Source of the DNA: a virus | Strand: one strand, 5' to 3' | IMG/VR virus record: IMGVR_UViG_2548876986_000002 | Location: 2,204 to 66,203 of that record | DNA: 64,000 nt | Program-made: the position numbers and the translations under genes | The notes under the pieces: model-generated | What the model was told of the DNA's origin: nothing | Databases searched by the model: none | The model's input: only the letters and a program-made list of their open reading frames with translations | Part shown: positions 1-64,000 of the stretch, in pieces | Layout of the letters: each line of letters begins with the position of its first letter | How positions within the stretch are numbered: the stretch's first letter is position 1

Positions 1-2
1 AA

Positions 3-869
3 CAAGAGGATGTCTTTTCTTCGGAAGATCTGGTTAGCTTTTTAGTTAGTCTTTGGCAAGCATTAGAAAAACAAGGGATCACAAAAAATTCAACAACAGA
101 GTTTATCTTAGAGAGATTAGAAAATAAAACGTTTATTGAGCAATATTTACAACTACCTAGCCAAAAATCTATTTTTACGGAATTGCAATCACTTTCTTCA
201 CGCCCAAAACGTGCTGTTTATTCATCTGAATCCAACTCATCTAACTTGAATGAGAAAATATTGGAAAAAAGCGAGGCTTACCTAGCTAAGTATGATCGAC
301 AAACATTAAAAAACGACGTTAAGATCTCTCGAATAAAACCTAAAATAAATCTACTATTTCAAATCCATCCAAACCTAAATCACTCAAAATTTTATCTCTC
401 CATTAGAAAAAAAGATCGTTCTCAAAAAAATAAAGTCGCTTTATCTTTTCTCCAAAAAGAAACTAAAAAACCAAAAACGTTTACTCCATGCAACCATTTA
501 TCAAATAAACAAAAAAGAGATATTCCTACAAATCATTTTTTCAAACCCAGTCCATCTATTAACAAAACGGTGTTGTTATCGCATACAAAAGAAACGATAC
601 TCTCACAGCCAAGTATCACAGCGACAACAAAATTAATAGGTAGAAAAAACGCTTACTCTTATAATAAAACTACTAGCGCAGACATTTCGCGCGTAACGAC
701 TAAAAGCGATGTCATTGGCACACTTTTTTTACTGGATACCGCTGTGCGCTATTGGACAAGAAATCCACATTGCCCAACCAATCAAACATTTCAATCTTTT
801 GATAAACAGGCAGAAAGACAAATTCAACGATTGATGGAGAGAAAACCATTTAACCGCCCTCACCCTTAA
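3..869 (+). CDS. Hypothetical Lys/Ser-rich protein, 5'-truncated by the window edge
   Basis: The frame of the 183..869 ORF is open back to base 3. A degenerate copy of its 3' part lies at about 2060-2375. Confidence 0.6.
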   Translation, partial: QEDVFSSEDLVSFLVSLWQALEKQGITKNSTTEFILERLENKTFIEQYLQLPSQKSIFTELQSLSSRPKRAVYSSESNSSNLNEKILEKSEAYLAKYDRQTLKNDVKISRIKPKINLLFQIHPNLNHSKFYLSIRKKDRSQKNKVALSFLQKETKKPKTFTPCNHLSNKQKRDIPTNHFFKPSPSINKTVLLSHTKETILSQPSITATTKLIGRKNAYSYNKTTSADISRVTTKSDVIGTLFLLDTAVRYWTRNPHCPTNQTFQSFDKQAERQIQRLMERKPFNRPHP

Positions 870-1270
870 AAAACTCTAGCGCAATGGAGCACACCCTTAT
901 ATTCAGTAAATGCGTTTAAACAAAATCAGTAGTTTATAAATTATAAAAAAATAGTAATAAATCCTCCCTAATTCAACTGACCTCGTAAAGCCATAACCAA
1001 AAACCTTTAAGCTAAAGGCTTCTCTCCTCAAACGGCCTAAAAGTTAAGCATTTTATCTAAAAAAAATTAAGAGGCTCACTTGAAACTTTTATTTATAAAA
1101 TAACAAACTGCTTCGACATGTGATTCCCTATCTACTTTTCTCGATACACTGAGTAAAGTAAATTTCAGTTAATTCAATAGAATTAATATTTACTTAATTT
1201 ATTATAAGTTTAATATAAAAATATAAAATAAATTGATTATATTTTTATATAAAAAAAATAGAGGAACTCT

Positions 1271-1734
1271 ATGTTCAAACTCGTAAAAACGCATGTCAAT
1301 GTGCCTGGTTTGTGGGGAGAAATTACTCTACATCAAGCGACTGAAGGAAACTACATTAACACGGTCGAGCGGCATTTAAAAAACGGAGCGGGGGTTAATT
1401 CCCGTAATCAGTGGGGAGAAACCCCTCTTCATCTAGCCGCTACAGAGGGCCGCACAAAAATAGTCGAACTGCTTTTAAAAAAAGAGGCTGAAGTTGATTT
1501 TCGTTGTTATCACAATAAAGACACCGCCCTCCATCGAGCGGCTGCAAATGGCCACACGGAGACGGTTAAGCTTCTTTTAGAAAACGGAGCGGGAGTTAAT
1601 TCGTGTAATAAATGGCGAGAAACGGCCCTAGACTTAGCTGTTAAGCGTCTTTTTTCACCCCACCGCTGACTCCATCCAGCGCATCTACAGGAAAATCATC
1701 AAGTTCACCTGAACGCCCACAAGTAAGTAATTGA
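1271..1734 (+). pseudogene. Ankyrin-repeat effector, internally deleted and frameshifted
   Basis: About 3 ANK repeats (GETPLHLAA, DTALHRAA). At about 1645 it joins an out-of-frame tail ASFFTPPLTPSS...PQVSN* ending at 1734. Confidence 0.8.
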
Positions 1735-2059
1735 TCATTGTTTGGTTCGGCAACAGGGACGTTTGCTTTCTTTTTCGTCCTCCGCTTTAGCCTTTTCTTT
1801 AGAAGTGCTAATATCGACTTGATTCTGTAATGAAACTATTTAATAGACTCATTCAAATGAAACCCTCCTTTTAAAAACTTCCTTCATTTTTTTGAATTGT
1901 ATAAAAGACGATTTTGCAAGCTGCAAAGACTACGAGATTAGAAATAATTAAAATATAACTGACACAACGTAATAAACATGCCTGGATGTCCATAATCAAA
2001 AAAATTTAAAAGAAGAAAGATAAAAAGTTTATCAAATAAATCCATGTGTCAAAAAAAAT

Positions 2060-2375
2060 ATATTTCTACAGATTATTTTTTCAAATCCAGTCTATCTATT
2101 AACACAATCGATTTATTATCACATAGAAAAAAAACGATACTCTCCGCACAGCAACCAAGTATCGCAACTAACATAAAATAAATAGTTCAAAAATAATTAC
2201 GTTTATAATAAGTAACAAACCATAGTACATTTCGCTCGTAATGGCTAAAGGCGATGTAATTGGTATATTTTTTACTTGATACCGCTGTACGCTATTGAAC
2301 ACGAAATTCACATCGTCCAACCAATCAAACATTTCGATCTTTCGATAAACAGAAAAAAATAAATTCAACGATTGC
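2060..2375 (+). repeat. Degenerate duplicate of about 523-830 (3' part of the first ORF)
   Basis: Direct comparison, e.g. gataccgctgtgcgctattg vs gataccgctgtacgctattg; ccaaccaatcaaacatttc occurs in both. Confidence 0.85.
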
Positions 2376-2508
2376 CTATTTTATTTGTCTCAACACACTT
2401 AGCGAAATAGATTGAGAATGAATATTCAAATGATTTACTATCATAATAATAAATTAAAATAAAATAAATTTATTATAATTTTATATAAAATAACAATGGA
2501 GAAACTCT

Positions 2509-4299
2509 ATGTTCAATTTTGAAAAAACTCATGTCAATGAGTCTAGTTTGTGGGGAGAGGTTACCCTGCATCAAGCAGCTGCAAATGGCGACACGGAGAC
2601 GGTCCAGCGACGTTTAGAACACGGAGCGGACGTTAATTTGCGTAATCGGTGGGGAGAAACCCCTCTCCATCTAGCTGCTACATCGGGCCATACTAAAACC
2701 GTCCAGCTGCTTTTAAAAAATGGAGCTAAAGTTAATGTTTTTAACCTGAAGCGAGAAACTGCCCTCTATAACGCGGCTATACATGGCCACACGGAGACGG
2801 TCGAGCGGCTTTTAAAAAACGGAGCGGCAGTTAATTTTCGTAATCAGTGGGGAGAAACCGTGCTCCATCAAGTAGCTAAATGGGATTACACGGATATCGT
2901 GGAGCGGCTTTTAGAAAAGGGGGCTAAAGTTAATTTGCGTGATCAGAATGGAGAAACCGCTCTCCATCGAGCCGCTGAAGAGGGCTACACGGAGACGGTT
3001 CAGCGGCTTTTAGAAAAGGGGGCTAAAGTTAATTTGCGTGATCAGAATGGAGAAACCGCCCTCCATCGAGCCGCTGCATCCGCTCACAATCAAACTGCAT
3101 GGAATCATACGGAGACGATCCAGCTGCTTTTAGAAAACAAAGCGGGGGTTAATTTGTGTAATTGGAAAGGAGAAACGTCTCTGCATCAAGCGGCTGCCAA
3201 TGGTCACACAAAGACGATCGAGCGGCTTTTAAAAAATGGAGCGGAGGTTAATTTGTATAACCAGCGTGGGTATACCCCACTGTATTTAGCGACGGTATGG
3301 AATCATACGAAGGCGGTCCAGCGGCTTTTAGAACACGGAGCAGAGGTTAATTTTTTTTACCCGAATCGAGAAACCGTCCTCCATCGAGCCGCTGCATCGG
3401 GCACTACTAAGATAGTGCAGCGGCTTTTAAAACACGGAGCGGACGTTAATTTAGTTGACGAGAATCACAATACGGCCCTGTATTTAGCAGTTACATGGGG
3501 TTACACGGAAACAGTCGAGCGACTTTTAGAACACGGGGCAGAGGTTAATTTTCGTAATCAGTGGGGAGAAACCGCCCTCCATGCAGCGGCGGGATTGGGT
3601 CACACTGAAATAGTCCAGCGGCTTTTAGAAAACAAAACGAAGGTTAATGTTTGTAATCTGTGGGGGCAAACCGCCCTCCATCGAGCCGCGGAAGAGGGCC
3701 ACACTGGGGCGGTCTTGTTTCTTTTAAAAAATGGCGCGGAGGTTAATTTAGTTGACCAGGATAACAATACGGCCCTGTATTTTATGGCTACATGGGGCCA
3801 CACGAAGACCGTCCAGTGGCTTTTAGAACACGGAGCAGAAGTTAATTTTCGTAACCAGATGAAAAAAACCGCCCTCCATCAAGCAGCAGCAGAGGGCCAC
3901 ACTGAGACAGTCCAGCGGCTTTTAGAAAAAGGGGCTAAAGTTAATTTTCGTAACCAGATGAAAGAAACCGCCCTCCATAAAGCGGCTACAGCGGGTCACA
4001 CAAAGATAGTCCAGCTTCTTTTAGAACACGGCGCGGGAGTTAATTCGTGTAATAAATGGCGAGAAACGGCCCTGGACTTAGCTGTTCAACGCAACCATTT
4101 TGAGGTAGCAAAAGAATTAATTAACGCTCATTTATTGAAAAATCCACAAACAGCAATACCCAACTCGATTCAAACTCATCGGGATTTATTATCTTATTGG
4201 AACCAATTTTCAGAAGAAATTAACCGCTGGGTATTGCTGTTTGTAGATTTTTCAATAAATGAGCGTCAATCAATTCTTTTGCTACATCAAAATGATTGA
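2509..4299 (+). CDS. Ankyrin-repeat protein (about 15-16 repeats), C-terminus fused to an inverted paralog
   Basis: Repeated GETALHxAAxxGHTETVxxLLExGAEVN units with a 33-aa period. Confidence 0.95.
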   Translation: MFNFEKTHVNESSLWGEVTLHQAAANGDTETVQRRLEHGADVNLRNRWGETPLHLAATSGHTKTVQLLLKNGAKVNVFNLKRETALYNAAIHGHTETVERLLKNGAAVNFRNQWGETVLHQVAKWDYTDIVERLLEKGAKVNLRDQNGETALHRAAEEGYTETVQRLLEKGAKVNLRDQNGETALHRAAASAHNQTAWNHTETIQLLLENKAGVNLCNWKGETSLHQAAANGHTKTIERLLKNGAEVNLYNQRGYTPLYLATVWNHTKAVQRLLEHGAEVNFFYPNRETVLHRAAASGTTKIVQRLLKHGADVNLVDENHNTALYLAVTWGYTETVERLLEHGAEVNFRNQWGETALHAAAGLGHTEIVQRLLENKTKVNVCNLWGQTALHRAAEEGHTGAVLFLLKNGAEVNLVDQDNNTALYFMATWGHTKTVQWLLEHGAEVNFRNQMKKTALHQAAAEGHTETVQRLLEKGAKVNFRNQMKETALHKAATAGHTKIVQLLLEHGAGVNSCNKWRETALDLAVQRNHFEVAKELINAHLLKNPQTAIPNSIQTHRDLLSYWNQFSEEINRWVLLFVDFSINERQSILLLHQND

Positions 4300-4324
4300 A
4301 TTGAGCGGCTAAATCGAGGGCCGT
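4066..4324. repeat. Inverted repeat with arms at about 4066-4162 and 4228-4324
   Basis: gcaaaagaattaattaacgctcatttattgaaaaatccacaaacagcaataccca matches the reverse complement of 4228-4285 with few mismatches. Confidence 0.85.
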
Positions 4325-5170
4325 ATTGTTATCCTCGTTAACTAAATTAACTTCCGCTCCGTGTTCTAAAAGAAGCTTAACCGTCTCCGTGTGGTCCATT
4401 ACTGCCGCTGCATGGAGAGCGGTTTCTCCACACTGATTACGAAAATTAACCTCTGCTCCGTGTTCTAAAAGTCGCTCGACCGTTTCCGTGTAACCCCATG
4501 TAACTGCTAAATTCAGGGCTGTATTGTGATTCTCGTCAACTAAATTAACGTCCGCTCCGTGTTCTAACAGAAGCTTAACCGTCTCCGTGTGACCCGCTGT
4601 AGCCGCTTGATGGAGGGCCGTTTCTCGCAATTTATTACACGAATTAACCTCCGCTCCGTGTTCTAAAAGAAGCTTAACCGTCTCCGTGTAACCCAATGCA
4701 GCCGCTTGATGCAGGGCGGATCTCTTGTTTTGATTACATAAATTAACTTCAGCTCTGTTTTTTAAAAGAAGCTGGACCGTTTCAGTATGATCCCAGGAAG
4801 CGGCTCGATGGAGAGGGGTTTCTTCCCACTGATTACGCGAATTAACCTCCGCTCCGTGTTCTAAAAGAAGCTTAACCGTCTCCGTGTGGCCATTTGCAGC
4901 CGCTCGATGGAGGGCGGTGTCCTTATTGTGATGACAACGAAAATCAACTTCAGCCTGCTTTTTTAAAAGCAGTTCGACTATTTTTGTGCAGCCCTCTGTA
5001 GCGGCTAGATGAAGAGGGGTTTCTCCCCACTGATTACGCGAATTAACCTCCGCTCCGTTTTTTAAACGTCGCTCGACTATTTTAGTATCGCCTTTTTCAG
5101 CGGCTCGATGGAGGTCCGTTTCTTCCCATAAATCACACATATTGATCTTATTTTTTTTGGAATCCAACAT
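4220..5170 (-). CDS. Ankyrin-repeat protein (about 8-9 repeats), truncated after LQTAIP
   Basis: ANK consensus repeats; modules near-identical to those in 1271.. and 2509.. Confidence 0.93.
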   Translation of the reverse strand: MLDSKKNKINMCDLWEETDLHRAAEKGDTKIVERRLKNGAEVNSRNQWGETPLHLAATEGCTKIVELLLKKQAEVDFRCHHNKDTALHRAAANGHTETVKLLLEHGAEVNSRNQWEETPLHRAASWDHTETVQLLLKNRAEVNLCNQNKRSALHQAAALGYTETVKLLLEHGAEVNSCNKLRETALHQAATAGHTETVKLLLEHGADVNLVDENHNTALNLAVTWGYTETVERLLEHGAEVNFRNQCGETALHAAAVMDHTETVKLLLEHGAEVNLVNEDNNTALDLAAQFNHFDVAKELIDAHLLKNLQTAIPSG

Positions 5171-5559
5171 ATCGTTTCTTTATTATTTTTATATAAAAAA
5201 CTAATAATACTATATTATTAATATTAATTAATTATATAATAAATAAATTAAATAAATATTAACTCTTTTGAAAAAGATAAAATTTACTTTGCAAAACATA
5301 TCGAGGAAATAAGATAAGAAAACTTTATAAATATAAAACAACAAAGTATTGGCTGGTAAATAAAGATAAATTGAGTGTTAAAGAAATAGATTAAACACTT
5401 AGGTAAACTTACTGGGTATTTACCATTAAAATCTATAAACATAAGTATTTTACAAATCTCACTGCTAATCGTGAAGCGAATGGTGTTAATAAAGAAAACG
5501 ATCCATCCAAAATTAGAAGGAAGTTCTAAAATTTTAAACCATGCAGTAATTAATAGGTG

Positions 5560-5640
5560 AATGAGCGTGAGATGATATAGCTTGCAGCAGCACCTAAAAT
5601 TAAATTACTCTCGGAAAACCTAAACCTAGGCCTTCCCAAT
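5560..5640 (+). pseudogene. Tyrosine integrase relic
   Basis: gcagcacctaaaattaaattactctcggaa (AAPKIKLLSE) resembles ATGPKIKLLPE of the 15060 integrase. Confidence 0.4.
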
Positions 5641-5743
5641 CACACGAATTCCTAATTTAACTTGGAATAAAGTACAAGTACGTACAGAAATCACCTCATA
5701 TGAGAGCGCATGATCTGAAGTAAACCCTTGCATCTGATTTAAC

Positions 5744-5790
5744 TGGGACGCCAGAGAAATTCAAACTTATGGTCACTCCATTCGTGGCTA
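5744..5790 (-). mobile_element. Highly eroded att relic (tRNA-Arg 3' half)
   Basis: tgggacgccagagaaattcaaact...ttcgtggct aligns with 31275-31321, and its right flank matches 27290-27330. Confidence 0.6.
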
Positions 5791-5824
5791 AGTACTTACA
5801 TGGTAAGTCATTGAAAAAAAATTA

Positions 5825-5990
5825 TTAATGGTGACAGTCATTATCCGACACACGAAGATATTCAGTGCCGACCCAGTAGATTGTGCTGAGCTTCGATCGT
5901 ATCTGTGATACGTTAGCCGCATTTTGGTATTGTAAAGTCACTTCAGTATCAAATAATTGACAGACGGCCGCTGAACGATTCACTTCAAAA
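5825..5990 (-). pseudogene. Major capsid gene 5' relic (copy 1)
   Basis: The reverse strand reads AAVCQLFDTEVTLQYQN, then degrades. Confidence 0.75.
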
Positions 5991-5994
5991 ATAA

Positions 5995-6110
5995 TAAAAT
6001 CTGATAAATAACAGTTACATCAATTTAGCTATTATTTATCAGGTTACCTATATTTTAGAGCTAATAATACGATCAGTTAATCTAAAAAGGTAACCAAACG
6101 GAATTTTTAA
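5995..6110 (-). promoter_or_regulatory. Capsid leader element (copy 1, diverged)
   Basis: Keeps GGTAACCTGATAAAT...ATTTATCAG and ACCTTTTTAG as in the other copies. Confidence 0.6.
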
Positions 6111-6234
6111 ATTGATCGCCTTATTCTATTTTCTACTAAAAAATCAAAAAGTATTTCTTATGTTATAATTATGCTAATCTAGAATTAGAAAAATTAATTA
6201 AACTATTAAAAATAATAAAAAATAAATTTCAAAT

Positions 6235-7155
6235 TTGTTAATAATCATGTTTAAAAAAAAATATCGCACTGAAAGTTTTTATGATCTAAGATTTTTAGCC
6301 TCTACTCTAAGACTAGGGAAGGATGAAAATTTAAAAAAACTATGCGAGGAATTAGAAGATCTAAAGCAAGATTCCTCTCTTAATAGTAAGGATACTTTAC
6401 TGTGCAAAACTAAATTTGAAAACTATATTATTCCTAAAACAAAAGAATTTTTAGCAAAAAATTTAATTTTACCTAATCAAACAGGTGATAAGTTTCTTGA
6501 AATTGTGCAAAAAAATCACTTCTTTAAAATAAGAAAACTACTTGAAGTGTATAAAATTTATTCAAAAGAAAAAACTTTTAGTACTCATCAATCTTTCTTT
6601 TCGAACTCTCAAAAAAATACAAATGAACTATTAACGCAGATCATTAAAAAAGGGAATTTAAATGAAATTAAAGATTTTATGGAAACGAGAATTGAGACGA
6701 ATGATAAATGGGTCAACGCATTCCATGCAGCGGTTCTTTATGAGCAGATAAGCACTATAAAATGGCTTTTAAAACGAGGAGCGATTGGCGTAACAAAAAG
6801 TGCTGAAACAACATTATTAAATATGGCGACCCGTTTAGAAAATATAAAAATTATAGCATTACTTTTAATGTATGGATTTGATGTTAATGGGATGAGTAAA
6901 AATAGAATTACGCCATTAGAGATCGCTATCGAGCAAAAAAACATCAAAATCATTAAATTACTTTTAGCTTACGACGCAAAAGTTAACCTATTAGGAAAAG
7001 AAACACTCAAAGTACTCTATCTAGACTCAGAAAATAATATCAAGGAATTAATTAAAAATGCTAGAACTTATTATATAAAAGAGGATGAAGATATACGGAA
7101 TCTAAATGAAGTTAAACCGTCAAATCAATATAGATGTATAAAATATAGAAGTTAA
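6235..7155 (+). CDS. Effector-like protein with C-terminal ankyrin repeats (cargo of slot 1)
   Basis: AFHAAV, TLLNMAT, TPLEIAIEQKNIKIIKLLLAYDAKVN; AT-rich. Confidence 0.85.
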   Translation: MLIIMFKKKYRTESFYDLRFLASTLRLGKDENLKKLCEELEDLKQDSSLNSKDTLLCKTKFENYIIPKTKEFLAKNLILPNQTGDKFLEIVQKNHFFKIRKLLEVYKIYSKEKTFSTHQSFFSNSQKNTNELLTQIIKKGNLNEIKDFMETRIETNDKWVNAFHAAVLYEQISTIKWLLKRGAIGVTKSAETTLLNMATRLENIKIIALLLMYGFDVNGMSKNRITPLEIAIEQKNIKIIKLLLAYDAKVNLLGKETLKVLYLDSENNIKELIKNARTYYIKEDEDIRNLNEVKPSNQYRCIKYRS

Positions 7156-7259
7156 TTTTTTATTTTTTTGACCTTCGTTTTGTAATTTCATTAATAATGA
7201 TACTAGTATAAAGTTTTCTTCTATTTAGTCGTTCTATTGCTGCGCTTGAATTTTAGAAA

Positions 7260-7740
7260 ACTGTCTTTGTAAACTGACCGGTTTGGCAGTAGTAACTCAA
7301 CCTTATCTTTGCGCTCGGATAATGAAATAGATTTAGGTACTTGATCATTTTCTGGCCCGAAAAAGATTGTTAGTTTTTCTTGTAAAATTTTATTTTTATT
7401 AAATAACGTTGATCTCTTTTTATAGACTTTTTCTAACGCTTACACGAGTTTATATATTTACCGGCATAGAATTTGGATGGTGTATCCGTTGCTTAGGCCA
7501 ATAATTTTGTTCCCTTTCCTTTTGAGGGTGTGTTTGAATCAGGATTTAGAGAAAACGACGCATTATTCTAATACTGAACTAATGAATTTAACTGAAGCAG
7601 GGAATAAGGTACGTAACATCAATCAAAAATATCATTTAACCCTGTTAAGGAGGCCTTTTACTAGGATGAAGATCAAAGCCCCACAGCCCCACATACAGAT
7701 AATTTTAGGAAAATTTAATTGAAGTTAACTTATTCTAATT
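7260..7740 (-). pseudogene. Relics of the scaffold gene and of its upstream small phage gene (copy 1)
   Basis: Reverse strand resembles LYAGKY...LEKxYK...FNxNKxLQEKL; gtgtttgaatca...gacg matches 58370-58400. Confidence 0.65.
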
Positions 7741-8202
7741 ATATTAATATGTAGATTCTACCTTAGACTTTTTTCGCTTTGTTTCAATGATTTCAATATA
7801 TTTTAATCATAATTCTATTGTCTGCTCCCCTCCTCAACACCGACTATGAAGAACTCTTCTTTGACGTCGCATGAATTTTATCTCATCGTTTAGGCGAGCA
7901 GGTTGATTTCAAATGAAGATCGTTTTTCGGTTTTAATGAATTTAAAAAAAACCAAAATTTTTTCATGATAGCGCTAACGTGAATTGTTTCTCGCTGTAGT
8001 TTTAAAGCAAGGGAGTAAGCATTATATACGTGTTCATATTGCCGAATGTGATATAGTTGTTCACCAATATCCACGACTATTTTTTTAGCGCCTACGGCGC
8101 TAATCAAAGATTTATGGCAATTTGGATGTAAATCATTAAAAACTACCCTAAAGCTATAATCAGAGAATTGAACCTTAGATAACTCTGGAGACAGTTTAGT
8201 GA

Positions 8203-10728
8203 TTAAAAATTAATAAAATCGTCTGGGTGATTTTTAGAAAAGTGAGTTAAAGGAAGATCGTTACTGCCAATAATAATTTTGGCTAGAGTTTCATGTAGTT
8301 CACTCTTATCTAATAACTCAACTAAATTAATAACACCCACAGAGGATAGTTTACTCAAAATTCGAGGATTTATTATTTCTTTTTTAAGTATCTTCTCTAA
8401 TCCACCAAATAAATCAATAGACGCCTGATAATAGACTTCAGGTAAGCAATCTATTAAGGTATTAAAAAGCCTTTTTTCGCCAACAGAAGTTTTAAGCACT
8501 TCTATAATTTCTTTTTCTTTTAAGAGCGCCACTAATTGTGGCAAAGCATTGTAACCTGAAAAAAATTCAAATAGTTTAGTTAAACTATAGTCACTTTTAA
8601 TTAACTCTATAAACGTTTTTTCCTTTAATAAGAAATTTATAAAGCGATCACGATAGGAGTTATCTTCAATTAAACTTAAGAATGTTTCAAAAGAGTCAAA
8701 ATAGGTGAATTGTTCAGAAATCTTTACATTTGAGTTAATCATATATTGACTAAGAAGATCTACTACGCTAGGTAAGTAATTCATTAAATATTTGATATTA
8801 TACTTACATAAACTCAATACTTTTTTGCAACTAAACTTATTAAAAAAAGTGATACGATCTTCAGTATTCAAATCGGATAATATCTCTATAATATCTTCAT
8901 CGTTCAATGCTTCTAATTGTTGGTCACTTTTATAGATAAAGGTCAAAATAAATTTAAGTCGCAATGTGTGAGGAATACAGTACAATATATTTCTAAATTC
9001 AAAATAATTTTTTTGTTCTAACTTATCGATTAGTTTGTCAGATAAGTCATTTATAAAACTCCATTGCACTTCTTCTGAAAAAAGCTTAGCTATAGACTTT
9101 ATTACATACAAGTTATCCTTTATCACGTCGATAATTTGACTTTTATATTTACAATAAAATTCCAAGCGTTTATCGCTCGGAAGGAATACATAAAAATTTC
9201 TATTAGTTTACTATCACATTCTGGAAATTTTAAATTCATTAAAAAATCATAACGTTCTTTTTCGGGTAAAAGAATAAGCAGCACCGCTAATTGATAACTA
9301 TTGCTCAGTTTATGATACGCTTTTTCTATAATTGGCTTTCGTTTGTCTTCGGGCACGTATAAAAGCTTATAAGCAAACTGATAAAAAGAAAACTTCTCCT
9401 CCTTTAATTGAGAATAAAAAACGTCTTGGTCAAAAATTTGGTTTGGGTTATTTTCAACTATGACTATTTTCTTAAAGAAAAGTAATAAATAGAAATCTAA
9501 TTTTATATTAAAATCTAAATACTTAGCTAAATAAGTCTTAATGTTTTTCCATGTGAACTTCATGGAGTGCGTTAAAAACGCTTCCAGGTTTTTGGGGTCG
9601 ATGTTAGGCTCAAACTTTACACTAAAGGGGTATCTTTTATAACTAGGAGAAGCACGTAGTAGCCAGGATATATATGATCTTATGCTCTCTATTGTCTCCT
9701 TCCCTTCAAATATATTGGGTACGATATAACGATTGAAGGCCTCAAACGTTAGAACCTTCGAATATTGAACCTCAACAATAGGAATGATATTGGGATTTGA
9801 CACCATTAACTCCAGTGTTTTATCCCCTCGACCCACAGCTACTTCCTGTGCGATCCAAAATAAGCTTTCATAGTCACTGGAAGGTAACGGATAATTTAAA
9901 GCTACTTTTATCTTTTTATACTTCGCATGAGTTGAAAATTTATCTTCAGTAACCGTACCCTCGTTGTCAAGGAACTGAAGCTCGGAACAATAATTTTTAA
10001 GTAGCGCAATCAATGCTTTTTTTTCAGAGAGTTCAAGGTTAGTATGAAAAATAATATTTTGATACTTATCAGCCAGCTCACTAACTAGAATAGATGTTAT
10101 TATATATGGGAACGATCAAAGTTTCTTGAAGAAATTGTGAATATTTTTCTCTTGAGTTTGTTGCTAACAAAAAATTATGATACTTAATGTCTTCCAGTGA
10201 AGCTAATAATGCTTCAGACGAAACGGAACGAGGAGACTTCAAAAGAAAACCGTGACTGGCCTCGTGTAACCCCATACTAAAGATTAATTTATTAAAATCT
10301 ATAGAGCTTATTTCTCGATAATCTTTAAAAAATGATGCGGCTTCATGCTCCGGAAAATGTAAAATTGGCAATGAGTTGATAAATTGATTATCAGTAACAT
10401 AAAAAGGAGTGGATACAACAATAATTCCCATTATATCTTTAAAAGAAAGTAGGCAATCGTCTATATCTTTAAAAGATATTAAACGAGCGTCTTCTTTTTC
10501 TTTAGTTGGGTTATCTAAGAGTCTCCAACTAAAATGAGGCAAGGAATTATATCCCTGTAGATCTTGTTTTAAGAGTTCACAATTATGTACACTCGAATCA
10601 TAAATCACTACACCAAAGAGTTTGATTGAAGAACCGTAGCTTTCTAACAATCGATTGACTACATCTTTAAAATGGCCAAAATCGCCTAACCCATCCTGCC
10701 ATATATTACAATAGACTACAATATTCAA
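8203..10728 (-). pseudogene. Large effector-like protein (about 850 aa) split into 3 ORFs; N-terminus possibly GT-B glycosyltransferase-like
   Basis: Three consecutive same-strand ORFs of similar composition; N-terminal beta strand followed by DGLGDFGH. The fold call is inference. Confidence 0.55.
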
Positions 10729-10920
10729 TTAATTCACTCTTTTTTTATCAAAAAAAAATATAATTAATGAATTATATTTAACAAATATTAAATAAGCCTT
10801 AAGATCGGCATTGGCTCATGGAGAAAGGGTATCAGGTAGGTTTTTATATAGAATAAACTTGGGGCTGATGAAGAAAAAATTGTAGCCAACTTAGCTAAGT
10901 TATTGAAAAATAATTTTAAT

Positions 10921-10960
10921 TTGACACGCCCAGAGAAACTCAAACTCTCGACCCCCAGTT
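10921..10960 (-). mobile_element. Eroded att relic (tRNA-Arg 3' half)
   Basis: tgacacgcccagagaaactcaaactctcgacc aligns with 31275ff; left flank tattgaaaaataat as at 27240. Confidence 0.65.
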
Positions 10961-11004
10961 GGGGGTGGCGAATTTTAATAGAAAAAACAATTAATAATGA
11001 ATAT

Positions 11005-11690
11005 CTTAATTTTATTGCGGGAAAAGTCTAAACAGTACCGATTATCCCGGGCTCAATGAAGAAAAGTACGCCTTAGCGATTGCTTCTCTCGAAAACCAAG
11101 ACATGGATGTGCATAATCTTGAAGTATGGACTTGAACACTGCCCATTGTTAAAACTTTCATTGTATAATGACCAACAGATTTCTAATTTTTTCTACAATG
11201 AGGTTAAACCGTTAATGAATCATAAAGTCCAGGTCTATTTGGATATTGGTTTTCGTTTTTTAGGTGAAAATGGCATTAAAAATATTCCACCATACACTAG
11301 GATGCCTGGGTACAATGGCTGTAACCGCATATTACACCAGCATTACTTGCCCTTCATAACCAATAACCGCTGGAATTGTTAATCACCCGAACAACGGGTG
11401 TCAAAATCATTCAATCCCATGGTACGGCCTTGATCACCGTCAATTAAAAATTGGCAAAGAACTCTTTTAAGAGAACCCTATGCCAAGTAAACCCAACATC
11501 TCTCATTTTATTATCTTAACACCTGTAACTGAAAGTCTTCTGGTACAGCAACCGCTTTATTTTTAGCCAACACAAAAGATAAAGAAAAGGTTATTCCCTA
11601 AGCGATTAGGTCAATGATCTGTATATCCGAAAAAAAATTAAAGACTTCGATGTCATGATCATTAAGTATAAGTCTGGCAAACACGATCGC
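11005..11690 (+). pseudogene. Eroded capsid C-terminal half plus relic of the downstream gene, in opposite orientation
   Basis: FIAGK..GLNEEKYALAI..LYNDQQISNFFYNEVKP..FRFLGENGI, then atgccaagtaaacccaac..atgatctgtatatccgaaaa matching 55234..55542. Confidence 0.85.
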
Positions 11691-11711
11691 TGAGAAGCTT
11701 TTTTCTCTCTT

Positions 11712-11760
11712 CTATTTACGTATAGCCAGCAATTGCAAGAAGCTGCTGAACGTATAGCAT
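11712..11760 (+). pseudogene. Integrase C-terminal tail relic
   Basis: agccagcaattgcaagaagctgctgaacgtatagcat matches 27137-27178. Confidence 0.75.
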
Positions 11761-12115
11761 TGATCTTAATGAAATCGTTCACGCGCGCAGCGGATTTGGC
11801 ATGGGTTTTAGAGTGATCGAGAATGTTATCAAAGTGATACAGCGTTTTTTCACCACCACCCATCACGGTTTTAAGATGGTAATTATAGGTTGGTACTTGC
11901 ACATTGGTTTCGTTCAGCGGGGTAACACGAATATCGGTCGGTGCAAAACCACTGTGACTCATTTCGAGTAAATCAGACACCGGCACATTTAAATGTGTAC
12001 CGCGTAAACCATGGCGTGCTTCGATCGTAGCTTTGAGTTTAGATAAATTTTGATATTGTTGCGTGACTTCCGTATTAAATAGCTGACACGCGGCTTCGTA
12101 ACTGATTTCGGACAT
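11757..12115 (-). pseudogene. Major capsid protein, N-terminal about 120 aa (copy 2)
   Basis: Paralog of 55552..56436; homology stops at KINA. Confidence 0.9.
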
Positions 12116-12235
12116 AAATAACCTGATAAATAAAAATTAATTCATTAATTTCATTTATCAGGTTACCTAACAGAACGTAGGGCTGATAATGCGTTCGACC
12201 TCTCTAAAAAGGTGACCGAATGGGCTTTTTAGATG
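12116..12235 (-). promoter_or_regulatory. Structured capsid leader (copy 2)
   Basis: Perfect 12-bp stem AACCTGATAAAT/ATTTATCAGGTT covering the AGGT RBS; upstream CATTATCAG can pair with the 5' arm. Confidence 0.7.
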
Positions 12236-12278
12236 GATAGGTTTATTATAGTTCCTGCCTATAGAACTTACAGGTACT

Positions 12279-12566
12279 TTATCTAGGCTGTTTTACTATC
12301 GTAGTGGGTTGGTAAACTGCTGAAGGGTCTATAGGTTTTTCTTCTGGGTTATTCCAAAAACACATCCAATTACTGAATCTAGCCAAACAATTTGGGTATT
12401 TATTTTCAACAAGAGGTAAATCTACTATTTCGCTTGAAAGTACTTCAATCTCATCTTTTGAGACTGTTTTGTTAGGTGCTTTTGTAATTACGTTGGTTTC
12501 ATTTTGATTGAGTTTAAAGTAATTTGGTTCTTTATCTTTCTTTTTTGGAGTATTCATTAGCATCAT
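12279..12566 (-). CDS. Small hypothetical cargo protein (paralog of 56591..56860)
   Basis: Shared IEVLSSEIVxLPLVENxYxNCxxRFxNWMCFW. Confidence 0.8.
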   Translation of the reverse strand: MMLMNTPKKKDKEPNYFKLNQNETNVITKAPNKTVSKDEIEVLSSEIVDLPLVENKYPNCLARFSNWMCFWNNPEEKPIDPSAVYQPTTIVKQPR

Positions 12567-12694
12567 TTCTGATTACTTATAGTGGAACCAATATCATACC
12601 TTAGTTTTACAAGTTAATAATACCTTAAGCGTTGATTAATATACTTAATAAAAATTTAGGCTACTATGAGATTATTTATGAAATATAATAATAA

Positions 12695-12783
12695 ACCTAA
12701 CAAGCTAATCCCTGCTGAGGAAGTTGAAATAGAAATCGATCCCTCTTTTGTTGAAGGAGTTAAAAATTTTGCTTTTAAATAAA
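12695..12783 (+). pseudogene. C-terminal relic of a 57016-type ankyrin gene
   Basis: KLIPAEEVEIEIDPSFVEGVKNFAFK* vs RLVPVEKVMVEIDPEYVFEVKRLTF*. Confidence 0.7.
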
Positions 12784-12784
12784 G

Positions 12785-12957
12785 CAAAAAATTATTTTTT
12801 CCTCGCCTCAGCCACTTCATTAGCGAAGTTAATATACCATTTCCGATTTTTCTCCGTTGAATTTTGGTGATACTCGTTTGAGATTTTAGCTAAGGCTTCT
12901 TTGGCATCTTCCGGGGCAGAAAAGCTAGCCCGTTGGTTAATTGAGACCAGGCACTTG
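12785..12957 (-). pseudogene. Scaffold gene 3' end (copy 2)
   Basis: QVPGLN.NQRASFSAPEDAKEALAKISNEYHQNSTEKNRKWYINFANEVAE. Confidence 0.85.
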
Positions 12958-13489
12958 CTGATCGTTATACAATAAGGGTTTTAACAGCGCTGGTGTCCAG
13001 CTCGATACTTCTAGATTATGCACATCCATACCCTGACTTTTATTTCTCTTCATTCAATCCGGTGTTAATACCTACATTCACCGGTACGGTATAGATTTTT
13101 CCAGCAATAAAGTCAGGATCACTGAAGATCGCATTGATCTTAATGAAATCGTTCAATCGCGCGGCAGCTTTAGCATGGGTTTTAGAGTGATCAAGGATCT
13201 TGTCAAAGTTATACAGTGTTTTTTCACTACCGCCGATCACAGTTTTAAGATGGTAATTATAGGTCGGTACTTGCACATTGGTTTCGTTAAGTGGGGTAAC
13301 ACGAATATCGGTCGGTGCAAAACCACTTTGACTCATTTCGAGTAAATCAGACACTGGCACATTTAAATGTGTACCACGTAAACCATGGCGTTCTTCGATG
13401 GTATCTTTGAGTTTAGATAAATTTTGGTATTGCTGCGTAACTTCGGTGTTAAACATCTGACACGCGGCTTCATAACTAATTTCGGACAT
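12953..13489 (-). pseudogene. Major capsid protein, N-terminal part (copy 3), with a small deletion and fusion to scaffold
   Basis: ORF 13040..13489 plus out-of-frame SQGMDVHNLEV..LYNDQQV. Confidence 0.9.
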
Positions 13490-13605
13490 AAAGAAACCTG
13501 ATAAATAAATTAATTCAATAATTTTATCTATCAGGTTGCCTAACAGAACTCAGGGCTGATAATGTACTCGACCTCTCTAAAAAGGTAGCCTTACGGGCTT
13601 TTTAG
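13490..13605 (-). promoter_or_regulatory. Structured capsid leader (copy 3)
   Basis: Same motifs as copy 2, with compensated CCTGA/TTAGG stem. Confidence 0.7.
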
Positions 13606-13686
13606 ATTGATAGCTCCAGTTTATTATGGGTACTAAAAAAGACAAGTACTTTACTTAGTATTTTTTATTTATAAAAAAACTTATAG

Positions 13687-14674
13687 CTATCCTAGTTTGT
13701 ATACACTAGTGCTTGTTTTTTCTACTTGGTCATTTGTAACTTCAGGTTTAATTTCATGCCAGCTATGTTCATATTGTATATCAACATTTCCACCATTAGT
13801 TTGAAAGCCAAATGTTTTAATTTGAAGTTGTTCATTTAGTTTCATTCTATCTTCGAACGATAATCTGAAAAACTGAGAACGGCCACCTTCTTTGCTTTGT
13901 AATGGTGTGTTTGTGATTACATCGCATATTATTGTATAAATATAATGTGGTGCCTTTTTAAGCAAAGGGTAGGAGCCTTCAAACCGGTCTTTTGAAAGCG
14001 TATGAATTTCTAGTAATTTATTTATTCCTGCTTGACTAACCGCCATAATAGCATTTTCAAACGGTACTATACCGGAGTAATCATAAGATTTTTTATCATT
14101 TTCTCCAAGTAAAAAACCTTGTTCCGCACTGACTTTCCCCAGTTTTCTTCCATTTTTAGGAAAGACGTCAAGATCAAGATAAATTAAAGCCTCGTTTAAG
14201 CTTAATAAAGCTAATAAGAAAGCATTACGCATGCTATCTATTTCTACCGCAAAAGATACTCTTTCTTCAATAGGGATTGAATATAACGTTCTAAAATAAT
14301 TAGAAAAAGTATATTTATTTAATGGAGTTTTCCAATCTAGTCGTGAATCAAAAGAAAAATCATAATCAGATAGATTTAATTCATTAAAATCTATAATTTG
14401 GATATTTTGGTTAGGATTAAATTTTTTGTCAGATATTTTTTTGTCTAATTCTTCGCGTTGCGTAGACTTAAACCCACTTCCATTAATTACAAGGGTAGAT
14501 TAATCTGGTATCTTCGAGCTTTGCCCAGGTAAATATTCTATTCAGCTTTTCTTCGGGTATCATATCCCCACGATTTCTGGGAAGCCATTGAAAAACCAAA
14601 GGTGTCGTTTCGGTAAAGGTGTGTTGAGAACCAGGTTTTATCTTTACCCCATTATAATTATTATAGTTATTCAT
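13687..14674 (-). pseudogene. DxD (GT-A) glycosyltransferase-like effector, frameshifted (cargo of slot 3)
   Basis: VFQW near the N-terminus; AVEIDSMR...LIYLDLDV and FENAIMAV resemble GT32/TcdA-type catalytic motifs. Confidence 0.7.
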
Positions 14675-14744
14675 AAGATACCCATTTTAAAATCGATATC
14701 TTAAATGAATAAAATTAAGGTTTTATTAAAGTAGAAACTATTTT

Positions 14745-15020
14745 TTACGTTACTTTTTAACCCTCGCTTCCGCCACTTCATTCGCAAACTTAATATACCG
14801 CTGTCGATTTTTCTCAGTCGGATTTTGGTGATATTCATCTGAGATTTTAGCTAATGCTTCTTTGGCCTCTTCGGGGTCAGAGAAACTGGCTCGTTGGTTA
14901 TTGAGACCGGGCACTTGTGCATTGAGTAACTGGTTTCAATGTTTTAAAGCGTCATTCATCGCGTTTTCGTCTCCTAAAAGTGTAGTTAGCACGGGGTGAC
15001 GTAAAGTAAAGGGATAGTTT
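14745..15020 (-). pseudogene. Scaffold gene 3' part (copy 3)
   Basis: VLTTLLGDENAMNDALKH..LLNAQVPGLNNQRASFSDPEEAKE. Confidence 0.85.
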
Positions 15021-15034
15021 TTTCTAAAATAATC

Positions 15035-15830
15035 TGTTATAGATAATTTTATAGGGGATTTGCCTTTAGATAATGCCCATATAGGCACATTACAAATGTA
15101 TATTGATTCGCGGAAGAAAGATAAAGTAAAAAAGAAAACTATTAACCAGGAATTGGAAATATTACACCGCATTTTAAATCGTGCAGCGAGTGAATGGCTA
15201 GATAAGAAGGGTATGACATGGCTTGCGACAGGACCTAAAATTAAGCTTTTGCCTGAAACGGACAAACATAAACCTTTTCCAATTAATTTGCTGAGTTGCC
15301 TCTTCATTTGCGAAGAATGGCACTTTTTGCGGTTAATACGGATTGTCGGGATAAAGAAATTTGTCGACGCCAAGGGGATTAGGAAATAAAAATACCGGAG
15401 TTAAATACCAGTGTTTTTATTATTCCTGGAGAGAAAGTGAAAAATGGACAAGACCGGCTCGTGGTGTTAAATCACATAGCTGCCCAAGTAGTCCAAGAAG
15501 TGAGGGGATTGCACCCTATCTACGTGTTTACGTATCAAGGAAATTGTCTCACTCGGATGTTAAATTCTGCTTGGGTCAAAGCACGCAAAAGAGCAGGATT
15601 GTCTCAAGTACGAGTACATGATTTAAAGCACACATTTGGGAGGCGGTTACGTTCGGCGGGTGTAGGCTTTGAGGATCGGCAGGATTTGTTATGCCATAAA
15701 AGTGGACGCATCACAACCCACTATTCACAAGTTGAATTGGTTAACTTTTGATCCAAGCAGCAAATAAAGTGTTCGATATGAAACAAGAACCGCACTTGAC
15801 GTTGCTTAGAATGAACCCAAACAATGAATG
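15035..15830 (+). pseudogene. Tyrosine recombinase/integrase, 5'-truncated and frameshifted
   Basis: VHDLKHTFGRRLR..LLCH..ITTHY catalytic motifs in 15437..15751; upstream ORF 15060 is the core-binding part. Confidence 0.85.
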
Positions 15831-15911
15831 TCGCGTAAAAGTCGCGCCCAAAATTTTATTGGTTTAAAAAAAGAATTGAAGATAAGTCATAGAAGAAAAT
15901 ACTTTTCTCTT

Positions 15912-16124
15912 TTATAAAGAATTAGCATCTTCAAGTTCAGTTAAAACTAGATCAGGCAATTTAGTAACTTTTTTTACTAGCTCTAAAGATACACCTTCCG
16001 CTAGAAGATTTTTAGCCATTTCATACCGCTCCTCTTGGCGACCTTGTTGTTTCAGTTGTTGTGGTGCTGTATTCATGGCCTCAAGATTCTTCGAGCTCAA
16101 GTAATTCTTGTTCAGAAATACCAC
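15912..16124 (-). CDS. Stand-alone Rpn C-terminal (RpnS-like) module
   Basis: QQLKQQGRQEERYEMAKNLLAEGVSLELVKKVTKL. Confidence 0.7.
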   Translation of the reverse strand: MVFLNKNYLSSKNLEAMNTAPQQLKQQGRQEERYEMAKNLLAEGVSLELVKKVTKLPDLVLTELEDANSL

Positions 16125-16132
16125 TTGCTGAT

Positions 16133-16790
16133 TTAATAGTTACCAAGGGAACATTCCGTTTTAATAAATTTCTTACAAACGCTAAAACCTCTTGACGGCC
16201 TAGGCTCTAGGCCTTGCTGGAGACCTTCTTGTTTTAGCTGATATGCCAAAGTCACAATATCCTCTCTGAAGTTAGGTAGCGCTTCTGCTAAGTTTGAATA
16301 AAATTTTTTAAAATTCTTAGATTCGCTCTCTTGACTAATATAATATAGCAAACTTTTAAATTGTTCATATATTATGAATTGCTTAGCCACCTGTAAAGCT
16401 ATATCTTGTATAAATTCTAATGCATCCCTATTATAGATATTCTTTTGAGTTAGCTCTAATATGACCATTCCCCTGTGGGTACGTAATTCTTCATCAGGAA
16501 TCACGGTAATATCAATGAGTGGATATGGTTTTAAGAATGTTTCTTGAGCTAGCTCTTTATTTTTAAAGCAAGCCAGGATATTTTTGTATTGTAAGGATAA
16601 GGACTTTTTTTGCCTCTATAAAAATAACTATGGGTAAGGTTTTGTTCCTTGGTCTAAATCCTGCTTCATGATGGCTATTTTATATCACAACAGTTTAAAT
16701 GGCGTGAGCTTATTGGGAATGGTTTCATGCTCAATGAGAGTATAAATGTAGCTTTCCGATTCTGTTTCTCGGATAATAATTAGTTTACTT
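16133..16790 (-). pseudogene. Rpn/YhgA-family PD-(D/E)XK nuclease relic
   Basis: LIEHE motif upstream; ITVIPDEELRTHRGMVILELTQK..LKQEGLQQG. Confidence 0.8.
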
Positions 16791-18292
16791 TGTATTCAAT
16801 TGTTCTATTTCAGCTGAATTTTAGTGGTATATTTAAGAATTATTTAATATTTCTGTGTTATCTTCGCCCTACGATATTCAAAATACTAATAAATGATATG
16901 GGCACCATGCGCGCGGATAAAGATATTATATATATTTGGGTAAATAAAACAGAGTTTATCTATAACACAAAAGACTTTCCTTTTTTACAAAACATTATTT
17001 CTCATGCTGTTTCTGGGAGAAACATCCATATTATTATTTATCAATCATCTAATTTAGATCAACTTGATAAAAACATTCAAGGGCTGCAAACAAACTTATT
17101 GTCTGCCAACTTGAAAAACATTTATATATATAAATTAGAAGCATTATTTTCTAATCAACCTGAGCTCGTACAACTTGTTTCTAATTTATTAGAAAATTGT
17201 AAATCATTAGCTAACCCAATTGATTTGGTTAAAGTAATGATAGGGGCAAATTTGGAAAAACTTAAACTAAATCAAGGTTTGTTAGCGGATATGGATTGTA
17301 TCATTCCAGAGAACATAATATTAGACACCCCCTCTTTAAGTATTTTTCCTTTAATTGATGAGAAGCTAGAATTTGAGAGAGATTATGCTGGTATTATAAA
17401 TTGCTATATAGAAAATGGTTTTTCATTAGTTTTTCATAGAAAAAATAAAGTATTTAATGAAATATTAAACGAAATTATCGCTAAAAATTTAGATTATTTT
17501 TATGAAAAACCTAACGATGCAGTCTATTCTATTTATGTTGAAAAATTGATCCAATACTTTACGAAAAGTGAAGAAATCAACGACCAATTAATGAAAAAAT
17601 ATAGACAATTTTCTGATTTACCAGAATCAGTTAAAATCGAATTGGCTAATCCATTACAAGATATAATCTACATGAGAGGAGGCAGCTGGGGTGAAAAGAC
17701 AAAAAATGCTGCAAAACAAAATATACCACTAGTCTTCATGGCAGGATCTCAACCAGTTTATCCTTTTGAATTAGATAATTTAAGTACAAATGTACTTTTT
17801 CATAGATTAGATAATGCACTCCTGTTATTAAAAAAATTGGTAAAAAAAGGATGGGATGTTAATGAAAAATTAGAATGGATTAATGATCTACAAGAAAAAG
17901 AAAGTATTGTATATCATTTACTAGAGCGTAATTCAAAAGTGCAAGGAGACAAACTAAAAACCGCATGCAATATTGTTATGTTTCTTATGCAAAACGGATT
18001 AAAAGCGGATGATAAACTTTTAAGCTTTTTTAAGAAAATTTATGAGCCAAAAGAACTAAGTAAATCTAAGGAATTAAGAGAAGCCTTTAAAGAATATGCT
18101 CGAGTATTTGCTAATACATACAGATTAAATTACGGCCAGATGTTGTTTAATACTAATATTGATAAAGCTACGAATGATGACAAAAGTCAGTCTCTCTTTG
18201 TTGCTCCAAAATGCTCATTTTTTAAGCAAGATGGTCAAGAAAGTAGTAAATTATCTGCAACAGTCAGTATCCCTGCCAACTATCAAATGTAA
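16790..18292 (+). CDS. Effector-like protein: GT-A-like N-terminus (DMD) plus ankyrin-like C-terminus; true start probably near 16900
   Basis: IIYIWV, IDLVK, LADMDC motifs; LVKKGWDVN..FLMQNGLKAD; C-terminal SFF tail. Confidence 0.7.
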   Translation: MYSIVLFQLNFSGIFKNYLIFLCYLRPTIFKILINDMGTMRADKDIIYIWVNKTEFIYNTKDFPFLQNIISHAVSGRNIHIIIYQSSNLDQLDKNIQGLQTNLLSANLKNIYIYKLEALFSNQPELVQLVSNLLENCKSLANPIDLVKVMIGANLEKLKLNQGLLADMDCIIPENIILDTPSLSIFPLIDEKLEFERDYAGIINCYIENGFSLVFHRKNKVFNEILNEIIAKNLDYFYEKPNDAVYSIYVEKLIQYFTKSEEINDQLMKKYRQFSDLPESVKIELANPLQDIIYMRGGSWGEKTKNAAKQNIPLVFMAGSQPVYPFELDNLSTNVLFHRLDNALLLLKKLVKKGWDVNEKLEWINDLQEKESIVYHLLERNSKVQGDKLKTACNIVMFLMQNGLKADDKLLSFFKKIYEPKELSKSKELREAFKEYARVFANTYRLNYGQMLFNTNIDKATNDDKSQSLFVAPKCSFFKQDGQESSKLSATVSIPANYQM

Positions 18293-18389
18293 TAGAATCT
18301 TGCATATTAGTTAGATATTTTAACGAACAATAACTCTAAAGGTTGGCTCATAAGAATATGAAAAGTAAGCAATTACTTTATCCAGTAAA

Positions 18390-18596
18390 AGAAGTAAATT
18401 TTTAAGGTGCTTTTACGAGTGAAAACGCCTTACTTAAATTAATTTACTGTGCCGGTCAAAAAATACTATAAAAATAATGGTATCAACCTATTCATAATTG
18501 CTCTTTAATCGCCTCTCAGCTACAAATATTTTTTGATGGCCAATTAAAGTTACAGCTACGCTAATTTATGCCTGACACAGTTTAATGAATGCTCTC
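18390..18596 (+). mobile_element. IS256-family transposase 3' relic with right end
   Basis: GAFTSENALLKLIYCA..PIHNCSLIASQLQIFFD; ends gacacagtttaatgaatgctctc. Confidence 0.7.
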
Positions 18597-18818
18597 TTAA
18601 ATTTCAGATAATTCGAATCTATTTCTTATTGAACTTGATGTTTAGTTGAAAACAAAGAGAGTTACACATGTGAAACCCTCTTTGTCATTTTGAATAATTT
18701 AGTGTTTTTTTGACCAAATCCATTACTTCATTTTCAGGTAGGCCGGTTAGCTTTTGGATAGCTTTCATAGAGTGCTAGAATACCCTACCACTTTCTGGCC
18801 ACAATCAAACCTGGAGCT

Positions 18819-19001
18819 TTGATCATGGTTGCTCAAAGAATAAATCGATCTGACTTTGAATACAAATTAAGAGAAGAAGACATTCAACACTATCTTAGCT
18901 TAGGGGCAGATGCAGTTTTAATTAAGCCCTATTATTATGAAAAAATCATAAATAAATATTACTCACCAAAGAGCGAGGAATTAATTTTTAAAAAAAAGTA
19001 A
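18819..19001 (+). pseudogene. Possible response-regulator receiver C-terminal relic
   Basis: EEDIQHYLSLGADAVLIKPY resembles the REC alpha4-beta5 KP motif. Confidence 0.35.
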
Positions 19002-19221
19002 ATTATATTTAGGATAACAAGGGCTATTTTAAATATAAGAGCTATCGTTAATCAATGGCTGATCATTTCTAACTCATTCAACTAAATACTTTATTTGGTA
19101 TAAAAACTAACAACTAATAAGATACTTTTGGTGTTCCTTTAGGTCTATTGTCGTCGATCTAGCCAATTATTAAAGTTTTTCAAAATATATTTATTATATA
19201 TTCTTCAAAAAGGCGTATATA

Positions 19222-20188
19222 TTAGTTTTCTAGATTAACTAAATCTTGGTCAGATAAGCCAGTCATTTCTTTAATAAATTCATGGTCAAGTCTTTTAGCT
19301 AGCATATTTTTAGCAATTTCTAGAGCTTCTTCATGTCGACCCTGCTGTTTTAATTGTTCTGAAAAAGTCCCCATAAATTCTTGCTTGTACTCTTCTTTTA
19401 GCTGTTGGGCAAAAGTCATAATCGTTCTCCTAGCTGGCTCTTCTGGGAAAGCCTGTATTAATTCTTTAATCAGATGTTGAGCGGCCTGTGGCTCGTTCTC
19501 ATCCTGAGTAGTATTTACTATATAGTTTAACATATCCGTAAGATAGGAAATATTAAGCTGTTTAACTACAGTTTGAACAAGCTGGTTTTGCAGCATTTTT
19601 CTCATAATCGACATGAAGTTCTTAGCTCGATGGTGTTTAAACAGCATTTCCATTAAAGCTGCTAAGCCATGACGGGCAATATCCTTATCTAAAAGGACTG
19701 TAAGGTCTATAAGCTTAAAGGGTTTAAAAGCTACCGTACGGGCAAATTCCGGGTCCTCAAAGTTATTGTAAATGTCAGTCGAATGGGGATAGGGTGATAT
19801 TTCTCCATGATAAATACAAAGCGGCAAAATAATAGGCAATTTTTTATTGCCTTGTTGGAGATGTTCATAACTAAGGGAAACAATGTAGTGCAGCAGTAGT
19901 GCAGCAAGCGAAAGGCCATTAATTCATCTTTAGCCGTTGATTCATGCTCCACTAAGAAAAATAGATAGCCTGGTTTTTGATTGATTTGGCATTTATAAAT
20001 GATGTCACTATGAATTTCACGAAGTTCAGGAACAATAAAGCTTTTCTCAGTTAGCTGGAGAGTATTGATATTTAAGGCTTTATAAATCTCTTTTTCTAAG
20101 TGTGCTTTTAGAAAATCTATAGCTACTTTTTTTCTTTTAGGTTTCGTTTGAAAAATTTGTCATGAGGTTGATGAATAGTAATAGTCAC
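19222..20188 (-). pseudogene. Rpn/YhgA-family nuclease, frameshifted
   Basis: GTG start MTITIHQPHDKFFK; SDIIYKC..FLVEHES; LPIILPLCIYHGE; internal MTFAQQLK. Confidence 0.9.
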
Positions 20189-20292
20189 TTTGTTTTCCTT
20201 GTTATTAGTCTGGGGAAAGTGAAGTTTAGTTAAGATTGCAAATAAAAAATGTCCTTCATTATTAGGATAATTATAACTGGAAAAGAACGATA

Positions 20293-20490
20293 TTATTTAA
20301 GCTTAAATTTTCCATCTACATATCCTTGTATTAACTCATGTAGAGCTTCTTTCATTTCCTTATCATCGTGAGCTGCTTTTAACTTCAAAGCTTTTCTAAG
20401 AGATACTGGTGTATCAAAACATAGTCTAACAATTTTATCTTCAGCATCATTACCTTTAAAAGCCTGCTTGTTCATAAATGGTGTCCACAA
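20293..20490 (-). CDS. Ribbon-helix-helix (ParG/Arc-like) regulator
   Basis: VRLCFDTPVSLRKALKLKAAHDDKEMKEALHELI. Confidence 0.6.
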   Translation of the reverse strand: MWTPFMNKQAFKGNDAEDKIVRLCFDTPVSLRKALKLKAAHDDKEMKEALHELIQGYVDGKFKLK

Positions 20491-20584
20491 GAGTCTAAAA
20501 GAGCATTATAACGTGTATTTAAAGTATTGACTATACGAGCAATTAGAGCTATATTGCTCGTATGAGTTAAGAAGAACAGTAAGC

Positions 20585-20730
20585 GTCCCCCAAGGTCTCG
20601 AACACCTTAGGGACAAACACAACCAACTACGTAGGAGTTAGCTATGACCGCAAACGTCAGTCTAGATCAATTTGTCTATCTAAAACAACCTGCTTGTGAC
20701 TATCTGTCGCAAGGTTACCAAATTTCTTAC
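20585..20730 (+). pseudogene. Hairpin leader plus 5' relic of a 35599-type early gene
   Basis: atgaccgcaaacgtcagtctagatcaatttgtc matches atggctaacgtcagtttaaatcaattcgtt; AAGGT-ctcgaac-ACCTT hairpin. Confidence 0.75.
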
Positions 20731-21015
20731 CATTTAACCGACAAGAGTTGCGCTCATCTAATAAAGTATAATTTAGATAAATAGGACCTATAAGTAGTAT
20801 CTGCAATAACTTTAATTAAACTAACTTTTACTGTAGATTAGAAACCCCTCGGATTAATAATTTTTATTAGATCAAAATAAATATAATAATTATTTCTTCT
20901 TCACAAGATATATTATTGTGTTTTTTATGAGAGCGGGTTTCTTTTCTGGCTATAAAAACATTAGAAATGGGTTTTGAGTTTTTTTGAAAAAACAACCTAA
21001 AAATAGGAGTTAAGT

Positions 21016-21880
21016 ATGTTAACTGCAGTTTTAAAGAAGTTTTCTTTAACCGATGAGCAAATAAGTGCTTTTGAAGAATTACTAGAAATGACAAATTGTT
21101 CTGAAAAATTACCACAAAATCCAGAAAGCACTTTGGTTACGCTAGAGGGCTTAATGGAAATAATACGCACGTTTTGGATGCGAAAAGATGGGGTTGAGCG
21201 GTGGGAGTTAGTAGATAGTGACAAAATGCTTTCGGATCGTGACCATTTTTTAGCATTGTTTGATAAACTTGGTTTTCTTTCTGAAAAATCACCTAAACTT
21301 AAAAAGTATGACTTACTTTTTGTTTTTGGGTGCATTACAAGAACGGGTTGAAAATCGGCTGGATTATTTAACTTCTTTATGGGAAAAAGGAATTCGTTTT
21401 AATCAGATAATTTTGTTGGGAGGAGAGCGCCTGTTAGTAAAAGATAAAGAATCTTTTGCTAATACTTTAAAAGAAGGAGCTACAGAACTTGATATGATGG
21501 AGGCTGCTTTTAAAGCACGTCGTTTAAAATGGCCACTTGAATTAGCAGAAATGGAATTAATTTCTGTCAATACGCCAAAGATAGCTGGGAAAAGACCGAA
21601 TACTGGTGATACAATTAATGCTTGGTTAGCAAAGCGTCCGCATTCCGGCAGTGTATTGGCCATTTCAAATCAGCCTTATGTTAATTATCAAAATAACGTT
21701 ATAAGAAGTTTTTTACCCTCAGATTTCAAACTAGATACAGTCGGTTCTTCAGCTAACCAAGAAGAAAAAATTAGTGTCTTATTAGATGCAGTAGGTGATT
21801 TTATTTCTGCGGATTATTCCCGTGTTAAAGCATTATTGCAAGAACCTGATCTCCAGCCGTTCTATCGAATGCAGCCCTAA
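21016..21880 (+). pseudogene. YdcF/DUF218-like protein, one frameshift (cargo of slot 4)
   Basis: Overlapping ORFs 21016 and 21260; IILLGGER, TELDMM, RPNTGDT, ISNQPY motifs. Confidence 0.55.
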
Positions 21881-22020
21881 TAACCTGTTTCCAGTAGGCC
21901 TCCTGAAACAACTATTTAAAGAAGGTTAATTTTATCAAAATAGTTACTTTTTAAAAAGCTCTGTTTTTTAGGAGGTTTAGGGTTACAGGCTCAAAAAACT
22001 GTAGAATTTAGCTTCAAACA

Positions 22021-22562
22021 TTAACATAAATTAAACCTTGCCTTAGCAACTTCATTGGCGAGGTTAATATAGCGTTTTCTATTTTTATCAGAAGGGTCAC
22101 GTTCATATTCTTTGGCCACTTTAAGTAACTCATTTTTCCCTTCATAGGGATCGGATAAATTGGCCCGTTGACTACTTAAACCAGGGACTTGGCTATTTAA
22201 TAATTGATCACGGTGTTTTAAGGCATTTGACATGGCACTTTCATCTCCAATAAGGGTATTCAAAATAGAGGTATGCAAAGAAGAGGGATAGGTTTTAGTT
22301 ATATAATCTTCAACAATAGCAAGCTTATCGCCGAGAATCTTTTTTCTTTCCTCTAGCTGATTTTGATAGTGCTGTTGCTGTTCCGCCATCGCAATAAGTG
22401 TTTTGTTAAATTGATCTTGATTTAAACCTACTGTTTTGGCTATGTTTTGCAGTCCTTGTATCTCTTGCTCAGGCAAACAGATTGATTCAGGTAAGCTATA
22501 GTTTTCGGGAGCTTCAAAGCTTTTTAGTTTTTCTTTGAGCGCTTTATTTTCATTGAATACAA
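22021..22562 (-). pseudogene. Scaffold gene, 5'-truncated (copy 4)
   Basis: Close paralog of 57626..58036. Confidence 0.9.
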
Positions 22563-22816
22563 ATGATTTCAGCTTGTTTTTCTCCAGGAGTGAGACTAAA
22601 TCTAAGATGTGACGTTCTCAAAATATTTGCTGCCTTCTTTACAGTTCCACAGCGTGGAATCAATCTCTCAAAAGTATTTTTCGCCATAGTTATCTACTCC
22701 ATTTTTTTTCTTATAAAGAGAAACCAATCCAGTCTATCTAGATTTCTCGCAACACGTGTTGCGAATATGTTTAGTAATATAAAAAATAAAGTCTTATAAG
22801 AAGAAGGAGTGAGAAC

Positions 22817-22942
22817 ATGCAGCCAAGACGGATACGTTTGCGTGACACACCGAATTATTTAGGGATGGATAAAAATCGATTTAATAGAGAAGTCAAACCT
22901 CTTTTATCTATCATTCAAATCATTAATAAAGTTTTTACATAA
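22817..22942 (+). pseudogene. Excisionase-like HTH relic
   Basis: MQPRRIRLRDTPNYLGMDKNRFNREVKP with a ggag RBS. Confidence 0.5.
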
Positions 22943-23029
22943 TTTAATCTATTAATAATTACTTAATAATATTTTGATATATTATATCAAAAATTGATAT
23001 TCTTTAACCTTAATATATAAAATTAAATT

Positions 23030-32976: not shown

Positions 32977-33682
32977 ACACGTTATAGAGCCACAAAAATT
33001 ATTATTAGCTTGGCAGTCTTTAGAACCAGAATATCGTGATCGACATATTGTAGCTGAACTCATTCGTACTAGTAGTGAAGATGCAAACCTCATTTATTTA
33101 GTTAACACAACTAGTTTTGAAAAAGCGAAGAATAGAGGTTTTAAAGGTTATCCAGCATTTTCATATTTGAAGAACATTTATTATGATAATGTCCTTGATA
33201 CTTTTAGAGTTCGTTTAATTAGTAAGAATAGAGATGATTATAAGAATTATTTAGATGAATTACGTTTAAAGCCTGATGTTCCAATAAGTGATTTCGGCTT
33301 GTTAGGATATTCAAATGGTAGATTATTGTCCGATGGATTTTCATTTATACATCCTTTTGAAAACGTCAGTGGACCGTGTGAATTATTTATAGAGGCCGCT
33401 GGGTTTAGACACATTTATGAAGGAACAAATCCTGTTAATATCCAAATAGGTGATAAGGTTTATTTTAAAATTACAAAATATGAAAACGAAGATGCAATTG
33501 AAATTTTAGACCAATCTAATAAACTTTTAGGGTACATAAATAGAGGTTTGATAAATACATTTATTGATTGGATTAATAACAAAAGAATAGTAACTGCCTC
33601 AATTGAAAAAATTAATTTATCTTTTGAAAATAGACGTTCTCTTTATATTTTTGTAAAAATAAAGAGTAAGACTATTTCTTAA
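32963..33682 (+). CDS. HIRAN-domain protein (partner of the kinase)
   Basis: C-terminal EAAGFRH..ENEDAIEIL..LLGYINR; overlaps the kinase stop. Confidence 0.75.
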   Translation: MNLIEHVIEPQKLLLAWQSLEPEYRDRHIVAELIRTSSEDANLIYLVNTTSFEKAKNRGFKGYPAFSYLKNIYYDNVLDTFRVRLISKNRDDYKNYLDELRLKPDVPISDFGLLGYSNGRLLSDGFSFIHPFENVSGPCELFIEAAGFRHIYEGTNPVNIQIGDKVYFKITKYENEDAIEILDQSNKLLGYINRGLINTFIDWINNKRIVTASIEKINLSFENRRSLYIFVKIKSKTIS

Positions 33683-33893
33683 AATAAATTATTAATAAAC
33701 TGCTACTTAATCTAATGCCTAGTTAGATTTTTTCCTTTTATAATAAAGCTATCACGCCTCATACTAGCCCTATTCGCATTATCGAGTATTTTCAATACTT
33801 GCTTTTCTATAAGTCTAATTTTAGTTATTAACATTTTTTTCTAATAGCCGATAGTCAAATTCTTGTTTAATTATTAAATTCTCTCCCTTATAG

Positions 33894-34079
33894 TTAATCT
33901 TCAAGACTGCGCAAATCTTTATTAGATAAACCTGTAACGTCCTTAATAAATTCACAATCAGCCTCTCTAGCGAGCATTCTTTTAGCAATAACAAAGTCGT
34001 CTTCTCTTTTGCCTTGTTCTAGGCCCTGCTGTAGGCCTTTTTGTAGCCCTTTTTGTTCAAGTTGTTGTGCAAATGTCAT
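33894..34079 (-). CDS. RpnS-like module 3
   Basis: MTFAQQLEQKGLQ..IAKRML..VTGLS. Confidence 0.75.
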   Translation of the reverse strand: MTFAQQLEQKGLQKGLQQGLEQGKREDDFVIAKRMLAREADCEFIKDVTGLSNKDLRSLED

Positions 34080-34097
34080 GATGGTTTGCTTATGATA

Positions 34098-34271
34098 TTA
34101 ATCCTCTAGGCTTAGTAAATCTTGATCAGAAAGCTGGGTTGCTTTTTTAATAATCTCATGATCGATGCCCATATTCAGCATTCTCTTTGCAATAACAAAG
34201 TCTTCTTCTCTTTTGCCTTGCTGTAGGCCTTGTTGTAATCCTTCTTGTTTTAGTTGTTGTGCAAATGTCAT
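34098..34271 (-). CDS. RpnS-like module 2 (57 aa, not in the ORF track)
   Basis: MTFAQQLKQEGLQQGLQQGKREEDFVIAKRMLNMGIDHEIIKKATQLSDQDLLSLED; GAGGT RBS. Confidence 0.8.
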   Translation of the reverse strand: MTFAQQLKQEGLQQGLQQGKREEDFVIAKRMLNMGIDHEIIKKATQLSDQDLLSLED

Positions 34272-34298
34272 GATAACCTCGCGGTAGTTGCGAGAATA

Positions 34299-34484
34299 TT
34301 AGTCTTCGAGGTTAAGTAAATCTTGATCAGATAAGCCTGTTACTTCCTTGATAAGTTCAGAATCTAACCTTTTAGCTAACATTCTTTTGGCAATAACAAA
34401 GTCCTCTTCTCTTCGGCCCTGCTGTAGACCTTGCTGTAGGCCTTGCTGTAGGCCTTGCTGCTTTAATTGTTCTGCAAATGTCAT
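34299..34484 (-). CDS. RpnS-like module 1 (native C-terminus of the upstream Rpn)
   Basis: MTFAEQLKQQGLQQG..; GAGG upstream within the Rpn coding sequence. Confidence 0.8.
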   Translation of the reverse strand: MTFAEQLKQQGLQQGLQQGLQQGRREEDFVIAKRMLAKRLDSELIKEVTGLSDQDLLNLED

Positions 34485-35224
34485 GATAATATCTTTATCC
34501 TCTGGTAGATGGTGAGAATGTGAATAAGTTCATCAACTGCTTCTGGTTTACTCTCATCCTGGGTCTCGTTTATTACAAATTTTACCATATAACGGCGCGG
34601 TTCTCTGCTTAATTGCTTAAATAGGGCTTTGATAGACTCTCGCCTTTCTTTAAGAATAGCTAAAAAGTTCTTGGCCCGAGCATGTTTGAGAAGCATCTCC
34701 ATCAGAAAAGCTGGCCCTTCTGCAAGCTCATCATCTGATAAAACTGTTAAATCTATTAAGGTAAAAGGCTTAAACACAATTTGTTTAGCTAAATCAGGGT
34801 TATCAAAGCATTGATAAACATCAACAGGATGTGGGTATGGAGATTCCAAGCCGTGATACAAGCAAATTGGTAAAACAATCGGCAATTTTTTATGGCCTTG
34901 TCGGATATGCTGATCCATGGCAGCAATACTATATTGTAATTGCCGAAAGGCCATCAGTTCTTCATTGGCTGTCGATTCTGCCTCTAGGATGAAGAAAATA
35001 TAGCCGTCTTGATTATCAAACTGGCAACGGTAGACAATATCCGAATGAATTTCTCGGAATTTGGGTAGAATAAAACTTTTATCAGTTAATTCTAAGGTAT
35101 CAAGGTTAATCCGTTGAAAAATTTCAGCAGGTAGATGTGTTTTTAGGTAAGATATAGCTACTTTTTTCTCAGAAAGGGATACCTTAAAAAGTTTGTCAAA
35201 AGGCTGATGAATAGTAATTGTCAC
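34481..35224 (-). pseudogene. Rpn/YhgA-family nuclease (RpnL), frameshifted just before its C-terminal module
   Basis: HQPFDKLFK, SDIVY, FILEAES, LPICLYHG; the alternative frame reads LPEDKDIIMTF. Confidence 0.9.
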
Positions 35225-35299
35225 TTTTATTGTCCTTATTTATAACTAACTAAGCGATTTCAACTCCAAGATAGGTTGAAAATTAATTATAGGTAATGT

Positions 35300-35480
35300 A
35301 ATGAGCACTAAAAAGCAGATAAGGAAGAGAGATCAACAATAATTGTAAGAGTACCTAAAGAAATGGCAGAACAATTGAAATGGCTTTCTTTTAAGATGAA
35401 GGTAAGTATAGCAGAGCTTTGCCGTCGAGGTGCAGAAAAAATAATAAAGGAAAACTATAAAAAATTTCCTCCTCCTTGAC
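35300..35480 (+). pseudogene. Ribbon-helix-helix regulator, frameshift near the start
   Basis: STIIVRVPKEMAEQLKWLSFKMKVSIAELCRRG. Confidence 0.55.
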
Positions 35481-35598
35481 TTTAATCTTTATCATGATAT
35501 CATGATAAAGATTATCAGAAAATAATATGCAGCGTGACACGTAGATGCTACCAACATCTACATGCCACTAACCACAATCTACTTTGGAGGAGTAAACT

Positions 35599-36039
35599 AT
35601 GGCTAACGTCAGTTTAAATCAATTCGTTTGTCTAAGACAACCTGCCAGCGACTATCTATCGCAGTGCTACCAAACATCCTCTCTCTTAAAGAGTTTAATT
35701 GAAGAATTAAAGGCCTTTCTAAATTCTAAACCAGGTCTTCTGTTTGATGATTTAACTAAAAGCTTAGAGATGCTTTTAGAATCATTCCAAATAGGTGTTG
35801 AAGAAGCGCATAGTGCTATAGACGTTGATGTTAATCCTTATCCTAGCTTCCTCTCACTGAATGTAAGTCAAACACAAGGACAAAACTTACTTAGAGAAGT
35901 AGCTGATGACCTTACGCAATTAAAGCACATGCTACTGGAAGCTGCTGATGAGCTTGATACCTATAACGGCTTTGAACCTTATGCCAAGGAATTTACGAAA
36001 ATACTGAGCAATAAAAATCAAGGAGGAAGCTATGCGTAA
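35599..36039 (+). CDS. Phage early hypothetical protein
   Basis: GGAGG RBS; hairpin leader; relic paralog at about 20644. Confidence 0.75.
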   Translation: MANVSLNQFVCLRQPASDYLSQCYQTSSLLKSLIEELKAFLNSKPGLLFDDLTKSLEMLLESFQIGVEEAHSAIDVDVNPYPSFLSLNVSQTQGQNLLREVADDLTQLKHMLLEAADELDTYNGFEPYAKEFTKILSNKNQGGSYA

Positions 36040-36107
36040 ACTCCACCGATTATTTAAAAAGATCAAAAAATGTTTCTTAGCTTTCATCGGATTAAAGGAG
36101 GTGGCTC

Positions 36108-36587
36108 ATGGCTAATCCCATACCATATATAGAACTTGGCAAACCTGGAGATTCTAGTCATGTTAAATGGGTTATGCCGGACCCTAAAAAAGAACCCGTC
36201 TTTGATGATTTTGGTGGCCTTATTCAACAAGCCGTATCTGATCAAGGTGTCTCTTGTTACGACGAACTCAATGAATCCATGCGTTGGGCATTAGGTATTG
36301 CTGCACTTCGTGAAAATAAAACCTTAGCAATTGATGCAGACTATAACGGATTCAATCAAGTATTAGCCAATGTCTTTGAGAAGAGAGGATCGCTCGATAG
36401 TTTACAAAATCTTTATCAATACCTTGTTCGGATTGTGATTGAAGGAAGTAGACAATATGACGCACAAGTTGCCTATTGCATCGATAACGCCTTAGAAAAA
36501 GAAGAAGACAAGCAGGCGTTTAATGCGAAGTATTTTTCTCATGAGGAAGAAGCCGACTATTGGCACGACGAGGTGGACCATGGTTAA
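36108..36587 (+). CDS. Phage hypothetical protein
   Basis: GGAGG RBS; coupled to the next gene. Confidence 0.7.
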   Translation: MANPIPYIELGKPGDSSHVKWVMPDPKKEPVFDDFGGLIQQAVSDQGVSCYDELNESMRWALGIAALRENKTLAIDADYNGFNQVLANVFEKRGSLDSLQNLYQYLVRIVIEGSRQYDAQVAYCIDNALEKEEDKQAFNAKYFSHEEEADYWHDEVDHG

Positions 36588-37428
36588 TATATTACCGTCT
36601 CCACTCGTTTCTATTGATCAAACTACAATTAAACCTGGAATTTACGACATTTCCAATGAAATTTACCACCAAGGATCGGGTATCAGCCGCAGTGCATTAA
36701 TGGAGTTTAAAAAATCTCCTTATCACTATTGGTACAAGTATCTAAATCCTTATTATGTTCCAGAATCTGCTACACCGGCTCAAATCTTTGGTAATGCTTT
36801 GCATACCTTTATTTTAGAGCCAAAGGAATTTGAAAAACAGTTTTTTACGCTAGACAAATTCGATAAGCGAACTAAAGCCGGTGCGGAACGCTGGAAACAA
36901 ATCCAAGCAGAACAAGGTATTAAAACCTTTCTAAAGGAAGCGCAATACCAAGAGTTGCAACAAATGGCAGATAGTTTGCAAAAGAATAAGCTGGCTTTGC
37001 AATTGATTGAGAGCGCACAAATAGAGCAATCTCTTTACTGGAATGATCCTGAAACTGGCATTTTATGTAAATGTCGGCCTGATATTTTGCAGCGCAACTT
37101 TGTTTGTGATCTCAAAAGCGCACAAGATGGTAGTGCATGGGCCTTTTCAAAGGCCGTGTTGGACTATGGCTACCATATTCAAGCGGCGATGATTCGAGAG
37201 GCCTTGCTTCATATTCAAAAAATCAAAATAGATGATTTTTTCTTTATTGTTGTTGAGAAAGCAGAACCTTTCGTTACCGTTGTTTATCAATTGGATAAGA
37301 AATCCATTGATAAAGGTCGTGATGAATTTAAAAGTCTATTACAAGCCTACAAACAATGTTTAGAAACAGATAACTGGCCCAGCTATCGAGCCCAAGAAAT
37401 TTCACTACCCCGCTATGCATTTAATTAA
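36580..37428 (+). CDS. RecE/exonuclease VIII-like PD-(D/E)XK nuclease (DUF3799-like)
   Basis: YH..GISRS, CKCRPD, DLKS, YHIQAA; ATG at 36580 with RBS. Confidence 0.88.
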   Translation: MVNILPSPLVSIDQTTIKPGIYDISNEIYHQGSGISRSALMEFKKSPYHYWYKYLNPYYVPESATPAQIFGNALHTFILEPKEFEKQFFTLDKFDKRTKAGAERWKQIQAEQGIKTFLKEAQYQELQQMADSLQKNKLALQLIESAQIEQSLYWNDPETGILCKCRPDILQRNFVCDLKSAQDGSAWAFSKAVLDYGYHIQAAMIREALLHIQKIKIDDFFFIVVEKAEPFVTVVYQLDKKSIDKGRDEFKSLLQAYKQCLETDNWPSYRAQEISLPRYAFN

Positions 37429-37439
37429 ATTGGAGAATA

Positions 37440-38237
37440 ATGATGTCAAATGAATTAATTTGTGATCAAGGTAAATTAGTCCGTGCTGAATTAGATATGC
37501 AAATTACCACCGCTAAAGCTTATCCACGAAACCCCAATGAATTTATTAATTTAGCAACACAACTTGCTACACAAGACGAAGAAACCGCACAAGCTTGCTT
37601 TTATTGTCTACCTCCCCGTAAAGATAGTTATGGAAAACTTACAGAAATAAAAGGTCCTTCGATTCGTTTAGCTGAAATTGCTGCGGCAAGTTGGGGAAAT
37701 CTCCATGCTGGCAGTCGAATTGTTGAGAACGATGGCCAATCGATTACTGCAGAAGGTGTCGCTTGGGATTTGGAAAGAAACGTTAAGATCAGCAGCCAAG
37801 TTAAACGTAGTATTACAAAGAGCAATGGTGCTCGCTATAGCCACGATATGCAAACACTCACAGGCAATGCGGCTAGTGCTATCGCGCTTAGAAATGCGAT
37901 ATTTAAAGTGATCCCCAAAGCATTGATCGACAGAGTGTATGAAAAAGCAATGCAATTTGCAGTAGGCGATCAAAAGGATTTAAGCGCACGTAGAAAAGCA
38001 ATTTTTGATCGATTTGCACAATGGAATATTGACCCTAAACAAATTCTACAATTTTTCAAAAAGAATACAATCGATGAATTAACTCAAACCGATTTAGTAA
38101 AACTCATCGGTATAGGAACCGCGATCAAGGAAGAACATATTACACCCGACAAAGCCTTTGTCTTAGAGGAGGAAGAATCAACAACCTCTCCCAATATTGA
38201 GGAGCGTGTTAAAAATTTACTTAATCCAAATAAATAA
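37440..38237 (+). CDS. Probable single-strand annealing/recombination protein
   Basis: Directly follows the RecE-like gene; QITTAKAYPR..GPSIRLAE..WGN phage family motif. Function is inferred. Confidence 0.6.
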   Translation: MMSNELICDQGKLVRAELDMQITTAKAYPRNPNEFINLATQLATQDEETAQACFYCLPPRKDSYGKLTEIKGPSIRLAEIAAASWGNLHAGSRIVENDGQSITAEGVAWDLERNVKISSQVKRSITKSNGARYSHDMQTLTGNAASAIALRNAIFKVIPKALIDRVYEKAMQFAVGDQKDLSARRKAIFDRFAQWNIDPKQILQFFKKNTIDELTQTDLVKLIGIGTAIKEEHITPDKAFVLEEEESTTSPNIEERVKNLLNPNK

Positions 38238-38489
38238 CTAAATACTAAACCGCCAACCCCCCGTAAGGGGGACAGCGACAAAGGTGCTATCAACACCCTG
38301 CCACTGTCTGGCCACAATACAATTCTCGGGAGAATTGAATCATGGTTACGCCAAGCTTACCGCTATCGTTTGAGCGAAGCAAATACTATGCACCATTTGG
38401 TGCATCACCTCATGGTTATTCACGTATTGATGAGTTACTCTGCGCTGAATTTCTTTATATTTATTATCTTTTTAAAATACCTCTACTAC

Positions 38490-38521
38490 TAATAAAAAAG
38501 GGTACGTTAAAAAACGTACCC
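38490..38521 (-). terminator. Perfect 9-bp hairpin with a U-tract on the minus strand
   Basis: GGGTACGTT-AAAA-AACGTACCC preceded by an A-run. Confidence 0.45.
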
Positions 38522-38585
38522 CCACGCTATCAAAGTACTGAAGATACTTTAGTAGCGCTAACCAACATCAACCTAAGGAGTTGAT

Positions 38586-39029
38586 ATGGCTATTAATAGA
38601 GTAGCCTTAGAGGGCGCGTGGTGCAAATTAATTGCACAAGAAAATCAATATTTTCGTGCAACAGCGGAATATCTTTTACTTGAAAATGGAGTCGATCGTC
38701 CAAGTGAAAGTCAAATTCAAGAGAAAATAAGCCATTTATTTCATATTTATCTTAGTTTTTCTCTTAGATTTGGAAAACGTTTATCAAATCGTGAAATTGA
38801 AAGTCTTTTTCAAGCTTCTTGTGGAGAAGAATTAAAAGAATCTGCAGTTTCCTTAAAAAGAACACCGGATGTTATCAAAAGACATCGAATGTCAGCTTTT
38901 AAAAAGCTTCAGTCTTCTAATATTGGCCAAGCTATTTATCGTGCCACACAACTCGGTTATCTCCCTTTAAAAGCTAAGCACCCACAATCGCTTATAGACG
39001 TTGAGGAAACTGAAAATGCCTCTGCTTAA
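38586..39029 (+). CDS. LuxR/GerE-type HTH regulator
   Basis: LSNREIE..G..LKE.A..L..T...IKRHR..AFKKL..AIYRA..LG. Confidence 0.8.
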   Translation: MAINRVALEGAWCKLIAQENQYFRATAEYLLLENGVDRPSESQIQEKISHLFHIYLSFSLRFGKRLSNREIESLFQASCGEELKESAVSLKRTPDVIKRHRMSAFKKLQSSNIGQAIYRATQLGYLPLKAKHPQSLIDVEETENASA

Positions 39030-39077
39030 CTTCATTTGCTTTCATTTTCATAACAATAAAAAAAGAGGGGTTTAACG

Positions 39078-39783
39078 ATGCCAACTAAAGAAACTAAAAA
39101 TAATCTTTTAGAGAAGCAACTGTCGCATATTTTGAAAGGGTTACATGAGGCTAAACGAAAGGGAGCTTTATCATTTACTTCTTCATTCGAATGTATAGAA
39201 ATGCTGAATGATGGGATTAAAGCACTGGAAAATACTCAATTTGCTTCGGTAGATGATTTTGATTCAGTGAAAGAATTACTTGAGCTGGAACAATTTTTCT
39301 CAGTGAGATTACGATTAAGAGACTTTTCTTTTCCAGAGTATCAATCTTGCATTTCTCCAACACTGCTATTTTACGCTGGAATTGAAGTTCAGTTAGATAC
39401 GTTAGAGATGAAAGCCTATGATTTAGATTATCGAGGTCATCATTGCGCAGCAATTGAAGCAAAAGGCCTGGTTTTTAATCTACATAATTTAAATCGTTGG
39501 TATTTCAGCGAAGGAAAAATTGATTACGTTGATTATAAAACCAGAGCATTACAAGCCATTAATGAAAGCCGGCCTATTTTAGAACAACATCGTGGTTATA
39601 AACAAATTCTTGGTAATTTAGTTTTATTTATTTTTATTTATTTTAACAGCAGGAACAGCTTTTCTTATTCATAAGGCTTGTACTGGACATTTTCTATTTT
39701 TCAAGCAAACCGAGAGTGCAAAACAGCTTGATGCACTAACTCAAACGTTTAACACACTTTCCCTATCTCAAAAATCATACTAA
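39078..39783 (+). pseudogene. Effector-like protein with a C-terminal hydrophobic hairpin, frameshifted at about 39640
   Basis: HRGYKQILGNL.. continues out of frame as AGTAFLIHKACTGHFLFFKQTESAKQL. Confidence 0.6.
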
Positions 39784-39851
39784 AGGAGTTTTTGTGAATT
39801 ATTAATAAAAAACAACCAACAAGTAATTATAACAATAACAAGAGGAAAAAA

Positions 39852-40755
39852 ATGCTACCCACTATAAAATTATGTGGCCATTTGCATCGCTCGAATGGTC
39901 AAAGCGCCTCTGCGGTGACAATCATTAGTATCGACCAAAGTCACCAACAAGGTATTGAGTTTGAGGCTTTTTGTCTAAAAATCAATGAAGAATATGCCGA
40001 GAAAAACATAACACAGTTCACCATTATTGAAACAGGTTATTTAAAACGCCATTATCAACGTTTAGATCCCGCTTTCTCATCGATTGAAGCAGCTGATTTG
40101 TCCGCTATTCAATTAGGGGAAGACTGGATCAAACAGCAACAAGCTTCTATCGATAAGCTTAAATTAACGCCTAAAATCATCTCTTGGAAAGAAATACTTG
40201 AAACACAACAAGACATAGAAGATAAACCATTTTCTGAATATTTATCCAAAATTGAAGAGGATTATAAAAACAGATAAAGTTTTTAGAAATCATGTTAATA
40301 CGATTTCACAAAAATATGCTGAAAAATTAGCTATTAAATACAATCCTACTGAAGAAAAACACTTAAATGAAGCCTGTTTAAAAGCAGCACGAGAGTATTT
40401 GTTAGAAGAATCCAGCATTATTTTTAAATTAGTGCATCACGGATTTACAAGCTTACTCTATCCAGGAAATGGCAATGCGGCATTACGCTATGTTCATCGT
40501 AAATACTTTGGTGAAACGAATCCCATGCCTTGGTTACGGTATGACATTCAATATCCTAAACAAGAAAAAAGAGTAGCTTTGAAAGAATCAGAAAGTAGTT
40601 TTTTTCAAGCTTCTTCTGCGAGTAATACAACAAAAACAAAGAGACATATTAAAAAATTATTGACTGAACTACCCGAGCTTGAACGATTAAGTCTTCTACA
40701 AGAATTAAACCAAGAAATAACAAAAACAAAGGAGTTAGGCTATGAAAAGGCTTAA
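39852..40755 (+). pseudogene. tRNA-dependent cyclodipeptide synthase (XYP-type), +1 frameshift in the A5 run at 40266-40270
   Basis: IISIDQ (nucleophile Ser, Q at +3), ETGYLKRH, LGEDWI, IISWKE, YLLEES (Tyr/Glu), LYPG; removing one A gives a 300-aa ORF. Confidence 0.75.
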
Positions 40756-41797
40756 AAAGGAACGTTTACTTGAATTATCGTTTCCTATTATCAATCGAAG
40801 TCTTCATTCTGATTTACCCGTCAATATTTTTGTAGCAGATTATGAAGGCTATCTAGCCTGGGTAAATACGCGCATGTTGAAAGCCATTAAGGAAACTGAA
40901 AAGAGTTTTTTTGGCAAACATCTTAGAACATGGGGAGAAGAAAAATGGGAAGCCTGCCAGCGTGTGATTGAAAGCAATTGTGAAGAGGGTATGGAGGAAA
41001 AAGGGCCTGATAACCGCTACTATTTTACTAACCGTATACCTGTTTGGCGTAGAGATAGGAGTAGCATCGCCGGCATTATTGGTGTTTCGCTTGATATAAC
41101 CGAACAAAAACAAGCTGAAATCGCCAAGCGAGAATTTATCCTAAATATGGAGCATGATCTACGAACGCCATTTACTGGTGTTTATAGCTGTGCTGAACTA
41201 GCGCATAGCATTGCAAAGGAAGAAAAGGTAAAAGAATATCTTGGTTATATTATTACTAGCGCAAAACAATGGATAGAGGTTGTAAACAATATTTTTTCAA
41301 TATTTGATTCTAAAACTATTGAGGATAAATCAAACTATTTTCATATCCAAGACTTAATAGATGAAATTCAATTACTCTATAGAGCGGCTGTACAAGCTAA
41401 AAACATAACGTTACATATTGTCTGTGACAATTATTTGGTTTGGGTACAACGCTTATGTTTAAAGCAAATACTGATTTCGCTTGTGAGTAATGCTATAAAA
41501 TTTACTGACCAAGGTAGTGTAATTATTTCCGCTTATGTTATAGAAGGATTGTTAACTATACAGGTAAAAGATACGGGTATAGGAATTGCCAAAGATAAAC
41601 AAGATTATGTATTTGAAAAATACACTAAAATAAAACCTTCAAATCAAAGTGGTGACTTTGTAGGTAGTGGTTTGGGCTTATATATTACTAAACAATGTGT
41701 TGAAAAACTTAATGGTAAAATAGAATTGATAAGTGAACCCGGGAAAGGTTCTAGCTTTCAGGTAGAAATTCCTTTAAAAAATAAACCACAGCTGTAA
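40742..41797 (+). CDS. Soluble PAS-domain histidine kinase (PAS-HisKA-HATPase)
   Basis: NIFVAD..WVN..GVSLDITE; NMEHDLRTP; SNAIKFT, VKDTGIGI, GSGLGL; no TM segment, no REC domain. Confidence 0.93.
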   Translation: MKRLKKERLLELSFPIINRSLHSDLPVNIFVADYEGYLAWVNTRMLKAIKETEKSFFGKHLRTWGEEKWEACQRVIESNCEEGMEEKGPDNRYYFTNRIPVWRRDRSSIAGIIGVSLDITEQKQAEIAKREFILNMEHDLRTPFTGVYSCAELAHSIAKEEKVKEYLGYIITSAKQWIEVVNNIFSIFDSKTIEDKSNYFHIQDLIDEIQLLYRAAVQAKNITLHIVCDNYLVWVQRLCLKQILISLVSNAIKFTDQGSVIISAYVIEGLLTIQVKDTGIGIAKDKQDYVFEKYTKIKPSNQSGDFVGSGLGLYITKQCVEKLNGKIELISEPGKGSSFQVEIPLKNKPQL

Positions 41798-41809
41798 TAA
41801 CTTCTAAAT

Positions 41810-41968
41810 ATGAAAGATATCAATGAGCTTCTTTATGATGCAAAATTAGAGAAGCTCAAGTGGGAATTGAAAAATTATTTTAGTGGGTGGTTACTCGCTA
41901 TTTTGATTGGAGAAAATCTAATTATAGCTATCCTGCTTTTAAAGGCAGTGCTAACACATTCATCATGA
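41810..41968 (+). CDS. Small coiled-coil/TM protein
   Basis: MKDINELLYDAKLEKLKWELKNYFSGWLLAILIG.. Confidence 0.45.
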   Translation: MKDINELLYDAKLEKLKWELKNYFSGWLLAILIGENLIIAILLLKAVLTHSS

Positions 41969-42524
41969 TAAATTAAATTTATTTAGGTTTTTGCTTAATA
42001 AGTAAAAATAATGTTTTCTTTATTAAAGATAGCTTTATGGATGGACATAAATATACTAAAAAAATAATAAAAGATAACAATTATTATAAATTGATAGAGG
42101 AATTAGGTTTTTAATGGAGATGCCTGTTATATAGGAGAGAATTATACTGCTTTTTATTGTATTATAAATAAGTTGGCTTTTCCTCAAACTTTACTTTTTT
42201 CAACTAGCTCACCCAATGAGATTAAACTAGAAGGCACTTCCTCACTAGGAAAACAGGAGGAAAGAAGGTTGCAAATACAGTTTAATCCGACAAGCTTAGG
42301 AAAAAAGCAATTCCAGCTTGATATAAAACCTCCTCGTATTGGAAAGCAGCGCTTATTAGGTAAAAAGTTTATGTGTTCAGGAGCGGCCTATTATAAAGGT
42401 AGAAGGCTACATTAAAAATCAGTTACCAGAAACAATGAAATTAGGAAAAAAAGGTGAAGTGGTGTTTGTATTTAAAAATACGGGTAACCGTCCCATCACA
42501 GGGATAACTATACACGTAGAAAAA

Positions 42525-42679
42525 ATCAAGACTTAGACTTTCCTTTCTTTTTTGTTTTCCTTGCTTGCGTATAGGCTATTGCCACGGCTTGCTTTTGGGG
42601 CTTGCCCGTTTTGATCTCACGTTTGATGTTTTCTGAAGCCTTTTTTAGTTTGGGCTTTCTTTCCTTTGATAAGTGGCAT
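42525..42679 (-). pseudogene. Small basic phage late protein, frameshifted
   Basis: MPLIKGKK../ENIKREIKTGKPQKQAVAIAY with a GGAG RBS. Confidence 0.6.
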
Positions 42680-42805
42680 ATTTTCTCCCTTATTTAGGAC
42701 CGTAAACAAATTTAAAATAGGTTATAATGAGACTGAAAGCCAGTCACTGCGTAGCGGGAAAAATCTCATTAAAATATAAGTAAATAAAACTGAGGATAAG
42801 TACGA

Positions 42806-43486
42806 ATGTCACTTACATGGCCTGGAACAGAAGAAGAATTAGAAAATAAGTTAAAGATGAATTTTAAACGAGGGAATATACAAAAAAATAAAGGAAACAT
42901 ATCCTTGTGCTACACTACCGAAGATGGTATAAAAATAAACTATTTTGGTCCAAAAACAAAAACAGTATCTATCCAACCGAATAATAGTAAAGTTCAAGCC
43001 ATATTGGAGGCACTGCTAACAAGCGAAACTTATATAGATGAAATTGGTAATAAAATTTTCATAGTACATGGACATGATATGAAAGTGAAAGAATCGCTTG
43101 AGAATATTCTTTACAAATGGGGTTTAAAACCATATACAATCATAGACGACAGTGGAAATGGACAAACTATTATAGAAAAACTGGAAGAAGAGACAAAATC
43201 TTGTGCTTTCGGCATTGTTATTTTGACACCTGATGACGCTGGATACGCTATAAAAGATGGTGAGGGGGCAATTCACAAAAGAGCTAGACAAAACGTTATT
43301 CTTGAAATGGGTATGTTATTAGCTTTTATGGGAAGAGAAAAAGTTAGCATTTTAAGACACGAAGATGTAGAAATGCCATCTGATATTTCTGGTGTTATTT
43401 ACATTCCTTTTCGCAATTCTTTAGATGAAGCAAAAGAAAAACTAAGAAAAAATCTTAAAAATGCTAATGTAAAAATAGACGACTAA
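42806..43486 (+). CDS. TIR-like nucleotide-binding protein (PF10137/Cap12-type TIR)
   Basis: KIFIVHGHD, TIIEKLE, GIVILTPDD, RARQNVILEMG, MPSDISG. Confidence 0.9.
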   Translation: MSLTWPGTEEELENKLKMNFKRGNIQKNKGNISLCYTTEDGIKINYFGPKTKTVSIQPNNSKVQAILEALLTSETYIDEIGNKIFIVHGHDMKVKESLENILYKWGLKPYTIIDDSGNGQTIIEKLEEETKSCAFGIVILTPDDAGYAIKDGEGAIHKRARQNVILEMGMLLAFMGREKVSILRHEDVEMPSDISGVIYIPFRNSLDEAKEKLRKNLKNANVKIDD

Positions 43487-43520
43487 ACAATATGTGGCCA
43501 ACCTATAGGTGTAATTACGT

Positions 43521-44907
43521 TTAATTATAATAAATAATCTCCGGCATAACATCCCGAATCATTTGATGTTCAATGGCTAGGGTAAGTGTTTGATAGGCAT
43601 CAACAGCATGCGAAGTCCAATCGTGTAAGGGTGAGTCTTTGTAGATGTTATTTTTTTCATCAAAGACCTTGGAATAGTTGGATAAGCAATCAATGAGTCT
43701 TTCCGTGTTTTCCTTATTAAATTTGGTGCGATAGAGCATTCTGCGCATAAGATTAATGGCATCGATTTTGCGTTGCGGTTTGGGTACACAAAAGGCAGCT
43801 TCGCCGAGTTCTTGTAGAATATCTTGCGTACTTTTGGTTGTCGCTTTATCTCGATTTTTACCATCATGCGGTAAAAAATGACTGTGTAATCTGAGATGAC
43901 GTTTATTGCAGAAGCGGTGTACTTCGTTCACGTAATACTGTATCGGATGGTTATTGGCTTCCATGAAGTGAATGATATTCGGGTTATTGAGGTGATCAAA
44001 TTGCGCTAAGATAACGGCAGTGGAATCGTTAACGCCCAGATCATAGAAAGCATAGACAGGAACATTGGGTAGCACTAATTCAGGAATGAGGCGCTTATTT
44101 TCTTCAAGATGTTGTATCTCTTTGGAGAAATAGAGTCGTTCATGCTGAACGGTAATAACGGAATAATACTCTTGCTGAATCAGAAATTCCGGCATACCGG
44201 CTTTGCGGTCTTCGTCGATGAGTTCATCGGTAATGTAACGGTTGCCGGCTTCATCCCTTAAGCTCTCTACGCTGTCTACGCGCCAAATCCAAGCCGGATT
44301 GGTTTTGATCGATTGCCAGTAACGATAGGCATGATTCATCCCGTTAAAGGTGGTTTGTAGAATAAACCAGCCGTTGTTCTGTCTAAACCTCTTAGCTTAT
44401 CGGGGTCGATATCCGACCCTAGTCGACACGAATGACTGATCTGTTAATGAGTTGTAGGGTCATATCTTGGTTGTTGATGTGCTTGAGACAACGTTTGGGG
44501 ATCATATCTAAGAAACGCAGACTTTTTCCTTCGTTATTATCGTTCAATAATACCGCACCTTCCCAAAGGACAAGACGTGCCCGTACATTGGTCGGGTAAA
44601 TCATCAAATATAAACCAGGCTGAGTGAGTGCGCCTTGGATTAACAGATTCCACGATTCGATCTCTTTGCCAGAACGTCTGGGTCTCACTAAAAAGAAACG
44701 TTTATAATTTTCATTAAATAATTTGTGTTGTATTTCTTGTTGGTAGGGTCTTAGTCTCAAAAAAGGTAAGGTGATGGTTTCACTTTTTCCAAAAAATAAG
44801 ACTAAGTTATTTTCATTATCCCGTCCCCAAGTAAATTGATCCTGCGTTCGTTTTTGCAAGCTTATTTTTAAGTGATTGATTTCTTTTTTAAGACTCGCGA
44901 GTTGCAT
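43521..44907 (-). pseudogene. Terminase large subunit, frameshifted
   Basis: LRPYQ, RRSGK Walker A, nuclease motifs YDLG..D.T, LPHD, SHAVDA. Confidence 0.88.
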
Positions 44908-44910
44908 AAC

Positions 44911-46057
44911 TTAAGTTTTAATAAATCCATTGACGACTAAAGAAGGCTGCATGACATTAAAGGGTTGACTACCCCCTGTAGAGCCCGTTTGAACCGTATC
45001 GGGATGTTCGCCAGACCAATCGTTAGGTCCATTTTGAAATTGATGCTGTACCACAAAAGCGCTCATGCTGTGTGTATGCGCAATGAGTTCATCAATCGTC
45101 ATTTTTATGGGTTTCTTCGCCACCGGCACTACCGACCGTGTTATTCAAAATAGGGGTAGCTGTTCCACCAGAACCGACCAATGCGCGTCGACAAAAGTTA
45201 GGAATATTAAAGGTGGTCTTACTATCGCCTGCACCAAATTGCGTGCCAATCGCTGCAAAAAGCGCCGCATAGTCTGTTCGGCTAATGGCACTTCCATTCA
45301 TGAGTAAAAATCCTTTACGTTCAGTGATGTGCACGCCGGTTAAGATAAAATCACCGGTTTGTATGGAAGCTTCAGAAAGCGTAGCTATTTTTTGTTCGAG
45401 CTGATTTAAATACGCATGTAGGGTGCTTCCTTGTTTTTCTAAAGTCTTGTAATAACCAATTAATGCGGTGCCATCACCACCATTGGGTGCTTGACTGGCC
45501 AATTCGGAACGTAAGGTACTGACATCAGTATTTTCAATTTGTGCCGCGATAATATTGCCACCTTGACTGACCCAAACTTGATTATCTTGTGCTGTTAAAA
45601 TAGGTAATTTATTGGCTAAATTAGAGGTTAAATAACTATTAATAATATATTGCAGATTATTTTTGTTTATCTGCGTATTGAACTCCTGCATGATCAACAA
45701 TATGCGTTCAAAGGCCGCATCGAGGGTATGACCATTAAAGGATTGGGCATTGCCAAATTCGGTTTCAATGCCGACTTGCATGCTGCGAACTAAAGTAACA
45801 ATACTACCGGCAATAGGAACTTTCCCTTTAACGAAAGTAATCGTGCCACCCGTCATGGTTCCTGCGTTCTGTACGGTGTAATCTTGATTCAATACTTGTA
45901 AGTCTTTATCAGGATTGGCTTCATCACCAGGATTTGTTACGTAGACAGCCATATCATTATCAACGAGAATCAAATAAGTATAGTTAAAAATAGCTGTCTT
46001 TCCGTCAGCGATATATTGGTCAATCGTATTTTGTTGGGGTAAATTGCTTTTTGGCAT
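44911..46057 (-). pseudogene. Tail fibre: T7 gp17-like anchor plus tail-collar domain, frameshifted
   Basis: DGKTAIFNYTY..DYTV..GGTITF; GFLLMNGSAISRTDYAALFAAIGT; GGSQPFNVMQPSLVVN. Confidence 0.85.
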
Positions 46058-46058
46058 A

Positions 46059-48854
46059 TTATTTTCCGTAAATCATTTTTTGTCCGGGTGCTAAATAAGA
46101 TTTATCGCCGAGGAGCTGATTGAGGTAAGGGCCGATAACGGGCATGGTGTCGATGGGTAGGATATTTTTAGCAATATTTTTTATTTCTTTTCCCGATTTT
46201 TTTGGATTAGCTGTCACAATAGCCCCGCCTAATGAAATAGTATCAAGCAGTAGCTTGAAGCTAGGCGACGTAAATAATTTCATTAATTCACCAGAGCCCT
46301 TATAGGTAGGGTCAAGGATTTGCATGAAAACCCCAAAATTAGGATTCACTAAATCCGCTAAATAATTTATTTTTTCAGGGACATTCATTTTGGAAAACAA
46401 CGGCATGCTTTTGCCATGCGATAAATTATTGAATAGATTTGACATATAACTTAAGGGCAGTGTGGCAGCAAACATGGCTAATCCCCACCGTAAGCGCATT
46501 TGGGTATTCATTGCATCTTGAAAGCCTTGCCAGAGCACTTTATCGGCATAGGTGAAGGCAAAGCCTTTGAACTGCATGACCATGCGAAAGAGTTCGCCTT
46601 TAACCGTGCCAGGGCGTGTACCGAAGTACATAAAGGCTTTCATAAAGCTATCAGGGGCTAATACGGCGTTATCAGAAGCGACGGAAAATATTGTGTAGAC
46701 CTTACGGTACAAATCATTACGCATTTCATAGCGAGGTTTGGTATCGCCATATAACGTTTTTAACTCGTCGTCAGTTACCACATCCACATTAGCTGTTGTA
46801 AATAGGCCTTCTTGATTTTTCGTTCTCAATAAATCCCATTCTTTTTCACCTAAATCATATTTTTGTAACTGCCAGCGAGTTTCTGGCAATAATTGATTCC
46901 AGGATTTATTTCTTTGTTTATACAAGCCTTTCGAAATAAGGTGCATTAAAGAATGGCGATTGCCTTTATCGAAAGCCTCCAGCAAATTGGCCCGAAAAAA
47001 TCCAGTGGTTACTTTCTGAATGAGTTCCGTGCCATTGGTTAAATCCGCAAAGCGAGCGATATAACCCAAATGGCTATCGGCTAGAAGCTTAAATTGCTTG
47101 GCGATAAATTTTCGCTCATCGTCGGCAAATGAATCGAAAGTATGGCTTATCGTCGAAGCAAAACTTTGGAAATACTGATTTCCCCAGCGCTGCGCAAAGG
47201 AAGCGATATAGACAGAATCAGGTAAACTCTGTAATACGATAGTCGATAATCTTGCTGCTGCGCTTAAAGCCCGTGTATTAGAACCAAACGCCGCGATGCT
47301 GGGGCTTACCACCGCCTTGTTTTGCTGCATCACTTCCTTATATAACATGTCAGTATTATCGTTCCAAGCTTGACTCTTAGGTGATTTTTTTCGTTGAATT
47401 TTTTTTAGATCAAGATAAACGGATGCTGGGTTATCACCCATGAGTTCCGCCGTTCCAATACGATTCCCCGAACTGTTGAGATCACCATTGATGGCTTTAA
47501 ACAAATTCCCTTGACCATATTCTCGGCTATAATTCAAAAAAGACTCATGGTCCTTCCAGTAAAAGAATAGATGAGCTTTTCTTTTAACGGCTTCTCTGTC
47601 ATTGACAATTGTTGAACGCGTGAAGATTTCACTTTTACCTGTCGTGATATTGTCATAAATCGTCTGTAATCGTTTATCCACTTCCGATTCAATAAGATTA
47701 CCTTCCGTATCAATGGCTTTACTACCAGCAAAGGTTTTCTCTAAGTTGAGATGCGTTTTTATGAATGAAACCCATCGTTTTTCTGCATTTTTAATGGATT
47801 CAGAACGCATTTCGGCCGATAAATTATGGAGGCTTAACCGCTTTGCCATACTGCGCCCACCTTGCATCACTAATCGTTGATCATGGACGGCTCGAATAAA
47901 GCGATCGGTATTGACTTCACGTAGACGTAAGGCATTAGAAATAATTAATTCGGGATTACGGACATCAATATAATTTTCTATTTTTTTAGCCAGTTGTTTT
48001 GCCAATTCCGGTGCAGTCTTCCCATCTAAGGCACGGGCAACGGAAATATCATTATCTTTATTTTGTAAATAACTTAATTCCTCATCAGACATGCCTTGAT
48101 ATAATGCTTTAAATAAACGTTGCTGTGCGGCTTTCTGATAAGCCTCAACATTCGACGATAAATTTGTATAGCGTTGCACCAGTAAGGAGCGCAAATTAAT
48201 CGGTTTTTCTTTTAATGTTTTCGCTAAATTGTCAAACTTTCTCACATTATTAGCGGTAACTTGGATATCTTCAAGGTGATTTTGTAAATTTTCTTGGTTA
48301 ACTTCATCAATCGCTTTGTTAATAGCACCTCTATTTCCTAATTTGTCATACTCTCTGGCTTTGGATAACACATTATTGACATACTCATGCAAATCATTTT
48401 CGGTAAATTGCGATAAATTAGCGAGGGCATTCGCAAGACAGTTCTTTTTTCGTTCGGCTTCGTCTAGCTTAGCTTGTTTCTTAGCGGCTATCCGTGCTTT
48501 TCTGCGTGCTTCTTTGTCTTGGTATTTTTTAGTGACCCTGCCAACCGCTTCGCGCCTTTCTTGGGTTAAACGTTTCTGTTGTTCAACACGTTTGGCTATT
48601 TCTTTTCCTTCTGTTTCTTGTTTCTCTTTTTTTAAGCGTTTTGTCTGCTCAAGCCGTTTGACAATTTCCTTCCCCACCGCCTTTTCTTGTCGGGCGGAAG
48701 CATTGATTTTTTGGCTAGCTAAACTTGCTTTTGTTTTTTCTAATGCTTTCCCTTTTTGAGCGGCCTCGGTTGAGAGTGACCTTAATTTTTTGTTGACGCC
48801 TTTTTGCTTTATTTTTGAAATAGCTTTATCTAAAACCGTGCCAGCCTCAGGCAA
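46059..48854 (-). CDS. Large internal virion (ejection) protein, T7 gp16-like position
   Basis: 931-aa helical protein preceding the fibre gene. Confidence 0.65.
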   Translation of the reverse strand: MPEAGTVLDKAISKIKQKGVNKKLRSLSTEAAQKGKALEKTKASLASQKINASARQEKAVGKEIVKRLEQTKRLKKEKQETEGKEIAKRVEQQKRLTQERREAVGRVTKKYQDKEARRKARIAAKKQAKLDEAERKKNCLANALANLSQFTENDLHEYVNNVLSKAREYDKLGNRGAINKAIDEVNQENLQNHLEDIQVTANNVRKFDNLAKTLKEKPINLRSLLVQRYTNLSSNVEAYQKAAQQRLFKALYQGMSDEELSYLQNKDNDISVARALDGKTAPELAKQLAKKIENYIDVRNPELIISNALRLREVNTDRFIRAVHDQRLVMQGGRSMAKRLSLHNLSAEMRSESIKNAEKRWVSFIKTHLNLEKTFAGSKAIDTEGNLIESEVDKRLQTIYDNITTGKSEIFTRSTIVNDREAVKRKAHLFFYWKDHESFLNYSREYGQGNLFKAINGDLNSSGNRIGTAELMGDNPASVYLDLKKIQRKKSPKSQAWNDNTDMLYKEVMQQNKAVVSPSIAAFGSNTRALSAAARLSTIVLQSLPDSVYIASFAQRWGNQYFQSFASTISHTFDSFADDERKFIAKQFKLLADSHLGYIARFADLTNGTELIQKVTTGFFRANLLEAFDKGNRHSLMHLISKGLYKQRNKSWNQLLPETRWQLQKYDLGEKEWDLLRTKNQEGLFTTANVDVVTDDELKTLYGDTKPRYEMRNDLYRKVYTIFSVASDNAVLAPDSFMKAFMYFGTRPGTVKGELFRMVMQFKGFAFTYADKVLWQGFQDAMNTQMRLRWGLAMFAATLPLSYMSNLFNNLSHGKSMPLFSKMNVPEKINYLADLVNPNFGVFMQILDPTYKGSGELMKLFTSPSFKLLLDTISLGGAIVTANPKKSGKEIKNIAKNILPIDTMPVIGPYLNQLLGDKSYLAPGQKMIYGK

Positions 48855-48859
48855 GGTTC

Positions 48860-50221
48860 TTTTTTGTCGAGATTCCTTTTTAGCTTTATTAATTACTTTT
48901 TTTTAGCAATTTATCGTCTGACATCAGATTTTCCCTAAAATACAATGTATCGCATTACGAAATACCTGGTTTTTTTCTTTAAATTCTTGAAATTTTTTGA
49001 CCGCAGGTGATACTTCTTTTTCGATTGCACTGTCCTCTAAATGTTTTGAAGGGAGTTCGATAGGCGTTGACTCCTCTTTAACGCCGGCTTTTAGATTATC
49101 CTCGTACTGTTTTAAGCGTTCTTTCGCTTCAAAAGCTTGTTTTTCAGACAGTTTTGCATCAGGAATATTATTTTATATGGTCAATGACATTGGATAAAAA
49201 ATGGCTTCCAATCTTCTGCTCCTTTATTTTCTAGTTCCGTGAGAATGCCTTTTAAGCCGTCACTTAATGCAGGATTTTGCTTGAGACGATCTAAGGCATT
49301 TTTTTGGATAAAATCAGATAGTACATTGGGGTTATCGATACCTTCACGAGCTAATAATTCTTCCGGTAATAACCCACTGTAAGGCTTTAATATCATTCGG
49401 TGTTAATAACGATACATTCACTTTCTTATCGATACGGTTAACCGCGATATCAGGATGATTTTTTGTAGTAGTTCAGCTGCACGTTGTTCGAGTTCTGGGT
49501 TATCTGGATTTTTTTATAATCCTGGAACCAAACTTTTCTTCAGGTGTAATGGTCTTGTTCTTTTTTTTTCTGTTAGATCGCTTACTCCGGAACGGTTAAA
49601 AAGTTTAGAGCGAATTATACTTCCGACAAAAGGAACAGCACCTAAGGCTAATCCAATCCCACCAGCAATAGCAGTCGTTTTAATAAAATGTGAAACATCT
49701 ACTTTATTATCAGGCGTTATAGATTCCGCTAGAGTTTGAGGAATCAATGGCGCCGTACCAATACCAGAAACAGTTAACGCTTTTTCACCCAGTGATCCTA
49801 CGGTTTCCGTCGATAATTTTGTGATTGTTTTACCCGCAAGATTGCTTAAGAACTCAGGTGCTAAGGCCGAAACACCTTTAACCGCTCCTTTAGCTAATAA
49901 ACCGCCGGCGCCCCCTAAGGCAATATTGATCGGGTTTAATCCAAAACCTAATACAGCAGCAATTCCATCGCCCACTTTTTGTGTTAATGGTAAGACAGGT
50001 ACTTCCGTTACATTTTGTATGGAATGATAAAGAGCATTCAGTGATGAAAAATGGGGATGTAATCCTGCTAACGATCCTATTTTATCTAAAGCCATCTCAG
50101 GTGCTATCAACTGTTCTAAGAAATTACCTGATAGTGCACTATAACTGGGTGGACTAAATTCAGCTTGCTGTTGGTATTGTTCTTTAAAATCTGGTTTTAC
50201 TATCGCATTACTGAGTAACAT
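48860..50221 (-). pseudogene. Internal virion protein, frameshifted
   Basis: ORFs 49514 and 49181 in the late operon; Gly/Ala-rich. Confidence 0.55.
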
Positions 50222-52644
50222 TTATTTCTTCCTATGCGCATAATGTAATAAGCTATCGGTATAGGGCTGCGAATAAACCACTGTTCCGGCTTGATCAACG
50301 GCTATGATTAAACCATCCGGTGTATTGGTGATAGTTAACGGATTGCGATCTAAATTAAAAAACTCAGCTAGAGGATTTTTGATGTGTTGCCAGACTTCTT
50401 TAGCGATAACAGTTCCTGTCGATGTCATGGGAAAAAGTCCCTGACTTTCTTCAACCACTGTTTTAAATGGTTTGATCGGACTGATGTTAAATCCTAGAGC
50501 TTCATACGCTTCCTCTTTCACATGCTGAGCTAAGTAAGCGGCTTCACTATCGGTAATGCCTAGCGCTTTGGTGTTAAAGGTATAACCGTCACCTTTTGAA
50601 ATTTGATAGGCTCTAGTGAAATTGTCGTTAAACGTTTGCATGTATTTATTAATGTCTTTGAGTGCTAAATCGTTATGGATTAAACCTTGATACTTCACAT
50701 AGTTCATCGCCATGTTGACCACGCTTAAAGTACGGGAAGGATCACCCGATTGACCTAAATAATCTAAAACATCTGAACTATCGTGTTTAGGATTATCTCG
50801 CAACGCATTCCAATGGCTGCTAAACCAGCCTGATTGACTGTATAACTGCGCAATGAGATTATTTTTTAATGATTTATCATCGACACCAGAATCGCTTTTA
50901 TTAATAACCCCAACTTTAGAAAAATCCTGTCCCGTTTGATTCGCTAAAATCAATTGTCGTAAAAAAGCGGGATCAGTATTGCCCTGTAATAATCCCGCGG
51001 TATAAGCGACTTCTTGTTGCAAGGGCTTTTGTAAACTGGCAGCCAGATAAACTTTATTGTTGGGATCGTGATGGGAAAGCACTTGCAGTAAGGTATCGGG
51101 GTCGGCGCCTTGGATAAAAGCGGATTGTGCTTGTAGTTTCAGGTCATTTGGAATCGGTTGAATAAAATGATTATCGATCTGCATCGCATGACCGAGTTGC
51201 ACGGATCGCGAAATGTAGTCGTTATAGGCTGCACGCGGATCCACACTATTATAATTTTGTGCATAACCCTTTAGAATAGCTTGTCCTTGCGGTGTTTGTT
51301 GAATGACTTGAGCATATTCTCCCGAGGTAAAACCATTCAGCAGATGCTGCAAGGCGGCTCGTTCGCCTTTTTCGGCTTGGGTTAGTAAACCATTTTTGGT
51401 ATCGAGTTCACTTAAGCGCTGTTTGAGTAACTGCCAATTCTCACCGTTATTGAAAAGACCTTGTGCTTTTTGTACACCTTGACCAAATAAAACCACCTCG
51501 TTTAAATGATCCGGCGTAAGCTTCATCCAGGCTAAAGGATTAATCGGCTGACCTTTCACTAAATCGGACTTAACACCCTGCATCGTTAAATCCATATCGT
51601 AATGATTTTGCAGATGTAAGATGTCTTGTGAAATCGGTGTATTGGCTTTATCGATGTTTTGGGCAAACGGTGAGGCTAAAACTTTCTGCAAGTCGGCCGA
51701 GCGCGCGTTGGGGTTTTGATAAAGCTGGTGTAGCGCCTGCACTCTATCGAGGCTATGGGACAGCGTTTTAAATAATACGCCGCCCTGTTTCGGCGTAATA
51801 AGTCGCCCCAACATCGCCTTTTCTACTGTCTGATGTGCTAAATCTAATTTTTGCTGAAAGAGTTTGTCATCATTAACAGAGCTATAGAGGTCTTTTAAGA
51901 CATTCGGCCATTCGGTATAAAACTGACTGGTTAATTTCAGTTGGTTGGTTTGAAAATCAGTGAGTTGCGCTTGGCTATTAACTTGATTACGACTGGATTG
52001 TAATAAAACGTCTAATTGCCCTTTGGTTTTATTATTAACAGGTGTGGTATTTTTAATATTATCCAGTTGCTGCTGCGTATCTTGTGCAATTTGATTGGTT
52101 TGAGTTTAACCAAGGCGTCAGATTTAATTTGATCCGCACTGCTGGTGGCTTGGAGTAATAGCGCATTACTTTTTTCTTGCTCTAAACGCAAATCGGTTTG
52201 TATCAACCCTTGAGACACATTGCCAAGGGCCTGTCCTATTGATTCAAAACCTTTAGCGCCACTGGCTATTTTGGTATCGCGCAAAATGGGCACTTCATCT
52301 TTAAATTGTGCAAAAGATTCAGCCATTACTTTGGACTCATACTTTTTAATTGCGCAAAGGACATCAGTGTGTTGGCCAATGTTTTCGGTATTACGCTGTG
52401 TTGCATTAAAGCTGGGTGAAGAGAAGGCAACACCCCGTGTGGTCATCTGTGCCGCTTGGCGTTGAATAACCTTATCTAAACTGTCTAAGTTACTTAACGT
52501 GGATTGCTGGTACTGCAATTCATTTTGTTTGGCTTGTAAGTCAAGTTGATTTTCTTGTGCTTTGGCTGCTTGTACTTCCATAACACCTTTGCCGACTTCC
52601 ATTGCCGCGGCTGTCGCTAAAATAAGTAAACTGGCTTGTGGCAT
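50222..52644 (-). pseudogene. Two internal virion proteins (gp14/gp15-like positions), fused and frameshifted
   Basis: Gln/Ala-rich N-terminus, apparent second start MAESF.., continuing into the 50222..51814 ORF. Confidence 0.55.
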
Positions 52645-52651
52645 AATTCTC

Positions 52652-54645
52652 CTAGATCATTGATGCCGTCACTTGATAGGCAATGGCGGTTATTTGTAAA
52701 TCGAACGGTGCATTTTGGGTAATCGTAAAGGTTTTATCGCGATTCCAGCCTGATACGGGGCCAACAATCGCTGTTCCACTAGGAGGAAATAAAAAGGTCG
52801 TTTTATCCGCAATTTTATTAAAAAATTGATAATTGACTAACTTATCATCAATGTAAAAGTTTAACGATTCAAAATATTCGACATAAATCTTAGTCGTTTG
52901 TTTCATTAAGTCAGCGTGCGAAGGGCCTGTATAAAAATACATGGGTATGATTTCAACCGGATAAAGCAAACCGACAATTGCTGTTCCACTAAATCTTTGC
53001 GGATTGGCAACATGAATAACACCATTTTTTACGCGATAGATACCCATGTCATCAACAACAAGTACAACTTGTACATCTAAGCCTTCAAAACGTTCTAGGC
53101 CTTCAATGGTGCCGTCGGAGGACATTTCTTTTTCTTCGTAGCCATCGATTTTGATGTGTTCAGCTAGCATTTTTTCTAAAACGACCTGATCACTGTTGAC
53201 ATACTTTTTTAACAAATAAATGAGGTTGTTGATAGAGACTATATTGAGTATTTCCATAAGGTGGGTTAAACGTCATGGGTGTTAAGGCGGCTAAATTGAC
53301 TTCGTGTGCAAATTGAAAGGTGGTAATGGTATGATCAGGATTTAAAAAATAAATAAAATTATCTTGTGAAGTATCAGTACCACGCAATAGCACGGCTTTA
53401 ACGGGATTTTTGACTAAGTGGCTCGCGGCCTGGCTAATATTACTGGCTAAATAACTCTGGCCTAGTCCTTGAAACCGAAAGTTAATGATCGCATTACCAG
53501 TTTTATTGAGATAATAACTGTCATTGAGATAGCTAATGGGTTTTAACTTTTCTGAGACACCGTAGGCCGCTTGTTGACGTACTGAGAATGTGCCAGGGGT
53601 TAAGCCCGTGTTTTGTTCTTGCGGGGCTACAAACTCGTAATTGGCCGTATAAATTTCTAATTGCTTACCGCCATTCATCCAAACAATACCGCCAGAGTCA
53701 CTTTGCCCTAAGGTATAAATAATCGCATCGGTATCTTGTCCTACACCGACATCAAAATTGACCGGTGCATTTATTTTTGAGCCAAAGATCGTATTATTAA
53801 GTGTTTTAGTATTCGCAAACCACAATCGATTTTGAAAAAAGATAACTTTACTGGGATAACCCATATTTTGAGAAAAAGCGGCTTTTCTTACAGAGTATTG
53901 CGTCGCTGATGTTGATGCGCCGTTAATTAAAAAAGGAATTTGTACTTTTCCTGTAAAAATGACCTTATCGGCTTGATAAGCAACTTTTGTAATGATCGCA
54001 TAACCTAATGGCGAAACCTCAGTCGTTCCACCACCAATAATTTGTCCGCCAATCCAATCATCCGTAAACCCAGGTGCATTGGTTAATGTCAGGGTAATGG
54101 TATGCGCGTCACCTGAAATAGAAGCATCGCCTTTGTTATAAATGACATCCCCAAAATCATAGGCTGGTAAAGGATAGAGATTTAATACTTCATAGATAAA
54201 CAACGATTTATCGTAATCTTTGATTGTAATTCGCGCCGGTGGATACTCTTTATGAACGAGAATCAGCGAATCGTTGTCATTGGTATAATCTAAGTCAGCC
54301 AAATCGACAGAAAGATACGGTGTTATTAAGGTTTGTAAGAAAGTAATGTGATCTTCATCATCACTTATTTGGTAAATATCAAAGGATTTATCTAAACTGA
54401 CGAGAATATAAAATTGACCATTTTTATCCTGAAAAACTATACAATTTCGCGTTAGGATCGCTATTTTTAGTTTGAGTGAGAAATTTCGTCCCTTTTCTTT
54501 TTTTAGCTAGACCTGTGGTTCCAACTTCAATATTTAACAATGACTGTGCAGCGGTGAGATAATCTTTAAAGTCTGTTCGATGGTAATTAATCGAATCCAC
54601 TTCGCCACTACTGAACATGGTTTGCCGGATAAGCTCGGTTGCCAT
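52652..54645 (-). pseudogene. Tail tubular protein B (T7 gp12-like), frameshifted
   Basis: QTMFSSGEV..; GYPSKVIFFQNRLWF; split over 3 ORFs. Confidence 0.8.
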
Positions 54646-54646
54646 T

Positions 54647-55222
54647 CTATATCCACATCACCCGATCAAAATCGTTAAATGGCGCTGCTTTAATATCGCG
54701 CTCCATGTTATTGAGTAATAACGCATTCATTTTTTCTTTTTCGTATTTAGCTTCCAGGTAATTCGCTAAGTTGACGTTCTGCGTCAATGAAACGGCTGAA
54801 TCAGAAGCCGCATATAATGCTAAAGTTCGAGCAAAGATCGGTGGTAAGATGCTGTAATCCATCGTATTGACGAGATAATAATAGATGAATGGGTTCGTGT
54901 TAGTGAGGATGTACCCGTCTACAAGCTCAAAATCTAAAATAAAACGGTTAGCGCCCAACTTAATAAAACGCCCATAATCAAACGGTAATTGATAGGTATA
55001 ACGATAATCCGGCGAGAAATTTTGTGTAATGGGTGTATTATCTTCACGATACTTCACTGCAAAGCGCCAGGTTTCGCTCAATAATAAGATGGGTAATAAG
55101 CTATCTAGTTTCTCTGAAATAAATTGTGCGGCCTCACTTTCTTTTTCATTGGCAATCGGTGACAAACCTAAGGCTAATAAGGCTTGATTGATCACCGTTA
55201 GTTTGGAAAAAGGTAAGGCCAT
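54647..55222 (-). CDS. Tail tubular protein A/adaptor (T7 gp11-like)
   Basis: VINQALLALG..WRFA..YQLP.D. Confidence 0.8.
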   Translation of the reverse strand: MALPFSKLTVINQALLALGLSPIANEKESEAAQFISEKLDSLLPILLLSETWRFAVKYREDNTPITQNFSPDYRYTYQLPFDYGRFIKLGANRFILDFELVDGYILTNTNPFIYYYLVNTMDYSILPPIFARTLALYAASDSAVSLTQNVNLANYLEAKYEKEKMNALLLNNMERDIKAAPFNDFDRVMWI

Positions 55223-55233
55223 ACACGCCAGTC

Positions 55234-55542
55234 TTATTTGGGAGGTGGTGGTGGAGTCGGTGCGGCCACTTTAATGAGTTGTGCTTGCGGCGGATCACCG
55301 CTTTTTGCGGTATTTTTAACAGAGAATAAGCCACTGTTTTTGCTAGACTCATAGTTGATGATCATTACGTCGAAATCTTTAACTTGTTTTCGGATATACA
55401 GATCATTAATATAACCGGCTTTGGTAATAACATCTTCTTTATCTGGCGTACTAGCTGAAAATAAAGCGGCCGCTGTACCAGGAAGACCTCCGGTTACGGG
55501 AGTTAGGGTAATAAAATTGGAGGTGTTAGGTATACTTGGCAT
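55234..55542 (-). CDS. Virion/head-associated protein
   Basis: Lies between capsid and tail tube A; relic copy at about 11480-11690. Confidence 0.6.
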   Translation of the reverse strand: MPSIPNTSNFITLTPVTGGLPGTAAALFSASTPDKEDVITKAGYINDLYIRKQVKDFDVMIINYESSKNSGLFSVKNTAKSGDPPQAQLIKVAAPTPPPPPK

Positions 55543-55551
55543 AGGATCCTC

Positions 55552-64000: not shown

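Follow-up and report, generated by a model that had tools for sequence, protein, structure and literature searches.

A cyclodipeptide synthase gene coupled to a soluble PAS histidine kinase in a prophage-like region: a candidate make-and-sense signalling cassette

Why should a prophage-like region of a Rickettsiella-type genome carry a gene for a putative cyclodipeptide synthase (CDPS) that runs directly into the gene of a soluble sensor kinase? The genes in question lie at 38586–41797 of the window, the whole stretch of 64,000 nucleotides analysed here, and an earlier note on this DNA had read them as a diketopiperazine signalling system, functionally comparable to the arbitrium circuit of phages. 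The idea that diketopiperazines serve bacteria as signals is an old one, yet we know of no dedicated synthase–receptor pair for them, nor did the literature searched yield one. Our preferred reading, to which we give a probability of about one half, is that the locus is a copy of a conserved signalling cassette in which the PAS domain of the kinase senses the product of the adjoining synthase.

Table 1. Genes and sequence features of the cassette and of the region immediately 5' of it, in window coordinates.
Feature	Position	Strand	Evidence and remarks
RecE-like PD-(D/E)XK exonuclease	36523–37428	+	DUF3799 2.6e-36; phrog_412 exonuclease VIII 1.3e-79
Phage protein, function unknown	37440–38237	+	phrog_3657 1.4e-52
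Small GerE/LuxR-type HTH protein, 147 aa	38586–39029	+	HTH at about residues 65–118; without receiver domain
Cargo ORF, 198 aa, unrelated	39078–39674	+	Without Pfam match
CDPS, N-terminal half	39852–40277	+	Catalytic Ser26 at 39927–39929; phmmer match to 5mlp
A5 run with +1 frameshift	40266–40270	+	A4 in three other public samples
CDPS, C-terminal half	40252–40755	+	Homology from about 40264; phmmer matches to 5mlp and 6y4b
Soluble PAS histidine kinase, 351 aa	40742–41797	+	PAS 40814–41110; HisKA 41123–41296; HATPase_c 41459–41779

Judged by comparison with solved structures, the two frames that the earlier note had joined form one collinear CDPS of the XYP type, split at about residue 140. 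Residues 24–139 of the N-terminal half match residues 28–140 of the Rickettsiella grylli CDPS (PDB 5mlp, E=2.6e-15) and residues 6–118 of the C-terminal half match its residues 140–251 (E=2.1e-11; phmmer against PDB sequences), the latter half also matching 6y4b (E=4.5e-11). A profile built from the family recovered 5mlp (1e-103), 6y4b (3e-44), 5ocd (5e-24) and 5mlq (2e-18). The XYP type is defined, in AlbC numbering, by Ser37, Tyr178, Glu182, Tyr202, Pro203 and a residue other than Asn at position 40; the joined frame has Ser26 in the motif IISIDQ, YLLEE at 40396–40410, YP at 40459–40464 and Gln at the position equivalent to 40, so that the catalytic set described earlier is indeed there, and the Ser, Y..E and YP positions are nearly invariant across the family alignment. 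As the window CDPS is split, its fold was checked on an intact paralogue of the same genome (56% identical), whose AF2 model (pLDDT 83.8) has CDPSs for all of its top 38 PDB matches (5mlp TM 0.78, 5ocd TM 0.84), followed by TyrRS.

The curated models behave differently. The earlier note had proposed a CDPS HMM or structure match as a check, and on the HMM side Pfam PF16715 matches neither half, gave nothing usable when searched against the whole genome and finds only 2 of 16 family members, weakly, while TIGR04539 gives the intact paralogue 21.9 bits against a cut-off of 45; the PDB sequences, the family profile and the paralogue model were the parts of that check that came out positive. Since the homology to solved CDPSs is strong, we read this as PF16715 and TIGR04539 apparently under-representing the branch to which the window enzyme belongs.

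The stop codon of the CDPS overlaps the start of the kinase gene by 14 nt (40742–40755), and the description of the kinase as a PAS protein free of TM segments also holds, no such segment being detected in it (maximum KD19 1.32). Its Pfam architecture is PAS_4 (23.2 bits, cut-off 23.1), HisKA (6.3e-9) and HATPase_c (4.8e-24); with His138 in MEHDLRTP (41153–41155) and the motifs NAIKF, DTGIGI, FEKYTK and GSGLGL it has the H, N, G1, F and G2 boxes that make up the class I (HisKA) set. The model of the PAS domain (pLDDT 93) adopts the canonical PAS fold and has 481 PDB matches at E<=0.001. The best 50 of these 481 are all generic PAS-domain proteins, such as LOV, WalK, FixL, BvgS, NifL and CitA, and no dipeptide or pyrazine receptor is among those 50 Foldseek matches.

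The pairing itself recurs widely. The earlier note had made its reading depend on the linkage being conserved, and a kinase was found immediately 3' of the CDPS, on the same strand, at all 20 loci fetched from the order (drawn from the 14 of its 31 genomes that gave a match), at 6/6 CDPS loci of the source genome and at 16 of 28 loci in the class's other families. In at least six natural proteins, 595 to 785 aa long, the two partners form a single chain (CDPS-PAS_4-HisKA-HATPase_c, with or without REC), and these fusions keep the catalytic Ser and Y..E in all six cases and YP in five of the six. The hosts seen so far are all small-genome intracellular bacteria, namely Rickettsiella, Glomeribacter, and Rickettsiaceae and Burkholderiales MAGs. 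The bacteria that host the cassette are hard to study. The fusion proteins and the Glomeribacter pair sit in ordinary chromosomal, non-phage contexts, and few phage genes are found near the pair in other genomes. PAS domains in the vicinity of CDPS genes had already been noted (Skinnider 2018). Because the pairing or fusion recurs in so many intracellular bacteria, it is probably a circuit for making and sensing a signal and not one peculiar to phages.

Further support for a functional match between synthase and sensor comes from the way the parts have diverged. Pairwise identities of the CDPS correlate with those of the PAS domain (r=0.94, Mantel p=5e-4), compared with r=0.19 for CDPS versus kinase core, and the CDPS and PAS clades coincide, whereas the kinase-core tree is incongruent with strong support. 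The CDPSs of R. grylli and Glomeribacter are about 30% identical, yet their partner PAS domains are 53–57% identical and the corresponding kinase cores belong to different clades; the former enzyme makes cFF/cFL and the latter, CglO, makes cFF (PMC12945691). We took the positions of the pocket residues from PMC5816076 and read only those that could be anchored to catalytic residues. They differ between CDPS clades and are conserved inside each, and the combination of Gly35 and Cys206 is common only to the two cFF enzymes. The window's clade has Ile or Val at P1 position 35, where the cFF enzymes have Gly, and Gly or Arg at position 206, where they have Cys; for this reason the product of the window enzyme is probably not cFF. 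The CDPS–PAS correlation could also stem from linkage combined with gene conversion of kinase cores among paralogues, without any ligand specificity. At the other extreme, Rickettsiella-type bacteria and their prophage-like elements might use several orthogonal cyclodipeptide 'dialects', each made up of a CDPS clade with pocket residues of its own and a matching cytoplasmic PAS receptor on interchangeable kinase cores. We regard this extension as doubtful; if true, it would let cells or elements distinguish their own signals from foreign ones within the host vacuole, and it would provide the first dedicated synthase–receptor pair for diketopiperazine signalling, with a pherotype-like diversification.

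To what is observed of the parts (their family membership, adjacency, fusions and co-diversification) the favoured model adds, by inference, the product as PAS ligand, the route of phosphotransfer and the target genes. The CDPS would turn two aminoacyl-tRNAs into a cyclodipeptide, which the cytoplasmic histidine kinase, coupled to the CDPS in translation, would bind with its PAS domain; the kinase would autophosphorylate on His138 and pass the phosphoryl group to a receiver domain, either fused to the kinase or encoded by a small separate gene in sister copies, and the small GerE/LuxR-type HTH proteins whose genes lie just 5' would carry the output. The caveat that a cognate receiver is missing, raised before, holds for the window copy, in which no REC domain (PF00072) was found, and as it has none of its own this copy would have to be supplied with a receiver encoded elsewhere in the genome. 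It does not extend to the sister copies, which have stand-alone REC genes (C4:5080–5406, C5:9976–10311 and C2:192594–192866) or kinase-fused REC domains (at C4 and C1:896k), and REC-bearing hybrid kinases also occur in the cassettes of other genomes.

GerE/LuxR HTH genes recur directly 5' of the cassettes, both in the source genome and in others. For the window, the position of such a gene two genes 5' of the CDPS was described correctly in the earlier note, and so was its N-terminus, since neither a receiver nor an autoinducer-binding domain was found in the protein. Its tentative assignment as LuxR-type draws on homology to C5:9457–9894 (E=6e-18) and C4:6589–6951, the paralogous HTH genes giving GerE scores of 29.7 to 52.5 bits (cut-off 23.5); its own GerE match (E=0.0033, 17.5 to 19.1 bits) stays below that cut-off. 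This sub-threshold score, the missing receiver and the purely generic matches of the PAS domain all count against our model, as does the occurrence of synthase and receptor in one chain, an uncommon arrangement for a quorum signal that diffuses and one that fits a cis-acting or metabolic sensor equally well.

Such a sensor might monitor the supply of aminoacyl-tRNAs through direct contact between CDPS and PAS, which the binding or turnover of charged tRNA would alter with no free ligand involved, the kinase then reporting amino-acid or translation status within the host cell. The fusions put the CDPS directly before the PAS domain, the stop–start overlaps suggest translational coupling, and a lifestyle as small-genome intracellular bacteria, common to all hosts seen, also favours this explanation. 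Nonetheless, every member, fused or not, retains the catalytic Ser, Y and E, and therefore catalysis matters; moreover, the similarity of PAS domains tracks the product (cFF) even where the CDPSs share only about 30% identity, and we consider a contact sensor unlikely.

It is also improbable, in our judgement, that the kinase is a pathway-specific regulator only, in charge of a small biosynthetic locus and sensing some other cue while the cyclodipeptide acts outward on the host, on competitors or on metals. Biosynthetic clusters do often carry two-component regulators, a GNAT and AMP-ligase pair in R. grylli is likewise followed by a PAS kinase, and host manipulation by dipeptides of the CDPS type has been proposed (Aravind 2010, PMC2922099). 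However, such a role leaves unexplained the single-polypeptide fusions, the co-diversification of CDPS and PAS with a decoupled core, and the agreement of PAS domains between the cFF producers, and neither tailoring nor export genes were found in the window cassette with Pfam and NCBIfam.

The frameshift in the A5 run raises the suspicion that the window copy is a dead remnant, i.e. a CDPS pseudogene in a decaying prophage with an orphan kinase. The extra A is present in the assembly as given, the adjoining ORF changes frame too (39078–39783, its hydrophobic tail running on in another frame beyond the 198-aa stretch to about 39783) and the CDPS copy at C2:193004–193971 is likewise split. The homologues, on the other hand, read straight across the junction with the pattern D-Y-x-(T/S)-D-x-x-F, and in three other public samples, 98–99% identical to the window, the contigs (runs X1, X3 and X8, that of X3 at depth 424) all have one A fewer. 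The single-base differences between the window and these samples (35309, 39846, 40266, 42108 and 42362) all fall in homopolymers of at least 5. In the source assembly frameshifts also disrupt rpoB and rpoC, both of them essential, and one of the rpoC breaks is the loss of an A from the invariant GKQGRFRQNLLGKR motif; homopolymer errors are therefore demonstrably present in that assembly. Thus the caveat of an extra A is right for the assembly but not, it seems, for the gene: the additional base is probably an assembly error and the window CDPS probably intact, which makes a genuine pseudogene a poor bet and bears on every 'broken gene' call for the source genome.

Phage genes do flank the cassette on both sides, in keeping with its earlier placement inside a prophage. 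It sits between the recombination genes of a prophage-like region, on its 5' side, and the structural genes, on its 3' side, where tail, virion and major head PHROGs lie on the minus strand (45092–56469); the same arrangement is contiguous in a contig of another strain. Of the RecE and annealing genes said to precede the module, the RecE-like exonuclease stands, but the supposed annealing protein is a phage protein of unknown function (phrog_3657). RecE-like paralogues also lie 5' of two other LuxR-CDPS-kinase copies, so that the order RecE-like, LuxR, CDPS, kinase exists as three diverged copies in the source genome, of whose prophage-like elements the cassette is an accessory cargo. These three copies, the position of the module and the only IMG/VR contig with a CDPS and a divergent PAS kinase could suggest that the prophage counts kin or host density in a cyclodipeptide dialect of its own and sets lysis or lysogeny accordingly, but we find this very unlikely, given the chromosomal fusions and Glomeribacter pair, the scarcity of phage genes near the pair elsewhere, the absence of any tblastn match in 50,697 GenBank phages and of any viral contig in IMG/VR pattern scans for close relatives, and the failure to find any link to a repressor or antirepressor. 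A search of genome contigs with close alignment sets returned a single, already known genome contig. The arbitrium-like lysis–lysogeny role proposed in the earlier note is thus left without specific support, because most copies elsewhere are chromosomal. A reading as a defence system was dropped after PADLOC gave no match for the CDPS and a marginal one for the kinase. The surroundings of the module are free of CsrA genes.

Between the HTH gene and the CDPS, the unrelated cargo ORF occupies the slot held in paralogous copies by the stand-alone receiver gene. It was considered as a divergent CDPS (hhalign probability 0.3%) and as a receiver (no Pfam match), and both options were rejected; NCBIfam gave it one weak match, to LegK1 in its C-terminal part, which at 24 bits falls far short of the cut-off. 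A promoter and terminator scan told little, with fewer promoter-like sites than in shuffled sequences.

One of the closest known enzymes is the R. grylli CDPS (Rgry-CDPS, PDB 5MLP), also of the XYP type; besides the collinear match, it shares with the window enzyme the fold and the catalytic residues (Ser, Y..E and YP). Its gene likewise stands between a GerE gene on the 5' side and, on the 3' side, the gene of a kinase of the same family as that of the window; Pfam recognises only HisKA and HATPase_c in this kinase, although its sequence can be aligned to the PAS regions of its relatives. The two CDPSs are about 32% identical and belong to different clades (E versus B), and a further difference is the C-terminal tail of the window's clade, which measures about 60 aa and is helical in the paralogue model. 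Candidatus Glomeribacter gigasporarum has another XYP enzyme, CglO-CDPS (PDB 6Y4B), that adjoins a kinase of the same family, but here the kinase is divergently transcribed, 46 nt away, instead of downstream, and the host is a betaproteobacterial endosymbiont of fungi in which the context is not phage-like.

Several unrelated systems share the logic of the cassette. Staphylococcal agr (AgrB/D, AgrC) and Bacillus comQXP are polymorphic loci of signal synthase and sensor kinase in which, as here, diversification of the signal gene goes together with that of the kinase's sensor part but not with that of the transmitter core. Their signals are ribosomal peptides perceived outside the cell by membrane sensors, in contrast to the tRNA-dependent enzyme and cytoplasmic PAS domain of the window, and there is no homology. 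CqsA/CqsS of Vibrio and LqsA/LqsS/LqsR of Legionella, the latter from an intracellular lineage related to the window's host, place an autoinducer synthase beside a sensor kinase, with a receiver protein; however, they use an alpha-hydroxyketone, a PLP-dependent synthase and membrane sensors, without homology to the CDPS or the window PAS. In the DPO-VqmA system of Vibrio cholerae a cytoplasmic PAS domain senses a ring compound derived from a dipeptide, with LuxR-type HTH output, and phage VP882 carries a VqmA copy that controls lysis. This parallel has been alluded to before (Skinnider 2018). VqmA is nevertheless a one-protein PAS-HTH receptor that involves no kinase, and the source of DPO is not a CDPS; the idea that the window's PAS domain resembles VqmA was set aside, as no VqmA structure is among the best 50 Foldseek matches. 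Arbitrium (AimP/AimR of SPbeta-like phages) resembles the cassette only in the idea of a signal that a phage encodes and makes itself: Pfam detected neither an AimR-like TPR receptor nor a secreted AimP-type propeptide among the cassette genes (38586–41797), and the CDPS–kinase module is, unlike arbitrium, mostly chromosomal elsewhere.

The cassette offers a directly testable pair, with a small enzyme that has relatives of known product, a soluble PAS kinase and natural fusions, and the existence of at least five co-diversified specificity clades makes swap experiments possible. Inside host cells it could report either density or amino-acid supply. The link between CDPS and kinase stayed hidden because the CDPS models of Pfam and NCBIfam miss this branch and the fusions are annotated as 'ATP-binding protein' or 'histidine kinase'.

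The window carries a real and probably intact member of a conserved, putative signalling cassette, a cyclodipeptide synthase (CDPS) followed by a PAS histidine kinase, borne by prophage-like elements. The earlier note had described this arrangement correctly, and its interpretation is supported for the synthase and the conserved linkage and gains no specific support for a role in phage communication. Because a RecE-like exonuclease gene and a phage gene of unknown function precede the cassette and tail, virion-structural and major-head genes follow it on the minus strand, we assign it to a prophage-like element's accessory region.

Genes of the cassette and its upstream flank in the window
Feature	Position	Strand	Domain or family
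RecE-like PD-(D/E)XK exonuclease	36523–37428	+	DUF3799, phrog_412
Phage protein, unknown function	37440–38237	+	phrog_3657
LuxR-like protein, 147 aa	38586–39029	+	weak GerE/LuxR HTH
ORF, 198 aa, unrelated	39078–39674	+	
CDPS, N half (frame overlaps C half)	39852–40277	+	
CDPS, C half	40252–40755	+	
Kinase, 351 aa	40742–41797	+	PAS_4, HisKA, HATPase_c

The split gene encodes a CDPS of the XYP type, which ends in a helical tail of about 60 residues. Compared with the sequences of solved structures, its N half matched residues 28–140 of the Rickettsiella grylli enzyme (5mlp, E=2.6e-15) and its C half residues 140–251 (E=2.1e-11), with further matches to 6y4b, 5mlq and 5ocd. A family profile built from 14 intact relatives and both window halves recovered 5mlp (1e-103), 6y4b (3e-44), 5ocd (5e-24) and 5mlq (2e-18), and for an AF2 model of an intact paralogue from the same genome (pLDDT 83.8) the top 38 PDB matches were solved CDPSs, followed by TyrRS. 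The catalytic Ser26 (in IISIDQ), the Tyr and Glu of YLLEE and the Tyr-Pro pair are all present and nearly invariant among relatives. The Pfam family PF16715, which the earlier note had proposed as a check, matched neither half and gave one weak sub-threshold match elsewhere in the whole genome; given the direct and collinear agreement with solved structures, the identity of the gene is settled nonetheless. An S-x-F-F motif, listed previously as a possible translocation signal, is conserved after the CDPS fold in several clades (window 40570–40755 and its homologues in the family alignment), followed in the window's clade by a predicted helical hairpin (residues 257–297 of the paralogue model).

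Adjacency of CDPS and PAS kinase had been set beforehand as a refutation test, and it proved to be widely conserved. Searching 31 genomes of the order with the CDPS C half revealed relatives in 14, and a homologue of the window kinase lay immediately downstream on the same strand in 20 of 20 fetched loci, with stop and start overlapping in most; every CDPS copy in this survey except the window's was intact. All six CDPS loci of the source genome are followed by a homologous kinase. When 400 genomes were sampled evenly across the class, CDPSs were present in 24, and 16 of the 28 loci outside the order had a kinase directly downstream. Among the best 150 of 1120 matches from 1.84 billion representatives, six were single CDPS-PAS_4-HisKA-HATPase_c polypeptides, of which four carry a receiver at the C terminus; these fusions keep the catalytic residues, derive from sources including MAGs labelled Burkholderiales and Rickettsiaceae, and sit in ordinary chromosomal neighbourhoods (single receivers, a REC-GGDEF protein, ankyrin genes). 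The Ca. Glomeribacter enzyme (6y4b) has a kinase 46 nt away, divergently transcribed. R. grylli shows an extended row: REC, a second divergent CDPS, PAS kinase, hexapeptide transferase, GerE, the 5mlp synthase with its kinase, GNAT, AMP-ligase and PAS-kinase-REC. The GNAT (Acetyltransf_18), AMP-binding ligase and PAS-kinase-REC right after the synthase's kinase (L025:4378–8908, from G002:C2) may mean that another type of small-molecule enzyme is also partnered by a PAS kinase from this family.

Across 17 CDPS–kinase pairs, pairwise identities of CDPS and PAS were tightly correlated (r=0.94, Mantel p=5e-4), and those of CDPS and DHp-CA core were not (r=0.19). The CDPS and PAS trees agree on five clades, and the tree of the kinase core conflicts with them, with strong support; the window and its nearest relatives share 52–58% identity in CDPS, 48–57% in PAS and 32–33% in the kinase core. 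The layout resembles agr and comQXP, which are polymorphic signal–receptor loci. Linkage combined with gene conversion of kinase cores could also produce the correlation. The R. grylli and Glomeribacter synthases, both producers of cyclo(Phe-Phe) (PMC12945691), add an independent observation: identity is only about 30% between the two enzymes and 53–57% between their PAS partners, and their kinase cores belong to different clades. Based on the co-diversification and this match between PAS partners, we favour a PAS domain that would sense the synthase's product. The top 50 structural matches of the window PAS were generic PAS proteins (LOV, WalK, FixL, BvgS, NifL, CitA), with no VqmA structure among them. 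Among pocket positions that could be anchored (PMC5816076), Gly35 and Cys206 are common to only the two cyclo(Phe-Phe) enzymes; from the Ile or Val at position 35 in the window's clade we infer that its product is probably a different one.

The caveat that no cognate receiver accompanies the cassette applies to the window copy, which has no receiver domain, and not to its sisters: in copies on contigs C4, C5 and C2 of the source genome a small receiver gene separates the GerE gene from the CDPS, and kinase-fused receivers occur at C4 and C1:896k as well as in many other genomes. GerE-type HTH genes stand directly upstream of the CDPS at no fewer than 11 loci (at least) in five genomes. The proposed LuxR-type regulator is homologous to these proteins, with its own Pfam score under the cut-off. 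The order RecE-like gene, LuxR, CDPS, kinase occurs three times in the source genome at 31–64% protein identity, and we conclude that the copies are old, have diverged and are borne by related prophage-like elements. Homologues of the ORF between regulator and synthase are found near the CDPS–kinase pairs of two other genomes (L030, L025). Within a T-rich repeat (39614–39647) this ORF shifts to another frame and then runs to about 39783, adding a hydrophobic segment and tail; the 198-aa ORF matches the C-terminal part of LegK1, a Legionella Dot/Icm effector kinase, weakly and far under cut-off.

Aravind and colleagues (PMC2922099) reported CDPSs in Legionella, Rickettsiella and chlamydiae and did not mention kinases, nor did Gondry 2018 (PMC5816076); Skinnider 2018 noted PAS domains near CDPS genes. 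New here are the CDPS–PAS co-diversification, the likeness between the PAS domains that accompany the two cyclo(Phe-Phe) enzymes, the recurrent GerE and receiver context and the diagnosis of assembly errors.

An arbitrium-like circuit, as suggested before, gains no specific support. Relatives of the cassette were absent from 50,697 GenBank phages, IMG/VR scans with close relatives found no match, a scan with the fusion-type alignment returned a single UViG, in which a CDPS accompanies a divergent PAS kinase of 919 aa, and few phage genes surround the pair in other Rickettsiella genomes. What these prophage-like elements carry is a general bacterial module, for which a lysis–lysogeny function is possible. 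None of the PADLOC defence models fits it. That UViG (L072:4404–8684, IMGVR_UViG_2660238140_000001) was the sole IMG/VR contig to yield a CDPS of the window's branch; its PAS histidine kinase is divergent from the CDPS, and the pair lies near the contig end, possibly in host flank. An intact TIR-like gene at window 42806–43486 gives a full-length match (1.9e-64) to PDC-S35, a candidate defence family of PADLOC, and only a weak one to Cap12-type TIR NADases.

That the extra A breaks the synthase is improbable: the break falls in an A5 run (40266–40270) where relatives' frame is uninterrupted, and contigs of all three other public runs, bearing three organism labels and 98–99% identical, have one A fewer (one at depth 424). 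In a comparison over 16 kb, the single-base differences from these strains at 35309, 39846, 40266, 42108 and 42362 are all in homopolymers of at least five. Outside the window (G000:C2:285893–294472), rpoB is in two frames and rpoC in three pieces, one rpoC break being an A missing from 'caaaac' within the invariant GKQGRFRQNLLGKR motif; because an essential gene cannot be broken that way, the source assembly contains homopolymer indel errors, and the CDPS is in reality very likely intact. Such errors weaken other 'broken' calls on prophage genes, which in this genome need read-level confirmation. Two overlapping ORFs at 31960–33682 match positions 20–312 (N-terminal) and 317–546 (C-terminal) of the phrog_26212 profile (547 positions); other phages may encode both as a single gene, or a single gene may be split in the window. 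Against contigs of two of the other runs (X1 and X3), 40598–40849 shows about 21 substitutions in 250 bp, from the CDPS tail through the first 36 kinase codons, and the preceding 900 bp none; the patch looks like a mosaic or hypervariable stretch at the CDPS–kinase junction.
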